From a virus (Duplodnaviria > Caudoviricetes), in IMG/VR virus record IMGVR_UViG_3300031993_000008, positions 96,001 to 160,000 of that record: DNA of 64,000 nucleotides; one strand, 5' to 3'. The notes under the pieces were generated by a model. That model did no database searches, was not told the DNA's origin, and was given only the letters and a program-made list of their open reading frames with translations. Position numbers and translations under genes: made by a program. Numbering within the stretch: the first letter of the stretch is position 1; each line of letters begins with the position of its first letter. Positions 1-64,000 of this stretch are shown here, piece after piece.

Positions 1-5
1 CAAAT

Positions 6-1634
6 ATGGCTGAACTCATCTTCACATATATTGCCCATACAGCAGAGGAACTCAATATCAAGACTGCCCAGAATGTGGAGACAATATATGGTCTTGCACA
101 GATGACTGGACATGATGCTTATAGGGGTGGAAGTGCCTATGGTATGATGGCACTCAAGATAAATACATCTTCAGATCTTATTGAGGGTAATTATGTAACC
201 ATCAATAATTTCTCAAAGTTCACAATTGCTGAAACAGGATGTACATACTTTATAAATCTTCCAAGTGACTACATCAAACTCAATGTGGCTGCTGATGATT
301 TTGTGAATGTCAATTTTATCCAGGGTACTCCTGAAACACAGACATTTACATCTGATGGTACACCTCTCCAATCATTCAATCCTATTATAAAGTCAATGAC
401 AGACAATGATAATGTTGCTGTCACTGTAAACGGTAAGGAATGGAAGAGAGTTGACAGTCTTTATGATATGCCAGCAGATGATGGTTATGAAAGTTCAGAA
501 TGTTTCATTGCAAAGTCTTCAGTGAATGTCGGTCTTTCAATCTTCTTCGGAAATGGTGAGTTTGGTAAGATTCCACCTGCCGGTGCCACAATAGAAGTAA
601 CATATATCAAGACAGATGGTGCTACCGGAAACAGTACATCAGCAAGTCTGAATTATATGTTTGATGATTCAGGTATTGATGAGTATGGTAATGAGGTCAA
701 CCTTAATGACATACTCACAGTTGAAACCATTGTACCTCCTACACTGGGAAGTAATTTTGAAGACCCTGAATTTACAAAGATGGTTGCACCAAAGGCAAGT
801 AAGTCATTTGTTCTGGCAACCCCGGAGAACTATGTAAGTTACCTTTCAAAGTACAACCAGTATTCATTCATATATGCTTATAACACAAAGGATGATGCTA
901 ATGTGTATGATGACAATGTGATTTACCTTAAAATCATACCTAATGTCAAAAAGAAACTCTCAAACAGCCAGGACTTCTTTGAACTTCCTACAAAGGAATT
1001 CATATTGAGTGAGTATGAAAAGGCATCAATTATCAATGCTCTTGACAATTCAGGAAGGATGCTTGTAAACAGTGAGGTTGAAATTGTGGATCCTACTGTA
1101 AAGAAATATGTGATCAATATCATTGTAAGATACTTTGAAGACATTGATAAGGCTCAAATAAGAGCAAGTATCAGGTCTCTTCTCAACAAATACTATCTCA
1201 ACATCAACAGAAATGACATTGTTCCTCTCTCTGACATCATATCTCTTGTGGAGAGTGTGGATGGTGTTGACACCTGTGATGTATTCTTTGTAAATGAGGA
1301 AAATGAAAGGGCAATCCTGAATGGTTACTATTATACCAATGAGATGTCCTGGAATGGTCTTGAATATACAGAGAACCAGAAGAAAGTATATGTGAACTAT
1401 GATGAAGACCCAAGAATAGGTTTCGATGATTTCGGTAACCTGAAAGTAAATGAATATGAAGTCTTCATTCCAAAAGGTGGATGGAAGGACAGAGACGGAA
1501 ACTATTATACAGAAACACCGGAAGATGGTAAGCTTGGTCCTCTCAACATATTCTTCATAGATAAGGTTGACAGTTCATCATATAACCTTGCTATGCAGAG
1601 AAAACTCAATACACTCTTGAAAAATAACTCTTAA
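6..1634 (+). CDS. Baseplate wedge protein, T4 gp6-like (probably 5'-truncated by the window edge)
   Basis: IFFGNGEFGKIPPAGATIEVTYIKTDGATGN and APK...LATPENY motifs typical of gp6/baseplate J; C-terminal LSDIISLVESVDGV. Confidence 0.8.
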   Translation: MAELIFTYIAHTAEELNIKTAQNVETIYGLAQMTGHDAYRGGSAYGMMALKINTSSDLIEGNYVTINNFSKFTIAETGCTYFINLPSDYIKLNVAADDFVNVNFIQGTPETQTFTSDGTPLQSFNPIIKSMTDNDNVAVTVNGKEWKRVDSLYDMPADDGYESSECFIAKSSVNVGLSIFFGNGEFGKIPPAGATIEVTYIKTDGATGNSTSASLNYMFDDSGIDEYGNEVNLNDILTVETIVPPTLGSNFEDPEFTKMVAPKASKSFVLATPENYVSYLSKYNQYSFIYAYNTKDDANVYDDNVIYLKIIPNVKKKLSNSQDFFELPTKEFILSEYEKASIINALDNSGRMLVNSEVEIVDPTVKKYVINIIVRYFEDIDKAQIRASIRSLLNKYYLNINRNDIVPLSDIISLVESVDGVDTCDVFFVNEENERAILNGYYYTNEMSWNGLEYTENQKKVYVNYDEDPRIGFDDFGNLKVNEYEVFIPKGGWKDRDGNYYTETPEDGKLGPLNIFFIDKVDSSSYNLAMQRKLNTLLKNNS

Positions 1635-1637
1635 TAG

Positions 1638-1922
1638 ATGGATACCTCAAAGAATAATGACTTGAACATCCTTAAATATAAAGGATTTGATTCCATCTAT
1701 GATTCAATAAATGAAAGCAGATGGAAGACAAAGAATGAAGGTTACAAGTATGAAGATACACTGATGGAAGACAATACCAGTAAGTACCTTCAAAAGAACC
1801 CTACAATGAGACAGTTCTTTCCATATTTGAATAAGATTATGTCTCACCTCATCAACAGTGTAAAGTATTTGAGAAACTTCAATAACTATGCTGTAAGAAA
1901 AGACTACAAAAGAATTGACTAA
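1638..1922 (+). CDS. Small baseplate-associated hypothetical protein
   Basis: 94 aa, tightly coupled between wedge genes (TAATG overlap with next gene). Confidence 0.6.
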   Translation: MDTSKNNDLNILKYKGFDSIYDSINESRWKTKNEGYKYEDTLMEDNTSKYLQKNPTMRQFFPYLNKIMSHLINSVKYLRNFNNYAVRKDYKRID

Positions 1923-4315
1923 TGAATATAGACAATTTACATTTTTTTGATAGTAACGGTTACGAACTTAATTTTGAACAGAATTCTGATGGATTCTGGG
2001 AGGGTTCTATTTATCTTCCCAAGGTGAGTGTTGGTCTTTATACAAACACATCTATCTATGTCCTTGAAAAGTTAGACCCATCAGAGTTCTCATACTCAAA
2101 TGAATACTTCTCTGATGTAGTAAATCAAATAAACACATCAAAATTCAACAATGAGTATTTCTTCCCTATTGGTGATGGTAAGATAAAGTTCACCTGGGAT
2201 CCTCTCAATACATTTGTTGATGAGTTCTTTATGTTTGACTTTGATGAGTCATATACTCTCAAGGAAACATCATCACTCACATACACTCCAAATGATGGTC
2301 CTGAATGTAATACTCTTCTCATAAACACATTTGATACATATGAGATTCCTCTGGACAATACACTGAACTCAAAGGCACTTCCTATTCATATTGCATTTAT
2401 GGCAAATGAAAGGTATGATGCAACAACATACAACAGGACTCTCATAATGTCTTATAAAGGACAGACAGTAGCAAAAATTAAGTTCTATACAGAAACTGTT
2501 GAAGAGGATGAGAGATTGAAGATATGGAATGCTAACCTGGGTTACAACATTACTCCTGAGGATGAGATGTTGTTCTACAAGAGTGACATCAAGGAATATA
2601 AACCCGATTACATACTTCTCAATGAAAAGAGAAAGGAACTTATGATGGAGGGTAGTAATATCTATCCTTATATTGGTTCATACAAGGCCATAATAAATGC
2701 CATCAAGTTCTTTGGATACAACAACCTCAACATCATTGAATACTGGAGGAATGTGAATCCGGATGATGAAAACTTTGGTAAGATATATCACAGTTCAAAA
2801 TACAGTCTCACAAACAAGGAGACATTAAGAATTGGTGCAAGAACAATCACACTTCCTAATAAGGATTACAAGAAGATAAATTCTCTTGCTCTTGTATATT
2901 CCATCAACAAACCTTTGAAAGAGAGGAATGAGATGGATCTCCCTCTTGTAAAGGAACAATTCACATACACCATTGAAGAGGCACTCATAAAACTCTTTGG
3001 ATTAAGGAAGAAACTCAATAAGGAGTTTATGCCTGGCACCAGTAGAATCATTGATATTATTGGTGAGGCAAATTATTTTGTTTCATATGGTATAACAAAA
3101 ATACACAACTCATCATGTATTCTTCCATCTGAAAAAAGATATACTGCTGATTTTGAAGTTACACCAGGTAAATACTTACATATAACAGGTGATGACGAAC
3201 AGGAGGAATATTATGCATATGTAACTATAAAGAATACATCATTTGATCCTGTCACATTTGAAAACTGTGAGTTGAAATTCAATTGTATAGACAACCCTTT
3301 GTGTCTTCTTAATTCAGAATCATCAGAGATCAAGATGGGTGATAATAGTTTATCATTTGGAAATATTGACCAATTAGGTAAACCTGAATCAATAACATGG
3401 GATATTAAAATGTCTGATGACCAACTGGATGAAGACTTGATAAAGGTTGATATTGAAAAGTATTATAAAAAAGATTCATTTGCTCCACACAGTTCTTTTG
3501 ATTATGGTTCACAGGGTTATACTGAAAGAACATTTGAACTTCCATTTATTGGTTATTATGATGTAACTTTAACACTTAATTATAGTAATCTTCCAGAGCC
3601 AATAAAAAAGACAAAGAAAAAGTGTATAAAAGTTGAACCATATAATATCAGTCTTCTTGGTTTCTATTATGATGCAAGAAATCTTCCTGAATCATTAAAA
3701 TATGATATGGATGATAAATTAAGAAATTTCATTCAAGAACATATAAATTATCTGACAGATAATGCAAAAGATGAAAGACCTGAAAATAATACAGAATCTC
3801 AATTTTCAATGCCTAAAGGTACTAACCCTGGTCCATACTTCAATGACAACATTGATAATAACTGGATTATTTCAGATAATATCAATTTTGATATTGCACA
3901 ACTAAAACCAATTGTTGATTATACAAGATATATCAAGAATGGTGTTGATGTAAAACCATTTACATGGTTTTTACTCACATATGACTATGGAAAAATAGTA
4001 GGTGTTAAGGATGAGGATAGAGTATGGACTATAATCAATAATTCAGCAGAAGAAGGTGATACAAAAACCTGGACTTGGACAGGTCAATATTTGACATTCT
4101 TACTTAAGAAGGAAGGAAACTATACAATCAAACTAACTCTTACAGATAAGAATGGTAATGTATATGAAGTATCCAGAAATATCATTGTTGTAAGTAAATC
4201 AGCGGATTATAAGTTATATCAGACATTCAAGAGAGAATATGATTATATGATTCAGCAGGATGAATTAAATGCTCTCAATGAATATTATTTGATTGATAGA
4301 GAAGAAACTGAATAA
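1922..4315 (+). CDS. Baseplate wedge protein, gp7/tail-protein-I-like, with C-terminal Ig/PKD-like region
   Basis: IGSYKAIINAIKFFGY..IIEYW motif; GYYDVTLTL and GNYTIKLTLTD PKD-like strands; follows gp6. Confidence 0.6.
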   Translation: MNIDNLHFFDSNGYELNFEQNSDGFWEGSIYLPKVSVGLYTNTSIYVLEKLDPSEFSYSNEYFSDVVNQINTSKFNNEYFFPIGDGKIKFTWDPLNTFVDEFFMFDFDESYTLKETSSLTYTPNDGPECNTLLINTFDTYEIPLDNTLNSKALPIHIAFMANERYDATTYNRTLIMSYKGQTVAKIKFYTETVEEDERLKIWNANLGYNITPEDEMLFYKSDIKEYKPDYILLNEKRKELMMEGSNIYPYIGSYKAIINAIKFFGYNNLNIIEYWRNVNPDDENFGKIYHSSKYSLTNKETLRIGARTITLPNKDYKKINSLALVYSINKPLKERNEMDLPLVKEQFTYTIEEALIKLFGLRKKLNKEFMPGTSRIIDIIGEANYFVSYGITKIHNSSCILPSEKRYTADFEVTPGKYLHITGDDEQEEYYAYVTIKNTSFDPVTFENCELKFNCIDNPLCLLNSESSEIKMGDNSLSFGNIDQLGKPESITWDIKMSDDQLDEDLIKVDIEKYYKKDSFAPHSSFDYGSQGYTERTFELPFIGYYDVTLTLNYSNLPEPIKKTKKKCIKVEPYNISLLGFYYDARNLPESLKYDMDDKLRNFIQEHINYLTDNAKDERPENNTESQFSMPKGTNPGPYFNDNIDNNWIISDNINFDIAQLKPIVDYTRYIKNGVDVKPFTWFLLTYDYGKIVGVKDEDRVWTIINNSAEEGDTKTWTWTGQYLTFLLKKEGNYTIKLTLTDKNGNVYEVSRNIIVVSKSADYKLYQTFKREYDYMIQQDELNALNEYYLIDREETE

Positions 4316-4322
4316 CTTTTAT

Positions 4323-4330
4323 CATAAATA
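4323..4330 (+). promoter_or_regulatory. Late promoter CATAAATA (representative; about 16 copies, see findings)
   Basis: T4 TATAAATA-like motif just upstream of virion genes. Confidence 0.7.
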
Positions 4331-4361
4331 TATTATAATACATTCATAAAACAAATTGATT

Positions 4362-5381
4362 ATGGAAGAAAACAAAAAAGACATTGTTGAACCTGTAGTT
4401 GAATCAACATCAGAAGACAATGCTACACCTGTAGTTGAATCAACACAGGAGAAAGATCAAGATGAAAATGAAACAGTTGATAATAACACTGAAACAGATC
4501 CAGAACCTGTTACAACAGATGAACCAACTCCAGAACCAGAACCAGTAGCAGAACCCACTGAACCAGAATCTGGTGTTGAACCAGTAGAACCTGTGGCAGA
4601 ACCAGTAGTAGAACCTGTGGCAGAACCAGTGGGAACTGAACCAATAGTTTCAGAACCTGTTGTTACTGAACCTATCACAACTGACCCTGTTGTTACTGAT
4701 CCCATTGTAACAGACCCTATTGTTACTGATGTACCAGTAGAAGACCCAACACTTGCAACAACTGATGAGGTTATTCCTGCACCTGTTGATGTTCCTGCTG
4801 AACAGACAGTAACTGATGACCCTGCAACAATAATTCCAGCAGAACCTGCACCTGTTGATGTACCAGGTGAAACCGTTGGTGCAGATGCAGCATGTGCTGA
4901 TGGTTCATGTTCTGATTGTGGTTCAGATGCTTGTGTATGTTCACCAGAATCACCTGTAACTGTTGCTCATCTGTTTGGTACACTTCAGGAGTGTGTAACT
5001 ATTATCTGGAGATTCCATCTTAAGACAAGAAAACATCATGTTCATGTTGACCTTGCTGATTTCTATGAGAGTGCTCTTGATAAGATTGACAACATCATTG
5101 AACAATACCAGGGTATCTGTGGTATAATTGAGGATCCTTTCGTTAACTGTATTGTAGGTGATGGTAAGGATGAGATTTCCTATCTCCAGGAACTTAAGGC
5201 ATTTGTTGAAAAAAATAAGTGTATTATTGGTGGCAGCTGTGAAATCAATTCTGCAATAGATGAGTTCCTTGGTCTTATTGACACAACCCTTTATAAACTC
5301 ACATCATTTACAGAGAGTGCAGTAAAGTCATTTGAAGAGTTCATATATGAGGACTATAATGAACAGTCAGAAGAAGAGTAA
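4362..5381 (+). CDS. Pro/Glu/Thr-repeat protein with Cys cluster and C-terminal ferritin/Dps-like (DUF5856-like) domain
   Basis: EPVAEP/VTDPI repeats; CxxxxCxxCxxxxCxC; WRFHLKT..HVDLADFYE..DNIIEQYQG helix-bundle pattern; ATG at 4362 after a late promoter. Confidence 0.6.
   Translation: MEENKKDIVEPVVESTSEDNATPVVESTQEKDQDENETVDNNTETDPEPVTTDEPTPEPEPVAEPTEPESGVEPVEPVAEPVVEPVAEPVGTEPIVSEPVVTEPITTDPVVTDPIVTDPIVTDVPVEDPTLATTDEVIPAPVDVPAEQTVTDDPATIIPAEPAPVDVPGETVGADAACADGSCSDCGSDACVCSPESPVTVAHLFGTLQECVTIIWRFHLKTRKHHVHVDLADFYESALDKIDNIIEQYQGICGIIEDPFVNCIVGDGKDEISYLQELKAFVEKNKCIIGGSCEINSAIDEFLGLIDTTLYKLTSFTESAVKSFEEFIYEDYNEQSEEE
4500..4870 (+). repeat. Intragenic 12-15 nt low-complexity repeats (EPVA/EPVV, VTDPI)
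   Basis: gaacctgtggcagaaccagt twice; gttactga(t/c)cc.att units. Confidence 0.8.
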
Positions 5382-5399
5382 ATCAAATACCTGATAAAC

Positions 5400-5434
5400 A
5401 AAAAGAGAGAACTTGATGTTCTCTCTTTTTTTTT
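5400..5434. terminator. Bidirectional intrinsic terminator
   Basis: aaaaagagagaac-ttgat-gttctctcttttt between convergent genes. Confidence 0.85.
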
Positions 5435-6005
5435 ATACCTTTGCTGGTTCCAGGATCACATTCACCTTGTTTGCTCTCCAATTGGTTGTCACCACCTTTT
5501 GGTCAACCTCATTTGAACTGAAATCAAATTCAAGACCACTTACACCTGTAAATAGAAGGTCATCAAATGTAATCCTGTATAATGAACGGTTATAACAGTC
5601 CAGGATTTCCATACCTGGTGTTGCTGGAATAAACTTTGGATCTGGTTCTGCTGTATAGTAATACATAAAGAGGTCTGTCAGCATTGACCATATTATATAT
5701 GCTGAATCCAACTGAAAGGTAATGGTCATAGATTTCTTCCATAAGAAGTCTGGAAAGAAGTCAGACCTTTTCAATCTTCCATAAGGAGTTCCTCTATCCA
5801 CCTGTTCAATAGGATCATATTCAGCAGGGTTCACTTCAAGTTCAACAGACTTGATACTGTAATTGAGGAAATCAACAACTGTGGTACACATATTTCCCGG
5901 TATCCTGTTAAGGATTGGAGAATACTTATCCTCTATCTCCTTTGGAACAAACACCTTTGGAAAATTAAACTTGAAGTTATTATTTTTTCCGCTTAAAAAA
6001 GCCAT
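5433..6005 (-). CDS. Tail tube/tail completion protein (T4 gp19/gp3-like)
   Basis: ITFQLDS..IW..L; EILD..N...RITFDDL...VSGLEFD pattern; late promoter at 6030. Confidence 0.55.
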   Translation of the reverse strand: MAFLSGKNNNFKFNFPKVFVPKEIEDKYSPILNRIPGNMCTTVVDFLNYSIKSVELEVNPAEYDPIEQVDRGTPYGRLKRSDFFPDFLWKKSMTITFQLDSAYIIWSMLTDLFMYYYTAEPDPKFIPATPGMEILDCYNRSLYRITFDDLLFTGVSGLEFDFSSNEVDQKVVTTNWRANKVNVILEPAKV

Positions 6006-6091
6006 ACAATATTCAGATGATATATATTGTATTTATGAAAAAAGTGGTCATTCCAAAAGGAACAACCACTTATTCTTTTATAAATCAGTAT

Positions 6092-7264
6092 TTAAGAAAT
6101 CTTCAATCTGACTGTCTTCTTGACCACATCCACATTTTCAACCGGAAGTTCTACTTCCTGACCTACTGTGAGTTTGTCAATCTCAACAACCTTTGATGAG
6201 AGGAAGAATGTGATTCCATTGAACTCCTCAGAGAGGATAACCACACCATTGTCAAAGATGTTCTTTACAACACCCTTCAACTTATAGTCAGGTATCTTCT
6301 CAATGGTCTCCTTCAACTTATCCCAACCCTCTGACTTACTTACAGTCTGGGTGATGATAACCTTCTCATCACTAATACTGTCAATGTAGAAGTCAATAGA
6401 ATCACCAACCTTAAGTTGACCACTCTTGAACTTGGCTTCTGTTATCTCATTCATTTCTGATACAGAAAGTAAAGTAGCAACACACTTGTCAATAAGGATG
6501 AATACACCGAAATGCTTGATAGATGAAACAACACCGGTAACAACACTACCCTTGTCAAGGTTGATGAGTCTGTCAAGAACACCAGGTTTGAGAGTATTGA
6601 GATATTCCTTGTGTGATACAATGATACTGTCCTTAATCTGATTGACAGGCATTACAAACAGTTCTTTATTAAGGAGATCATTGAAATTGTTGAGTGGAAC
6701 AATATCTGACTCTGTACCAGGCATAAAACACCTGACACCCTTGATGTCAACAATGAATCCATTGAATACATTTGCATTATTGTACACAATCTCCTTCACA
6801 AGACCCAGATATGCTGATGTAGGAGTCTGGATTTCACTTATAAGTTCCTGTTTCAGTCTCTCTACCTGTGCTGCCTTTGAAGAGGCATCAGCATTGAGAT
6901 GACCTCTGTTCTTTGTTACAACAACATCAATCTTGTCACCTACATTAACCTTCTCATTGGCATTTATCTCAACAAATACTGAATGCTTCTGTGAAAGAGC
7001 AATATCAGCTGTTGATTTTTCCTCATCATATCTGGAAATCTCACCCCTTCTGACATCTTTAAACTTACCAAGTCTCTCATATTCAACAATAGCATCCAGA
7101 ACATCACCGGAGCATGACTGTGAATATTTCTTCATTGCCTCAACTACATAAGGCTTGTTACAAAGGATTCTTTCACCTTTGTGTACAGGAATTTCAACAA
7201 CTTGGGAATTCAGGGGATCTGATTCAGAAAAGATTTCAATTCTTTGAGTTAAAATATCACTCAT
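6092..7264 (-). CDS. rpsA: Ribosomal protein S1-like, multiple S1 domains
   Basis: NGFIVDIKGVRCFMPGT, IIVSHK, GSVVTGVVSSIKHFGVFILI, LLSVSEM, VENVDVVKKTVRL; likely ATG at 7264 (track start 7273). Confidence 0.75.
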   Translation of the reverse strand: MSDILTQRIEIFSESDPLNSQVVEIPVHKGERILCNKPYVVEAMKKYSQSCSGDVLDAIVEYERLGKFKDVRRGEISRYDEEKSTADIALSQKHSVFVEINANEKVNVGDKIDVVVTKNRGHLNADASSKAAQVERLKQELISEIQTPTSAYLGLVKEIVYNNANVFNGFIVDIKGVRCFMPGTESDIVPLNNFNDLLNKELFVMPVNQIKDSIIVSHKEYLNTLKPGVLDRLINLDKGSVVTGVVSSIKHFGVFILIDKCVATLLSVSEMNEITEAKFKSGQLKVGDSIDFYIDSISDEKVIITQTVSKSEGWDKLKETIEKIPDYKLKGVVKNIFDNGVVILSEEFNGITFFLSSKVVEIDKLTVGQEVELPVENVDVVKKTVRLKIS

Positions 7265-7377
7265 TATAATCAATATTAAAGTTCCAGAACGGAACAGTTA
7301 AACAATACAAAGTATTTATGAAAAATATTAAATAGTTTTCAGGATACCTTATAATATCCTGAAAACCATCAACTTAT

Positions 7378-8205
7378 TTATTCATCAACCTCTGGTGCTA
7401 CCTCTTCCTGGGTTGAAGGTTTTATCTCATCTTCAGGAATATCATTCTCACTGCGGTTGAACTCTTCCTCAACAGCATTGAGGTCTGCACCCAACTGACG
7501 GGTTGTAGCATTATCCTTCTGAATCTGACGGACAGCATTTGAAACTGACTGACCACAGTTTGCCCAACACTCAAGGAAAGTACGGGCTTCATAGAATCCC
7601 TTACCATTGAAGTCTTCCATAATACATCTCCAGAGACTCAACACACTTGCTGAACGGAGGATGATTACATTATCAAACTCCTTACTATTAACCCATGCCT
7701 TATTCTCCTCCATATTGCGGACCAGGACCATAAGGTTGACAGCACTCTTTGCAGTGAATGACACATTATGGTACAGATACTCAAGGAGCTGCTTGAACAC
7801 CTTCTTACCCTTTGCAGGATTGATGGGTTCACCCTCCTTCTCTGGTTTTGGAGCAACCTCAATATGATACTCCTTGATGGTATCATTTCTGTATGCCTCC
7901 TCAAACTTCTTTGCCAACTCATCAAGAATGGGCTTGAGTTCAGACTGCTTGTATGAGAGTTCAGCAATCTTCTTTTCTGTCTCTTCTATTCTTGCATTGG
8001 TGGAATCAACATGACCCTTCTGAAGTTCATACTCCTTTGAACCTACACCGAATACAGTCTCTGCATTCTTCAGGTCTTTCTGATGACCAATCAACTCTTC
8101 CTTGATTGACTCAAGTTCAGTGCGGGTCTTCTGTAACTCTTCCACTCTCTTTACTGCATCAGCAATCTGCTCATCAGTAACAACTACTTTTACTTCTTCT
8201 GCCAT
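7378..8205 (-). CDS. Coiled-coil hypothetical protein, likely highly expressed
   Basis: 275 aa, strong codon bias (CGT/CGC Arg), class II promoter at 8240. Confidence 0.7.
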   Translation of the reverse strand: MAEEVKVVVTDEQIADAVKRVEELQKTRTELESIKEELIGHQKDLKNAETVFGVGSKEYELQKGHVDSTNARIEETEKKIAELSYKQSELKPILDELAKKFEEAYRNDTIKEYHIEVAPKPEKEGEPINPAKGKKVFKQLLEYLYHNVSFTAKSAVNLMVLVRNMEENKAWVNSKEFDNVIILRSASVLSLWRCIMEDFNGKGFYEARTFLECWANCGQSVSNAVRQIQKDNATTRQLGADLNAVEEEFNRSENDIPEDEIKPSTQEEVAPEVDE

Positions 8206-8252
8206 TTTATTATTATTAAATATTAGAAATCCTTTACACTAAAAATAACAAA

Positions 8253-8504
8253 TTATAATGATTTTATTAAAGACTCCTTGTCACTAAACAATTCATTATT
8301 TTTACAACTAACAATTGTCTCAGTATTGAGATATTTGCTTTCTTTAATAGCAACATCAAATTTCTCTACTGTGACAACAGTTTCATGGTCTATATTACTT
8401 ATATATTTTCTATACCACATATTCTTAATGTGTCCGCATTCAATATGGTTCTCATACATGATCCATACCTTTTCTCCAATGCTTCTTTTAAATGTCACCT
8501 TCAT
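8253..8504 (-). CDS. Small hypothetical protein, paralog of 8506-8715
   Basis: IGEKVWIMYEN...LFSDKESLIKSL. Confidence 0.7.
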   Translation of the reverse strand: MKVTFKRSIGEKVWIMYENHIECGHIKNMWYRKYISNIDHETVVTVEKFDVAIKESKYLNTETIVSCKNNELFSDKESLIKSL

Positions 8505-8505
8505 A

Positions 8506-8715
8506 TTACAATGATTTTAATAATTCTTCTTTTGTTGGAAACAATCTATCCTCATAATATTTTTCAGATACATAATCCAACTCATAATAAATGCTGACAG
8601 CCTTATTCTTATCTATATTGACATCATACATAGTCACGGTCTTTTCAACAGCCTTGTTTTCGTAAATGAGCCAAACCCTGTCACCAATATTAAATTTTAT
8701 ATTTACATCACACAT
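8506..8715 (-). CDS. Small hypothetical protein, paralog of 8253-8504
   Basis: IGDRVWLIYEN...LFPTKEELLKSL. Confidence 0.7.
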   Translation of the reverse strand: MCDVNIKFNIGDRVWLIYENKAVEKTVTMYDVNIDKNKAVSIYYELDYVSEKYYEDRLFPTKEELLKSL

Positions 8716-8717
8716 AA

Positions 8718-9188
8718 TTAAAACAATGATTTTTCTGATTCATTTTCTGTTTCACTGGTATCATTTTTAACCAATGTCTTTTCCTTATTATTAAAAAAAT
8801 TAGATTTTATCAGTTTGAGTGCATTATCTACCTCATCCTTATTGATGGCATATGCCTCTTCAACTTCCCTGATACCACACTCATTGATTTCCATATACTT
8901 ATTAAGGACATCATCTTCATAATATGTCCTGATGGTCTCCTTCTTCTTTTTCTGGTCAATCCTGGTCTTCAAGAAATCAGGGATACCACTATATCTCATA
9001 GCAAGCATTGCAACAATTTCAGAAGACATCAGAGGATCAGTATCCAGTCTGTTGATAAGTTCACACTGAATTGGGAATTGTGCAGAGAAAAGTCTTCTCA
9101 ACATATAGGAATGTTTTCTCTTGTCATCCTTGGATACTGCACCGGAATTACGGTTACAATAACAATTCAATACTTCAAACAACTGCAT
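8718..9188 (-). CDS. Hypothetical protein, possibly clamp-loader small subunit (gp62-like)
   Basis: YMLRRLFSAQFP..CELINR and size resemble gp62; replication context; weak. Confidence 0.35.
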   Translation of the reverse strand: MQLFEVLNCYCNRNSGAVSKDDKRKHSYMLRRLFSAQFPIQCELINRLDTDPLMSSEIVAMLAMRYSGIPDFLKTRIDQKKKKETIRTYYEDDVLNKYMEINECGIREVEEAYAINKDEVDNALKLIKSNFFNNKEKTLVKNDTSETENESEKSLF

Positions 9189-9190
9189 AC

Positions 9191-10375
9191 TTATCCTTTA
9201 ATAAAACTCATATCATCATCGTCCTTGATTCCCTTCATCACATTACTCCTCATCTGGATACTGGTCTTGTAATCCTTGAACCTTGACTTGGAGAAGATAG
9301 TTTCCTTTGTAATCTTTGAAAGGATTGCCGGATTCTTTGCATTTTCAATCTCAATATCAGTTCCCATATTGGTGATGACATCTTCAGGAATACTCTCATC
9401 TGTCAATGATACAAGAGAGGTATTGGTCTTTATGTTCTCAAACAACATCCTCCTGGTGAACTCCTCATCATTTATCTTGGCAACATCATAAATGACATTA
9501 CACAAGAGTTTAATAGTATCCTCCTGTCCATAGATGTGGTAATCAAACTCACAACCCAGTTTATCCTTGAACTGGTCATATATCTTCTCAACAGTCTTGG
9601 GACCAAGACCCTTTGCCCTGGTTTCCTCTGTTGCTGCCTTGTAATATACAGGGAATATGTTGTCTGATGTATCACCACCGACAATCTTCATAAACCTCAC
9701 CTTCTCCGGATCCACCACTTCAATGTTCACTCCTTCAACAAATCTCTCGAATGGGTCATTCTCAATTGAGATTGTGAAATACTCATTGAACAGATTCTCC
9801 TGGGTGATCTGCCTGTTACTCAACTTCTTTATCTCCTTGTCTGATGTTTCAGACACCCAAAGTTTATTATTCACAGGACCATACTGAATGATATGTACAC
9901 CATTAACACACTTCACCAACTGGTTAAGATCCCTGTCAGTGGAAAGTATGAGACTTGACTTACCTTCATTGAAAAGATATTCACTCCATGCATAAATCAA
10001 ATCATCACCCTCACTTCTTTCAACCTGACTCACCTTCACACCAACAGACCTCAATGTGTCAGCAAAATTGGATATGACTTTGTTGAAATTATTCTTGTCT
10101 ATGTCTTCCTGAACTTTCTTCCTGTTACCTTTATACTCCTGCTGAAGAAGAAGATCCTTTCTCCAGGAATGACTGTCCATAATAAACACAACATCATTGA
10201 TGATTGGATTCACCTGTTTGATAACAGAACAGAAATCAACCATCAACTTCTTTTCAAAGGTATCCATATCCTTCTGTGTAGAGAGAACCTTTGACTTACC
10301 TCCCTGACGGAAAGTAGACCAAAGACTTCTGAAGAAGAAGTTATGTCCGTCTATAATTAATGTAAATCTTTTCAT
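9191..10375 (-). CDS. rnh: 5'-3' exonuclease / T4 RNase H-like (FEN family)
   Basis: LIIDGHN, YKGNR, EGDDLI, STDRDLNQL, GGDTSDNI motifs; ATG 10375 follows a class II promoter. Confidence 0.88.
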   Translation of the reverse strand: MKRFTLIIDGHNFFFRSLWSTFRQGGKSKVLSTQKDMDTFEKKLMVDFCSVIKQVNPIINDVVFIMDSHSWRKDLLLQQEYKGNRKKVQEDIDKNNFNKVISNFADTLRSVGVKVSQVERSEGDDLIYAWSEYLFNEGKSSLILSTDRDLNQLVKCVNGVHIIQYGPVNNKLWVSETSDKEIKKLSNRQITQENLFNEYFTISIENDPFERFVEGVNIEVVDPEKVRFMKIVGGDTSDNIFPVYYKAATEETRAKGLGPKTVEKIYDQFKDKLGCEFDYHIYGQEDTIKLLCNVIYDVAKINDEEFTRRMLFENIKTNTSLVSLTDESIPEDVITNMGTDIEIENAKNPAILSKITKETIFSKSRFKDYKTSIQMRSNVMKGIKDDDDMSFIKG

Positions 10376-10395
10376 ACAATATAAATATAACAAAA

Positions 10396-11094
10396 TTAGT
10401 CAACATAATTGGTTAAAACTCTGATATTTGGTTTTTGTTCCCGTATCAGTTGAGGAAACAAAGCGAAATAATCATATATGTTCTTATCCAACTGGTTAAG
10501 TTCCTCCTTGTTGTTATTGAGAAACATACTTATGAAACTGATATAGTCATCATATGCAAAATCCAAAAGGAACTTTCTGTCAAGATATGAGTTGGGAATC
10601 TGACCATTACATATGAATATCCTGTTGAGCATATCTATTATTCTCTGTGAAAACATATCAGCAAGGTTGAACTCCATCTTATCAACATTATAGATATACC
10701 TCTTAATCAACTTCTTCTTGTCTTTCAACAGGAGAAGTTTATATGTCTTATCTATCTCTTCATCATAAGTGAACTTGAAAGTGATGTATTTGAGTTTCTT
10801 GAACATCCTCAATGAACTAATCATTATATTCATAATATCCTTATTCACATCCAGTTTCAATGAATCCTGATATGCCTGACAACAGATGAAGACATTCAAA
10901 GCATCAATCGCCGGAACATCCTTCCATACATCATCTTCAGTCTTATACTGGGGAAGCATCAGTTCAAAAGTATTTTCAAGACCAAGAACACAAAAGTCAC
11001 TCAAAGGACAGAACAGGGTAATGGTATGTATCTGATTTATCCTTGATATTACATCATCTCTATCTCCTTTTGTGTAATATTCGTTTTTATCCAT
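10396..11094 (-). CDS. Hypothetical protein
   Basis: 232 aa ORF in operon with the exonuclease. Confidence 0.65.
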   Translation of the reverse strand: MDKNEYYTKGDRDDVISRINQIHTITLFCPLSDFCVLGLENTFELMLPQYKTEDDVWKDVPAIDALNVFICCQAYQDSLKLDVNKDIMNIMISSLRMFKKLKYITFKFTYDEEIDKTYKLLLLKDKKKLIKRYIYNVDKMEFNLADMFSQRIIDMLNRIFICNGQIPNSYLDRKFLLDFAYDDYISFISMFLNNNKEELNQLDKNIYDYFALFPQLIREQKPNIRVLTNYVD

Positions 11095-11132
11095 AAATAT
11101 TTAATAATTATCTTTTGTAAAAATAACAAAAT

Positions 11133-11624
11133 ATGACAGGAATCAAAGACCTGAAACCCAGAAGAGGTGGACAATTCAAACAAGGTTATTATGAACCAGT
11201 CTATCCTCAAAAGTACAAGACCAATACAAAGCAGATTATTTATAGGTCTTCATGGGAGTTCAAACTGTGTAAATGGTTTGATCTCACACCGGAAGTATTG
11301 GAATGGGCGTCAGAACCTGTATCAATAAAGTACTTCTTTACCCTGGACAATAAAATGCACACTTATTATCCGGATTTCTATTTCGCCTTTCAGAAACCTG
11401 ATGGCAGGATAGTGAAGTATATAGTTGAGGTAAAACCAACAACACAACTTCAGAAACCTGAAGAACCTAAAAGGAAAACAGTCAATGCTGTAAAGAATTA
11501 CAATTACTTGATGGAAGCATACATCAAGAATACTTGTAAGAGGCAATATGCGAAGAAATGGTGTTCTGAAAATGGTTATGTCTTTGTTTATGTCACAGAG
11601 AAGTCCAACTTGAATTTTTTATAA
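11133..11624 (+). CDS. Head completion nuclease, T4 gp4-like (TnsA-like)
   Basis: QGYYEP..PQKY...IIYRSSWE..W.D..PEVLEWASEP..YYPDF..VEVKP. Confidence 0.85.
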   Translation: MTGIKDLKPRRGGQFKQGYYEPVYPQKYKTNTKQIIYRSSWEFKLCKWFDLTPEVLEWASEPVSIKYFFTLDNKMHTYYPDFYFAFQKPDGRIVKYIVEVKPTTQLQKPEEPKRKTVNAVKNYNYLMEAYIKNTCKRQYAKKWCSENGYVFVYVTEKSNLNFL

Positions 11625-11682
11625 CTATTATTCTTATAATATACAAACGGGCCATTTCTCATAAATATTATACATAAGATAA

Positions 11683-14562
11683 TTGTCTTTAATGCCAGCA
11701 GATAAGAGTTTAAAGGATCTGTCTAATGCAGTCTATAGGATTGCAGAGAATTCACCAAAGATTCAGAAGGATGTCAAGGATATCAGGGATGCTGTATGTG
11801 GTACAGAAGGTATCCTTGAGTCTTTACATACTATTGGTGAAAAGATTGATGGATCCCAGAAAAAAGATGTTCTGTCAAGGACATCAGGTAGGAGGACAGA
11901 TCCTGGCTTGAACACAAAGAAAATCCTCAAAAGTACAAGTTCAATTACCTCCCTTCTCAAGAAAATACTTGGTAGTGTTGATTCCATTTCATCAAAGGGT
12001 GGAAGAAACAGAAGATTACATGCAGAGAATTTCAGAAGGGATGATGACAGAAGAGTCAGGAATGTAAAAGGTCTTGAATCATTGTCAAAATCTGTAGAAA
12101 TTATAGAAAGACTCAAGAATATCAAACTCAAGGATTTCATCTTTGCAAAGAGAAAGATGAAGAATATAGGTAAGATAATGGGAAGAGCCTTGTCTATGTT
12201 CAGGAACTTCAAAAATCAAAAGGAAGTTGATGGTACAGTTGGGTTGGTCAACTCATCAATAGAGATAATGAATAAACTCAAAAAGGTATGGTTGATATCC
12301 AAACCTGCCCAGTGGGGTGAAAAGGCAATTGAAAAGGTATTACTTGGAGGTAAAAAGAATCCAAAAGGAGGTCTTCTTGGAATATTCAGAAAACTCAGTA
12401 AAAATCAAAGACACATAAAGAAAGGTAAGAAATCAATTAATGATATTCTCAAATCATGTGGATCATTCCTGTTGACATCTATGATTCTTGTTGGTATTGC
12501 TGCTGTCTCAGTACCTGCTATGTTGGGAGCTCTTCTTATGAAGGGTGTTGTGTGGTTACTTGTAGGAACATATAAATTCCTCAGTAAGTCTGCCAAATCT
12601 GTAACAAAGGGTTCTATTGTATTGCTGTTGATGAGTTCAAGTGTAATCACATTTGCTCTTGGACTTGGAGTTATGGCAATAGCAACAAAACATATGAGTT
12701 GGAAACAATTTGGAATGATGATGGCAAGTATTGGTGCCCTTGGTACAACAATGGCAGTACTTGGTATTCCTGTTGTTGCTGCCCTTGCTGCTCTTGGTAG
12801 TTCTGTATTGTTACTGATGGGTGCATCCCTTGGTGTATTTGCATTATCTCTTTTGGCATGGAGTAAGGTTGATGCAAAACCGGCAATGAATAATATCAAG
12901 ATAGCCGTCAATGGATTGAAGGAAGTGTTTGGTCTTGATTCAAATAAAAATGAAGGTGAAAAGAAACCATTTCTCAAAAAACTTGCCGGAGGAGTTATGG
13001 ATATTGCTATGGCAGTTCTTAACTTTGGTAAGATGTTCCTTACAATGGGAACATTACTTCTTACTGGCGCTGCATTAGGATTGTTGTATAAAGGTATAAA
13101 ACCTTGGTCAAATTTTGATGGAAGAAAAGCCGCTGGAAATATCAGAACTGCCATCAATGCTTTGAAAGATGTGTTTGGTCTTAATGAAGTAAAGGGAGAT
13201 AACTCTAGTAAATTAAAGGGAATAGGTGGAAGTATCCTTGATATAGGTATTGCAATATTACAGGGTGGAAAGGCACTTATGCAACTTGGTACAATTGTTT
13301 TTGCAACAGCAATGATGGACATTGTAAGACTTACAATGATACCCTGGATAAAAGATTTTGATTCCAAGAAAGCAGCAACAAATATGAAGACTGCTATTGA
13401 TGCATTGAAAGATACCTTTGGTCTTGAAGATAGAAATGGTGAAGATATTAAGTCAAATGCAAAAGGTGGATTGAATGATTTGATAGGTCTTGCATCTTCA
13501 ATATTTCAGATGGGTTCAACATTTGCCAGGATGGGTACACTTGTCTTTGCAACAGCCATGATGGATGTTATAAGACTTACATTGATTCCTTGGAACAATT
13601 ACAATCCAGTACCTGCTATTGGTAATATGGAAACTGCCGTAAAGGGATTGTCTGAATGTTTCGGATTGAGAGAAAACAACCAGAGTGTAAAAGACAGTAT
13701 TCTTGGTTCTATTTCAGATTTGTTCTCACTTGGTTCAGGTCTTATCAAGATGGGTGACACATTTGTCAGGATGGGTACACTCCTTATTGCTACCGGAGCA
13801 ATGAATAAGATTAAGGACAACCTTATGGTTTGGGAAAGTTACAAACCTACCAATGCAATAACAAACATCAGAACTACTGTTGACAGTCTTCTTGATGTAT
13901 TTGGTCTTACAGGAATTAAGAGAATGGAAGATGAGATTAATAATGATTCTTCTGGTAGATTTGGAAAGGTACTTGGAAAGATTGGTAATGCTCTTGCTAA
14001 ACCATTTGAATTAGTAACCTCTTTGGCTGATACAGCTGTAGCCGCTGCTGAAGGAGGAAAGTCAATGTTGAAGATGTCAAGTATCCTTAATGTTACATCT
14101 ACAATGGCAACCATAAAGGGTACACTTGAATCATGGGAAACATTTAATCCATCAAAGTCATTGGAACCTTTTAACAAGAGTATCCGTAGTGTTAATACAT
14201 TGGATATTGAAAAGGCATCAATAATGATTGACCTCTTCAAGTCATTCACTAATATTAAACAGAAACCATTTGACAAGTTTACAATGTCTGTAAATAAGTT
14301 TTCAGAATCTTGTGCTGAACTCATTGAAGCTCTTAATAACTTCAATGGTAGTAATATCAATAGTGTAGAAATCACAGATAAAAATAATGATACTGTTATC
14401 ACAAGAACTGAAAATGTCAATATCAATAATCCAGAATCTTTGGCCCAGGCAATTGCAAAAGCAATCAAATCACTGCCTGTCAATGTTGAGACTAATATGT
14501 CTGATATCAGGTTGGTTGTTGATGGTGTATCAGGTAAAAAGGTTGTACTTTCATTAGAATAA
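11683..14562 (+). CDS. Tape measure-like protein with TM segments and five ~80-aa repeats
   Basis: Basic N-terminus, hydrophobic helices, repeats W..(F/Y)....A..N..TA...L...FGL x5; late promoter at 11660; start TTG 11683 or ATG 11692. Confidence 0.55.
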   Translation: MSLMPADKSLKDLSNAVYRIAENSPKIQKDVKDIRDAVCGTEGILESLHTIGEKIDGSQKKDVLSRTSGRRTDPGLNTKKILKSTSSITSLLKKILGSVDSISSKGGRNRRLHAENFRRDDDRRVRNVKGLESLSKSVEIIERLKNIKLKDFIFAKRKMKNIGKIMGRALSMFRNFKNQKEVDGTVGLVNSSIEIMNKLKKVWLISKPAQWGEKAIEKVLLGGKKNPKGGLLGIFRKLSKNQRHIKKGKKSINDILKSCGSFLLTSMILVGIAAVSVPAMLGALLMKGVVWLLVGTYKFLSKSAKSVTKGSIVLLLMSSSVITFALGLGVMAIATKHMSWKQFGMMMASIGALGTTMAVLGIPVVAALAALGSSVLLLMGASLGVFALSLLAWSKVDAKPAMNNIKIAVNGLKEVFGLDSNKNEGEKKPFLKKLAGGVMDIAMAVLNFGKMFLTMGTLLLTGAALGLLYKGIKPWSNFDGRKAAGNIRTAINALKDVFGLNEVKGDNSSKLKGIGGSILDIGIAILQGGKALMQLGTIVFATAMMDIVRLTMIPWIKDFDSKKAATNMKTAIDALKDTFGLEDRNGEDIKSNAKGGLNDLIGLASSIFQMGSTFARMGTLVFATAMMDVIRLTLIPWNNYNPVPAIGNMETAVKGLSECFGLRENNQSVKDSILGSISDLFSLGSGLIKMGDTFVRMGTLLIATGAMNKIKDNLMVWESYKPTNAITNIRTTVDSLLDVFGLTGIKRMEDEINNDSSGRFGKVLGKIGNALAKPFELVTSLADTAVAAAEGGKSMLKMSSILNVTSTMATIKGTLESWETFNPSKSLEPFNKSIRSVNTLDIEKASIMIDLFKSFTNIKQKPFDKFTMSVNKFSESCAELIEALNNFNGSNINSVEITDKNNDTVITRTENVNINNPESLAQAIAKAIKSLPVNVETNMSDIRLVVDGVSGKKVVLSLE

Positions 14563-14602
14563 TTTTTTTGTTATATTTAATTTATACTATAGTTTTATAA
14601 TT

Positions 14603-15586
14603 ATGAAGATAAGTGAAGACAATTACGAAGAGCAGGTCCGCAAAGAATTTGAAACTACTCAGGAAAAATCAGAAGAAACCAATGTAGTTAAGGATCTTGG
14701 TAGGGTTCAACTCAATAAGGATATAGATGATCCAGACCTTGACAGAATCAAGGGTTCTATGGATTATGTAAATATTCCTCTTGATACTCTTCCAAGTGGT
14801 GGTAGATTCTATCCAGAAGGAACACGAATTCTTATTCGTGCTGCAAGAGTTGGTGAAATCAGAGAGTTCTCAATCATTAATGAGGAAGATCCAAAGGACA
14901 TCAGGGATAAAATGACCTACATTGTTTCACAGTGTACAAAGGTTTATTATGGAAATACCCCTGGTCATTACAAGGATATTCTTGAGGATGACAGGATTGT
15001 TCTTGTGTTCAAGATAAGGGAACTTACCTTTACAGATGCAAGACAGAGTATTAAGATTCCTGTACCAGAAGGTTCATGTCAGACACCTGGTTGTCATCCA
15101 CAGGAGACTGTTGATTTTGATTCAAGTAAACTTGAGTTCTTACATCCAAGTGAAAAACTTGAAAAGTATTATGACCCAGTTGAGAGATGTTATAACATCC
15201 AGACTAAGAGTTTTGGTACAATCAAATTATATCCTCCTACAATTGGAGTGACATCTATTGTTGCTGATTGGATAAGAGAACAGCAGAGAGAAGATAAAAA
15301 AATTGATGCAGCTCTTACTGATATTCTTCTTTATACTATTAAAGATTGGAGGACATTCTCATCAAAACAGATATTTCCAAAGATTACCGAGATGGCAGGA
15401 TGGTCAACAGAGAAGTTTGCATTGGTTCTCAGACTCAAAGATGAAATTACAGTTGGTATTGAGTTTGAAATAAAAGAAAGATGTGCTCAGTGCGGAGGTG
15501 AGTTGACTATCCCAGTTTCCTTTCCCGAAGGATTCAGATCCTTATTTGTTCCGACAATTTCTGATCTCGGAGACGAACTTTTATGA
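14603..15586 (+). CDS. Baseplate hub assembly chaperone, T4 gp26-like
   Basis: LDTLPSGGRFYP...IRAARVGEI; CxxxxC and CxxC. Confidence 0.65.
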   Translation: MKISEDNYEEQVRKEFETTQEKSEETNVVKDLGRVQLNKDIDDPDLDRIKGSMDYVNIPLDTLPSGGRFYPEGTRILIRAARVGEIREFSIINEEDPKDIRDKMTYIVSQCTKVYYGNTPGHYKDILEDDRIVLVFKIRELTFTDARQSIKIPVPEGSCQTPGCHPQETVDFDSSKLEFLHPSEKLEKYYDPVERCYNIQTKSFGTIKLYPPTIGVTSIVADWIREQQREDKKIDAALTDILLYTIKDWRTFSSKQIFPKITEMAGWSTEKFALVLRLKDEITVGIEFEIKERCAQCGGELTIPVSFPEGFRSLFVPTISDLGDELL

Positions 15587-15833
15587 TAATATTGTAATTG
15601 CTATGGAAAAACTCCATATGCAGTGGGATGTTATAATGAGTTTGAATTTCTATGATTTCCAGAATATCCTTGACAGTTATACAAGGATACTTGAACAGAG
15701 AAAGGAAGAAGAGGAGGCAGAGATGAAGAAACAGGGTTATGATGAAAAGACTATGAACCCTCAAAATCTGATGAGTCAGGCAAAAAAGAATATGCCAAAA
15801 ATGCCTACAATAAATACTCCAAAGATAGGTTAG
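15546..15833 (+). CDS. Small tail/baseplate assembly chaperone partner overlapping the gp26-like gene
   Basis: NFYDNIVIAMEKLHMQWDVIMSLNFYDF resembles the small ORF after gp26 in T4-like phages; only TAG-terminated gene seen. Confidence 0.55.
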   Translation: MFRQFLISETNFYDNIVIAMEKLHMQWDVIMSLNFYDFQNILDSYTRILEQRKEEEEAEMKKQGYDEKTMNPQNLMSQAKKNMPKMPTINTPKIG

Positions 15834-15859
15834 CTGATCTGATGACAGAAACAGTTTCG

Positions 15860-15900
15860 GGGCCCGCAAGACATAGAATCTTTGCGGGCCCTGTTGTTTT
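15860..15900. terminator. GC-rich hairpin terminator between convergent genes
   Basis: gggcccgcaa...ttgcgggccc followed by tgttgtttt. Confidence 0.75.
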
Positions 15901-15918
15901 ATATGGTAAATTCAGATG

Positions 15919-18744
15919 TTAATTATTATGTACATTACCAAGGTCTTTGGTGGTTTTTCTTTCTTTTTCTTCCTCACCTTCAACCTTACCTATATATTCC
16001 ATAGTATCAATATCAACAACCTTACTGTTCATAGCATTACCAAGATTCTTTGTAACAACTGTTGCCTTTTCCTTATCATTAAGGTATCCATATATATTAC
16101 CTATATTCAAAGCATCAGCTGCTTTCTTTGGAGGAATACCTGTTGATGCAGATATACCTGTTACAATTTTTCTCAATGCATCATCCATTGCTGTCAGTTC
16201 CTGATTCTTTTGTGAAACAGAACCTAATGCAAAGTTATTGACAACTGTTGTCTTATAGTGGTCATCAACAGCAACAGAAGCATCACGTCTGATATAATCC
16301 CTGTAATCATTGTTATTTACATTACCCAGGACACTCTTATCGAACCACCTTCTGAAGTTTCCATCAATACCAACAGTATTTTTTCTGTCACCCCAACTAC
16401 TATTACTCAAAGAATCTTTCAGACTCTGGTAGTTACTTATTTCACCAGGTTTGATTTCATTGAAATTCTTATTAAGTACATACTTCCTCAAGTCTTCAAA
16501 TGGCAGGAAGTTGATTACACAGTTACCATAAGTAAATGTGAATTTTGTTTTTCTTGCCTCATTATTAGGTAAATTTGAAACACTGTCAAACAATCCACCG
16601 GTTTCATTAGGAACAATCTCACAGTCAAAGAACTTGAACTCAATTGCTGATACATAATTAAGGGCAAACTCTGCAATAGGAAACAAATCACCACTGTCCT
16701 CAACATTTGGGTTATTGATAGAGTTCTTGAAGTTCCTGATGTCATGTACAAAAATAGAACAATTGAATCTCCTCAAATTGATAGGTACTCTCTCCCTTCT
16801 GTATTGTCTGTCATAAGCTGCATTGAAATACTTGTTAAACATTGATGTGACCCTCAAATCAAGAAACTCCATACATTCAATTGAAATCTTGTCATCTCCA
16901 GAACCCATATAAGGATCCTTTATTTCAAAATATTTATTATATGCTTCATCAAGACCGGTTATTGACTGGAACACATAAGGAGTTTCATTTATGAGTTTTT
17001 TCATATCCCTGGTGAATCCCAGCATATCATACACTGTCTGGGGAATTTCAAACAGTTCCCTGGTATTTCTTGTTTGGGGATCTACATAATCTGAAGAAGG
17101 AAGACTGCTGTTTCTTGTTACACTATTTACATCCCTGTTCTGATAATCCTCAATTGTTGAAATATTATCTTTTGTATTCTGTAAATCATTTATCCTATAC
17201 TCTTTTTTTGTATAATCATCATTTTCAAGTTCTTTCTTTGCCTGAAGATAATTATAACATAAACTATTTGGTGCAGGATTGTTTTCAGAACCTATTGTAC
17301 CATCAGGATGTGTACCAAATATATCATTTTCTTTTTTTCTTAAATCTTCATTCTTTTTATTAATAATATCATTTGCACTATTGGCAGATTTGATATTTTC
17401 TATATTTGCCTTTGTTACAAATGCAATCTTTTTGATATATGAATCCAGGTCATCCTTGTTTATCTCTTTTTTCAAACTCTTTTCTTCATTTTCTAAATCC
17501 TTCAATGAAGGGAGTTTAAATGTGGCGGTGGTGGATTTTTTATTCACTTCCTTCTTTTCACCTGAAGGACTGTTGTACATAGAGTCTGTACCTTCCACCA
17601 AAGAAACAAATTCTGCCCAGACATTGTTTATTGAATTCTTGACATCATTCAATACACTGTCATCAACTGTTGTTTTGAGTTTATCTGTATTACTTGAAAG
17701 TGTTGATTTGTAATCATTCAATGATTGTTTGATGTCCAATGTTTCGGATTCTATGCTGTTTTTCTCATTTTCAATCTCTTTTTTCAATTTTGCATACTCT
17801 TCAATTTCCTTCTGGTATGTCTCTTTTAATGCTTCAACATCCTTCTTTTTATTTTCATGTGCAGTTTCAAGTTCCTGCATTTCTTCTTTCTCTTTTGCAA
17901 TCTGCATATCTATTGCTGCTGCTTCAGAACCAATCTTACATTTTACAACACGGTTTGGATCTGGTTGTGGTGAGAATTGAGAGGTTTCACCTTTATAATC
18001 AGTAGCAATCCTGGATGATTCAATACCATTACTGATAAGAGCATCCCTTACTGTCTCAACTCTTCTTTTTGACAAGTCTATATTATGTTGACTGGTACCA
18101 ACCTCACTTGCATAACCAGTAAGTTGTATGGAACTGTCAGGTTGATTATTCATTGATTCAACAAGTTCATTTATCTTTGTGTTCTCACTGGGACTGATAA
18201 AATCCTCATCATTACCAAATAAAATATCCTGTTCATTCTTGAATGAGTTCAGAATATCACTGTAATCATCAAGAATACTTCTGTCAGGAGTACCATTACC
18301 CAAATCTGTAACACCAAAGTCATCTGTATATGTACCTATTGAAACCTTATCAACCATATAAATATAATCAGCAGCACCATAAAGAACATTGTCTATATAG
18401 TGTTTATCCCATAAACCATAACCAGGTCTCCTTCTGTTGTCAGTACCAAATGGATTCTTTGTGTCTATTGTCAATATTTCATATGTACTTGGGTTACCCA
18501 AAATATCAATGGCATTGACCTGATTAAGTTTATTCTCTATACTTTTTGCAATTTCTGTATTTGTTCCATCTGGTGATCTCAAACTGTCTGTAAATTCCTG
18601 TTCACAAAGAGAATAGAACAATGGAGAATGAAGTTTGTCAATATCAAAGGTAAATCCGGTAAATATCGGATCCTCAATACTGTTCCTTGAATTTTGACAA
18701 TACTTGGTCAAAAGATTATGTGTATTCAAAAATTTTATGTCCAT
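15919..18744 (-). CDS. Tail/baseplate-associated protein with inserted OmpA-like peptidoglycan-binding domain and coiled coil
   Basis: ILFGND...IQLTGYASEVG...NIDLSKRRVETVRDAL...GIESSRI...GE...NRVV at 17938-18225; last gene of a late operon. Confidence 0.65.
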   Translation of the reverse strand: MDIKFLNTHNLLTKYCQNSRNSIEDPIFTGFTFDIDKLHSPLFYSLCEQEFTDSLRSPDGTNTEIAKSIENKLNQVNAIDILGNPSTYEILTIDTKNPFGTDNRRRPGYGLWDKHYIDNVLYGAADYIYMVDKVSIGTYTDDFGVTDLGNGTPDRSILDDYSDILNSFKNEQDILFGNDEDFISPSENTKINELVESMNNQPDSSIQLTGYASEVGTSQHNIDLSKRRVETVRDALISNGIESSRIATDYKGETSQFSPQPDPNRVVKCKIGSEAAAIDMQIAKEKEEMQELETAHENKKKDVEALKETYQKEIEEYAKLKKEIENEKNSIESETLDIKQSLNDYKSTLSSNTDKLKTTVDDSVLNDVKNSINNVWAEFVSLVEGTDSMYNSPSGEKKEVNKKSTTATFKLPSLKDLENEEKSLKKEINKDDLDSYIKKIAFVTKANIENIKSANSANDIINKKNEDLRKKENDIFGTHPDGTIGSENNPAPNSLCYNYLQAKKELENDDYTKKEYRINDLQNTKDNISTIEDYQNRDVNSVTRNSSLPSSDYVDPQTRNTRELFEIPQTVYDMLGFTRDMKKLINETPYVFQSITGLDEAYNKYFEIKDPYMGSGDDKISIECMEFLDLRVTSMFNKYFNAAYDRQYRRERVPINLRRFNCSIFVHDIRNFKNSINNPNVEDSGDLFPIAEFALNYVSAIEFKFFDCEIVPNETGGLFDSVSNLPNNEARKTKFTFTYGNCVINFLPFEDLRKYVLNKNFNEIKPGEISNYQSLKDSLSNSSWGDRKNTVGIDGNFRRWFDKSVLGNVNNNDYRDYIRRDASVAVDDHYKTTVVNNFALGSVSQKNQELTAMDDALRKIVTGISASTGIPPKKAADALNIGNIYGYLNDKEKATVVTKNLGNAMNSKVVDIDTMEYIGKVEGEEEKERKTTKDLGNVHNN

Positions 18745-18749
18745 AGTCT

Positions 18750-20564
18750 TTACTCTGTTACTATTATATTTTCTATGATGTTTTCTTCTTTATATTTATC
18801 TATCGCCTTTTTTGCAAGTACATATTCATCCTTGAAACAAGGTTTGTACTCAATCCTGTTAAGACGTAAGTTCATCTTAAGATTATTGTCATTGGAATCA
18901 TAATCAATTTCAATCTCTGTTACTACATACCATCCAGATAATGCTCTGTTGTAAATGACTTCGGGCCATTTGGTTTTCCACTGTCTTGGATTCACTGCCT
19001 CAATGATACCCTCATCTTCAAACTGAATTATGTTGTCATTCTTTGCCTGTTTATATTTAACTGCATCCCCGGTGTCATAATCTTTAATATCCTCTTTTGA
19101 TATTTCCTTCTGGGAATACATATTCTTGTCAAATATATCAACCCACACCCTACTGAACTTTGTGACAGAAGGATTGTAATTTTGGAGTTTTACCTTCAAT
19201 CCACACATCTTCATACACTTCATCTGGTATCTGTTATTCACCTCTGCAAAGTAATACTGCTTGAAAGTGTTGGATGTGTCAATGTTTCCGAAGTTATTGA
19301 ATGACTCTACATTGGTCATATTGTCAACACTTGCCATATTACCATTGATATAGTTCTCATTTGTCATCTGCATCAGGTTGAGAGGTATATATGATTCCTG
19401 TGTAGGTTCATCAGGGATGGACAATATCTTCTGTGATATAACATCTCTCTTTAGATTATCAATAGGTCTTATGACAAAATCACAAGAACTGAACCCCCAG
19501 TTACCAACATTGGAATCACAATATCTTGCATGTGTCTTGTATCCATCAGATAATGATGAACTGGTGTTTGTTATCTCCTCATATGATTCTATATAATTTG
19601 ACCATCCGTCAAACAGTTCATCATTTGTCAGGAAGTAATAACTCAACTTCTGATATTGATTGTTCAGTGGGTCATCATCCTTCTTTAAAGGAAGTTGATT
19701 CTCTGTTGTTTTCTCATCCTTGGTGGGATCAAACTTTGGGATTTCCTGGGGTGGATAACATTTGTATATCATAGCTGGAGTGTCTGTCTTACTTCCACCA
19801 TGTGAAAGAAGTGAATGACATTCCACAAAATTCAATACATTGTACTGGTCAATGAATGATGTGAAGAATGTATTTGGTGAGTAACAGGCATGTGCTGTGA
19901 TGTCTTCCATAAAATCAAAGTATGTACCTGTCTCATTATTTCTCCAGGTCATATTGTCCAGGGTGTTACTCTTTGTAAAGTTAGTGGCAAATCCAAGACC
20001 TGTCCATACTGCGAGATTGAACAATGACTGTATTGCTGTACATTTACCTCCACACCATGCTTCCTTCCTGTATCCATAAGGTATGTTCAATTTACCATTC
20101 ACCCTATATCTGAATCCGCTGTTTCCTACCTTTCTTATATTTGTAAGTATGAAATCCTGACGGATTGGTTTATAATAGAGTTCATCACCCTGACCACCTA
20201 TATGAACCTTGATGATTGCACCGGGTTTAGGTACATTGGTTGACAACATTGAATTGGAACTGTCCATAAAATCAAATGACAAAACAGGAAGAAATCCTGT
20301 GTAGTCCAACTTAAATGTACATATATCAACCTGGTTGATCAACCAGTCATTGATAGAAATCAACGGTATCCTGTATGCATACTTGTAAGGGATGTTATTG
20401 GAATCGTGTATGAACTTCTCATTAAGTATGAACTCACTTACACTGATGGCAGGTTCAACCAACTGAACCGAATTAATTCTGTCTCCAGTCAGTTCAGCAT
20501 ACCTATTGTTGTCATCTATTCCACCTATGGGAAATATTTTATTATAAAGTGTATTTAAATCCAT
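18750..20564 (-). CDS. Baseplate hub protein (gp27/gpD-like)
   Basis: LDYTGFLPVLSFDFMD; FIDQYNVLNFVE; C-terminal LSGWYVVTEIEIDY...MNLRLNR. Confidence 0.55.
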   Translation of the reverse strand: MDLNTLYNKIFPIGGIDDNNRYAELTGDRINSVQLVEPAISVSEFILNEKFIHDSNNIPYKYAYRIPLISINDWLINQVDICTFKLDYTGFLPVLSFDFMDSSNSMLSTNVPKPGAIIKVHIGGQGDELYYKPIRQDFILTNIRKVGNSGFRYRVNGKLNIPYGYRKEAWCGGKCTAIQSLFNLAVWTGLGFATNFTKSNTLDNMTWRNNETGTYFDFMEDITAHACYSPNTFFTSFIDQYNVLNFVECHSLLSHGGSKTDTPAMIYKCYPPQEIPKFDPTKDEKTTENQLPLKKDDDPLNNQYQKLSYYFLTNDELFDGWSNYIESYEEITNTSSSLSDGYKTHARYCDSNVGNWGFSSCDFVIRPIDNLKRDVISQKILSIPDEPTQESYIPLNLMQMTNENYINGNMASVDNMTNVESFNNFGNIDTSNTFKQYYFAEVNNRYQMKCMKMCGLKVKLQNYNPSVTKFSRVWVDIFDKNMYSQKEISKEDIKDYDTGDAVKYKQAKNDNIIQFEDEGIIEAVNPRQWKTKWPEVIYNRALSGWYVVTEIEIDYDSNDNNLKMNLRLNRIEYKPCFKDEYVLAKKAIDKYKEENIIENIIVTE

Positions 20565-20568
20565 ATCC

Positions 20569-23112
20569 TTATCCTACTCTATATCTTTGACCATTGACAG
20601 TTACATAATCACCACTTCTGACATTGGCATTTGCAACAAATACTTTCAGTGTCTGTCCATTTACATCTGTTACCTGAACAATAGAACCATTCTCTGTCCT
20701 CATAATATTATCAACAAAACTTTCATTTTCTGTTGCCTTTCCCTCAAAACAATCTTTATCCAGGTCTTCGGTGTAATATGTATACCAGTAGAAAGCTGCA
20801 TATGCTTCATCAATTTTTGTCAGTATTGTACCTACTGATTTGTTATGAAGCATAGTAATGCCACCTTTATTCTTGTGACTCTTCTTTGATGCTTTCTTGA
20901 TAATCTTACTCTTTATTTTCTTCATCAAATCTCCAAGAGGGAATAACAATGGTGACAATGATGAATAATATTTATTTCCAGTATGATCCAGGTTAGGATG
21001 GAAGAAATGCCAACCTATGAATTTAATATCACAGTCCATTGGTTTTCCATCTGTCAAATCTGAAACATTTGTAGTTTTTCCAATCTCTTTTATTATAGGA
21101 GATTTGTAAGCAACAACAATATCACCTTTATCATCAAGTTCATCAATCACAGCTTCAATCTTATCCCTATCATAATCTCCAGATGCACTGGTAATCTGTG
21201 AAACAAGATTTCTGGCATTCTTATCTGTTGTACTTATACCCTTTAACAAACTTTCTGCATCCTTTATATATCCTTTTTGTTTATCTTCAAGTTTTTCATT
21301 TTCAAGATATTCTTCAAGTGCTTCCAAGGTGTGTTCATATTCTTCAGTGTCACTGAAATATACAGGTGACAACATATTGGTTAATAATTTACGGGCTTCT
21401 GATATATTTTTACTAAATGCATCAATAATTTCTTGTATCAAATTCATCAACCATTCAAGACCAATCATTCCCATAAGTTGTTTGATAATTTCATTCAGGT
21501 TATATAAACCATTTATCATCAACCTGGCAATCTTATTGATGTTGTTGAGAATATCAATGATAAGGGTTATAATATCCTTGATGAATTTAAATATAGTCTT
21601 GATGTCCATCAAGAAGTCAGAAATCTTATATGCAGGATTTGGAACAACAGAACCAATGTCAGATGGCATAGCAACTTTAAGAGAACAGCATATCAATTGA
21701 GATCCCAAATTTTTACACAATTCCTTGATGTCATTGAAGTCCTTATTAATTGCATTACAACAATCATCAATGAACATATCACAAGAACCACCATTCTGGA
21801 AAAATCCCTTTATTTCGGCAATACAGTCTTGATATTGTTTCATCATTGACTGCCAGTCTGATTTAAGTGCGTTACTTCTGTAACCTGCCTCTTCCCAGAA
21901 CCTATCCAGTTCTTCACCAATAATATCCTTGAGTTTTGATGTCTGCTTTGCTTTCTTGACCTTATTCCTGTATTTCTTCACTTCCTTTATAGCAGATCTC
22001 ATCTCCCTCTTTGACAATGTACCCTGGGCAGCCTTATTGTCAATGTCAGTCCTCTTCATATAGAGTCTGATATCCTCTCTCTGTTTTTTTATGTCCTCAT
22101 CAAATTCCTTCAGGAATTCTTCATAATTTTCTGCACTGTAGTTCCTTTCCTCTTCAGGAATTTCACCCAACTCTTCAAGTTCCCTATATGCTTCATTGGT
22201 CAAAGCATTGTATTGTTTGTACATATCTTCAGGAGTCATTTCAATATCACTCCTTATCTTATACAACATTGATTCAAAATCAATAGGAGGAAGTTTGTCC
22301 AGACCAGTCCTTACAATAACAGACTGGGTAAGAACCCCTGCAAATACAGCAACAACTTTACCAATACTGAAATTCTTTATTACAGTATCAAGAGATGCTG
22401 CAACAGCAGATGTAATTTCTACAGTCTTTTTGTTTTCATCCTGATATATGACTTCCTGAGATATTTTCTGGGCACCGGTTGAAACAGAACTCAAACCAGT
22501 AACATCCTTGAAACCGCTGTCAACAATGTTGTTCAGTTTTGCCATCTTTTCACGGAGTTCCTTAATGAGAGTCTCAACCCATTTGTTTGCATCTGAAAGA
22601 CCACCATTGATAGTATCTGCAACACCCTGGACAGCACCCATTGCCTGGTTCTTTTTATCTGTCACTTTCTGTTTTGCCCTGTCTGCTGAATTCAGTTGTT
22701 TGAATCCATCACCTGTCCATTCAAGTTCATCTTCACTTTCCTTTCCAAGAATCATTGATACTGTATCAGTCAGTTCTGAAACCATATCAAGTGTGTTTTC
22801 TCCAAGACCCATTGTTTCATTGATAGCATCCTGGGAAACAGTATTTAATCTATTGGTAATATTTGAAAGAGAACCTGTGATACTGTTCATCTGTGTCATA
22901 AGGTAGTTGGTAGGTATGTCTGCATAACTGTCCAAAAGTTTATCCATATCATCAGACAGTTTCTGAACCAATGCTGACAAATAAACAACATCACCTACGA
23001 CTCTTGTTATGAAATCCTTTGGTTTAGGCATAAGAGATATGAACTGCATTGTTTGTGCAGTAACACACATTATCTTTATGCTTTTTCTCATTCCAGAGTT
23101 AATAACATCCAT
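20569..23112 (-). CDS. Large alpha-helical virion-associated protein
   Basis: 847 aa amphipathic/coiled-coil, inside the neck-baseplate operon. Confidence 0.55.
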   Translation of the reverse strand: MDVINSGMRKSIKIMCVTAQTMQFISLMPKPKDFITRVVGDVVYLSALVQKLSDDMDKLLDSYADIPTNYLMTQMNSITGSLSNITNRLNTVSQDAINETMGLGENTLDMVSELTDTVSMILGKESEDELEWTGDGFKQLNSADRAKQKVTDKKNQAMGAVQGVADTINGGLSDANKWVETLIKELREKMAKLNNIVDSGFKDVTGLSSVSTGAQKISQEVIYQDENKKTVEITSAVAASLDTVIKNFSIGKVVAVFAGVLTQSVIVRTGLDKLPPIDFESMLYKIRSDIEMTPEDMYKQYNALTNEAYRELEELGEIPEEERNYSAENYEEFLKEFDEDIKKQREDIRLYMKRTDIDNKAAQGTLSKREMRSAIKEVKKYRNKVKKAKQTSKLKDIIGEELDRFWEEAGYRSNALKSDWQSMMKQYQDCIAEIKGFFQNGGSCDMFIDDCCNAINKDFNDIKELCKNLGSQLICCSLKVAMPSDIGSVVPNPAYKISDFLMDIKTIFKFIKDIITLIIDILNNINKIARLMINGLYNLNEIIKQLMGMIGLEWLMNLIQEIIDAFSKNISEARKLLTNMLSPVYFSDTEEYEHTLEALEEYLENEKLEDKQKGYIKDAESLLKGISTTDKNARNLVSQITSASGDYDRDKIEAVIDELDDKGDIVVAYKSPIIKEIGKTTNVSDLTDGKPMDCDIKFIGWHFFHPNLDHTGNKYYSSLSPLLFPLGDLMKKIKSKIIKKASKKSHKNKGGITMLHNKSVGTILTKIDEAYAAFYWYTYYTEDLDKDCFEGKATENESFVDNIMRTENGSIVQVTDVNGQTLKVFVANANVRSGDYVTVNGQRYRVG

Positions 23113-23114
23113 AC

Positions 23115-25001
23115 TTAACTACCCCATTTATAATTTACAAGCAACTCATTCTGTGCATTGTCAACAACCAGTGTATTGTGAGTGTCATCAACAACATACT
23201 GACTCAATATGAGTTTGTGGAGATCCTCCTCACAGAGTTTGTTCCATATTCTGAAATTGGTGAGATGGAGGTTACCACCCTTGAGACCACAGTATCCGTC
23301 AACACTGAATGTACCAAGTTCATTTGGTGTACATCCTATCTTAATGATTTCACTGTGTGAATTGTTGATGGTATCACTACCCTTCACTTCATATAACCAC
23401 ATATTTGACATACCTCTATTCAATCCAAGTACACAGAAGTACCACTTGGATTCAAATGATGAGAAACCTTCAAAGTTATAGTCATAATCCTTTCCATTAA
23501 GTCTTACAACCATCCTGTCAGGCATCTGTATGATTTCAAATCCATCACCGGCATACACACAGGTATTTGCCTCATAACATATAAGTTTACCACATGACTG
23601 GACTTTCATCCTCTCATCATAAGGAACATTGATGTCCACAAACAATTTTCCTTTATCAATACCTGAAATCCTGTACCAACCTTTGAGACCAGATACCCTT
23701 GAAATTTTGATCATATTTCCAGTGTCAAGAAGTTTGTCCCAGGACTTGACCTTCAGTCTGGTCATATCTCCATTGGCAACAACAGAATCTATCATTACAT
23801 TTTCAGATACATTCTTCATATTGGTAGGTCTGAAAGCGAATGTGAACATTCTTTCATCATCAGATGAAAGACCTTTGTTCCAGTATTCAACAGCAACCTC
23901 ACCCCTACCAATGGTTGAAAGATTGTAATATTGTTTTGCCACAACTGTCCAGTCACTGTATATGTTCTCTTCAACAATCCTGACATTCTCATGGAGAATC
24001 CTTCTCAATGAATCCTGACCCTGTTCAATCATACCAACATCATTGAGTTGGTTATCCTTTCTGTTGTCAGCAATCTCATCCTTCATCTCTTCCTCAAACT
24101 TACCTTCTGCTGAGAATATGAGACTCTCTGTGTCCTCCATAAGGTCATCATTGTCAAACTGTACAGACTTCATCTCCTGGTAAGGTACAAGACTTACTCT
24201 CCAATATGATGCGACATATCCGAAGTCATCCGGGTCAGATACAGAATCAACCATATACATCTTATTCATATAGTTGCTGAAGTAGAGATAATCATGGGGA
24301 TCAGGATGTGAACCGGCACCAAATACTTTCCAGAACTCTGACTTAACTATGTGACACTCCCACGAAACTGGATAGTCTATCATCATTGAATTGAACTGAA
24401 GTTCCCTGGTTGGAAGATTATTATCTGGTACCAAAACTTTTACATTCTGCTTATCTATAACCTTTTCTATACTATATTCTTTTAATACCACATCTCTACT
24501 CTTTGCATTTGGTTCTGTCTTAAAATAAAGAACACAAAAACCAAACATATTAGATATAAGTGTAGACATCTGGTTATATATATTTAATGACTGACCAACA
24601 GAATAAGGATTAAATAAATTACTACCAGTACCCTGGTTATATACAATCTGTGGTGTAGATGTACTTTTATTCCAAAAACATTCTGGAATAGGACTTTCTG
24701 TATCATTAGTATAATCCACATCAAGAGAAATACTCTCAATATTATTCTCATTTAATTCTCCAGGACCAATTGGTGTGAACTTATATTGGATATAAACTTT
24801 ATTATCATAAATCTTAACACCAAGAAGATTCTTGTTAGTTAAAGATTTCCAGTCACTCCACAATATTTTATCAGAAGAATATCTAAATTGTTTTTCAAAA
24901 TAAGTATCTTCTGTTTCAGAAGTAATCACACAGGTAACACCAGATATAGATTTTATACCAGTGTATTCCATTATATTGGATTCTATAGGATTCTTACTCA
25001 T
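23115..25001 (-). CDS. Neck protein, T4 gp14-like, with C-terminal LamG-like region
   Basis: ISNMFGFCVLYF..DVVLKEY...PDPHDYLYF pattern; KWYFCVL, LTNFRIWN; ATG 25001 after late promoter (track start 25055 overlaps the promoter). Confidence 0.55.
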   Translation of the reverse strand: MSKNPIESNIMEYTGIKSISGVTCVITSETEDTYFEKQFRYSSDKILWSDWKSLTNKNLLGVKIYDNKVYIQYKFTPIGPGELNENNIESISLDVDYTNDTESPIPECFWNKSTSTPQIVYNQGTGSNLFNPYSVGQSLNIYNQMSTLISNMFGFCVLYFKTEPNAKSRDVVLKEYSIEKVIDKQNVKVLVPDNNLPTRELQFNSMMIDYPVSWECHIVKSEFWKVFGAGSHPDPHDYLYFSNYMNKMYMVDSVSDPDDFGYVASYWRVSLVPYQEMKSVQFDNDDLMEDTESLIFSAEGKFEEEMKDEIADNRKDNQLNDVGMIEQGQDSLRRILHENVRIVEENIYSDWTVVAKQYYNLSTIGRGEVAVEYWNKGLSSDDERMFTFAFRPTNMKNVSENVMIDSVVANGDMTRLKVKSWDKLLDTGNMIKISRVSGLKGWYRISGIDKGKLFVDINVPYDERMKVQSCGKLICYEANTCVYAGDGFEIIQMPDRMVVRLNGKDYDYNFEGFSSFESKWYFCVLGLNRGMSNMWLYEVKGSDTINNSHSEIIKIGCTPNELGTFSVDGYCGLKGGNLHLTNFRIWNKLCEEDLHKLILSQYVVDDTHNTLVVDNAQNELLVNYKWGS

Positions 25002-25044
25002 CAATGTATATACATTATATAGATATTTATGAAAAAAGTGGCAT

Positions 25045-26040
25045 TTACACACCACCTTTTATCTTGTTAAGTATTTGTTCTACACAATAATTAAAGTCTA
25101 TTGAAAAGATTTCTAAATAGTTCAAATTATTATTTCTTGCAGTTTCTCTTTTCTTAACATCTCTTACTGTCCAAATATTGATAGCAGTCTTATAAAAAAC
25201 ACTTGTTTTAGATTTTTCTTTTAATATTTCAAGTTTATTTATATCATCAATATTATTTACATCAAATGGATGAGTTCCATGTGTCCAATTTCCCTGTATT
25301 TCAATATATAAATCATAATCAGGTAAATAAAAATCACAATTATATGGATACATTTCAGAAACATATTGATGAATATATTTAATATTATTTTTAGATAAAT
25401 ACTCAATAAGTTCATTTTCTATTTTTGATGTATTAAATGTATTATGTTTTTTCTTTGTTACATATCTTTTTATTTTTACATCTTCTAACTCTGAAACATT
25501 TTTCACACCATATTTTTTAATACATGTATTTTCTCTTTTCTTTATTTTTTCTTGAATATGAGATTTATATTCTTCTGAATTACATATCAATTTCATTATT
25601 TCAGATTGTCTATCTCTATATTCTTTATTCTTCATAGGATTATCAACACCATAATGTTCAATATATGTTTCTTTTATTTTCTCCTTTACATCATCACTTT
25701 GAAACACACTCTCAACCCCATATCTTTTAAGATTTGTTTGATGAAGTTTATCAATAACATTTTCATCTGTTGTTGCACACTTTGAAGAACAATGATTCCA
25801 ATATCCAAAATTCAAAGTCTTGAACTTACATCTATTACCACATACTGGACAAATCCCCAATTTTAAATCAGGGTCATCCATAAAATAGTGATACATCTTT
25901 TGGATTAATGTGAAATCTTCTGGAAAATCAATTCTACATATATCATCATATATATCAGGAAATCTTTTGATGAATTGTTTTTCCTGGCAGTAGAACCTGC
26001 CTTTTGTCTTCAAGAGATTGAAGACCTCTTCTTTATTCAT
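25045..26040 (-). CDS. Free-standing homing endonuclease-like protein (Zn finger, KYG repeats, Vsr/DUF559-like nuclease)
   Basis: CPVCG...HCSSKC; KRYGVE/KKYGVK; SKIE...DFYLPDYDLYIEIQGNWTHG; very AT-rich. Confidence 0.75.
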   Translation of the reverse strand: MNKEEVFNLLKTKGRFYCQEKQFIKRFPDIYDDICRIDFPEDFTLIQKMYHYFMDDPDLKLGICPVCGNRCKFKTLNFGYWNHCSSKCATTDENVIDKLHQTNLKRYGVESVFQSDDVKEKIKETYIEHYGVDNPMKNKEYRDRQSEIMKLICNSEEYKSHIQEKIKKRENTCIKKYGVKNVSELEDVKIKRYVTKKKHNTFNTSKIENELIEYLSKNNIKYIHQYVSEMYPYNCDFYLPDYDLYIEIQGNWTHGTHPFDVNNIDDINKLEILKEKSKTSVFYKTAINIWTVRDVKKRETARNNNLNYLEIFSIDFNYCVEQILNKIKGGV

Positions 26041-26065
26041 AAATATATTGTTATTATTTTATAAC

Positions 26066-26117
26066 AGAGCAGATGATGATGTTTGGCGACTAATCATCTG
26101 CTCTTACTATATTTATG
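26066..26117 (-). promoter_or_regulatory. Late promoter plus conserved hairpin upstream of endonuclease 1
   Basis: agagcagatgat/atcatctgctct stem, ttggcg loop. Confidence 0.7.
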
Positions 26118-26141
26118 AAAAAAGGAGGTCTCCAGACCTCC

Positions 26142-26684
26142 TTAAATATCTAATTTCAAGTCATATTTCCTCAATACATCACCAAACCCGAGTCCTTCCA
26201 CTCTCCTCAGGAAAACATCTTTCTGGTTATTGAATATAGGTTGGTTGGCAAGGAATCCCCTACTTGTTATCTGATACAGTTTTCTGAAATGATAATTGAT
26301 GATGTATTTCACGAACTTGTTGTACAGATCAACCAGTCCTGCTTTATCAGGAACAATGTAGTTATCTTCCAGGTAGAATGTCTTGTTGTTGAGTTTCTGG
26401 ATAAGTTCACTCATACTGTTGATTGAATCAACCTCACTCTTTCTCAACAGTGTTGTAAGGTTGGCGGTCTTCAGACTCATTGAAACCTTCACATTGATGA
26501 AGTGTTCCTTGAGGAAATTGATGTCATTCTCGAATATCTCCCTTATCTTCACCTTATATGTAGTCCTGTCACCCTGGGTGTATTTCTCAAGGAGGACAAC
26601 CTTAACCGGTAAAAGGAATTCAGGTTCATTGGGGGATGTGACCAGAGCATAACACTCTGTACCTATATTATATGTCCTGACCAT
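26142..26684 (-). CDS. Hypothetical protein
   Basis: 180 aa, coupled to the small terminase-like gene. Confidence 0.65.
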   Translation of the reverse strand: MVRTYNIGTECYALVTSPNEPEFLLPVKVVLLEKYTQGDRTTYKVKIREIFENDINFLKEHFINVKVSMSLKTANLTTLLRKSEVDSINSMSELIQKLNNKTFYLEDNYIVPDKAGLVDLYNKFVKYIINYHFRKLYQITSRGFLANQPIFNNQKDVFLRRVEGLGFGDVLRKYDLKLDI

Positions 26685-27283
26685 TACTTGTCTTCTTTAT
26701 CTGAAACCTTCCTGATCAGTCTCATCAAATCCTTCTGACTGCTTGACTTGAATCCGGATGAAATTTCACTTGCCGGTGATGCACTTGTAGTATCCACAAC
26801 ACTGTCCTTGTCAAGTGCAAGTTTCTCATATTCATCACTGGCATTCATAATATATGTGGTCTGTGCCTTGACCAGATCAATGAATGTACCCTGGAGTTTA
26901 CCGAGTACCTCAAAGAGTTTGGGATTGATGTCACCAAGCTCAATATTCTCCATAAGAATCTGTATTGCCCTCTGACTGACCTCCATCTGGTTCATAATAT
27001 TACCCAGGGTCATAGCATCCAGGTTCACCTTTGCCTTGACATATTCATTCTTTGAGATGAAGTTGTCTGAAAGATAAACTCTCAAAAGGGATTCCATCAC
27101 ATCCTTTGCTTTTTTCCTGGACTGTTCCAGAGTTATCATCTCTCCCCTGGATACAGTGGATGGGACTCTACTGAAACTCAATGTCTGTGAATCAATATCG
27201 TCTGTCAGGTTGATGTCATTGTCTGTCAATAAATCAGCAATACTGTTCCTGATTATCTCTTTATTATCGTCTGATGTATCCAT
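26684..27283 (-). CDS. Terminase small subunit, gp16-like
   Basis: NPKLFEVLGKL and SSQKDLMRLI resemble PRAYEV and GST.DL motifs of T4-like gp16; late promoter at 27482. Confidence 0.55.
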   Translation of the reverse strand: MDTSDDNKEIIRNSIADLLTDNDINLTDDIDSQTLSFSRVPSTVSRGEMITLEQSRKKAKDVMESLLRVYLSDNFISKNEYVKAKVNLDAMTLGNIMNQMEVSQRAIQILMENIELGDINPKLFEVLGKLQGTFIDLVKAQTTYIMNASDEYEKLALDKDSVVDTTSASPASEISSGFKSSSQKDLMRLIRKVSDKEDK

Positions 27284-27293
27284 TTATATAGTT

Positions 27294-27476
27294 TTAATCA
27301 AAATACTGCCTAATACTTTTCATCATGCTGTCTATTTCCTCAAACTCTTTCTTTATGAAAGTTCCGGTTACAGGTTGAGTCATCTCCTCTATTTCCTCAT
27401 CAGTTATGATTCTTCCTTCATATGTCTTGGAAGTATCCTCAACCTTCTTTTTATGTCTGAAAAAATTAAACCTCAT
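27294..27476 (-). CDS. Small hypothetical protein
   Basis: 60 aa directly after a late promoter. Confidence 0.55.
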   Translation of the reverse strand: MRFNFFRHKKKVEDTSKTYEGRIITDEEIEEMTQPVTGTFIKKEFEEIDSMMKSIRQYFD

Positions 27477-27515
27477 ATAGTTATTTATGAAAAAAGGATG
27501 GTATCAACCATCCTT

Positions 27516-28166
27516 TCAATCAATTAAGTTCTTTATGATATACTGTTCATAAGGTTCTATGACACCTTTTCTCATCAAATCCTCATATTGTTCATCAGTC
27601 CACATCTTAAGGTTTTCAGGCCATTCCTCATCAAGTATCTGCTTGAAGAATGGGATGTATTTGAGTTTGGCACCATCCACAAATCTTTCATCACCAATTG
27701 CAACAGTCTTTGCAATTTCAGGAAAAGACCTGTAGAAGTTCATCCATTCCCTGTCTGAACGCTTGAGTGAAGGGACTCTTATCCTCTGATGACCCCTTCC
27801 TTTTGCCTGCCAGGTATTCCTATATTTACTGTCATCAGCAGTGAGTTTTTGTCTTATGGTATCACAGTCTTCCGGTGTCCAATGTTGTTTCTTATATTTC
27901 TTCTGGTCATCAGGAACACTGTAAGGATACTCTTCTGCTTCAACAATCCAATAAGGAGTCCTCCAATTATCCCTCTCCTTTCTGATTGCTTTGCGGATAG
28001 TCTCTTCAAGAGGTATGAAATCATACCATCTTGCATATTCTTTAGTATCTGTATACCTCCTTACAGGATTGTCTCTGTGTCCTTGAGGTGTTACCACTGA
28101 ATGAAATCTCATCCATCTACCTAAAGACCTGTGATTAGGATCATGATGTGGATTGGGTTTTTTCAT
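27516..28166 (-). CDS. Hypothetical basic protein
   Basis: 216 aa, ATGA-coupled to the upstream gene. Confidence 0.65.
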   Translation of the reverse strand: MKKPNPHHDPNHRSLGRWMRFHSVVTPQGHRDNPVRRYTDTKEYARWYDFIPLEETIRKAIRKERDNWRTPYWIVEAEEYPYSVPDDQKKYKKQHWTPEDCDTIRQKLTADDSKYRNTWQAKGRGHQRIRVPSLKRSDREWMNFYRSFPEIAKTVAIGDERFVDGAKLKYIPFFKQILDEEWPENLKMWTDEQYEDLMRKGVIEPYEQYIIKNLID

Positions 28167-28588
28167 AATGATGTTTTGGATTTAAATACATTTTCAGCAT
28201 AATGTTCAATACTTTCTATATTTCCTTCCGGGTTATGTGCCATAATAGCATCCGGGACAACTCCCCATTCTTTAGAACCATCAGCATAGTATATTGTATA
28301 AGTGATGGGATCCAAGGGTATAGCAGTTTCACAATTACATCCAAAATCAATAATGTACTTTTTATCAAATGCTTTTGAAAATGAATATAATGTTGGATGT
28401 TCAAATACTACTACTGCCAACCGATTGAGATCAAGATAAGTTTGTGTATATCCCCTTCTTAAAAGTTCTTCTTTGACAGCAACAGAATATTTAGAATTTT
28501 CCTTTTTGATTTCATCTTCTGACATATGAATATTACCACACATCAAACATATCAGGAAAAATATTATTGAAAGTATTATAAGAATCAT
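28163..28588 (-). CDS. Membrane-anchored or lipoprotein-like hypothetical protein
   Basis: N-terminal hydrophobic stretch ending CLMCG. Confidence 0.55.
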   Translation of the reverse strand: MILIILSIIFFLICLMCGNIHMSEDEIKKENSKYSVAVKEELLRRGYTQTYLDLNRLAVVVFEHPTLYSFSKAFDKKYIIDFGCNCETAIPLDPITYTIYYADGSKEWGVVPDAIMAHNPEGNIESIEHYAENVFKSKTSL

Positions 28589-28600
28589 ATTATATAATTA

Positions 28601-29278
28601 TTACTCAGCACAAGCTGCTCTGCAATACTTCTTAAGTTTCTCAAAGGCATCCTTATATATCTTGTTTGCTGTATTGACGGGAACTTCCAGTTCATCAGCA
28701 ATATCCTGCATTGAGTTATTGTACTTCCAGACTATCTTATCTTTATCTGGGTTAGGAAGTCTTTCTGAATACTTACCAAGATGAAGTTTCATTTCCATAG
28801 CAATCCTTCCATTAACATCAAGAGTCTTTAATCCTTCCTTGAGAATTTCCTCCCTGTCAACATCAAAGACCGGATCATCCACTTCTCCAAGTGTATCATA
28901 GTTGTTTGCATCAATTGAACAATATTCTATCTTTGAGTCTTCAATTCTCTCCTGTCCTTTCTTGAAACCTTTCATATGGTTTGCCGGGATATGAACCAAT
29001 GAATCTTGTCTGTTCAAATAGTTCAACATATATCCTCTGACTGACATTGCTGATGATTTCACAAAACTGTCATTCTTTGCAGGGTCATATTTCTTTTCTG
29101 CTTCTTTCATGCCTATCACTCCTTCAACCAGAAGTGTTTCAAAATCGGCACCGGTTTTATTTGCAAGGTCAGTGGCAACTTTCACCACATAAAGAAGATT
29201 TTGATCTGTGAGTGAGGCATTATTCTTTTTTGCGATTTCCACAGCCTTTCCAAATTCATTGTACAATTTACTATCCAT
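28601..29278 (-). CDS. RNA polymerase sigma-70 family factor
   Basis: Region 2 NLLYVVKVA...LLVEGVIGMKEAEKKYDP...F......VRGYM...VHIP; region 4 HTH SMQDIADELEV. Confidence 0.85.
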   Translation of the reverse strand: MDSKLYNEFGKAVEIAKKNNASLTDQNLLYVVKVATDLANKTGADFETLLVEGVIGMKEAEKKYDPAKNDSFVKSSAMSVRGYMLNYLNRQDSLVHIPANHMKGFKKGQERIEDSKIEYCSIDANNYDTLGEVDDPVFDVDREEILKEGLKTLDVNGRIAMEMKLHLGKYSERLPNPDKDKIVWKYNNSMQDIADELEVPVNTANKIYKDAFEKLKKYCRAACAE

Positions 29279-29329
29279 ACTAAAAATTAAACTGATTTAC
29301 TTGTATAACTGAATCATTATACCGTATTA

Positions 29330-29361
29330 CAAATATAATGAAACTTTACCAAAAATCCAAA
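29330..29361 (-). promoter_or_regulatory. Host-type Bacteroidetes sigma-A promoter (early) for the sigma gene
   Basis: TTTG-N20-TATATTTG (TAnnTTTG consensus). Confidence 0.75.
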
Positions 29362-29417
29362 TTTGGCAAAAATATTTAACAGATTAAGACATCTTGCTCT
29401 CACAAGATGTTCAATCA

Positions 29418-29954
29418 TTAAAGGTTATCTTTGAATGTCTCAATGTTTTTCTGGACATTAGATATGTTTACAGGTAGGAATTTCCATTCCTTTGCCACAC
29501 ATGATATATTGTGTTTTTCAATATCCATCATATCATCCAGACCATGAAAACAATATGTACCGGTTGATTTACCAGGCCAGTCTGAAAGAGGAAGATAAGT
29601 GAGTACAGAATCCAGTTCATTGACTGTCATGATTTGTTTATTCTCAAAATATATCTTCTTCTTGAATTCCGGGTCACTGCATTTCTCAACAGCATCCTTC
29701 ATATTGATGAAAAAGTTCATCTCATCATCATTGAAATAATTGTTGAGAAAATGTATCTCTCCATTCAGTCTGACCAGGATGTGATACAGGTCACCTATAC
29801 CGAATCCTCCCAGAACATAAACAATGTCATCTTTATTCACTGTCTCATTCCAACAGTTAATGATATGGTCATTGTTATCGATAACATTCTCATTTGGATC
29901 ATCCACCAAAAGGCGGTTGAACCAAGTGTCACTAATAGCAAAAATGCTTGGCAT
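29418..29954 (-). CDS. Degenerate calcineurin-like phosphoesterase
   Basis: AISDTWF, WNETV..DDIVYVLGGF, LNGEIHFLNN match the family but metal ligands are substituted; ATG 29954. Confidence 0.65.
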   Translation of the reverse strand: MPSIFAISDTWFNRLLVDDPNENVIDNNDHIINCWNETVNKDDIVYVLGGFGIGDLYHILVRLNGEIHFLNNYFNDDEMNFFINMKDAVEKCSDPEFKKKIYFENKQIMTVNELDSVLTYLPLSDWPGKSTGTYCFHGLDDMMDIEKHNISCVAKEWKFLPVNISNVQKNIETFKDNL

Positions 29955-30007
29955 GCTTTTTAGATTAAAAGGTGGTGGAAGATGTTCCACCACCTGGATT
30001 AAAGAAT

Positions 30008-31081
30008 TTAACTATTCAACACACTGTTGATCCATTCATCATCATCAGTTGAGACTGGTGTCTCATCAGAAGAAGGACTTGATGAATCTTCAGCATCAAA
30101 ACCCGGTATATCATCATCTGCCGGTATTGTGGTTTCTGGAGCTGCAGCAGGTTCAACCTTCTTGGTTGTGGTTGTGGTTGCTTCCTTGACTGCCTCCTGG
30201 GCAGCAGCAGTAGTTGTGCGTGGTGCCTTATAACCAGAGGTGTAAGTTGCAAGGTTTGCATTTACCTTTGCTTCAGTCTCACTGTCCCACTCCTTCCAGA
30301 AGTAATCCTTAATCTTTGGAGCTTCCTTCTCCAACCAGGTGATGAATGCCTTCTGTGAATCCCTGTCATCTGCTGAAAGGGTCATTGTCACCTTGTTCTC
30401 ACCATCAGTAACCTTGAAGTGAATAGGTGCGGTCTTCTCAATGAAACGGCATGCATCATAATTGGCAACACCCTTACTATTGTTGTTGTCCATCTTCTTG
30501 GATGCATCCTTGGTCATGTTAATCTCAAAGAGACGACCATCATAAAGAGCAAAAGGATTGAAACCTTCAGTGAACTCTGAACTCTTCATAGCATTCTCAA
30601 GCTTGTCATTGATCTTCTGACCGAACTGGTAGATGAAGACATTACCATCATATTCAGGATGCTGGACATCCTTGACTACCTCAACAAGAGCATAGTACTG
30701 CTGGTAAACCTGGATCTTCTTGGAATTTTCTTTGTCAATTGCGCTGTCACTTGTGTAGAGCTTATAAGAGAGAGCTCTCATAGGACATTTCTTGTTATCT
30801 GTCTTTGGTGATACAACAAAGATACCGTTATCACCATTTACATCCTTAAGGAAACATTCCCAACGACAGATTGTGGTGCGCCACTTACCTTCATGAAAGA
30901 AAGGTATGAATCTTACAAGTGCACGATAATTCTGGTCTGTACACTTTTCATCCTTAATGGATGGTTTGTAGAGACCTGCTCTTCCAGAATAACTGGTGTT
31001 GTTGTTGGTCTCTGTTGCTGCAAGAGCATCTGCTGCGGTGAAATTACCAAACAGCTCATTGAAATTTACTTCATTTCCCAT
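30008..31081 (-). CDS. Single-stranded DNA-binding protein, T4 gp32-like
   Basis: ALVRFIP, KCP, YYALV.VVKD.QHPE.DG.VFIYQFGQKI, NYD.CRF, acidic C-terminal tail. Confidence 0.85.
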   Translation of the reverse strand: MGNEVNFNELFGNFTAADALAATETNNNTSYSGRAGLYKPSIKDEKCTDQNYRALVRFIPFFHEGKWRTTICRWECFLKDVNGDNGIFVVSPKTDNKKCPMRALSYKLYTSDSAIDKENSKKIQVYQQYYALVEVVKDVQHPEYDGNVFIYQFGQKINDKLENAMKSSEFTEGFNPFALYDGRLFEINMTKDASKKMDNNNSKGVANYDACRFIEKTAPIHFKVTDGENKVTMTLSADDRDSQKAFITWLEKEAPKIKDYFWKEWDSETEAKVNANLATYTSGYKAPRTTTAAAQEAVKEATTTTTKKVEPAAAPETTIPADDDIPGFDAEDSSSPSSDETPVSTDDDEWINSVLNS

Positions 31082-31146
31082 AACTAAAACTTTATTAAAC
31101 TTATATTAACTGTGTCCAATTGGACAACATTTTAACTAACACAAAC

Positions 31147-31160
31147 TAAATATAACAAAA
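31147..31160 (-). promoter_or_regulatory. Class II promoter TTTTGTTATWTTTA (representative; 10 copies, see findings)
   Basis: Upstream of ssb; same motif before dnaK, rnh, groES and the MTases. Confidence 0.7.
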
Positions 31161-31177
31161 TTATCACAAATAATCTA

Positions 31178-31939
31178 TTATTGCTGAATATTTTCTTCAA
31201 GAGATTTTACTGAATTTGACATTTCCTCTTCAGTGTATTGCTCACTGGTTGATGAATATGAAATAGTTGCATTGGTATCAATGATTTTACCATCATATTC
31301 AGCACCAGATTCATATGCTGTGAGTCTATTTTCAAGTTCACCTATATATGAATTGAGTTTATCCATTTCCTCCTGGAGGGTTGTGATTTGAGATGTCAGT
31401 TCTGTATTCTGTTTGAGAAGATCAACATTAGAGTCCTGGAGTTTTTTTATCTGTTCATTCCTGTCATTGATTATACCCATCATATTTTTTACCTGGGCTG
31501 TGTAATTATCCACAGTGTTTGAAGTTTCATCCTTGAACTTACCAGTATAAAGTACCTCTTCTTCTGTTGAAGTCACCTTCTTACCTGTTGAATCCAAAAT
31601 ATCATATACCCTGGTGATATAGAATATGTCTGTATCCATAGCAAGAGCATCAATGGCATTCTTCTTTGAAATCTTAAACAAGACTTGACCATTTACCTTA
31701 TCAACATTATAATCACTGTTTACCAGGTCATATTCAGGTATTCTTATTTCATTCTTCTTTGATTTGAACACAAGATATATCTTCTGTCCATTTGAAAGGT
31801 CAATGGGTTTGCGATCATCGCTTCGCCAGTCCTCATATAATGTGAACAGTCTGAAATTGTCAAATGGATTAAGTTTGAGACATATGTCTCCCTTTCCATA
31901 TACAACACTACTTGTATTTCCTTTTACAGATATTGCCAT
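31178..31939 (-). CDS. Probable structural protein with coiled coil
   Basis: Late operon; PIDLS...GQVLFKI Ig-like N-terminus. Confidence 0.55.
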   Translation of the reverse strand: MAISVKGNTSSVVYGKGDICLKLNPFDNFRLFTLYEDWRSDDRKPIDLSNGQKIYLVFKSKKNEIRIPEYDLVNSDYNVDKVNGQVLFKISKKNAIDALAMDTDIFYITRVYDILDSTGKKVTSTEEEVLYTGKFKDETSNTVDNYTAQVKNMMGIINDRNEQIKKLQDSNVDLLKQNTELTSQITTLQEEMDKLNSYIGELENRLTAYESGAEYDGKIIDTNATISYSSTSEQYTEEEMSNSVKSLEENIQQ

Positions 31940-31945
31940 AACCTA

Positions 31946-33859
31946 TTACTTGATTAAATATATGAATGACTTTTGACCATTGATATCTTCACCTACACAT
32001 ATAACTTCAATGAGATTGTTTCCTTCAAATTCTGAACCATCTATAACCAATTGTTCTGTATTGGATGTAGGATTAATAAGTATACCTGTGTTATAAGCAA
32101 ATGTCAACATACCTAAATCACACACAAACATAATCTTCATTGACTGACCTATTTCCCACTCACAATTGTTTGTTTCTTCATCAATGTTAATAGTGAGGTT
32201 ATCACTATCACCATTTACCTTAACATTTATTACAGCAAAGTTCTCTCCTGGTTTCAAGGGGATTCTACATATTTTGTTAGATGCTGATGAGGTAATTGGG
32301 TTATCTTTAGTTATTTCATCATTTTCATCCAATCCATTATATATACTATTGATGGAATATTTCTGTTCTGAATTGATGACAACTTTATTCATACTCTTTT
32401 CAAGACCAATACCTGAACCAGCCTGAAGGACATCTGTATCAAACTGAAGTTTTATATCCTTTCCTCCACTTATAATATTATCAAGTTTTTTAGAATTCTT
32501 ATCTATTAAACCAAGTAATGTAGGAGTATCAACTTTGGAACTTTCATTACAAAGATTATTAAGTCTCTGAATCTCTTCCTTTATAAAAGAGATTGAATCA
32601 ATTCCCATTATGAGATTTTCAAGTATTTCCACCCTTTCAGACAGTTTTACAATCTGCTGTTTCTGTGTATAGAATATGTCAATGCACTTCTGAAGTTGTT
32701 CCAGAGATCTCATATACAAGGACATAGATACAATTTTTTCTACATCACTTTCATCATCAAATACATGAATATATTGAGTGGATGTATCTCCATATGTATT
32801 TACTTTCAAGTCAATCTTAAGGGCATAACTGTTTCCATTTCCATAAACAGTTTCTTTCTTCTTTGGATATCTTTGTATATATCCTTCTTCATTTTCTATT
32901 TCAACTTGGTCAAGGAACAGAATACCATAAAGGTTTGTTGCAACTCTCTTTACACCAGGTGTTTTTGTTTTCTCATATACATCATAATAAATAAGAACCG
33001 CATTGAACTCAAAGTCTTCAAGACTCTTGCTGTTCATATTGTTTATACCTTCACCGGCATCATAACTTGAATCCCTGAAATCAATTGTATGTCCAATATC
33101 ACCTATATAACAGTTTTCCCCTTCATCACTATCAACAAATGATTTTATACATAAACCTTCAGGATGTATACTTTCTGATGTACTTCCTATAATATATTCA
33201 CCATTTGTTATAGAGTATTTTTTATTGAGATAGTTCTTGTTGTCTGTCATATCACCAGTCCTGAAATAAACATTTGTGCTGGCACCTACAGTACTTGGGA
33301 TATGTATATATAGTTCTTCAAAAGCATCACCATTTATTTCAACAGTGTTCATTATATCAATATTACCAATATACTGAACAGTTCTTTCAGTAATAGATGA
33401 AACATCTTCTACTGTACCACTTTCTGTAAACTTGATTGCACCAACTTTCTGCATCCAGTTCCAGAACACCTTTTCAGAAACTGTTGTGAGAACATCAGGA
33501 TCATAATCATCATTGTCTCCTTCACCATTAAGGATTGCTGTCTCAAAGTTCATTACATAGTTCTGAAGGTTTTCAGTTATGGCATTACAGATGTCACCAG
33601 ATTCCCAATTTGATGGAACATTATCATCCATCAGAGTTTCAATATACAAACCTTTAGGTTTATCATCTGAATCTGAATCTGAATCATCATTTGAATATTT
33701 ACCCTTACATATATCAGGAATATTCAGACATGCAAAATGACTGAACTTAAATTCATAATCATTACCTACAAATGTTTTGGTGAGATCTCTACTTACAGAT
33801 GGAAATACATACAATGTTCCACCTTCTGTATTAAATTTCCTTAAATATGGTGTTATCAT
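31946..33859 (-). CDS. Probable virion structural protein
   Basis: 637 aa acidic protein, late promoter at 33884. Confidence 0.6.
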   Translation of the reverse strand: MITPYLRKFNTEGGTLYVFPSVSRDLTKTFVGNDYEFKFSHFACLNIPDICKGKYSNDDSDSDSDDKPKGLYIETLMDDNVPSNWESGDICNAITENLQNYVMNFETAILNGEGDNDDYDPDVLTTVSEKVFWNWMQKVGAIKFTESGTVEDVSSITERTVQYIGNIDIMNTVEINGDAFEELYIHIPSTVGASTNVYFRTGDMTDNKNYLNKKYSITNGEYIIGSTSESIHPEGLCIKSFVDSDEGENCYIGDIGHTIDFRDSSYDAGEGINNMNSKSLEDFEFNAVLIYYDVYEKTKTPGVKRVATNLYGILFLDQVEIENEEGYIQRYPKKKETVYGNGNSYALKIDLKVNTYGDTSTQYIHVFDDESDVEKIVSMSLYMRSLEQLQKCIDIFYTQKQQIVKLSERVEILENLIMGIDSISFIKEEIQRLNNLCNESSKVDTPTLLGLIDKNSKKLDNIISGGKDIKLQFDTDVLQAGSGIGLEKSMNKVVINSEQKYSINSIYNGLDENDEITKDNPITSSASNKICRIPLKPGENFAVINVKVNGDSDNLTINIDEETNNCEWEIGQSMKIMFVCDLGMLTFAYNTGILINPTSNTEQLVIDGSEFEGNNLIEVICVGEDINGQKSFIYLIK

Positions 33860-33895
33860 ATTTGCTTTTATCTATATATAAGGTATTTATGGAAA

Positions 33896-33930
33896 AAAGA
33901 AAGGAGAGTGTCACTCACTCTCCTTTTTCT
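33896..33930 (-). terminator. Intrinsic terminator after dnaK
   Basis: aaaggagagtg...cactctccttt hairpin with A tract. Confidence 0.75.
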
Positions 33931-35795
33931 TACTGGGGATTACCCATATTATTTATTATGTCATCCATTGGATTTCCATCTCCTCCCTGGGTTTCACCAC
34001 CGGAGTTTTTGTACACCTCATCTGAGATCTTATACCAGGACTGTGAAAGGATTTCCATACAAGACTTACATGCATCAACATCCTTCTGTTCAAATGCATC
34101 CTTCAATGCCTTCAGACCATTCTCAAGTTCAGATTTCTGTTCATCAGTAATCTTGTCACCAAATTCCTCAATCTGTTTCTCTGTCTTGAATATGGTTGCC
34201 TCTGCTGTGTTGAGAGTCTGAACCTTTTCAAATTCCTTCTTGTCTGCCTCTGCATTTTCCTCTGCCTCTCTCTTCATCCTCTCAATCTCCTCACTACTCA
34301 AACCAGAACTACCCTCAATCCTGATAGACTGTTTCTTGTCTGTACCCTTATCCTTTGCAGATACAGAAAGGATACCGTTTGCATCAATGTCAAATGTAAC
34401 CTCAATCTGAGGAACACCCTTCTTGGCAGGAAGAATACCGTCAAGGTGGAAGATACCAAGCTGCTTGTTATCCTTTGCCATTGGTCTCTCACCCTGGAGG
34501 ACTTTAATCTCAACAGTTGGTTGATTGTCTTCAGCAGTAGTGAACACCTGTGTCTTGGTGATAGGAATTGTTGTATTTGAATCAACAAGTTTTGTGAATA
34601 CACCACCAAGAGTCTCAATACCAAGAGAAAGAGGAGTTACATCCAACAAAAGGAGATCTGAATTCTCACCACCAAGGATAGAACCCTGAACCGCTGCACC
34701 AAGAGCAACAACCTCATCAGCATTTACATTCTTGATAAGAGGTCTGTCAAATGCCTTTGTCAATTCATCCTGGACCTTAGGAATACGGGTTGAACCACCA
34801 ACAAGGAGGATACCATCCAGGTCTGGTGCATTGATACCGGACTTCTTTATTGCTTCCTTACCAAGATTGATAATCTTCTTGACCTCACCATCTATGATCT
34901 GCTCAAACTTTGCCTTTGACAACTGGATGTTCAGGTGCTTAGGACCGGAACTATCAGCAGTAATATAAGGAAGATTGATGTCTGTTGATGAAACATTTGA
35001 GAGATCCTTCTTTGCCTTTTCAGCCTCTTCAAGGATTCTGCTCATTGCCATTGCATCCTTTGACAAATCAATACCATCTGTTTTCTTGAACTCATTTACA
35101 ATATAGTCTGCAACAAGTTTGTCAAGGTCACTACCACCGCAATAGACATCACCATTTGATGCAAGTATCTCAACAACATTGTCAGAGATGTCTGCAATTG
35201 AGAAATCAAGAGTAGAACCACCATAGTCAACAACCATATACTTACCACCCTTACTCATATCAATGTTGGATGCCAGGATTGCTGCTGTAGGTTCTGCAAC
35301 AATTCTCTTTACATTGAGACCTGCGATTTCACCCGCAGTCTTTGTTGCACTTCTCTGACTGTCATTGAACCAGGCAGGTACAGTGATGACTGCATCTGTT
35401 ACAGTCTCTCCAAGATAATCCTCTGCACATTTCTTCAGTTTTGAGAGAATCATTGCTGACAGTTCCTCAGGTTTGTACTCCTTTCCAAGAATAGAAACAA
35501 CAGGATAACCGTTCTTATTCTTGACGTCATACTGGATATGAGAGATGTTATCCTTCACCTCATCATATGTACCACCCATAAACCTCTTGATGAGTACAAC
35601 AGTGTCTTTCGGATTGGTTACCTGCTGACGCTTTGCTGCATCACCAACCTTTCTCTCACCTTCTTTTGTGAATGATATGACAGAAGGTGTTGTTCTCTTA
35701 CCTTCCTCATTGACAATAATGGTAGGTTTACCACCTTCCATTACAGCAACTTCACTTAAAGTTGATCCTAAATCAATACCAATAATTTTACTCAT
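33930..35795 (-). CDS. dnaK: Hsp70 chaperone DnaK
   Basis: IIGIDLGST, AVITVPAWF, LVGGSTRIP, LLLDVTPLSLGIET, PQIEVTFDIDANG. Confidence 0.97.
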   Translation of the reverse strand: MSKIIGIDLGSTLSEVAVMEGGKPTIIVNEEGKRTTPSVISFTKEGERKVGDAAKRQQVTNPKDTVVLIKRFMGGTYDEVKDNISHIQYDVKNKNGYPVVSILGKEYKPEELSAMILSKLKKCAEDYLGETVTDAVITVPAWFNDSQRSATKTAGEIAGLNVKRIVAEPTAAILASNIDMSKGGKYMVVDYGGSTLDFSIADISDNVVEILASNGDVYCGGSDLDKLVADYIVNEFKKTDGIDLSKDAMAMSRILEEAEKAKKDLSNVSSTDINLPYITADSSGPKHLNIQLSKAKFEQIIDGEVKKIINLGKEAIKKSGINAPDLDGILLVGGSTRIPKVQDELTKAFDRPLIKNVNADEVVALGAAVQGSILGGENSDLLLLDVTPLSLGIETLGGVFTKLVDSNTTIPITKTQVFTTAEDNQPTVEIKVLQGERPMAKDNKQLGIFHLDGILPAKKGVPQIEVTFDIDANGILSVSAKDKGTDKKQSIRIEGSSGLSSEEIERMKREAEENAEADKKEFEKVQTLNTAEATIFKTEKQIEEFGDKITDEQKSELENGLKALKDAFEQKDVDACKSCMEILSQSWYKISDEVYKNSGGETQGGDGNPMDDIINNMGNPQ

Positions 35796-35865
35796 AATAT
35801 ATTTTATTGTTTAACTTTATGTTTCGATTTGTTCAACCTTAAATATAACAAAAAAAGAGTGAAAA

Positions 35866-36525
35866 TTATTCATCTTCACTCTTTTCTTCTTTATCTTTCT
35901 TGTCTTCTTTTTCTATATCTTTCTCATCCTCATCCTCCGGTTCCTCTTTATCCTTGTGTTTTATTTTTTCTATTTTCTCATCATCCTCTTTCCTTTCCTT
36001 CTTCTCCTCTTCAGATTCATCATAGATAGGACTCTTGTATGCATGTTCCTCCTCTTCATCCTCATCTTTCTTTTTGGTAACTGGTTTCTTGACTTCCTTC
36101 TCAACCTTTTCCTCTTCCTTTTCAATTGGTTTGGTCTTCTTTACATCTTCTTCCTCCTCTTCCTTTTCAATTGGTTTGGTATGAGGTTTGACAGAAGATG
36201 AATCAACAGGTTCAAGGTTGACAATCTTTATGAAAGAGTATGACCTGAAACTTCTCCATCCTTCCTTATCCAAATCATAATAGACCATCTGTCTTTCCGG
36301 TCTGGGTGCTCCACCTTTCAACTTGGGAAGATAATCCGGATGTAATGTTCCATGTGCAGTCCTTATGTCTCCATTCCTTTTCTTGAACTTGAATGTAATG
36401 ATGTTGTTACGGAGTTCCTTTCTCATCCTTTTCCTGGCTGACATATTGAGAACACCATGTACATCCTTCTTGAGGTCTTTCAGACTACTCTCATTTATTA
36501 TGAAACTACCAAAGTCAAGTATCAT
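35866..36525 (-). CDS. SH3-barrel (WYL-like/DUF2693-like) protein with long Glu/Lys/Asp-rich tail
   Basis: FKFKKRNGDIRTAHGTL...YYDLDKEGWRSF; N-terminal CTS-like motif. Confidence 0.7.
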   Translation of the reverse strand: MILDFGSFIINESSLKDLKKDVHGVLNMSARKRMRKELRNNIITFKFKKRNGDIRTAHGTLHPDYLPKLKGGAPRPERQMVYYDLDKEGWRSFRSYSFIKIVNLEPVDSSSVKPHTKPIEKEEEEEDVKKTKPIEKEEEKVEKEVKKPVTKKKDEDEEEEHAYKSPIYDESEEEKKERKEDDEKIEKIKHKDKEEPEDEDEKDIEKEDKKDKEEKSEDE

Positions 36526-36529
36526 CTAA

Positions 36530-37831
36530 TTAATTCCTTCTGTATATATAATATGTTTCACCATCAACATCTTCTGTCCTTTCCTCACTATCATAACCTG
36601 AAAGTGATCTTCCTGGACCATCCAATTCAACAATCCTTTCTGCAAGTTTATGTGTATTGATATAACTCTCTATATTATCATATCCATAGGTGGTAAGATA
36701 ATCATCAATGACATCACCTATATCCTCAAGACGTTTTTTTGAATATTCATCAGTATAGTCGGTATAGTCAAACTTCGGTTGGGTATGGTCTGTTTCACCA
36801 TCCTCATCAAGTTCAAAATAATCCTCTGAATCTTCAATGACTTTCCAGTTCAGTAATTCTTCAATTGCTTCCTCTTCAGACATATCATCATAATAACTCT
36901 CCCAACTTTCCTTGAGGTCATCTTCCATACTGCTTTCATCTATGAAATCATCACCGATGTTATTTCTGAATCTGTCAAAAGTTTCTTTTGTCCATCTTGT
37001 TTCATCAAGAACTTCTTCTTCAAATTCAACAGCATCTTCTATTGCATAAGCCCTGTCAGTATAGATTGAAAAATCATAACTTGTTGAATAACTGAAATTG
37101 ATGTGGTGGTCATGTGTGGTTACATTAAGGTCTTCAAGATCAGTGTTGTCCCATTCACCCTGTCTCATCAGTGCTTTCAGAATAGCAAAATCATTATGTT
37201 CCCTTATTTCACTGGTTATTGTGATACACTTTATCATATTCACGGTATCTTCTGAATCCTCATCATATCTCCAATATGTATCTGTATCACCATCATTTAT
37301 AACAGCAACATAAAGATCTTCACCACTTTCATCAAATGTATAGAAATTGACATCATCAAAATCAACAATGTCACCGTCAGCAAATGCCTCATTGGGAAGT
37401 ATGAGCCTGGTACCATCTTCAAGTTTTCCTATAATCCTACCTTCCTCTTTTCTGATTTCACCTGTACCCTGGTCAAGCATCTTACCCCAGGTTGATTCTT
37501 CAATGAAATCAGTATAACTCTTGATGACACTTTCCTTCATCACATAACCTTTGAGGAAATAATGATAATCACAATACTTGTGTTTACTTCCAAATAACCT
37601 GGTAACCCTATCAGCAATCATTCTGGCATCCCTCATATCATAAAGGTTGAGTTTGTCCTTGTCAAAACTACCAAAGAGTTTGGTTATCCTTTCATCCCTT
37701 TCAATGATAAACTTGATATTGTGTTTCTTGTCATCAACAATCAGTCCACCACCCTGGGATTTTGCAAAGTAAATCTCCTCATCCTTTTTGGGTTGCATTG
37801 TACCTGTCTTATGATCAAATTCAAATTTCAT
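36530..37831 (-). CDS. Highly acidic hypothetical protein
   Basis: 433 aa; internal IKSYTDFIEES; late promoter at 37854. Confidence 0.7.
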   Translation of the reverse strand: MKFEFDHKTGTMQPKKDEEIYFAKSQGGGLIVDDKKHNIKFIIERDERITKLFGSFDKDKLNLYDMRDARMIADRVTRLFGSKHKYCDYHYFLKGYVMKESVIKSYTDFIEESTWGKMLDQGTGEIRKEEGRIIGKLEDGTRLILPNEAFADGDIVDFDDVNFYTFDESGEDLYVAVINDGDTDTYWRYDEDSEDTVNMIKCITITSEIREHNDFAILKALMRQGEWDNTDLEDLNVTTHDHHINFSYSTSYDFSIYTDRAYAIEDAVEFEEEVLDETRWTKETFDRFRNNIGDDFIDESSMEDDLKESWESYYDDMSEEEAIEELLNWKVIEDSEDYFELDEDGETDHTQPKFDYTDYTDEYSKKRLEDIGDVIDDYLTTYGYDNIESYINTHKLAERIVELDGPGRSLSGYDSEERTEDVDGETYYIYRRN

Positions 37832-37853
37832 AATGAATACACATATTATAAAT

Positions 37854-37875
37854 TATTTATGAGTGTCCATAAATA
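37854..37875. promoter_or_regulatory. Back-to-back divergent late promoters (CATAAATA on each strand)
   Basis: tatttatg-agtgtc-cataaata. Confidence 0.7.
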
Positions 37876-37880
37876 ATAGT

Positions 37881-39056
37881 ATGGAAAATATACTTAATTT
37901 TGACGATTATATTTCTGAATCCAACAGTGTATTTCTGATGGATCCAGAAACCAAATCCAAACTTCTTATATTGGATGAGAAGTATCATAAACTCATTGAG
38001 AAGTTCAGGACCAAATATGTGGCACAAACTGTCAGTAATATTAAGGAAGAGTTTGACAAGTTTATGAATGCCAGGAATCTTGGTCAGAAATACTATCCGC
38101 AACTTGAAATAAAGAATTCTGATGTGGATATGAAGATCTATGACGATATGGGTAAACTCATTAATGAGTTTGAAAAGATAAAGGACAAATGTTATGTTGC
38201 CAAGTTCTATCTTGAAAAACTCCATTCAATGAGACTGAGTCTTGAACAAAGAAAAAAACTTGAGGATGGTGAATATGAACCGGGTGAAAATCCTGTTGAT
38301 AAAGATCTCTACAAGGAAGCACTCCAGGTAATAAAGGATAATCCTTATAAGAAACCAGATTTTAAGGAAGACAGAACCAATGACAGTGATGATGTCCTTG
38401 AAGCAATTGAGGATGCACTTGATGAACTTGGATATGACTTTGATGTACAGATTGATACAGGTATGCTCCCAAGAATGAATGTCAAGATGGGAAGAGTCAA
38501 CATCAACAAGACTTCAAAGTTCTCTGATGAAGATATTGATGGACTGATTGCCCATGAAATAAAGGGTCACTGCTCTAGAAGACATTATGGTATGAAAACA
38601 GGTCTTTGGTTATTTGCTTATGGAACACAGTCTAGTTCAACTTTTGATGAGGGTTTGGCAGTTTGGAATAGTTTAAACTTGGTAAAACATAAGAAAGATA
38701 ATGTGATGTTTAATATTGCAATGAAGACCTGTGTTTCCTATCTTATGTTTGAAATGGACTTTTGTGATTTGTTTGATTGGATAAAAAAGAAGGCACCAGG
38801 AATGACAGATTATACTGCATTCAAGACTGTTATGAGACCAAGAAGAAGGAATAAAGATTGTTCAATCAAATCTGGTGAAATAATGATTAGCTACTTTAAG
38901 GGGTGGAAAATGGTTAATAATATGGATGAAAAAACAAGAGATGATATTATACACTATAATATTGGTCCGGACCAATTATTTGAATTGGAAAATATTAAAG
39001 AATTCTTAAAAGTAAATCATTTCAAACCTGTAAATATAAAAAGAGATGTCAACTAA
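37881..39056 (+). CDS. DUF1704/QEGLA-family (MATCAP-like) zinc metallopeptidase
   Basis: LIAHEIKGH (HExxxH), FDEGLA, YFKGW; ATG 37881. Confidence 0.75.
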   Translation: MENILNFDDYISESNSVFLMDPETKSKLLILDEKYHKLIEKFRTKYVAQTVSNIKEEFDKFMNARNLGQKYYPQLEIKNSDVDMKIYDDMGKLINEFEKIKDKCYVAKFYLEKLHSMRLSLEQRKKLEDGEYEPGENPVDKDLYKEALQVIKDNPYKKPDFKEDRTNDSDDVLEAIEDALDELGYDFDVQIDTGMLPRMNVKMGRVNINKTSKFSDEDIDGLIAHEIKGHCSRRHYGMKTGLWLFAYGTQSSSTFDEGLAVWNSLNLVKHKKDNVMFNIAMKTCVSYLMFEMDFCDLFDWIKKKAPGMTDYTAFKTVMRPRRRNKDCSIKSGEIMISYFKGWKMVNNMDEKTRDDIIHYNIGPDQLFELENIKEFLKVNHFKPVNIKRDVN

Positions 39057-39906
39057 GACATCTCTTTTTTATATTTTTTATATCTTCTTCTTTTAATATT
39101 ATTACACCATTTTTCAACATACATTGATGTTTTGATTCTGCAATACCATCATTATAATCATTTCTATTATATGGACATATCATTTTATCTCCATCAAAGA
39201 ATTGACTACCTTTTACCTCATATAGTTTTCCATCTATTAAAAAATCTGGTTGATATATGTGTTTCTTTCCATCATATTCATATTCAAATTGTATATTTGG
39301 TTGATATTCACAAGGAATATTATTTTCTTTACAATATTGATAAATAACTACTTCCCAAGAAGAATCAAAAGTAAAGTTATCATATTTAATTCTTTTTCTT
39401 CTTTTACTTGACCATTCATATGTTTTAGAATAACACATTTCACCATATCTATCTAAACAAGTTCTTCTTGCCTTTTCTTTTGATTCTTCTGTTTTTGCAT
39501 AACATTCAACACCATATCTTTCAAGTGTTGTTTTCTTTATTCTTTCCTTTGATTCATCAGTTTGGGCATAAGAAACTTTTCCATATAATTTTAAACAAGT
39601 TTTCTTTGTTTTATTTTGAACATCTGGATTTATACTCTTACATTTCTGTGAACAGTGTTTTTTATATCCCTTTCCAAATCTATGAAATGCACATCTATTT
39701 CCACACATAGGACATTTACCCAAATTCAATTCTTTGTCATTGTGTAAATAGTGATAAAGTTTTTGTATCCATTTAAAATCATATGGAAATTCCCACTTTA
39801 TTATTTCAGAATAGTGTTCTGGAAACTTTTTCTTGAAATTGGATTCTTCAATATTTCCATTGGGGTGTGTCTTGAGAATAGACAACACTTCTTCTTTTGT
39901 TTTCAT
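39049..39906 (-). CDS. Free-standing homing endonuclease-like protein (Zn finger, KYG repeats, TnsA-like PD-(D/E)XK nuclease)
   Basis: CPMCG...HCSQKC; KLYG/ERYG/DRYG; FDSSWE...YQPDF...EVKG; N-terminus paralogous to 25045-26040. Confidence 0.75.
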   Translation of the reverse strand: MKTKEEVLSILKTHPNGNIEESNFKKKFPEHYSEIIKWEFPYDFKWIQKLYHYLHNDKELNLGKCPMCGNRCAFHRFGKGYKKHCSQKCKSINPDVQNKTKKTCLKLYGKVSYAQTDESKERIKKTTLERYGVECYAKTEESKEKARRTCLDRYGEMCYSKTYEWSSKRRKRIKYDNFTFDSSWEVVIYQYCKENNIPCEYQPNIQFEYEYDGKKHIYQPDFLIDGKLYEVKGSQFFDGDKMICPYNRNDYNDGIAESKHQCMLKNGVIILKEEDIKNIKKRCLS

Positions 39907-39932
39907 AAATATTATGTGATTTTATTATATTT

Positions 39933-39984
39933 GAGCAGGTGGAAAGATTTGGCGATTAATCCATCTGCTCTTACTATATTTATG
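39933..39984 (-). promoter_or_regulatory. Late promoter plus conserved hairpin upstream of endonuclease 2
   Basis: gagcaggtgga/tccatctgctc stem, ttggcg loop. Confidence 0.7.
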
Positions 39985-40047
39985 GAAATATTAAAATAAA
40001 AATCAATTAGTTACATAAATATTATAAATTTAAACCACTTAACTAAT

Positions 40048-40458
40048 ATGAATACATTATTGGAATTTAAGGATTATATAAACTTCAAAAGTTATATAAA
40101 GGAATCATTGGATGACCATATGTTTGATGATGACCCAGGTGTTGATTTTGATGAACATTGGGAAAAGGTCGGCAATGAAGATGAAGGATACATATATATC
40201 CAGGATAGGTTACCTGAATACAGAGGTGACAGGAAACCAGGTATTATGGATGTGTTCAAGGCAGAAGGAGGATATTATATCACATATATACATGGTGGTG
40301 ACAATGGTCCTGGTTCTTGGGTTGATTACACAGAATACCTGAATCAATTGATGTCAAGTGTTCCTGGATCCTGGATCATAGATTTGTTCAATGATTGTGC
40401 TGATGATGTATGGACATTGAGAATGGGATATGAAATAAAAGAAAAAGGAGACAATTAA
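40048..40458 (+). CDS. Hypothetical late protein with CTS-like N-terminus
   Basis: LLEFKDYINFKSYIKES; late promoter at 40014. Confidence 0.65.
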   Translation: MNTLLEFKDYINFKSYIKESLDDHMFDDDPGVDFDEHWEKVGNEDEGYIYIQDRLPEYRGDRKPGIMDVFKAEGGYYITYIHGGDNGPGSWVDYTEYLNQLMSSVPGSWIIDLFNDCADDVWTLRMGYEIKEKGDN

Positions 40459-40841
40459 ATGCCTCCTTTTTTCTTTTGTGGTTTACACAGATATATATCC
40501 AAACTATAAACAGTAGCGTCAAATTCCGGTTTATATTCCATCTTTATCTGGTCACCATACTTTTTCATTATCTCTTCTGTAATACCCTGGGAAATTCTAT
40601 AATGAATTTCCTTTTCAAAATCAAGATTCACAATTCTCTTCAGTGCCTCTATCTCCATACTGGATAGACTATATACACCTCTTATCTTATCAACATTGTT
40701 CTTATCATAACTTGTCATATTGATTCCCGTATCAACTGAGGGAATATGAACAAAGGTCATCTCATCTGAAAATGTCTTCTCATCAATTTTCTTTGCGGTT
40801 TTCAGAAACCACCTTGAAACTCTTTCTCTTAACTTACTCAT
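40455..40841 (-). CDS. Hypothetical protein
   Basis: 128 aa, coupled to the phosphoesterase gene. Confidence 0.6.
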   Translation of the reverse strand: MSKLRERVSRWFLKTAKKIDEKTFSDEMTFVHIPSVDTGINMTSYDKNNVDKIRGVYSLSSMEIEALKRIVNLDFEKEIHYRISQGITEEIMKKYGDQIKMEYKPEFDATVYSLDIYLCKPQKKKGGI

Positions 40842-41590
40842 ATCTCAAATTCAAAAGGATAATATGCTTCTTGATATTGTTCATTCTTGAAAGACACATT
40901 GACCAGTTTCTTGTCACCAATCTCAACAGGATTGTGCTGACCTGAATGGACATGCCCGCAGAGTGCATACTTAAAGTTCCTGTATTTCAATACTTCAGCC
41001 AATTCAGGAGAACCATAATCTGCACCTGTATTGTAACACCCACCCTGGAGTACACCACCAAGACCTTCAATCTTTGGAGGCATATGTGTAATGATCACAT
41101 CACACTTTTCAGGAATCTTATTGAACTTCTCCTTGAGTGAATCATCATCAAGATAAAATGCCCATCTTCTTAAATCCCTTATCCAAGGTGTACCATAGAA
41201 TGTATGACCTTTATATTCATAAGATGAATCACAGAGATAAACAAGTTTATCATATGTCTTCATTAAATCTCCAGGAAGGAGTTTCTCCATTACATTATTT
41301 GCACTTATCCAAGTATATCTTGTGTATTCCTTTGACCTGTCAATCAAAACCCTGTGAATATTCTGTAAAAAGAAGTCATGATTGCCTGCCACAAGGATGA
41401 ACTTCTTACAGGGAAGACTTTCAACCCAGGGAAGGAACACAAGACAGAACCAGGATACCATAGATGTCTGGTCACTCTGGTATTCCAATGGACTGATGTC
41501 ACCGGCACAGCAGACAACATCACATTCCGGAATCTCAGGAAGAGTTCCATGTATATCAGATATACCTACAACTTTTATTTTCTTTTCCAT
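40838..41590 (-). CDS. Metallophosphoesterase (calcineurin-like)
   Basis: SDIHG, AGDI, AGNHD, THMPP, GHVH. Confidence 0.9.
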   Translation of the reverse strand: MEKKIKVVGISDIHGTLPEIPECDVVCCAGDISPLEYQSDQTSMVSWFCLVFLPWVESLPCKKFILVAGNHDFFLQNIHRVLIDRSKEYTRYTWISANNVMEKLLPGDLMKTYDKLVYLCDSSYEYKGHTFYGTPWIRDLRRWAFYLDDDSLKEKFNKIPEKCDVIITHMPPKIEGLGGVLQGGCYNTGADYGSPELAEVLKYRNFKYALCGHVHSGQHNPVEIGDKKLVNVSFKNEQYQEAYYPFEFEI

Positions 41591-41591
41591 A

Positions 41592-41870
41592 TTATAATGT
41601 CCAAATATTTAAAAACCAATCTCCATATGAACCTATCAGGTCTCTCCTGTCATTTAACAGTTTGTGGACTTCCTCCATCTGTTCTTTTGAAACAATCACA
41701 TTTGTTTCAACCGGGATTTCCATATTCAGAAGTTCACCAATCTCTTTACATAATTCAGGTGTTCTGAACCAGATTTCACTTCTCACATAATCATAATGTG
41801 CTCTACCATTATCATCTTCATAATTGTTAATGATATGGTGGAGTATATAATCCAATTTCATAATTAACAA
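41592..41870 (-). CDS. Hypothetical protein
   Basis: 92 aa after class II promoter at 41882. Confidence 0.55.
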   Translation of the reverse strand: MLIMKLDYILHHIINNYEDDNGRAHYDYVRSEIWFRTPELCKEIGELLNMEIPVETNVIVSKEQMEEVHKLLNDRRDLIGSYGDWFLNIWTL

Positions 41871-41904
41871 TATTTACTATATAAAAATAACAAAAGAGGA
41901 AGAC

Positions 41905-42660
41905 TTATTTGGTTTCCTCTTCATTTTTTATTCTTTCCTGTATTATTTTGTAATAATCCTCATTGAGTTCAAACCCTATAAAGTTTCTCTTTGTCCTGAT
42001 GGCCGCCACCGCAGTCGTACCTGAACCCATACAATTATCCAATATTGTATCACCTTCATTGGAGTATGTCCTTATCAACCATTCAATGAGTTCAACCGGT
42101 TTCTGTGTAGGATGGACCTGGTCCTGTCTTCTCCACTTCTGTTGGAACTCCAATACACTGTCAGGGTATCTGAAACCTTCATTGACACTGACAACCTCCC
42201 TTCTGTTGAAACCTATATTATGATTGTTGATGTCAACCTCTGATATTTTGTGTGTCCTCTTGTATGGTTCACCCTTTATCATCTGTGGATTATAGACAGT
42301 CTTCTTACCATTCTTAGAAAAGATACTGATGTTCTCATGCTTTGATATTGGTCTGTACTTGGCGCAGAAAGCAGAACCACTCTTTGATTTCTTCCATATC
42401 AGATCATACTTATACCATTTCAGATTACTCATCCTCAACATACTGCTGAATGGTTCTGTGCCGAACAGGACTATTGCACCACCATCCTTGATGATCCTCT
42501 CATATTGTTCCCACAGTTTGTCAAAAGGTATGAGTATATCCCAGGAACAGGTGGATGTACCATAAGGAAGGTCACAGATGATACAGTCAATGGACTTGTC
42601 AGGAATATCTTTCATTCCCAACAGACAATCCTCATTATATACTTTGTTCAATTCTTTCAT
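41905..42660 (-). CDS. DNA amino-methyltransferase (beta class, DLPY)
   Basis: CDLPY, HPTQKP, LDNCMGSGTT; likely ATG at 42660. Confidence 0.92.
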   Translation of the reverse strand: MKELNKVYNEDCLLGMKDIPDKSIDCIICDLPYGTSTCSWDILIPFDKLWEQYERIIKDGGAIVLFGTEPFSSMLRMSNLKWYKYDLIWKKSKSGSAFCAKYRPISKHENISIFSKNGKKTVYNPQMIKGEPYKRTHKISEVDINNHNIGFNRREVVSVNEGFRYPDSVLEFQQKWRRQDQVHPTQKPVELIEWLIRTYSNEGDTILDNCMGSGTTAVAAIRTKRNFIGFELNEDYYKIIQERIKNEEETK

Positions 42661-43372
42661 TGATAATCTTATAGTATTCCTCATCAGTCTCAAAACCGAT
42701 GAACTTCCTTCCTGTGTTCAGACAGGCAACAGCAGTTGTACCTGAACCCATACAATTATCAAGTACCACATCACCTTCATTGGTGAATGTCTTGACCAAC
42801 TCTTCCAACAGTTTCAATGGTTTCTGTGTAGGATGAAGGTTTGATGTGAGTATATCCCTTTGGAACTTCCACACCTGGGTTGGGTATCTCTTACCTGTAT
42901 CAACATACTCTATAGGTTTCTTCATATTGTTGTCAGTCAGTTTCCCAAGTTTCCCATCCTTGACCTTGTTTGTTCTCGGAGGACCGTCATAAGTCAGCAT
43001 CTGGGGATTATATGTACACTGTTTCTTATAGAACACAGAGATGGTCTCCACATCCTTACCAACCCTTCTCTTCACCTGTTGTATGTTGGTGAGTCTTTCC
43101 TTCTGCCAGTATATGTCATACTTGTAGTCCTTCAGGTTACTCAATCTCACAAGCGAACTGAATGGTTCCTGACCAAACAACAGGATGGCACCATTATCCT
43201 TGATTATCCTGTCATACTGTTCCCATAACTTATCAAATGGGATTATAACATCCCAGAAACAGGAAGTTGAACCATAAGGAAGGTCACAGATGATACAGTC
43301 AATGGATTTGTCAGGGATTTCCTTCATTCCTTCAAGACAGTCCATATTATATACCTTATTGAGTTCCATCAA
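42635..43372 (-). CDS. DNA amino-methyltransferase (beta class, DLPY)
   Basis: CDLPY, HPTQKP, LDNCMGSGTT. Confidence 0.92.
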   Translation of the reverse strand: MMELNKVYNMDCLEGMKEIPDKSIDCIICDLPYGSTSCFWDVIIPFDKLWEQYDRIIKDNGAILLFGQEPFSSLVRLSNLKDYKYDIYWQKERLTNIQQVKRRVGKDVETISVFYKKQCTYNPQMLTYDGPPRTNKVKDGKLGKLTDNNMKKPIEYVDTGKRYPTQVWKFQRDILTSNLHPTQKPLKLLEELVKTFTNEGDVVLDNCMGSGTTAVACLNTGRKFIGFETDEEYYKIINERIEQSI

Positions 43373-44130
43373 AACAATTTGGAATTATATTCTGTTTTCT
43401 CTATCTCCAGTCTCTCTGTTGCCAGCTTGTAGTATTCTTCACTGAGTTCAAACCCTATATACTTCCTGTTTTCCCACAGTGCAGCAACAGCGGTGGTACC
43501 ACTTCCCATAAATGGGTCAAGTACAACATCTCCCTCATAGGTAAACAACCTTATACATCTTTTGGGAAGTTCAATAGGAAATGCCGCCGGGTGACCAACC
43601 TTACTCAATCTCTCACCATTGAACTCCCAGAGTCCATTACTCCAATCTATGAACTCCTTCCTTTCTATTGTGGCAACACCTGTATGTGTCAGTTTCATTG
43701 TTTTCCTGAACACAAGTATATACTCAAAACATCTTGGGAATGATGGAGATGACGGATTCATAAAACTTCCCCAGGCAGTCCTGTTACTTGAATTGTTCTT
43801 ATTCCATACAATGATGGTGAGGACATGGAAACCAATCTCCCTGGCAATCTGTATGAAATCTGAATGTGTGGGTATGGATCCATTCTTACCATCACCTATG
43901 TTTATACACATCCTTCCATCTTCTGCCAGGACTCTGTATGATTCCTGGAATATTTCCCTTATCCATTTCAGGTAATCATCATAAGGTTTGTTGTCATCAT
44001 ACTCATCATATTCAAGTCCTACATTATAAGGAGGAGATGTGATGATACAATTGACAACACCATCCGGAAGATTCTTCATACCTTCCAGACAATCCATATT
44101 ATAAATCTTATTAAAGTCCATAATACTCAT
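43369..44130 (-). CDS. DNA amino-methyltransferase (beta class, SPPY; N4C/N6A)
   Basis: TSPPYN, HPAAFP, LDPFMGSGTT. Confidence 0.92.
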   Translation of the reverse strand: MSIMDFNKIYNMDCLEGMKNLPDGVVNCIITSPPYNVGLEYDEYDDNKPYDDYLKWIREIFQESYRVLAEDGRMCINIGDGKNGSIPTHSDFIQIAREIGFHVLTIIVWNKNNSSNRTAWGSFMNPSSPSFPRCFEYILVFRKTMKLTHTGVATIERKEFIDWSNGLWEFNGERLSKVGHPAAFPIELPKRCIRLFTYEGDVVLDPFMGSGTTAVAALWENRKYIGFELSEEYYKLATERLEIEKTEYNSKLF

Positions 44131-44371
44131 CCTTACTCATCCAACCTTCCGGTTTAACAGTACTGATATGTACATAGTTTCCACATTCATGTGCATAGAG
44201 GTTTACACAGTTAAACAATTCATCTTTGTCAACTTCCTGTTCCACATAGTACAATGGGTTATGTTCATCACAAAGGTCACAGGCCTTTGCCCTACAAGTA
44301 AATTTTACATCTCCATCACCAAGACCACACTGATAATGGAGAATATAAATCTTAATCTTCTTATTGCTCAT
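44111..44371 (-). CDS. Small Cys-rich hypothetical protein
   Basis: 86 aa, CxxxCxxC; start 5 nt from a class II promoter. Confidence 0.6.
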   Translation of the reverse strand: MSNKKIKIYILHYQCGLGDGDVKFTCRAKACDLCDEHNPLYYVEQEVDKDELFNCVNLYAHECGNYVHISTVKPEGWMSKDEYYGL

Positions 44372-44415
44372 ACAATAAAAATAACAAAAGGTGAGTCATT
44401 CAACTCACCTTTCTT

Positions 44416-44898
44416 TTATAGTTTTTCACTTATGTCCTCACCAGTCTTCAAGTCAATTATCCTCTGATTGGTTGAACCTCTGAATGCCAGGGAAGTGTCC
44501 CTGTTGGAATGTTCATACAGACCGTCAACAAGAATGTCAGAGAGTTTCAGGATTTCTGGGAAGTGTTTCAGGCAATAGTCATAAGTATAACCTGTGTAGA
44601 TCCATACATCCTTTGTGTCACCAAACCTCTCCCTGAAATTCTGAAGGAGTTCCAACACACCATCAGGACTGTCAAGGGGATCACCACCACTCAATGTCAA
44701 TCCCTTGATGTAAGGTTTATCCATTTCATTGAACAACACTTCCTCAACCTTCTTGTCATATTCCTTACCTGAATTGAAACTCCAGGTCTTCCTGTTATGA
44801 CAGTTTCTGCAATGGTGGGTACACCCTCCAACCCAGAGGGTGGTTCTGCAACCCAATCCATTATTTACATCTGATGTCGTAATACTTATGTACTTCAT
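44416..44898 (-). CDS. nrdG: Anaerobic RNR activating enzyme (radical SAM)
   Basis: GCTHHCRNCHN, GLTLSGGDPL, FRGSTNQRII. Confidence 0.95.
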   Translation of the reverse strand: MKYISITTSDVNNGLGCRTTLWVGGCTHHCRNCHNRKTWSFNSGKEYDKKVEEVLFNEMDKPYIKGLTLSGGDPLDSPDGVLELLQNFRERFGDTKDVWIYTGYTYDYCLKHFPEILKLSDILVDGLYEHSNRDTSLAFRGSTNQRIIDLKTGEDISEKL

Positions 44899-44900
44899 AA

Positions 44901-47102
44901 TTAAATCTTCACTTCCTTGTTGTGTTTAACTCTGTCTTCTGTCTCTTTCTGCTTACCAAAATTGAAAGCAGTCTTATAATCGCCTGTAAGGTAGCCTGTC
45001 ACGCGGCGGAGTCTCTGAATCTTTGTACTTCCACACTGTGGGCAGGTATCACCAAGTTCACCCTGGTAACCACACTCTGTGCAGAGGTCATTAGGTGTAT
45101 TGACTGCAAAGTAAGGAATATCTTTGTCCATTGCATAGTTGACAATGGTTTCAAGGGCTTCTGTATTGTGAAGTACTGTTGAAGGAAGTTCAACATAAGT
45201 AATACAACCGGCAGAACTGTAACAAGTGAGTTGTGATTCAATATCAATCTTCTCAAATGGAGTAACCTTCTCCCAAACAGGAACATGCATTGAGTTGGTG
45301 AAGTATTCTCTGTCAGATACATTCTCAATCACACCATACTTGTCACGGAATTTCTTGAGTGCTGTGTAGCAAAGGTTCTCTGCTGGTGTGTAGTAAACAC
45401 CAAAGTTCAGACTGTACTCCTTTTTATATTCAGCACATCTGTCCTTGAAGAGTTGTTCAATTCTCTTTGCAAGTGCCATTCCCTCATCTGTGAGATGGTT
45501 CTTACCGATAAGGAGTTGAAGTGTCTCCGCAAGACCAAGCTGACCGATAACTATCGTACCATGCTTTAATGCTGACCTGATACCTTCCTCAGGAACATAT
45601 CCTGCCATTGTGCCATTGGTGTACATAAAGTCTGCTGACTTTGGTGACTGTGAGCAGATCCACTCGAATCTCTCGATAAGCATATCCTTTGCCTCACCTA
45701 TCTTCTTGTCAAGGAGTTTCATAAACTTCTCAACATCCCTGTCTGCTTCCATTGCAAGTGTAGGCATAATGATTGTAACAGGACATATGTTACCTCTACC
45801 ATCCTTCAACTGACCAAGACCATTCACATCCCAACCATTTGCTGTTCTACAACCCATTGTACTGAAATAAGTCCTGGGGTCATTGATGTCATAACCGGCA
45901 TTACCTGACCAGTCAACATTTGCATAATTAGGATAAAGTCTCTTTGCTGTTGACTTGAGGGCCAACTGATAAAGGTCATAGTTTGGTGTACCTGGTTTGT
46001 CATTCACACCTTTCATATACTGGAATATACCACAAGGGAAGATAGGTGTCTTATGGAACTTACCGAGACCGGCAATTGAAACCTCAAGGATTTTCTGTGT
46101 AACCATCCTTCCTTCTGGTGATGTACAGGTACCGTAGTTGATTGATGTGAAAGGCAACTGGTTACCTGACCTTGACTGAAGTGTATTCAGGTTATGATAC
46201 ATTCCTTCAACTGCCTGATAGGTTTCAGCCTCTGTCTGACCATAAGCATAATTGTAAATCTTTTGTAACTTATTTTTGAATTCCTCATTACCAAAACAGA
46301 GTTCACCAAACTCCTTTTCAAGTTCCTGGGTTTTGATTTCAGCATCATCCTTTGACATACCCTCAACAAACCTGTACCAACCTTTGACATGTTTCCTGAA
46401 TGATTTCTTCACATAAGGAACCATTGTCCAGTCAAGGTGTGTTGCTGATACACCACCAAACTGCTGAAGTGACTGCAACTGGAATATCACTGCAACCAGC
46501 TGCATCGCTGTATTGATTGAGTTGGCGGGACGGACATCAGTCTGCCTTGTATTGAATCCCTTTGCAAGAAGGTCATCAAAAGGTATTGAGAGACAGTTGT
46601 GCATACCTGCTGCATATGAATCTAAATCATGTATATATATTTCATTATTAAGATGATTGCTCTTTGACTTCTTTGACATACAGTATTTCAATGCATAGTC
46701 CTTTGTAACAACTCTGGTAACCTCACCCATTCTTCCGCCGAATGAATACTCATCTACATTGGCATTCTGGTTTTCTACATTCTTTGCGAGGAGTTTCTTT
46801 TCCACATCCTTTGTGAGCTGATTCTTTTCCTCTCTCATTGCTTTGTGTTCTGCCCTGTAAATGATGAAGTTCTTAGCAACACATGGGTAATACTTCATAA
46901 GGTACTTCTCAATCTTGTCCTGAATGTCTTCAACATTGATTGATTCTTCCCCATACTTGTCTACCCATTCCTTGATGAAGTCATATACCTCAACAGGAGT
47001 CTCCATCTCCTTTGAGGCAAATGCCTTGTCAAGTACATTGTAGATCTTCTCAATACGGAAGTGGGCACTGGTGCCATCTCTTTTTATTACCGTTTTGATC
47101 AT
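44901..47102 (-). CDS. nrdD: Class III anaerobic ribonucleoside-triphosphate reductase
   Basis: ATP cone IKRDG, YIHDLD, MGCRT, Zn CxxC/CxxC, glycyl radical RRVTGY. Confidence 0.96.
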   Translation of the reverse strand: MIKTVIKRDGTSAHFRIEKIYNVLDKAFASKEMETPVEVYDFIKEWVDKYGEESINVEDIQDKIEKYLMKYYPCVAKNFIIYRAEHKAMREEKNQLTKDVEKKLLAKNVENQNANVDEYSFGGRMGEVTRVVTKDYALKYCMSKKSKSNHLNNEIYIHDLDSYAAGMHNCLSIPFDDLLAKGFNTRQTDVRPANSINTAMQLVAVIFQLQSLQQFGGVSATHLDWTMVPYVKKSFRKHVKGWYRFVEGMSKDDAEIKTQELEKEFGELCFGNEEFKNKLQKIYNYAYGQTEAETYQAVEGMYHNLNTLQSRSGNQLPFTSINYGTCTSPEGRMVTQKILEVSIAGLGKFHKTPIFPCGIFQYMKGVNDKPGTPNYDLYQLALKSTAKRLYPNYANVDWSGNAGYDINDPRTYFSTMGCRTANGWDVNGLGQLKDGRGNICPVTIIMPTLAMEADRDVEKFMKLLDKKIGEAKDMLIERFEWICSQSPKSADFMYTNGTMAGYVPEEGIRSALKHGTIVIGQLGLAETLQLLIGKNHLTDEGMALAKRIEQLFKDRCAEYKKEYSLNFGVYYTPAENLCYTALKKFRDKYGVIENVSDREYFTNSMHVPVWEKVTPFEKIDIESQLTCYSSAGCITYVELPSTVLHNTEALETIVNYAMDKDIPYFAVNTPNDLCTECGYQGELGDTCPQCGSTKIQRLRRVTGYLTGDYKTAFNFGKQKETEDRVKHNKEVKI

Positions 47103-47123
47103 ACAAAAATTGTTTATTATATA

Positions 47124-47795
47124 TTATATTGTTTCACCACAGTTAAGTTGGTTAACTATGGTGTTTGTGTTCTCATCAATAGTGAAGTAGTTGTGATAAA
47201 CAGCAACTGTACCATTATATACATTCTCTCTTTCTTCCAGGAATCTCACACTCTCGACAGTCTTGTATTCATAATTGTCTGATGATGTACATACCTTGGT
47301 CAGTTTAATATTATAGAGATCTGCCTCATATCCTTCCCTGGTGCAGACCTCTCTCATATCCCAGATACACTCAAACTCCTCTCCTGATACCTCACATCTC
47401 TTTATGACAGTACCTTTCTTTGTTCCTGTGTATTCTGTAAACTTCCTGTCCTTCTCGTCAATATCAAGTGGAAGAACAGAATTATTCTTAATTGTCACAA
47501 TTTTATATCCCTCATATAAATCACCGGCATACACATAACCTTCATCTGTAAGGAACATATGGTTCAGTGTCGATTTCAATACTGTCCCGTCAGTCAATGT
47601 AATTTCAATGATTCCTATATTGTATCCCGACAACCTGGGATGGAACATTTTTGATACCTTTATATTACCATCGTCGTCAAGGCAATATACATTCACATCA
47701 TCACCGGAATCCGCCAGGTCCTTGAAGGATTTGGGTCCTTCTACTGTCCACACTTTGGTATCTCCTGTTACACAAGGATTTAGATTTTTCATCAT
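47124..47795 (-). CDS. Stand-alone mini-intein (Hint domain, 47142-47774) with 7-aa and 5-aa RNR-like exteins
   Basis: MMKNLNP|CVTGDT (block A), TLNHMF (block B), VYNGTV..HNYF (block F), QLN|CGETI (block G). Confidence 0.85.
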   Translation of the reverse strand: MMKNLNPCVTGDTKVWTVEGPKSFKDLADSGDDVNVYCLDDDGNIKVSKMFHPRLSGYNIGIIEITLTDGTVLKSTLNHMFLTDEGYVYAGDLYEGYKIVTIKNNSVLPLDIDEKDRKFTEYTGTKKGTVIKRCEVSGEEFECIWDMREVCTREGYEADLYNIKLTKVCTSSDNYEYKTVESVRFLEERENVYNGTVAVYHNYFTIDENTNTIVNQLNCGETI

Positions 47796-47817
47796 AAAAA
47801 ATTGATTAAAATTAAAC

Positions 47818-48348
47818 TTAAATTTCTGATTTCGGCGATAAATTATTTATGTATTCATCGACCGATTTTTCACTCTCCAACCTTAAGTTCCAGATACTGA
47901 AATCCTTAAAGTCTTTTGCATCATTTTTGAGGCGGACTTCATTGTCATCGCCCACCTTGTTTGTGTATCTATTGTTCAGTCTCTGTCTCCTTACTTCCTC
48001 TGGAATGTCAAGATAAATGATTGTAAATCTGTCTCTTAACTCTGGGAACTGTTCAAACACATCCCTCACATTAGCTGGTGAGAGGATTGCCACATCGGAG
48101 TTGATGAGTTCATCATAAGAGACTCCATACCAACCGATCCTATAGAAGTTTACTGATATGAAACTGCCTTTATTTTCCATATCCTTAAATACAGGTTCAG
48201 AGACAAAATGATACTCATCTCCAGTCTCATTTTCTCTCCTCTCCCTGGTGGTATATTGCTTCATTGGATGATAGCCTTTTTCCTCCATTTTCTTGATGAG
48301 CCAGTCTTTTCCGGAAGCACCTGGACCCACAATGATATATTTACTCAT
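47818..48348 (-). CDS. gmk: Guanylate kinase-like nucleotide kinase
   Basis: GPGASGKD, YTTRERRENE.GDEYHFV, WYG. Confidence 0.8.
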   Translation of the reverse strand: MSKYIIVGPGASGKDWLIKKMEEKGYHPMKQYTTRERRENETGDEYHFVSEPVFKDMENKGSFISVNFYRIGWYGVSYDELINSDVAILSPANVRDVFEQFPELRDRFTIIYLDIPEEVRRQRLNNRYTNKVGDDNEVRLKNDAKDFKDFSIWNLRLESEKSVDEYINNLSPKSEI

Positions 48349-48505
48349 TCAAATACTTTTTAAAGTTCTCAATGAGGTCACCTTTGAGGTTGTTGTTCCA
48401 TTCATCCTGTGACATTGGTATCTGTTTGACACTGTCACCAGCAAGATGGATCTCAGCAACCTCCTTACCTACATTATATGTTACTCTGTAAATCTCTCCT
48501 TTCAT
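48341..48505 (-). CDS. Small hypothetical protein
   Basis: ATG 48505 just after a class II promoter; overlaps the gmk start. Confidence 0.5.
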   Translation of the reverse strand: MKGEIYRVTYNVGKEVAEIHLAGDSVKQIPMSQDEWNNNLKGDLIENFKKYLNE

Positions 48506-48644
48506 ATAAGAAAGATAACAAAAAAGGAGATGATTTCTCATCTCCATTGTAAATAAAATATAATGTATTATATCTTAAAGATTTATCTCATAAAATCAAT
48601 TGTTATCAAATGGCCCGTTTGTAATATTATAAGAATATAAAGAT

Positions 48645-48824
48645 TTAAAATCCGAGATAGACAAACAGAAAATAACAGATGAAATAAAAGACAAAGAATA
48701 TAAGAAGAAACCTAATACCTGTATACAACAGACTGATTATGAAAGATATAAGTTTCCATATGACAGGTACAAGAATGATTATACCTACTATGATAAATGC
48801 TGTTATAATGATTGTTGATAACAT
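48645..48824 (-). CDS. 59-aa two-TM membrane protein (missing from the ORF track)
   Basis: MLSTIIITAFIIVGIIILVPVIWKLISFIISLLYTGIRFLLIFFVFYFICYFLFVYLGF; host-type promoter directly upstream. Confidence 0.6.
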   Translation of the reverse strand: MLSTIIITAFIIVGIIILVPVIWKLISFIISLLYTGIRFLLIFFVFYFICYFLFVYLGF

Positions 48825-48846
48825 ATGTTTTGTTTTATTTCCAATA

Positions 48847-48878
48847 CAAATATAATGGATTTATTTGATATTTCCAAA
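48847..48878 (-). promoter_or_regulatory. Host-type Bacteroidetes promoter (early)
   Basis: TTTG-N20-TATATTTG. Confidence 0.75.
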
Positions 48879-48923
48879 TTTATTTTACTTCATAAATAAC
48901 TTATAGTATTTTTTAATCATTTT

Positions 48924-51239
48924 ATGGGAGAACTTATAAACATCAAACATTATGATGAATATGTTAATATTCTGAATGAGGACCTGATTCATGGTGAACA
49001 GTCTGCACTGAACAGGGCATTTATGAATGGTGGTCCTATTACATTTGCAGATGGTTCAAGCGTCACTCCTAAAGAGATTGTCAATGCTGTGAACAATGCA
49101 TTGATGTGGCTCAATTCGGAATTTTCAAGAACATTCACCTTTGCAAAGAATACATTGAATATCATATATCTTCCTCACAGTAATAAAATCAAGACAATGG
49201 CTGTTGATGAACATATGAACCTTTATATGAATGTGGGTTACATATATCATAAACTGAAGATGGATAAGGAACTTATCGCAGCCGTAATTATGCATGAGGT
49301 ATTCCATGCCCTGTTTGATCATATCAACAGAGGCAAGAACTGGTTGATGGCAAAAGGAAAGTCAACTACACCCAGTACCTGGCATGATACCAACCTTGCT
49401 GCTGATGTGGAGGTTAACAGGACATTGGTAAGGATAGGTCTTATTGAAGAGGAAAGACTTGTTAAAGAAATAAAAGGTATGTACCTCAAGAAGAGTGACG
49501 GCAGTAGGGATATTGTTCCTATGGAGGTTATTCTTGATGATGAGGAATATATGAAGAAATTGAGGTCAATGTGTCCTCCTGACAGTGAAATGGATATGCC
49601 TGGTAGTAACAAAACAATTGAAACTACAGAAGAATGGGATAATGGATATAAGGATGCATGGAATAAGGTTGCAGGACTTATCAAGAAATATGGACATAAG
49701 GGTGCCTGGCAGAAACTTATGGATGCAGGAATTGTCAATGCTGTAGGTGAAATATACACAAAGAATAACATAGAGGACATTATGGCAATTGAATTCCTCA
49801 CTGTAAAATCATATGAGGATTATATCAATGAAGACTTGAATGTTCCAAATTCAGATGCAGGAAAGACTTATGACAGTGGATTCATGACTGCTTTCAAAGA
49901 CCTTATGAAGAAACTTTATGATAGTGTCAATCCTTCAGAAGGAGGAAGTATGGATGTTCCTGATAATGGTGGTTCTGGTCCTAAATATAAATCAGGTCTC
50001 AAGAATGAGGATCTTGATGAGATTGAATTTCCTAAACAGAAAAGTAAAGACAAGAAGAAAGAGGATGATGATTCCCTCCCTTCAAACATAAAACAGGGAA
50101 GTGATGATGAAGGTGACGGTAATGATTCCGGAGATGAAATGAGAGGAGGAAAATCTGCCGGTGCCGGAAATGATGGAAAGGATGATGATGAACTGACAGA
50201 TGATGACATCAATAAACTTGCAGATGACATCAACAAGAGAACCAATGGTGGAAAGGATAAAATTTCAACACAGCAGGATATTGAATACAGAGGTGTTGGA
50301 GGTACAGGTTCATTCCAGGAAAAGGGTTTGTCTGATGATGATCTGAAAGAAGCAGGATACAGTGATGAAGACCTTGCTGAAATCAATAAGGTGAGAAAGT
50401 CAAACGAGACCAACAATTCAAAGGCCAATATCCAGAAACAGATGGAAAGGATGAAGAGAGATCTCCCAAAGGGTGATATAATAAGGAGAACTCTTGATGC
50501 AATAGAAATAGAGTCCAACAAGTATAAGAATTTGTGGAAAGACATGCTTGAGGACTTTATGTCAAAGAAGACCAGAAGGGCGGGTAGGGATTTGCCTAAT
50601 GGAAAGAATGACTGGATCAACAAAAAGAACATAGCAAGAGGTGAATATGGAATCCACCGTAAGAATACATCCCAGGATCCCCAGGATGTGAATGTCTATG
50701 TGGATGTATCTGGTTCTATGGATTTGGAACTTCTTGAAATAATAAGCAAGTCTCTTGTGGTGTTCACACAGCAATGGGAGTATTCAGGTCTGAATATCTG
50801 TCCTTGGGCATCAAGGAGTAACGGTGTTCATAAGGTTGATGACTTCTATAGTAAGAGTGAAGGAGAGATAACAAAACAGATTCTTGAGATAATATCAAAA
50901 GGTGAGAGTCAGTGTGGCGGAGGAACTGATGCATCAGCAGTCATAGCTGCAATGCTTGATGCAATAGAAGAGTCATTGGGTGATGAAAACAAGGATGAAA
51001 AGGATGATGTCCATGTTGTCATTACTGACGGTTATTTTGACTATCAGGGTGTTGAGGACAGGATTTCCAGGTCTATTATGAGTTCAATCAAGAGAAATGA
51101 TGTTGCTGCCAAAGCACCGGAGAATACATTCTGGATGATATATGATGCACCGGAATCCCTTAAGGATAGTTGGAAGAAGGAAATCAAGAAGGGAAGACTT
51201 ATTTTCATCAACTCTGAGGTTGTAAAGAATAATGGATAA
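48924..51239 (+). CDS. DUF2201-like metallopeptidase fused to vWA domain
   Basis: TMAVD, HEVFH, NLAADVEVN; acidic linker; VDVSGSM, GGTD, ITDGY MIDAS. Confidence 0.85.
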   Translation: MGELINIKHYDEYVNILNEDLIHGEQSALNRAFMNGGPITFADGSSVTPKEIVNAVNNALMWLNSEFSRTFTFAKNTLNIIYLPHSNKIKTMAVDEHMNLYMNVGYIYHKLKMDKELIAAVIMHEVFHALFDHINRGKNWLMAKGKSTTPSTWHDTNLAADVEVNRTLVRIGLIEEERLVKEIKGMYLKKSDGSRDIVPMEVILDDEEYMKKLRSMCPPDSEMDMPGSNKTIETTEEWDNGYKDAWNKVAGLIKKYGHKGAWQKLMDAGIVNAVGEIYTKNNIEDIMAIEFLTVKSYEDYINEDLNVPNSDAGKTYDSGFMTAFKDLMKKLYDSVNPSEGGSMDVPDNGGSGPKYKSGLKNEDLDEIEFPKQKSKDKKKEDDDSLPSNIKQGSDDEGDGNDSGDEMRGGKSAGAGNDGKDDDELTDDDINKLADDINKRTNGGKDKISTQQDIEYRGVGGTGSFQEKGLSDDDLKEAGYSDEDLAEINKVRKSNETNNSKANIQKQMERMKRDLPKGDIIRRTLDAIEIESNKYKNLWKDMLEDFMSKKTRRAGRDLPNGKNDWINKKNIARGEYGIHRKNTSQDPQDVNVYVDVSGSMDLELLEIISKSLVVFTQQWEYSGLNICPWASRSNGVHKVDDFYSKSEGEITKQILEIISKGESQCGGGTDASAVIAAMLDAIEESLGDENKDEKDDVHVVITDGYFDYQGVEDRISRSIMSSIKRNDVAAKAPENTFWMIYDAPESLKDSWKKEIKKGRLIFINSEVVKNNG

Positions 51240-51273
51240 ACAACATAAATAATTATATATTAAAGTTTTGAGT

Positions 51274-53400
51274 ATGAAAAATTTAATGAGTAGAAATGAA
51301 TATCTTCAGAACACTGTTGAAGAGGGTTTCATTAAGGATACTTTTAAGAAGGGATGGGAAAAAATCAAGTCTCTTTTCAAGATTGGTATGATGAAGGTAA
51401 AGAACTTCATAGCGATCTTTGACAATGAGGGCAATGTTTTTCCTGTTGTTTCCCCACAGGCCACAATTGATCTTATCTCACATATGGATTTTGTGGATGC
51501 TTTTTCACCTGCCGCACTCAACAACACTATCATTTCAGCAGGAGGTATAGGTTGTGAAATGAGGGCACCTCTCATCAAGGATGATGAAACTTATGATGAT
51601 GAGAGTTGGAATGGGGATGATGAATACAAGAACAGTAATGAGTACAAGAACTTCCTTTCAATTCCTTCAATCATAAAGGAACATTATGACTGTACAGATG
51701 AGGAAGCACATGAAATCTTTGAGTATATGATGATTGGTGAGAGTTGGGATGGTATCACCAAGAACAGGGTTAAATATGTTGACAGGAATGAACTGTCAGG
51801 TCTTGCTGAAATCAATTATGATCAGTTTGAGGAAATACTTAATGAGATGGTTGAGGAGAGATCAAAGGAAGGAGGTAAGACAAGAATCACATCAACAGGC
51901 AGGTCAATTGAACCATCAAGAAACCTTCTGATATTCGGTGCCCCTGGTATAGGTAAGTCAACAATTCCTAACACTGTAATAAAGAAGTATAATGAGAATG
52001 TTGGTGATGACCCATCAAAACAGATTACACTCATATCAATTAACTGTGCCCTTCTTGAGGAGGGAGGATTTATGATGCCTACAATGCCTAAAGAGACAGA
52101 CATTATGAAATCAATCGAAAGATTCTCAAAGACCTTCCCACAGGCAAATGAATTCCTTTCAGGACTTGATGATGAAGAGAATGAAAAGATTGCACAGACC
52201 ATTTCTGCAAGTGCACAGTTCAAGTCAACAGATGCACCAAAGTCTTGGCTTCCTTCATACAAACCTACCGGTGACAGAAACATTGATGTACTTCTTGATG
52301 CATATGCCAATGGTGGTGTATATGAGGATGAAGACGGATTCACCTGTAAGACAGGTAGTGGTGGTATCATCCTCTTTGATGAGTTCCTGAGGGCAGACCC
52401 AGGTGTGTTCAGTCAGCTTATGAACTTCTTCCTTGAGAGAAAACTCTATGACTGGAAACTCGGTTCAAAATGGACAGTGATTGCATGTTCAAACAGACCT
52501 TGTGATGATGGTCAGGTAGAAAGGGTATGGAAGGATTGGAATGACTCTCCTGCATCAAAAGACCGTATGGAAAGGATGTTCCAGTTGGTTCCAGATCCAG
52601 ACCAGTGGAAAGCATGGATTAGGACAAAGCATGTTGATGAACTTCTCCTTGATTTCATATTTGAGAAGGACTCAATGGTGGGAGATGAATATCCAAGATG
52701 GCACAGTATGGTCAGAAAGGGTGCCGGTGATTCAAAACAGGTAGAACCTATCAACCCACGTAGATGGGAGTCAGCATTCAAGAGACTCATAAAGTTTGAA
52801 GAGAAACATGATTATGAAGATATTTCACAGATGACTGATGAGGAAATAGCAAATTGTCTTAAAGGTTTGTTTGACACTGACTTTGTTGCTGAAATAACAA
52901 GCTGGTTGAGAGATCATATGGATAAGATTGACCTTGATGGAATAATGGAGAATCCTGAATCAGTATATCTTCCAAAGAAGTTTGTGAATGACCCTGCAAA
53001 GGCACTCATACTTATCCAAAACCTTCTCAAGGACTTTGAAGGAAGATATAAGGACAATCCTGGTGACTGTTCAGATGATCAGCTTGCAAACATCATCACC
53101 TGGTTGGGAATCAATTATAAGGAGGATATGGTTGCTGTCCAGAACTTTATGGAGGAAATCATCAAGAATATTTTCAAGAATAATTCAGAGTACAAGATTA
53201 ACAACTACATAAAGACAATGCAGACACTCTTCGCCGCATATCCTGAAAGGGATATTGAAGAGGTTGTCAATAAGGAAATTGAAAGAGATGGTTGGGAAGA
53301 GAACAGTATGGAAATCATCAAGGACCTGATGAACAAATACTTCCCCTGGAGAATTGATGGAGACAAAATCAAGTTCTTTGATGACCTTTCAGTTGAATAA
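51274..53400 (+). CDS. MoxR-like AAA+ ATPase
   Basis: GAPGIGKS, ILFDEFLR, ACSNRP, NPRRWE; partner of the vWA gene. Confidence 0.85.
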   Translation: MKNLMSRNEYLQNTVEEGFIKDTFKKGWEKIKSLFKIGMMKVKNFIAIFDNEGNVFPVVSPQATIDLISHMDFVDAFSPAALNNTIISAGGIGCEMRAPLIKDDETYDDESWNGDDEYKNSNEYKNFLSIPSIIKEHYDCTDEEAHEIFEYMMIGESWDGITKNRVKYVDRNELSGLAEINYDQFEEILNEMVEERSKEGGKTRITSTGRSIEPSRNLLIFGAPGIGKSTIPNTVIKKYNENVGDDPSKQITLISINCALLEEGGFMMPTMPKETDIMKSIERFSKTFPQANEFLSGLDDEENEKIAQTISASAQFKSTDAPKSWLPSYKPTGDRNIDVLLDAYANGGVYEDEDGFTCKTGSGGIILFDEFLRADPGVFSQLMNFFLERKLYDWKLGSKWTVIACSNRPCDDGQVERVWKDWNDSPASKDRMERMFQLVPDPDQWKAWIRTKHVDELLLDFIFEKDSMVGDEYPRWHSMVRKGAGDSKQVEPINPRRWESAFKRLIKFEEKHDYEDISQMTDEEIANCLKGLFDTDFVAEITSWLRDHMDKIDLDGIMENPESVYLPKKFVNDPAKALILIQNLLKDFEGRYKDNPGDCSDDQLANIITWLGINYKEDMVAVQNFMEEIIKNIFKNNSEYKINNYIKTMQTLFAAYPERDIEEVVNKEIERDGWEENSMEIIKDLMNKYFPWRIDGDKIKFFDDLSVE

Positions 53401-53437
53401 AAAAGAAGAGAGAACTTTTGGTTCTCTCTTTTCTTTT
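53399..53437. terminator. Bidirectional intrinsic terminator
   Basis: aagagagaac-ttttg-gttctctctt with A/T tracts, between convergent genes. Confidence 0.8.
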
Positions 53438-53438
53438 G

Positions 53439-53858
53439 TCATTCTCCGAAATAAATCTTATAGACTTTATCCTCCTTTCCTATCTCCCAGAACTTCAGGG
53501 TTCCATATTTCGGATAATGATATTCCCTTGAACTTATACCATCACCAGTTTTCTTAGGAAGATAAATGACAGGAAAAACTATACCTATATGTGAATAGTC
53601 AGGGTCTGTTATATAAGTTATATTATTTGGATTGAATGTCTTGAAACCTGTAATATATCCGTTTCCCTCTCTGGTCTGCATTTCAGGTTTAATATATCCG
53701 GGTATGGTGTGAACATAATGGATCTTAACAGGAAGTTCATCTTTAATCTGCTTTTTCTCATCCACATATGTCCTTTCTATTTCCTTGAGTTCTTTTTTAA
53801 GAAGTTCAATCTGTTCTAATCTCTTTATGTACTGATTTAAATATTCTCTCTTTTCCAT
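53439..53858 (-). CDS. Early hypothetical protein
   Basis: 139 aa downstream of a host-type promoter. Confidence 0.65.
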   Translation of the reverse strand: MEKREYLNQYIKRLEQIELLKKELKEIERTYVDEKKQIKDELPVKIHYVHTIPGYIKPEMQTREGNGYITGFKTFNPNNITYITDPDYSHIGIVFPVIYLPKKTGDGISSREYHYPKYGTLKFWEIGKEDKVYKIYFGE

Positions 53859-53862
53859 ACCT

Positions 53863-54198
53863 TTATAATTTAACTATATCTCTTCCGTCATCATACATAC
53901 TAAAATTCAGATTACCGTTTTTCCGGATTGTGAGTTTCTTGGTGAGTGTTGGGCCATAGTATGTTACATATGGTTTGTCACCATAAGTCACACCATAACC
54001 AATCCTTTCAATCCTTATGATTGCATCTGAATGGGGATATGCAATCACATCACCAATCTTGAACCTTGCATTTTCATTGGCCCAGGTAATATACAGTTCA
54101 TCCTTTGCTTTCTGCATTTCTTTTTGTAGTCTGCTCATTTCAGAATTATAATGATCCTGGATCTTCTTTACTTCCTTGTTTATTTCTTCAAGTGTCAT
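53863..54198 (-). CDS. Early hypothetical protein
   Basis: 111 aa, coiled coil plus FKIGDVI. Confidence 0.65.
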   Translation of the reverse strand: MTLEEINKEVKKIQDHYNSEMSRLQKEMQKAKDELYITWANENARFKIGDVIAYPHSDAIIRIERIGYGVTYGDKPYVTYYGPTLTKKLTIRKNGNLNFSMYDDGRDIVKL

Positions 54199-54218
54199 AT
54201 TACATTTCTTTTACAATA

Positions 54219-54250
54219 CAAATATAATGAAAATTATCTGGTTATCCAAA
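54219..54250 (-). promoter_or_regulatory. Host-type Bacteroidetes promoter (early)
   Basis: TTTG-N20-TATATTTG. Confidence 0.75.
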
Positions 54251-54254
54251 TATT

Positions 54255-55388
54255 TCAGATGAGCATCACATCAAACTCATCATTGGAGAAACATTTCTCA
54301 ATCTCGTCAATGTTGAACAGATTCTTCTTCTGGAGGTCATTCAGGTCTTTCACGGTCTCCTTTGTCTTTATTTTGGAAAGATATTGACTCCAAAGGAATA
54401 TGGTCTTTCCTACCTTCAGTTTCTTCAGTGACATCTCCCTTCCTGTCTTGTCATTGTCGAACAGGTATCTGACATTCTCCACATCATCAAAGAATCCGTC
54501 AAGATGTTTGGCTGCACTCTGAAGTGCTATGGAGTTGGGAATGGCAAGTGAATCAATGGGACCTTCCATAATAGTGAGGGGTTGACCCATATTGACATTC
54601 ATAATGTTGAAAATACCTGACAATCTGTCAAGGTGAGCCACAATGTTCTCAATACCATCTTCCTCCTCAATATACTTCTGTCCAAGTTCTTCTTTCAGGA
54701 GAAGTCTTTCCACAATACCTCCTATATCTTTATTGAACACATCAGAGTATATCTTGGTCATTCTGCTTGACAGATATCTCTGTTTATTTGACTTCGGGTC
54801 AAGCTGCCTTATCTGATAACCTATAACCCTGTCAGATGGTGATATATTGAGAATATAAAGTTCCAAAGTAAGGGGATTGTAGGCAAAATACTTCCAGTCT
54901 TTTATGTCTATCATCCTTGATTTCAGATACTTGGATGCTGTCTCATTCTTATAAGGAGATATGATTCCGAGTTGTTTGAAGAGAATGTCCTTTGGAATTG
55001 CCAGTTTCTCCAGGAGAGTCATTGACATTGATGCCTGTGACCCGGATATTTTCCTTTCAAATTTCTTCGCATTCTGTTGAATTTCGTGGACCGTAATCTT
55101 GTCTTCAAGTGAGAGATCCTCCCCGAAATGATGAAGGAAAGAGTTGATACCCATATGCTCCCCACAATTAAAACAGTGATACTTGAGGGAGTCAAGATAA
55201 AGGTTTCCTCTCTTTTTTCTGTTGTCAGTCCTGGAGTCACTACATAGAGGACATGCAAAATTAAGTCTGTCATGGTAGATATCAATCTTTCTCTTGATAT
55301 AACTGTCCTTGGCAAACTTGTTGTTGAGTATTTCCTGGATCTTGTTCTTTATATTGTCCAGGGTGTTATTTTCAGAGTCCCCTATCAT
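54255..55388 (-). CDS. DNA primase, T4 gp61-like
   Basis: NFACPLCSDS..KKRG...HCFNCG; EGPIDS; FDND; KDLND; likely ATG at 55388. Confidence 0.88.
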   Translation of the reverse strand: MIGDSENNTLDNIKNKIQEILNNKFAKDSYIKRKIDIYHDRLNFACPLCSDSRTDNRKKRGNLYLDSLKYHCFNCGEHMGINSFLHHFGEDLSLEDKITVHEIQQNAKKFERKISGSQASMSMTLLEKLAIPKDILFKQLGIISPYKNETASKYLKSRMIDIKDWKYFAYNPLTLELYILNISPSDRVIGYQIRQLDPKSNKQRYLSSRMTKIYSDVFNKDIGGIVERLLLKEELGQKYIEEEDGIENIVAHLDRLSGIFNIMNVNMGQPLTIMEGPIDSLAIPNSIALQSAAKHLDGFFDDVENVRYLFDNDKTGREMSLKKLKVGKTIFLWSQYLSKIKTKETVKDLNDLQKKNLFNIDEIEKCFSNDEFDVMLI

Positions 55389-55623
55389 ATATTGAATCAT
55401 AAACGTCCTGAATACTGAACTCCCCATACTTGGAATGGAGTTCTGACATCATACTGTCCTCCTTCTCCTTGATTGATTTCAGAATACCTTCGAGTTCAGT
55501 TACTTTTTCCTGAATCTCCTTTGCCTTATCCTGATTGGTATAAAGTTCCTTTGAGACATCCCTGTATTTCTCAATGATGTCAATGATGTCCTTTATTTCC
55601 TGGTCTGTAAACTTAATCCTCAT
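55372..55623 (-). CDS. Small coiled-coil protein
   Basis: 83 aa between groES and primase. Confidence 0.6.
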   Translation of the reverse strand: MRIKFTDQEIKDIIDIIEKYRDVSKELYTNQDKAKEIQEKVTELEGILKSIKEKEDSMMSELHSKYGEFSIQDVYDSIYDRGL

Positions 55624-55885
55624 CCTTCACTACCTTTGCAAAAACAAATGATTCCTTGATGCAGTCATACTTGACTCCATCAATGGTCAGAGGGGTGGAG
55701 CGCCCTATCGGTTTGACAACTATGTCACCCTCCTTGAGTATTGAACCATCATATGTCTTCAACACCCTGGCAAACCTGTTGTAATTCTCATCAGGAACAT
55801 AAAGTCCTGACTTTGTTATGGTTTCATTCTTTATATCCTGTATAAGAATGTAACCGTTTTTCATCTCAATTGGAATATTATTCAT
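55613..55885 (-). CDS. groES: GroES-like co-chaperonin
   Basis: TKSGLYVP, LKEGDIV, LTIDGVKY..IKES.VFA. Confidence 0.75.
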   Translation of the reverse strand: MNNIPIEMKNGYILIQDIKNETITKSGLYVPDENYNRFARVLKTYDGSILKEGDIVVKPIGRSTPLTIDGVKYDCIKESFVFAKVVKDED

Positions 55886-55985
55886 GCCTTAAAAATAACA
55901 AAAAGAGATGTATTTTTGAGAAATACTATAAAATAAAATAAGTTATAAACTCCATAAATATCTATATAGTCAAAAAAATAACACT

Positions 55986-56204
55986 ATGGCAAAAGACGTT
56001 GAAACTATTTCTTATATTGATTTGGGTGATGGTGACCAGCATCCTATTGATGCTGTTACTGTCGGAGGTAAGGCAGCAAGTGCTTTCCAGGAAAGTAAGA
56101 TTGTGACAACAATCAGTTCAAGTTCAGATGATGAACATTATCCTTCAGCAAAATGTATGTGGGATATTATTGGTAATATAGAAACAAGATTAAGTAACAT
56201 TTAA
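55986..56204 (+). CDS. Small fibre anchor/adaptor-like protein
   Basis: DAVTVGGKAASAF and SSSSDDEHYPSAK resemble phage fibre shaft motifs; late promoter at 55953. Confidence 0.5.
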   Translation: MAKDVETISYIDLGDGDQHPIDAVTVGGKAASAFQESKIVTTISSSSDDEHYPSAKCMWDIIGNIETRLSNI

Positions 56205-56217
56205 AAATATATAGATT

Positions 56218-58389
56218 ATGGCAGATTATCCTTGGACTTCATTATCTGGATCAGATGCACCCGATACATCACATACATGGAGAGGAATATCTATAACTTC
56301 ATGTAATACTTCATCTGCAGCCGAATTGAGGTCAATAGATGAAAATGTACCTATAACTGTTGCAAAAAATAGTACAACACTTGTGTTTATACAATACACA
56401 AAAAATGGTGAAGAATATGATAAAAATGTATCAGTGGGAATATATCCTTCTAGTACAGGTATTTCTAGTGATTGTAGTGGATTTGTGGGTATTGGTTCTG
56501 ATAATAGTAATAAGTATGTAATATCTGGTGGAGACACAACTGTTGCGGCAATTGATCCATACACTAAATATGGAGGTATAGAAGTGTATGCAATACACAA
56601 CTTTGATACTTCACAGGATATTACTTTTTGGATGGCTGGTTCTGGATATTTTAGAAATGTGTATTATGATGTAAATAAATTCTTCAAGGCATCATATTTT
56701 CTTGAAGAAAATGATGGTGCTTCAAGTTGGAAAGATATTGAAAAGTATGGTTGTAGATTTGCTTTTATAGCAAGGAAATATACAACATCTACAGAACAAA
56801 TTCAAGGAGAGAATGTAACAGTTACAGTAAATGAATGGATAAAATACAATTATACATTTTATACAGGTTATACTTATACTATTATACTTGATGTTAATTG
56901 TTCTGATACAAATCATGCAGGATATTATGAAGGTATTGCTTTTTTTAGTTATGACAAAGAAGAACCAAATGTAGGTACAAAAACTTCAGAAATATCAGGT
57001 TTGGAACATGATGCAGATGATAATCCTATATTTGTAGATGGTGATAATAGACATAAAGAATTTGTATATAATCCCACTTCTGATACAACAGGTTATTTCT
57101 ATTTTAGAAAAAATAAATTTGGAGTTGGAGGTATACATTTTGGTCATATAAAGATTATCAGACATATAAATGTAAATATAGGTTCAAATGGTGGAAGTAC
57201 ACAAACACTTAAGTTGAAACCTTATACAGCAGAATATTCTAATATAATACCAGGTATATCTGCACCAACAAGAATGGGTTCAAATAGTATACCATACACA
57301 TTCATTAGTGATGGTTTTTTCACCTCAACACTTGGAAGTGATATGATTTTGAAGTTAAGTGTAAATACTCATACTTCAACTTCTGGATATTATATAAACA
57401 ACTTTGATAAAACAATTGTAACATCTTCTGCTGATTTGTATTGGTATGCTCATTGGGGAAACACAATCTCATATAATCTTACAAGTTCAAGTCCAATATA
57501 TATGTGGGCGACATTGGGAGCAACAGAAGCATCAGAAACAAAGGAAAGTACATATGTTATCATAGCTTCTGAAGGTGTAAAATGTGCATCTAGTGGAACT
57601 GTATCAACATCATTCAGCAGTAGTTCTGGTTTTACAATTGACAGTACTGCACAATACTTATATGCACCAGATGGAAAAGCCACAGGGGTTTCATATAGTC
57701 ATAATGATAGAATACATTTTACATCTCCAAGTAAAACAACATATCCAACTTGTGAAGGTATGACAATGAATACAAATATTGTTCCACCTGTTTATGTTTC
57801 TGCTGTTATGGTCAGTGAATATGGTACACCAAATCCTCCAAGTATTAGTCAGACAAATATAATTCCTGCATATGGGGTTACATTGAACAGTACAAATTTG
57901 AGTAATTATTTTTCTTGGGGTGGTTCAGTACAATATATCAATTATAACAATGGAAGGACAAGAAGTGGAGATATTACATATACCAAGGGTGGAACTGGAA
58001 AAATCCCTTCATTGGGTATCAGTTATAAAAGTACAAATACATCAGCCGATATCAATGGCAGTGTGAAACCATATGTTCAGGCAAATGGTGAGGGAGGAAT
58101 GAGTAATACTTCTCAAATAACAAAGGCAAACCAGGAACCAAATGTGGTTACAAATGTATATACATATTTGGTTAATAACCCTTCTTCATCCACTTCCACT
58201 TCAGGAAGTTTTCATGTGAGTTATGGTTCTATGTTTGGTTTGTGTATGGTTGCAAGATATACATCAGGTGAGGAAAGGGATATATTTGGTGATGGAGTTG
58301 AGGATAGTGTTTCTTTTAGTCTGTCATTACCTTCACACTTGGAATATGTAAAGGTATCTGATCAATTTGTAGATGTATCAGGACAATAA
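56218..58389 (+). CDS. Fibre/adhesin paralog A (variable head, Listeria-Bacteroides repeat, half Big_2 at C-terminus)
   Basis: TRMGSN..YTF..GFFTS..YAHWGNTISY; VARYTSGEERDI. Confidence 0.65.
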   Translation: MADYPWTSLSGSDAPDTSHTWRGISITSCNTSSAAELRSIDENVPITVAKNSTTLVFIQYTKNGEEYDKNVSVGIYPSSTGISSDCSGFVGIGSDNSNKYVISGGDTTVAAIDPYTKYGGIEVYAIHNFDTSQDITFWMAGSGYFRNVYYDVNKFFKASYFLEENDGASSWKDIEKYGCRFAFIARKYTTSTEQIQGENVTVTVNEWIKYNYTFYTGYTYTIILDVNCSDTNHAGYYEGIAFFSYDKEEPNVGTKTSEISGLEHDADDNPIFVDGDNRHKEFVYNPTSDTTGYFYFRKNKFGVGGIHFGHIKIIRHINVNIGSNGGSTQTLKLKPYTAEYSNIIPGISAPTRMGSNSIPYTFISDGFFTSTLGSDMILKLSVNTHTSTSGYYINNFDKTIVTSSADLYWYAHWGNTISYNLTSSSPIYMWATLGATEASETKESTYVIIASEGVKCASSGTVSTSFSSSSGFTIDSTAQYLYAPDGKATGVSYSHNDRIHFTSPSKTTYPTCEGMTMNTNIVPPVYVSAVMVSEYGTPNPPSISQTNIIPAYGVTLNSTNLSNYFSWGGSVQYINYNNGRTRSGDITYTKGGTGKIPSLGISYKSTNTSADINGSVKPYVQANGEGGMSNTSQITKANQEPNVVTNVYTYLVNNPSSSTSTSGSFHVSYGSMFGLCMVARYTSGEERDIFGDGVEDSVSFSLSLPSHLEYVKVSDQFVDVSGQ

Positions 58390-58429
58390 ATATAATAAGA
58401 ATTAATAATATTTTAAAAAATATAATATT

Positions 58430-60418
58430 ATGGGATATAAAACATGGTCAAATGAATCTGTTGGTAGTTATGCAGGAAGAGGTTTATATAAAAATGGTAC
58501 ATCCGGAGGTGCAGACCTTTTTGCTCCTGATGCAAGTATAATAACTGTTGCTAGGGGAACAACTCTTGTGTATATGGAAACATTGACAGCAGGTATGTCT
58601 GGAGATTATTTGGGATTGCGTAATAGTCCAAGTGGTAGTAGAAACACTTGGATATCAACTGGTTTATATTCATATCAAAGTTATTATGTAGCAGACCTTG
58701 GTGGTGGACCTGGAGGAACTTTTAATGGAACATATGGAGGTAATACCTGTACTGCAATATTTACAATGGAGTCTTATCCTAACCAATCACAGATTTATGG
58801 TCATGCCGAGGGCTCTTGTCAAAGGAATGGAGATGGAAGTCAAGATTTTGAGGCAAGATATGTTAAAACCAGTAGTGGGTTGGAAACATGGGCATCCATA
58901 ACAGATGTACATGGTTATACATATGCTGCCATAACTTTGAATACTGATAGTTACAATGGTTGGTATCATTACTCATATTTATTTTATGGTGGTTTTACTT
59001 ATAATATTACACTTCAGGTATATTGTCCAACTAATGCATATGAAGGTATTGCTGTATTTAATACTACAAAATCAAATAATCAAACAAGTACACAAATAAA
59101 AAACTTAAGTGGTGTACTGTATTATTGTCAGGCAAATGAAAATGGTGGATATAAAAATTTTGATTATACTCCATCTTCAAATACAACTCTTCATTTTTAT
59201 TTTAGGAGGAATGGTGATGTTATAACAAGTAATTATTGGCGCCGTGCATATATAAAAATTGTTATGAAAAACAATGTGGTTGTGTATGGTAATGGTAATG
59301 GTGATTCTACTACTACATATAAAATAGCACCATATGTTGCCAATAGTGGTGTAATCATAACTCCAAAAACCAGAACTGGTTCAAATGGTATAGCATATAC
59401 ATTTAAAGGTTTCTTTACTTCTTCTGCTGGTGGTGATAGTCGTTTTGATTCTACCGGAAAAATAGTGGATAAAGATAAGATATTATATTCCAATGGTTCA
59501 TATTATTATAATGTGTATGCTGGTTGGGGAAACACAATTTCCTACAGTCCTTATACCACAACAGTCGGTACATATTGTACAACAGCAGCATCTGTTGCTA
59601 ATAGTGCTACAGGAAATGTATCAGTAAAGGTGGCTGCTGAACCTGCAAAGTGTGCATCTGGTGAAACATTGTCTGTATCAGTCAGCCCTAATTACAGGTG
59701 GCCTACTATAAACAGTGATGCACAATATCTGACTGTATCAAATGGATTGGCTGGAGGTCAGACATATGGTGGTCCTAATGTGTATATTTCATCCAAGAGT
59801 GGAAGTAATTATCAGTCTATGGAACTGTCAAAATCTCTTCCATCCATTAGACTTTCCAAAGTTGCTGTAACTACATATGGTACACCCACCACTCCTACAA
59901 TTACACAAACCAGAAATATTTATCCTTCAGTATATTCTATAAATAGTAATAATGTGACAACCTTTTTCAGCGGAAAAAATTCAACACAGACCATTACTTA
60001 TACCAATGGTGCCACAAGAAATGGAAGTATAACATATGAATGGGGCGGAAGTAAAACATTGGATTTGGGTATGACATATATGCCTAGTAGTTCAACAGTC
60101 AATTTCAATAACAGTGTATATGTTTGTGCAAAGGGTGAAAACAGTATATATTCTTCAAAAGCATATATATCAACTGCTACAGTTGCATCAAATGTAATTA
60201 CAAATCTGTATCTGCTTGAACCTTATAATCAGGAATCATCACAACCTGATGATCTTTATTGGGCTGACCCGAATAGTAGTCAAAGACTTTTTTTAATAGT
60301 TGCAAGGTATACATCTGGTGAAGAAAGGGAAATCTTAAATAATAACGGTAATCTCCATTATAGTTATTATGCATCTCCTTCTGATATGTTGTCTATGGTT
60401 ATGATATCTTGGTATTAA
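58430..60418 (+). CDS. Fibre/adhesin paralog B (same architecture as A)
   Basis: TRTGSN..YTFKGFFTS..YAGWGNTISY; VARYTSGEEREI. Confidence 0.65.
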   Translation: MGYKTWSNESVGSYAGRGLYKNGTSGGADLFAPDASIITVARGTTLVYMETLTAGMSGDYLGLRNSPSGSRNTWISTGLYSYQSYYVADLGGGPGGTFNGTYGGNTCTAIFTMESYPNQSQIYGHAEGSCQRNGDGSQDFEARYVKTSSGLETWASITDVHGYTYAAITLNTDSYNGWYHYSYLFYGGFTYNITLQVYCPTNAYEGIAVFNTTKSNNQTSTQIKNLSGVLYYCQANENGGYKNFDYTPSSNTTLHFYFRRNGDVITSNYWRRAYIKIVMKNNVVVYGNGNGDSTTTYKIAPYVANSGVIITPKTRTGSNGIAYTFKGFFTSSAGGDSRFDSTGKIVDKDKILYSNGSYYYNVYAGWGNTISYSPYTTTVGTYCTTAASVANSATGNVSVKVAAEPAKCASGETLSVSVSPNYRWPTINSDAQYLTVSNGLAGGQTYGGPNVYISSKSGSNYQSMELSKSLPSIRLSKVAVTTYGTPTTPTITQTRNIYPSVYSINSNNVTTFFSGKNSTQTITYTNGATRNGSITYEWGGSKTLDLGMTYMPSSSTVNFNNSVYVCAKGENSIYSSKAYISTATVASNVITNLYLLEPYNQESSQPDDLYWADPNSSQRLFLIVARYTSGEEREILNNNGNLHYSYYASPSDMLSMVMISWY

Positions 60419-60445
60419 ATAAAATAAAATAATTAACAATTAAAT

Positions 60446-63400
60446 ATGGCCAATGCTTTACTAATATCACCATTACATCACGGAACAGGTTCTTTTACTA
60501 TAACCTGTGAAAACTATACCAGGAACTTTAATGCTGAAGTGGGATGTTATGGTAATGCATCTTTTAGTACTACCATTAACACCGGGACCTTGAAATATGA
60601 CGGTTCCGCAAAAAATCTCACATCATCAACAAGTACATCTGGTATATCATCATATTCATTGGGTTATAAGAAGGGGTCTCAAGCAACAAGTGATAGTCAG
60701 ATAACATGGCAGACAAACCCTTCAGGTGGTAAACTCACTGCAACTGATGCTGGTACATATTATATTTACAAAAAGTATACTGTCAATAGGGATTATTGTG
60801 GAAGTGATCTCGCATATACCTATGTGGGTTCAAAGGTCATAGGATGTGGTGATGCTTATGTAGCAACAAATGGATGGACACATAATGGAAGTCAGTATAT
60901 GGAGTATAATCCTATGGACTCCCAGAAGGTCTATCTTAAAACAAAGAATAATACTGGTAGTCTAACCCAACCAGGAAGTGTTACATATGCCGATGGTTAT
61001 TCTACTTCCGGAACATGGACTCTTTATTCTGATAGTGGTGGATATTATATTATGATTCCTGCTGGTATTCATGGAGGAACCTGGTCAGTTACAGCAAGTT
61101 TTTCAATTGCTGCTTCATCTGATGGAAACTATTGTTCCGGTACAAAATCTATAACATGGAGTATATATATTGCCTGCAGACTACCTGACCTTGAGATTTC
61201 CGGATATGATGCTGATTATATTGTAGATCATTCAGGTACTCTTAATATTACATCCACATATCCAGATTCTGCTGATTTTACTATTTCAACCGGATATGCA
61301 CCTGTTGATTTTTATGCTGGAGGTTATCCTGCATCATCTGATTATATTTTGTATTATGAGGGAAGAATAGGGGCACATGAAAGCACAACTTTTTATCAGT
61401 TGGAAGAAGTAGGTTATGAAGAATTTTATGTATGCTTTGTTTCACCTAATTATGAAAATTGGTGTCATTTCCCAGGTTATCCTGACCAGGATTCCATACA
61501 GGTAACTGTTACTGTTCAGAAATACACACCTACTATCACATTTACCAATTTAACCAAAAAATATAATGGAACAGTCCTTACACCAAACGCAATTGTATCA
61601 TTACCTTCTGGAGGTAAGAGACTGAAAGGTACAATACATTATGGTTACACCGGTTCATCAGGTGACCACTATGTATCTTATGATAGTAATACTGGTTATA
61701 TATGGTTGGAAGATGCTGAAATAAGAGATGTTGGAAGTAGAAATGTTTGGGCGTGGTTTGAACCTGATAGTACATGCAATGATGTATATAATAACAGTCC
61801 AAGTGATAGTGGTAGTATAGCCAGTACAACAATATCTGTAACCAAGGGTGACAATCCGATGACATTGTCAAAATCATCAGTAACACTTTATAGTGATGCT
61901 TATTGTTCTACATACAAGACTGCATCCATTACTGTAAATAACAATGCAGGTACACCAACTGCATCTTCAAGCAATACAAGTGTTGCAACTGTATCTGCAT
62001 TTAATTCATCCAACAATACATTTACTGTAACTTATGTTGGTGCGGGTTCAGCTACAATAACAGTGACAGACCCTGGTAACTCAAATTACAATTCAGGTAC
62101 AAAGACCTGTTCTGTTACATGTTATGTTGATGAAGAATATTCAACACAATATAAAGACCAGGCATGTACAACACAGGGTGTAAACATAACTTATGGTACA
62201 CCAACTGTAACTATTGGTAATTCTCCCGGACTTACCTGTGCCGGTGGTAGTGCAACAGTTTCTTGTTCTGTGACTAACAGTAGTAGTTGGTATCAGAAAT
62301 GGAAATCAGGATGTGTAAAACCACACAGTGGTTCTCCAACCGGAACAGCAACATGGTCTATCACAACCCAGACATTCACTCCTTCTGGTGGAAGTGCATC
62401 AACTATAACCAGATTCAGTAGTTCAGGTAATACATTGTCACATGCAACAATGGGAACAAATGTGGGTACTGACTATGTAAAGATTACAGCAGTTAATTCT
62501 GGTGATTCATCAAAGACTGCAATAGCAGAGAAGAGTATAACCAATAGTGTCACTAATTCTGATTATAATGCAACTAACAGTAATTATACTGCTAGTGTAT
62601 CAATAGGTAATGGACTTACTTGTGCCGGTGGTAGTGCAACTGTAACAGCAAGTGCATCACACACCCACACATATTATTACCTGTATTGTTCAGGTTCAAC
62701 AAGTGGACCTTACACTTCAACCCCAAGTGATACTGTAACATGGTCTATTACATCACAGACATTCACTCCTTCTGGTGGAAGTGCATCAACTATAACCAGA
62801 TTCAGTAGTTCAGGTAATACATTGTCACACTCATCAATGGGAACAAATGTTGGTGTTGATTATGTAAAGATTACAGCAACTAATGCAGGAAATAGTAATG
62901 CTACTGCAACAGCAGAAAAGAGTATAACCAATAGTGTCACTAATTCTGATTATAATGCAAGTAACAGTAATTATACTGTCAGTGTAACTATTAGTGGTGG
63001 TCCTGTGGCTGGTACAAGTAGTGCCACTGTAACAACAAATGCATCACACACCCACACATATTATTACTTGTATTGTTCAGGTTCAACAAGTGGACCTTAC
63101 ACCTCAACTGTATCTGATGGCGCATCTTGGTCTATTACATCACAGACATTCACTCCTTCTGGTGGTAGTGCATCAACTATAACCAGATTCAGTAAGAATG
63201 CATCAACCGGTAAGTTGGATCACTCATCAATGGGAACAAATGTAGGTACTGACTTTGTAGAGATTACAGCAATCAATACTGGTGATAATACTGCAACTGC
63301 AAGCACAAGTAGGAGTATAACCAATGCTATAACTGATTATGATTATAATGCATCCAATAGTAATTATAATGTTAGTGTATCAATAGGTGATGGTTTGACT

Positions 63401-64000
63401 GCTGGTGGTGGTAGTGCAACTGTGACTGCATCAGGAAGTCACACTCGTACTTATTATTATTATTATAATTCTGGTTCAACAAGTGGACCTTACACTTCAA
63501 CCCCAAGTGATACTGTAACATGGTCTATTACAACCCAGACATTCACTCCTTCTGGTGGAAGTGCATCAACCATAACCAGGTTTAGTAAGAATACATCAAC
63601 TGGTAAGTTAGATCACTCAACAATGGGAACAAATGTAGGTACAGATTATATAAAGATTACAGCTACTGGAGGAAATAATACCACTGCAACAGCAGAAAAG
63701 AGTATAACCAATGCTTTAACCAATAGTAATTTTAATCCATCAGGATATACAGTAGATGTATCAATAGGTAATGGTCTTGGTCCTGGTGCAAGTAGTGCAA
63801 CTGTAACTGCAAGTGCATCACATGTTGCTTATAATTATTATACATCTGGATCTGCTGATCCATCAACACATACAGTAAATGATAGTGTTTCTTGGTCTAT
63901 TACATCACAGACATTTAACACATCAACTGTAATTACCAGGTTTAGTAAATCAGGTAATACTTTGTCACATAGTAGTATGAATGATACTGTAGGTACAGAT
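60446..64000 (+). CDS. Giant Ig-repeat fibre/shaft protein, at least 1185 aa, runs off the window (not in the ORF track)
   Basis: ATG 60446; same frame as the repeats at 62369 onward; Big_2 motif SSSNTSVATV...GAGSATITVT at ~61860-62120; BACON-like repeats. Confidence 0.85.
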   Translation, partial: MANALLISPLHHGTGSFTITCENYTRNFNAEVGCYGNASFSTTINTGTLKYDGSAKNLTSSTSTSGISSYSLGYKKGSQATSDSQITWQTNPSGGKLTATDAGTYYIYKKYTVNRDYCGSDLAYTYVGSKVIGCGDAYVATNGWTHNGSQYMEYNPMDSQKVYLKTKNNTGSLTQPGSVTYADGYSTSGTWTLYSDSGGYYIMIPAGIHGGTWSVTASFSIAASSDGNYCSGTKSITWSIYIACRLPDLEISGYDADYIVDHSGTLNITSTYPDSADFTISTGYAPVDFYAGGYPASSDYILYYEGRIGAHESTTFYQLEEVGYEEFYVCFVSPNYENWCHFPGYPDQDSIQVTVTVQKYTPTITFTNLTKKYNGTVLTPNAIVSLPSGGKRLKGTIHYGYTGSSGDHYVSYDSNTGYIWLEDAEIRDVGSRNVWAWFEPDSTCNDVYNNSPSDSGSIASTTISVTKGDNPMTLSKSSVTLYSDAYCSTYKTASITVNNNAGTPTASSSNTSVATVSAFNSSNNTFTVTYVGAGSATITVTDPGNSNYNSGTKTCSVTCYVDEEYSTQYKDQACTTQGVNITYGTPTVTIGNSPGLTCAGGSATVSCSVTNSSSWYQKWKSGCVKPHSGSPTGTATWSITTQTFTPSGGSASTITRFSSSGNTLSHATMGTNVGTDYVKITAVNSGDSSKTAIAEKSITNSVTNSDYNATNSNYTASVSIGNGLTCAGGSATVTASASHTHTYYYLYCSGSTSGPYTSTPSDTVTWSITSQTFTPSGGSASTITRFSSSGNTLSHSSMGTNVGVDYVKITATNAGNSNATATAEKSITNSVTNSDYNASNSNYTVSVTISGGPVAGTSSATVTTNASHTHTYYYLYCSGSTSGPYTSTVSDGASWSITSQTFTPSGGSASTITRFSKNASTGKLDHSSMGTNVGTDFVEITAINTGDNTATASTSRSITNAITDYDYNASNSNYNVSVSIGDGLTAGGGSATVTASGSHTRTYYYYYNSGSTSGPYTSTPSDTVTWSITTQTFTPSGGSASTITRFSKNTSTGKLDHSTMGTNVGTDYIKITATGGNNTTATAEKSITNALTNSNFNPSGYTVDVSIGNGLGPGASSATVTASASHVAYNYYTSGSADPSTHTVNDSVSWSITSQTFNTSTVITRFSKSGNTLSHSSMNDTVGTD
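62200..64000 (+). repeat. About five tandem 372-393 bp (~129 aa) domain repeats
   Basis: Marker cagacatt at 62369, 62756, 63143, 63536, 63908. Confidence 0.9.

Follow-up and report, generated by a model that had tools for sequence, protein, structure and literature searches.

Between gmk and nrdD of a large virus we found a free-standing gene for a complete class 1 mini-intein. With a probability of about 0.9, it descends from the HNH inteins at the NP/CGE site of jumbo-phage class II ribonucleotide reductases (NrdJ), has shed the nuclease and both exteins, and persists under purifying selection in a gmk-nrdD-nrdG cluster. We are equally confident that it is domesticated and not a relic. The stretch analyzed (the window, 64,000 nucleotides) belongs to a 248-kb virus record estimated to be 67% complete; contigs of relatives reach 412 kb, and two of them are labeled gut metagenome.

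The ORF encodes 223 residues and ends with TAA. It is made up of a 7-residue N-extein ending in Asn-Pro, a 211-residue intein from Cys8 to Asn218, and a 5-residue C-extein beginning with Cys-Gly-Glu (Table 1). The protein scores 37 bits with Pfam Intein_splicing (cutoff, 35.8) and 38.2 bits with TIGR01445 (cutoff, 24.5). Its AlphaFold2 model is a confident Hint fold (pLDDT 89), for which Foldseek returned solved inteins with an E value of 2e-9 and a probability of 1.0. A preliminary description, made from the sequence alone, had proposed a stand-alone intein ORF of this length at this place, and the ORF, profile, and model matches confirm it. The gaps are 22 nt from gmk to the intein gene and 21 nt from the intein gene to nrdD, which is followed by nrdG. 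The window NrdD is uninterrupted, as had been stated, and carries an MGCR loop. Downstream of nrdG, three tandem ORFs (41905-44130) resemble N4/N6 DNA methyltransferases (DPPY/SPPY-type motifs; PF01555 in relatives). At 48924-53400, a DUF2201-like metallopeptidase gene lies beside an AAA ATPase gene; in relatives this pair is conserved upstream of gmk, on the opposite strand.

Table 1. Positions of the mini-intein gene, its parts, and its neighbors in the window
Feature	Position	Strand	Evidence
Free-standing mini-intein gene, 223 aa	47124..47795	-	226 same-length homolog clusters; dN/dS 0.148
N-extein, 7 codons ending in Asn-Pro (6 with the second ATG as start)	47775..47795	-	6 residues in 133/139 canonical homologs
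Intein body, Cys1 to terminal Asn, 211 aa, Hint fold	47142..47774	-	Cys1 in 164/165 homologs
Block B, T-x-x-H, residues 76-79	47559..47570	-	Conservation, 62 nonredundant homologs
Insert, residues 119-162, FCS-type zinc finger remnant plus new conserved TKKGT...W-x-E-R-E surface	47310..47441	-	Parent zf-FCS match; dN/dS
Blocks F and G, residues 189-218	47142..47231	-	dN/dS 0.054; near-invariant
C-extein, Cys-Gly-Glu plus private Thr-Ile and stop codon	47124..47141	-	Sequence, homolog comparison
gmk-like guanylate kinase gene, upstream neighbor	47818..48348	-	Profile match; adjacency in relatives
nrdD, class III anaerobic ribonucleotide reductase, downstream neighbor	44901..47102	-	Profile match
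nrdG activase	44416..44898	-	Profile match

A complete intein without a host protein

The catalytic features of a class 1 mini-intein are present, and splicing activity is predicted from residue conservation. The block A nucleophile, Cys1, is residue 8 of the ORF. Block B has T76 and H79; among 62 nonredundant homologs the histidine is invariant and residue 76 is Thr or Ser. Block F has N194 and H201, and this histidine is also invariant among homologs. The terminal Asn and the Cys nucleophile at +1 (N218-C219) are found in 138 of the 139 homologs of canonical form and are absent in 26 variants. The second cysteine near Cys1 is at +1 in 139/165 homologs and at -1 in 26/165; that these positions lie near Cys1 is taken from known intein geometry. 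The penultimate His, which is common but not universal in class 1 mini-inteins, is replaced by Leu. This replacement had been pointed out before and is real, but it is ancestral, since the embedded inteins of intact NrdJ genes likewise end in QLN or QKN, with Asn at F4.

What is missing is everything around the splicing domain. The intein does not interrupt a functional host protein: the exteins amount to 12 residues in total, and nrdJ was not found in four records. There is no homing endonuclease domain, as the HNH region of the 475-residue parent is lacking in the 211-residue intein. No large cargo domains flank the Hint domain, and its nearest relatives are NrdJ inteins, which together rule out a BIL or Hedgehog Hint domain. 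A fractured gene with a split intein is ruled out by the single ORF and by the fact that no extein genes were found.

The longer homologs sit as inteins in ribonucleotide reductases (RNRs), at the STNP/CGE site. For the nearest of these, the host proteins exceed the TIGR02504 cutoff for NrdJ, the source is other large or jumbo phages, and thioredoxin is adjacent. In the tree, every stand-alone copy falls into one clade (support 100/99) within the group holding the jumbo-phage NrdJ inteins; long branches meet at the base of this group, and the exact sister is unsure. Identity to the nearest embedded inteins is only about 50 to 55% in the Hint N-half. The tree and the embedded homologs bear out the origin proposed in the preliminary description, an RNR intein at NP/CGE, and specify class II NrdJ. 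The proposed loss of the host gene is also supported. Outside the intein, no nrdJ was found in the window record and three relatives (G002 and G004 are both 94% complete), and no thioredoxin gene was found in these records either. The nearest NrdJ proteins begin with M-x-x-x-L-L and mostly end in Cys-Gly or Cys-Glu before the stop. The old start and stop of nrdJ could thus have been joined to the intein junctions through a short shared sequence. No ancestral or intermediate gmk-nrdJ-nrdD locus was found among the loci examined, so that an in-place deletion is indistinguishable from the insertion of a gene trimmed beforehand.

Conservation of the family and a variant lineage

Homologs of similar length make up at least 226 clusters. 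The form M-x-x-L-N-P, intein, C-G-E is seen in 139 of 165 full-length homologs, and in 135 of these 139 the translation stop comes directly after CGE. The 5-residue tail, CGETI, noticed earlier is present, but its Thr-Ile is private to the window protein; even its own 90% cluster ends at CGE. The 12-mer put forward as the splicing product does not hold for the family, as relatives would give a 9-mer and 26 homologs have no C-extein. No homolog was found in cultured phages, and no close relative was found in bacterial genomes.

The order gmk, intein, nrdD is kept at nearly all loci for which flanking sequence is available, at protein identities down to 46%. An exception is L132, where the intein gene is upstream of gmk (L132:7001-8443; intein, small ORF, gmk, nrdD). 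In L132, the 13 nt directly after gmk match the start of the L128 intein gene exactly, possibly as the scar of an old position. Several types of nrdD follow gmk in L025, L113, L122, L128, L132, L167, and L168, only 25 to 28% identical to the window nrdD, which indicates more than one replacement of nrdD at the site. In L005, L009, L128, L129, L132, and L160, nrdD or the nrdD-nrdG gap is interrupted by GIY-YIG/NUMOD3 ORFs, probably group I introns or free homing endonucleases; the window nrdD has no such interruption. In the more distant related phages L025, L167, and L168, nrdD directly follows gmk without the intein gene, and the gene is therefore not needed for class III RNR in general.

The median dN/dS of the intein gene is 0.148 over 117 pairs, next to 0.137 for gmk, 0.108 for nrdD, and 0.083 for nrdG; these are pairwise Nei-Gojobori values from nonindependent pairs, and they are far from 1. 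Reading frames are intact down to 46% identity, and the gene has been kept through nrdD replacement and one change of gene order. With a dN/dS of 0.15, kept synteny, and invariant catalytic residues, the data favor domestication over decay, as had been suggested. A decaying remnant had been pictured as one with relatives only inside full-length RNR genes and a dN/dS near 1; the opposite was found. In one distant member, L247 (2021-2695), the loop that connects the Hint N-half to the finger contains an in-frame TGA, with an in-frame ATG six codons on; its exteins are still tiny despite the stop. A natural split form, a nonsense allele, and an assembly error are all conceivable here (a single contig with a coverage of 3.4 by name).

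The parent intein has an FCS-type zinc finger after its HNH domain (zf-FCS, E value of 0.001), to which residues 119 to 162 align; the window insert itself has no Pfam match. The zinc ligands (C-x2-C, C-x3-C/H) are complete in the parents, P0183, and P0186. Two are replaced in the clade of the window, and almost all are gone in L247, which retains TKKGT and W-x-E-R-E. The P0186 cluster (L128-L131), the most distant branch, has the full ligand set and a Cys at intein position 2 besides Cys1 and Cys+1. The insert had been called degenerate and Cys-rich. In terms of selection it is not degenerate but under strong constraint, with a dN/dS of 0.05 to 0.06, as low as that of blocks F and G and about one third of that of the Hint N-half. 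In pairs 60 to 70% identical in the Hint N-half, finger identity is 83% for stand-alone versus 43% for embedded inteins.

Embedded mini-inteins of RNRs often keep the same finger, so its retention is not special in itself, and part of it may be structural. The HNH domain is lost and the FCS-type finger kept in the RNR-embedded P0191, P0200, P0202, P0205, P0213, P0227, P0250, P0251, P0294, and P0301; Hint plus finger is a recurring architecture among such mini-inteins. We infer that the former finger is a putative binding surface. The homologs are strongly acidic (net charge of -10 to -24; pI of about 4.5), which disfavors plain DNA binding and makes a protein or nucleotide partner likelier than DNA. 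A DNA-binding repressor was marked down on the same net charge. A fold search with the insert alone gave nothing significant (a single row, YacG, an FCS-type finger, with a Z score of 2.5 and an rmsd of 6.1), and an Atlas feature search reached only 0.75.

The 26 variants have no C-extein, and their stop comes directly after the terminal Asn or Asp. Their N-exteins are longer (7 to 17 residues) and hypervariable, and in many the NP motif is also missing. All 26 have Cys at -1, where canonical members have Pro. Tree changes in the variants number 0 at Cys-1 and 6 to 10 at positions -2 to -6, and both TGT and TGC are used for Cys-1. The loss of the C-extein resembles the same 1-bp insertion in the old Cys codon in all eight variant loci read. 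The dN/dS of the variants is 0.15. Their penultimate Leu has changed to Met, Phe, Tyr, or Arg and their terminal Asn to Asp, a relaxation expected if the C-terminal chemistry is used only with a C-extein. A free tree gives two variant origins, and a single origin is not rejected (AU P value of 0.28). The swap of Cys+1 for Cys-1 thus appears to be one or two events, and we do not claim convergent origin.

Beyond the variant stop, the former Gly-Glu codons persist as noncoding sequence in L116, L118, L119, L120, L158, and L160 despite saturated synonymous divergence, and they have drifted in L159 and L161. Where they linger, a weak cis element for nrdD is possible. A DNA-level reason for the CGE codons was marked down: the Gly and Glu codons vary synonymously, and CGE was kept after relocation in L132. 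Common to the members of the family are Cys1, another cysteine at the junction, the histidines of blocks B and F, and the surface of the finger, but not the spliced peptide.

A possible thiol-pair switch and competing explanations

We tentatively propose, at somewhat less than even odds, that the protein couples a thiol-pair switch, responsive to redox state or metal, to a binding module and serves the anaerobic reductase operon. It would be a two-module accessory of the gmk-nrdD-nrdG cluster. The two thiols in the Hint active site, Cys1 and Cys+1 (Cys-1 in the variant lineage), would form a gate that responds to redox state or metal. With a disulfide or a bound metal in place the precursor would stay intact; under reducing conditions the N-S shift could proceed and the short ends be trimmed. 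Through its conserved surface, the former zinc finger would bind a putative partner, and the spliced peptide would be a by-product. Since Cys1 and a second thiol are universal and the spliced peptide is not, a thiol-pair gate is the best fit; among the roles listed in the preliminary description, a redox or metal sensor would likewise suit the comparative data best. The wider picture, a cargo-free stand-alone switch in which the Hint domain would sense redox state or metal via the rebuilt cysteine pair and signal to the oxygen-sensitive reductase via the repurposed endonuclease finger, is more doubtful.

There are precedents for such a gate. The intein of the oxygen-labile MoaA is gated by a disulfide between an extein Cys and Cys1, and zinc blocks inteins at the active site (PMC10663303). 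The DnaBi1 intein provides a further disulfide precedent (PMC6195587). The link to the oxygen-sensitive class III enzyme is drawn from the gene order and from a report that thioredoxin activates the class III RNR of E. coli (PMC4390871). The gene sits beside nrdD types only about 27% alike, which argues against a tightly coevolved NrdD interface, and the position beside nrdD may be historical. A catalytic electron donor to NrdD is unlikely, as the NrdD loops examined are MGCR, which we take to be the mark of the formate-using type. Formate use by class III RNR has been described (PMC4390871).

The main rival, which we regard as unlikely, is that the excised intein body is a constitutive binding protein (a decoy, an inhibitor, or a small-molecule sponge acting via the finger), with a junction chemistry that trims the leader and frees an N-terminal Cys without any sensing. 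A finger as constrained as the catalytic blocks and a pI of about 4.5 are consistent with this, and splicing in canonical members and N-cleavage in variants would yield the same body. However, it leaves unexplained why Cys-1 is invariant exactly where Cys+1 is lost, and no homolog has a leader cut to Met-Cys, which would reach the same end without chemistry.

Hedgehog domains and some BIL domains perform acyl transfer, and the protein might be a similar tool that passes the N-extein thioester to a target bound at the finger. Almost every member, with or without a C-extein, has retained Cys1 and block B, and the intein loop holds a conserved docking-like module. The tag, however, would be hypervariable (7 to 17 residues in variants), and Cys+1 would intercept the thioester in 139 members, which makes this tool quite unlikely. 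Trans interference with the intein-bearing NrdJ of a competing phage or host, by domain swapping and ligation of the tiny exteins, is improbable. The native NP and CGE junction residues are retained and the closest embedded inteins sit in other jumbo phages, but the identity to those inteins is low (see above), Cys-1 and the new finger surface are left unexplained, and no close relative comes from any bacterial genome.

A spliced peptide that mimics the thiyl loop of RNR and inhibits or modifies the host RNR had been suggested earlier, and we consider it very improbable. N-P and C-G-E are kept despite synonymous codon changes, even in the gene relocated upstream of gmk in L132, so selection acts on the protein sequence; the splice junction, however, needs those same residues. 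The 26 homologs without a C-extein, many of which also lack the NP motif, cannot make the peptide, which removes the mimic as a family-wide function, and the 12-mer is private to the window genome. One peptide per 220-residue protein would also be costly, and the finger constraint would stay unexplained. A recent relic or passively tolerated remnant, to which the absence of the gene in some relatives, the stop in L247, and a few truncated database entries could point, is largely refuted by the dN/dS (0.15 overall and 0.05 in two regions), the intact frames, and survival through nrdD replacement and reordering. A piece of a larger product, either one exon among scattered pieces of nrdJ or part of an NrdD fusion made by read-through (in the window genome the stop is in frame with nrdD), is refuted as a family trait, because the gap varies from about 13 to 47 nt among relatives without keeping the frame, no nrdJ pieces were found in the four records, 43000-50000 has no Rfam match, and gaps of 21 to 22 nt are too small for introns.

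The benefit of inteins to their hosts has long been debated and is hard to test, since an embedded intein must splice for the sake of the host protein. In this family selection has outlasted the host protein, so that any constraint reflects a role of the intein itself. With natural Cys+1 and Cys-1 forms, a soluble-looking size of 220 residues, and exteins of 9 residues, such a role can be tested directly. The family also offers natural mini-inteins that need little extein sequence, as well as putative N-cleavage-only variants.

Comparison with known inteins and Hint proteins

The closest known systems are the NP/CGE NrdJ inteins of other jumbo phages (P0122-P0129, for example), the probable sister group, which share the junctions, the Hint blocks, the F4 Asn, the lack of a penultimate His, and the finger. 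Unlike these, the window family has no host protein or HNH nuclease and has its own start and stop; its finger is far more constrained and short of zinc ligands, and one lineage has no C-extein. The yeast HO endonuclease, the Hedgehog autoprocessing domain, and BIL domains also keep the Hint fold outside the selfish intein setting. HO acts through its endonuclease, and Hedgehog and BIL domains process large flanking domains, whereas the window intein has neither nuclease nor cargo and the tree places its family among RNR inteins.

The Pyrococcus abyssi MoaA and Mycobacterium smegmatis DnaBi1 inteins have a second cysteine near the catalytic one and an oxygen-sensitive context, as here (PMC10663303, PMC6195587). 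Their gate controls maturation of a host enzyme; in the window family there is no host enzyme, and gating is a proposal from the comparative data. Fractured genes with split inteins also associate phage nrdJ-type inteins with small ORFs, but there two genes with exteins together restore a complete host protein in trans (PMC2677866), and no extein genes were found here.

Like the window intein, the Arth_1007 intein of Arthrobacter FB24 is of phage origin and was left with very short exteins, 66 residues in all. That intein is without catalytic residues and splicing activity and was considered a pseudogene (PMC3196547), whereas the window family keeps its catalytic residues and is under purifying selection across hundreds of sequence clusters. 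The Jug phage paper reports 26 Intein_splicing proteins and gives no detail on stand-alone ones (PMC12880540). In the literature searched, which covered few subscription journals, we found no description of a conserved, catalytically complete, cargo-free intein, and the nearest published case found appears to be Arth_1007, a dead pseudogene. Domesticated Hint proteins are already known; a free-standing, cargo-free family of NrdJ-derived inteins would be a new form of them.

Follow-up and report, generated by a model that had tools for sequence, protein, structure and literature searches.

Candidate split Ig-like domain connecting two paralogous fibre proteins with a repeat shaft in a 248-kb phage

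In Tuc2009, a C-terminal β-hairpin of BppU completes the β-sheet of the Ig-like domain of BppA (PMC4742702). This single hairpin-to-sheet joint is the nearest solved precedent for the locus described here, in which a terminal β-hairpin is likewise predicted, and so far only predicted, to complete the Ig-like (titin-like) sheet of a partner non-covalently. The Tuc2009 joint adds a 25-residue C-terminal hairpin to a folded domain, whereas here the N-terminus of the next protein, the shaft protein S1, would give three strands including the core strands F and G, so that neither piece should fold alone. Furthermore, joints of this kind would follow one another head-to-tail along a chain, and many proteins carry the device.

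Chaperone-usher pili and the type V pili of Bacteroidota are also built head-to-tail from incomplete Ig-like subunits, each of which is completed by an N-terminal segment of its neighbor. There, a single strand is donated (in the chaperone-usher type only the G strand is missing) and a chaperone and usher or proteolytic priming is needed, whereas S1 would supply three strands, about a third of the domain, and has no sequence relationship to the pili. Neither a chaperone or usher nor a processing site was identified here, and a general annotation scan of neighboring ORFs returned no chaperone or usher annotation. Of the likeness to pilus donor strands drawn in an earlier sequence-only reading of this DNA, completion by the N-terminus of a neighbor is retained in the structural model, but neither the single strand nor the chaperone.

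In the branched multi-RBP adsorption complexes of CBA120 (tailspikes), G7C (gp63.1/gp66) and RaK2, and in the LtfA/LtfB fibres of DT57C, complete adaptor domains reportedly dock on each other. These systems resemble the present one in that alternative host-recognition proteins would be carried on one virion via conserved docking modules, which broadens the host range without DNA inversion; receptor binding has been shown there, whereas for the proteins considered here it can only be presumed. A full-text literature search returned no description of such a split domain in phage fibres. The assembly of fibres from several gene products and the swapping of host-recognition modules are central to host-range evolution and phage engineering, and splitting one domain across successive proteins would provide a simple, portable joint.

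The window, i.e., the whole analyzed stretch of 64,000 nucleotides, belongs to a 248-kb phage and contains two paralogous genes, A and B, followed by the shaft gene S1. The features are the following.

55986 to 56204, plus strand: ORF of 72 aa directly 5′ of A
56218 to 58389, plus strand: paralog A of the "tip" family, 723 aa (ORF and family alignment)
58141 to 58389, plus strand: C-terminal incomplete Ig-like domain (first half) of A, NVVTNVY ... ARYTSGEERDI ... SLPSHLEYV plus a 12-residue tail (profile E 5.7e-4)
58390 to 58429, plus strand: spacer between A and B, 40 nt, AT-rich, out of frame
58430 to 60418, plus strand: paralog B, 662 aa, ortholog of P0003 in locus L002
60191 to 60418, plus strand: C-terminal incomplete Ig-like domain (first half) of B, residues 588-662 (AF2 model and profile)
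60419 to 60445, plus strand: spacer between B and S1, 27 nt, in frame
60446 to 64000, plus strand: shaft gene S1, continuing beyond the window; full length 1918 aa on the contig (genome 156446-162202)
60446 to 60550, plus strand: N-terminal ~35 aa of S1 (second half), three predicted strands completing the Ig sandwich

A and B share 35% identity over 574 aa (E 6e-54) and are thus paralogs, while B and P0003, the shaft-adjacent tip of locus L002, are orthologs with 41% identity. The N-terminal ~440 aa of A are without match to a known family, and profile searches with A, B and seven relatives gave no PHROG, Pfam or PDB-sequence match. S1 is an array of Ig-like/MBG-like repeats. Both paralogs carry the near-identical motif VARYTSGEER[D/E]I, and the motifs quoted for them by the sequence-only reading are present, as is the quoted N-terminus of the ORF starting at 60446. 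That A and B stop at the same point was not borne out: A continues for 12 residues (KVSDQFVDVSGQ) past HLEYV and B for 5 (MISWY) past MLSMV, which places their ends 7 residues apart in the alignment. The earlier observation therefore stands for the paralogs, the quoted sequences and the spacer, but not for the common stop point or for a sequence match to Big_2.

A, B and S1 are fairly probably separate fibre subunits which are joined non-covalently via a naturally split Ig-like (Big_2-like) domain. They would be separately translated parts of a long beads-on-a-string fibre, in which the C-termini of A and B would each provide the leading strands of this domain and the first ~35 residues of S1 would give the hairpin partner strand and the last two core strands. 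A complete β-sandwich would then result only upon association of the polypeptides, and A or B and S1 probably snap together by rebuilding it. The claim that A and B lack the last three Ig-like strands and that the start of S1 has the pattern of exactly those three agrees with the model.

For structure prediction, the last 233 aa of B (430-662), a 10-residue read-through linker and S1(1-130) were modeled by AF2 as one fused chain, using an alignment of 16 rows, none of which has an intact domain. The model, calculated without PAE and without an unrelated N-terminus as control, has a mean pLDDT of 87.9, with 94-95 across most of the first 35 residues of S1. B contributes strands at model residues 161-167, 179-182, 190-198, 203-205, 215-220, and 225-233, which form the leading strands of the composite sandwich, and S1 contributes three at 244-252, 256-264, and 267-275. 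Residues 160-278, which extend across both proteins, form one complete Ig sandwich. This segment superposes on an SbsC domain with Z 10.0 (rmsd 2.2 Å, 87 aligned residues) and on the solved Big_2 domain 7r3t_B with Z 7.7 (rmsd 2.9 Å, 82 aligned); as B gives only 74 of its residues, those of S1 must belong to the fold. All of this comes from a single fused-chain model, and AF2 may complete a fold using any tethered strands. Sheet completion of the BppU-BppA type is thus predicted for the fused chain. Without an alignment the B-S1 junction reached a pLDDT of 37 and was unusable, and a complex prediction of the last 105 aa of A (4-row alignment) with S1 1-40 (3-row alignment) scored 0.29/0.28, the mark being 0.32, an outcome with no bearing on binding in either direction. 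The 12-residue tail of A could take the place of the first donated strand. The modeled Ig array also resembles the SU10 tail fibre (Z 8.1) and entry 9e99_K of an N4 capsid reconstruction (Z 7.9), and RB49 Hoc is found in its Foldseek list.

The assignment to Big_2 depends on whether fold or sequence is considered. In the model, the composite domain is an Ig-like β-sandwich of ~80-90 residues, as is typical of the Big_2 fold found on phage structural proteins. By sequence, membership of the A/B-S1 domain in Pfam Big_2 is not supported: at E ≤ 10, PF02368 matched neither the last 90 aa of A or B, nor the first 60 aa of S1, nor the B-S1 read-through product. Hence, of the Big_2 half-domains claimed earlier, the fold is kept by the superposition on 7r3t_B, but the consensus match had been made by eye. 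Copies split elsewhere in this genome also remain below the gathering score of 22.8 bits; a chimera of the S1 C-terminus and the N-terminus of the next gene product, S2, reached 14.5 bits (E 0.034), with a match spanning the junction. S2 itself holds an intact internal Big_2 domain (31.8 bits, E 1.4e-7).

Profiles were also built from the canonical halves. When the C-termini of this genome's 565 ORFs that start with ATG and have 60 aa or more are ranked by the first-half profile, every tip-family C-terminus comes before all unrelated ones, with E-values of 5.7e-4 for A, 0.052 for B and 0.14 for the best unrelated C-terminus. The second-half profile does not detect the S1 N-terminus directly (E 8.2, rank 15 of 571), and S1 is tied to the canonical class only via intermediates, namely the ortholog of this N-terminus from locus L003 (E 1.8e-5) as well as P0019 and P0036 (E 0.16-0.24).

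An exhaustive HMMER profile search identified 18 relatives of the tip family. A tblastn search with A against GenBank phages gave no match, neither B nor the A+B alignment found a relative in IMG/VR, and A+B retrieved nothing but A from a word-indexed protein search. Nine full-length relatives were aligned, eight of 657-739 aa and one of 1032 aa, with ~30-40% identity to A. In all nine, the C-terminus lies 0-12 residues past the same strand. In each of the seven readable loci (L001, L002, L003, L006, L007/8, L009, and L011/12), the next gene begins at its ATG with the matching second half, consisting of a strand, a G-x-G turn and two further strands. When 7-9 pairs of tip tail and shaft N-terminus were compared by eye, neither their lengths nor covarying residues followed a consistent rule. 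The sequence-only reading had asked whether relatives keep the split point or have a fused gene; the split is kept in all readable loci and a fused tip-shaft protein was found in none of the relatives. Judged by these comparisons, the split is not an artefact, and it is not confined to this genome.

It is very unlikely that B and S1 are at least partly made as one polypeptide, with the domain covalently continuous because ribosomes read through the stop codon or bypass the 27-nt spacer. This spacer is in frame, as are the tip-shaft spacers at five of the seven orthologous loci (binomial p about 0.045; about 0.15 when the two junctions further downstream are counted as well). However, two more TAA codons follow the TAA stop of B, giving three within 30 nt and up to five in relatives, and the junctions of L002, L007, S1/S2 and S2/G5 (a 321-aa gene product) are out of frame. 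Moreover, A keeps the same half without being adjacent to S1, and a conserved ATG starts every second half. The verdict of the earlier reading, that an in-frame spacer with two extra TAA codons makes read-through unlikely, is upheld in all its parts. Ribosomal bypass was rejected, as matched take-off and landing codons are not present, and so was stop-codon recoding, since the contig gives long ORFs under code 11. With 23-76 nt, the spacers are also too short for self-splicing introns. That the genes are separate is further indicated by the late-promoter-like motif CATAAATA in the S1/S2 spacer, together with the two out-of-frame tip-shaft spacers.

The split recurs downstream. The C-terminus of S1 is a first half, which S2 would complete, and S2 is related to G5 in the same way. 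At least 17 other phage proteins begin with a second half at residue 1 and end in a first half. PHROGs returned no function for S2, G5, G6 or the shafts of L007 and L009.

An unlikely alternative is that the half-domains are evolutionary scars of a long fibre gene, which AT-rich spacers or promoters interrupted at an Ig hairpin prone to recombination. Other surfaces would then hold the pieces to each other or to the virion, and the terminal halves would be disordered or packed on neighboring domains. In line with this, P0042 contains an unsplit copy of the module, which makes a complete domain a plausible ancestral state, and Pfam is silent on the halves. The docking end of the tip family is also not extra conserved: a gradient from a variable head to a conserved dock was not seen along A and B, the identity being roughly uniform. 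Against scars, the halves lie exactly at the termini and at the same hairpin both in tips of ~30-40% identity and in the link proteins, whereas decay or trimming would be expected of a relic. Furthermore, the classes of first and second halves co-vary between loci. An Ig fold lacking its last two strands is expected to expose its hydrophobic core, which also argues against halves that remain incomplete.

For the non-covalent split joint, the sequences suggest two connector classes. The A/B-to-S1 joint would be a diverged class with a Pro-containing first strand and a GTG turn, unlike the joints downstream, which would be canonical (...VATVS / MATITGIKVG...). The diverged class would prevent A and B from docking on S2 and G5, and the order of the chain would be A or B, S1, S2, and G5, connected via repeated split joints. 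The two classes are, as far as their sequences tell, bridged by P0016, whose body is homologous to A and B. The C-terminus of this protein is a canonical first half (...SSDTNVAKVE), and its downstream gene product carries the canonical second half MSILKGKSVGSSAITASF.

The genome has four first halves and three second halves, and no further ORF starting with a second half was found among its ATG-started ORFs of at least 60 aa. Counting the halves alone, A and B most likely share one site, each on different S1 molecules. The sequences, their conservation, the profile homology and the structure prediction of the fused chain are results, from which we infer the physical association, the alternation of A and B, the location of the fibre on the virion and any receptor role.

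A domain that is truly split but paired differently appears improbable. Either only B would dock on S1, with A docking elsewhere or being a spare, or A and B would be virion-proximal anchors instead of distal receptor-binding tips. T4-type fibres have a proximal N-terminus, and their genes are ordered from proximal to distal, a rule by which A and B would be proximal and G5 distal. A different pairing or placement is also favored by the 12-residue tail of A, which is absent from B, by the lack of a receptor-binding signature in both proteins, and by the single tip in five of the seven loci. On the other side stand the absence of another second-half start in the genome, the better score of A than of B on the first-half profiles, and the two-tip arrangement common to L001 and L002, in both of which the upstream paralog has kept an intact first half.

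A split joint would also explain why these genes always break at the same hairpin and would make connecting proteins predictable from sequence alone. The halves would be small natural parts (~35 and ~75 residues) for non-covalent protein ligation. Tentatively, and with somewhat less than an even chance, large gut phages may use split Ig domains as snap-together connectors of at least two mutually exclusive classes, the diverged and the canonical one, for combinatorial fibre assembly. On this reading, duplication or exchange of a single gene could swap the head (A or B), links with both halves of one class (S2, P0011, P0029-P0039) might polymerize to variable length, and the device would be a natural, non-covalent counterpart to engineered split-domain tags.

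Finally, the 72-aa ORF located directly 5′ of A is conserved in L003 and L006, where it likewise precedes the tip gene. The late-promoter-like motif of the S1/S2 spacer was also found upstream of this ORF.

The window covers bases 96001-160000 of one 248,382-bp contig, has a GC content of about 35%, lacks tRNA genes and codes for a primase, an ATPase and further phage-type genes. At its end, two putative tip genes, A and B, precede the shaft gene S1:

55986-56204, + strand, 72-aa ORF directly upstream of A
56218-58389, + strand, A, 723 aa
58430-60418, + strand, B, 662 aa
60446 to beyond the window end (genome 156446-162202), + strand, S1, 1918 aa in the full contig

A and B are paralogous, with 35% identity across 574 aligned aa (E 6e-54). 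The sequence-only reading had proposed that both end in the leading strands of an Ig (Big_2) domain (first half), which the N-terminus of S1 completes (second half). The observation is real but needs corrections. All quoted strings of A, B and S1 were found, but the paralogs do not share a stop point, as A continues 12 and B 5 residues beyond these strings. The 27-nt B-S1 spacer is indeed in frame with two extra TAA codons, both downstream of B's own TAA stop, and the 40-nt A-B spacer is out of frame. The assignment to Big_2 was not borne out by sequence, since Pfam gave no match at E ≤ 10 for the last 90 aa of A or B. The same search gave no Big_2 match for the first 60 aa of S1 or for a B-S1 read-through with TAA translated as Q, and the tip family matched nothing among Pfam, PHROG and PDB sequences.

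The genes further downstream repeat the pattern. S1 ends in ...SSSDTTVATVS and is followed by S2 (about 1100 aa), starting with MATITGIKVGSTNITATY..., whose C-terminus resembles that of S1 and precedes G5 (321 aa), starting with MSIVKGIKVGYADITATY... These joints represent the canonical class, from which the A/B-S1 joint diverges. The interior of S2 holds an intact Big_2 domain (Pfam, E 1.4e-7, above the gathering score). When the S1 C-terminus and S2 N-terminus were joined into 80 residues, Big_2 matched weakly (14.5 bits, E 0.034), and the aligned stretch (41-73) crosses the junction at 52/53; neither half matched singly. Because the S1/S2 and S2/G5 junctions repeat the pattern, this genome repeatedly splits such a domain between neighbouring genes. 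First halves number four (A, B, S1, S2) and second halves three (S1, S2, G5), with no others found among ORFs that start with ATG and encode at least 60 aa.

Relatives of A and B were not found in GenBank phages, IMG/VR or a word-indexed protein search; an exhaustive profile search retrieved 18. A was aligned with B and eight others (seven of 657-739 aa and P0016 of 1032 aa), each less than about 40% identical to A. The split point is kept, as every member stops 0-12 residues beyond the same strand, which is preceded by a conserved A-x-Y-T-S-G-x-x-R-D-[IL]. The body of P0016 is homologous to A and B, and its C-terminus is canonical (...SSDTNVAKVE). The partner gene is kept as well, since in all seven loci with a readable next gene the ATG of that gene opens the second half, in which a hydrophobic strand is followed by a G-x-G turn and another two strands. 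The N-termini in L002, L003 and L006 are S1-like, with a Pro-containing strand and a GTG turn (KGTGNLSITV, PGTGNISVSY, AGTGRVKVVY), and that of L011, the locus of P0016, is canonical. Thus, between loci, a switch of the first-half type is accompanied by a switch of the second-half type. A junction-alignment search gave 187 matches among longer proteins and no tip-shaft fusion. The module lies unsplit in the 760-aa metagenomic protein P0042 (residues 117-403), where the penultimate domain of the tip family is followed by an uncut Ig domain, and this serves as a reference for the complete domain.

With a canonical first-half profile, all tip C-termini outscored every unrelated C-terminus among 565 ORFs with an ATG start and a length of 60 aa or more (E 2.7e-11 for the protein P0010, 5.7e-4 for A, 0.052 for B, 0.14 for the top unrelated one). 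The canonical second-half profile picked up the L003 N-terminus (1.8e-5), ranked the proteins P0019 and P0036 fifth and sixth and did not detect the S1 N-terminus (E 8.2, rank 15). S1 is therefore tied in only via these three intermediates and its clear similarity to P0019.

A single-sequence AF2 prediction of the B-S1 junction was unusable (pLDDT 37). An alignment of 16 rows was then supplied, comprising five read-through rows (L001, which is this phage, L003, L006, L011, L009) plus partial rows covering one half or the other, and excluding intact-domain rows. With it, one fused chain of B (430-662), a 10-residue linker and S1 (1-130) reached a mean pLDDT of 87.9 and a pTM of 0.68, with 58 for the linker and 94-95 for most of the first 35 residues of S1. 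B forms strands 161-167, 179-182, 190-198, 203-205, 215-220 and 225-233 and S1 forms 244-252, 256-264 and 267-275, and a hairpin pairs 225-233 with the first strand of S1. Residues 160-278 of this fused-chain prediction accept many single solved Ig domains (VIA-align): SbsC (Z 10.0, rmsd 2.2 Å, 87 aligned), a nucleoporin Ig (Z 9.7), the Big_2 domain of 7r3t_B (Z 7.7, rmsd 2.9 Å, 82 aligned) and filamin (Z 7.2). As B supplies just 74 of these residues, the fold that superposes includes residues of S1. The modelled array of Ig domains is similar to the tail fibre of SU10 (Z 8.1) and the phage N4 capsid reconstruction 9e99_K (Z 7.9), and RB49 Hoc is also among the likenesses (Foldseek).

The predicted split-domain joint is well supported by comparative evidence and one structure prediction. 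Literature searches brought up no description of phage fibre proteins joined by a split Ig domain. The nearest solved case is that of Tuc2009, in which a C-terminal hairpin of BppU 'completes one of the beta-sheets' of the Ig-like domain of BppA (PMC4742702). Donor-strand exchange in pili follows an analogous logic, but there a single strand is donated and a chaperone is needed.

The tip-shaft spacers are 23-39 nt long, AT-rich and contain 1-5 TAA each. Five of the seven keep the reading frame of the gene before them (L001, L003, L006, L009, L011; p ~0.045), an excess taken as not significant, since p rises to ~0.15 once S1/S2 and S2/G5 are included. The in-frame spacers may derive from an insertion that kept the reading frame of an ancestral fused gene. 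Read-through from B into S1 is unlikely, as had been assumed, because every second half starts with an ATG and several spacers are out of frame. Introns were ruled out, as the spacers are too short, and no signals for ribosomal bypass were seen. In line with separate genes, the sequence CATAAATA, which resembles the T4 late promoter TATAAATA, occurs 25-35 nt before the starts of the 72-aa ORF, S2 and the downstream gene G6:

window 55940-55985, upstream of the 72-aa ORF
genome 162203-162245, S1/S2 spacer
genome 166591-166638, upstream of G6

On the + strand of the contig it occurs 33 times versus an estimated ~17 expected from base composition, about twofold.

Two tip genes precede one shaft gene in L001 and L002; the other five loci have a single tip. 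B is the ortholog of the shaft-adjacent tip of L002 (41% identity vs 31% for A), and the upstream tip of L002 is 30% identical to its neighbour, the same distance as A to B. Owing to this orthology and the matching divergence, the pair is old. Both copies retained the first half, which fits, without proving, docking of both on the shaft. A and B, with heads of about 440 aa, can reasonably be regarded as putative alternative receptor-binding tips. They could instead be anchors, as the N-terminus of T4 fibres is proximal.

The 72-aa ORF lies directly upstream of the tip in three loci (window 55986-56204, L003 398-616, L006 9769-9987). Over ~50 residues from its start it matches the N-terminal end of a 1361-aa ORF located elsewhere (genome 219083-223168, E 2e-5), with ISYI..G..HPIDAVT in common. 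It has the appearance of an N-terminal module of another fibre, copied as a gene of its own. L011 has an 83-aa Cys-rich ferredoxin-like ORF instead (9748-9999) and an IS605 OrfB/Cas12f-like (TnpB) gene at the contig edge (1-656).

Link proteins begin with a second half and end with a first half. In 14 retrieved proteins including S1, profile position 239 (the Met of S1) is residue 1 and a first half forms the last residues; with P0011, P0022, P0023 and P0026 added by inspection, there are at least 17 besides S1, some of them on contigs as long as 514 kb. In S2 (10246-13548 of L001), P0011 and P0029-P0039 both halves belong to the same sequence class. They could in principle join head-to-tail with themselves, or links could be skipped (S1 to G5); no sequence feature obviously blocking either is apparent. 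The last chain member, G5 (13625-14590 of L001), ends in a non-Ig tail in which K-x-S-G-x-W is repeated (VKLSGVWTPV ... KKVSGNWVEQ), and the shafts of L007 and L009 end in a non-Ig domain unlike it; both are candidates for a virion-attachment or terminal domain.
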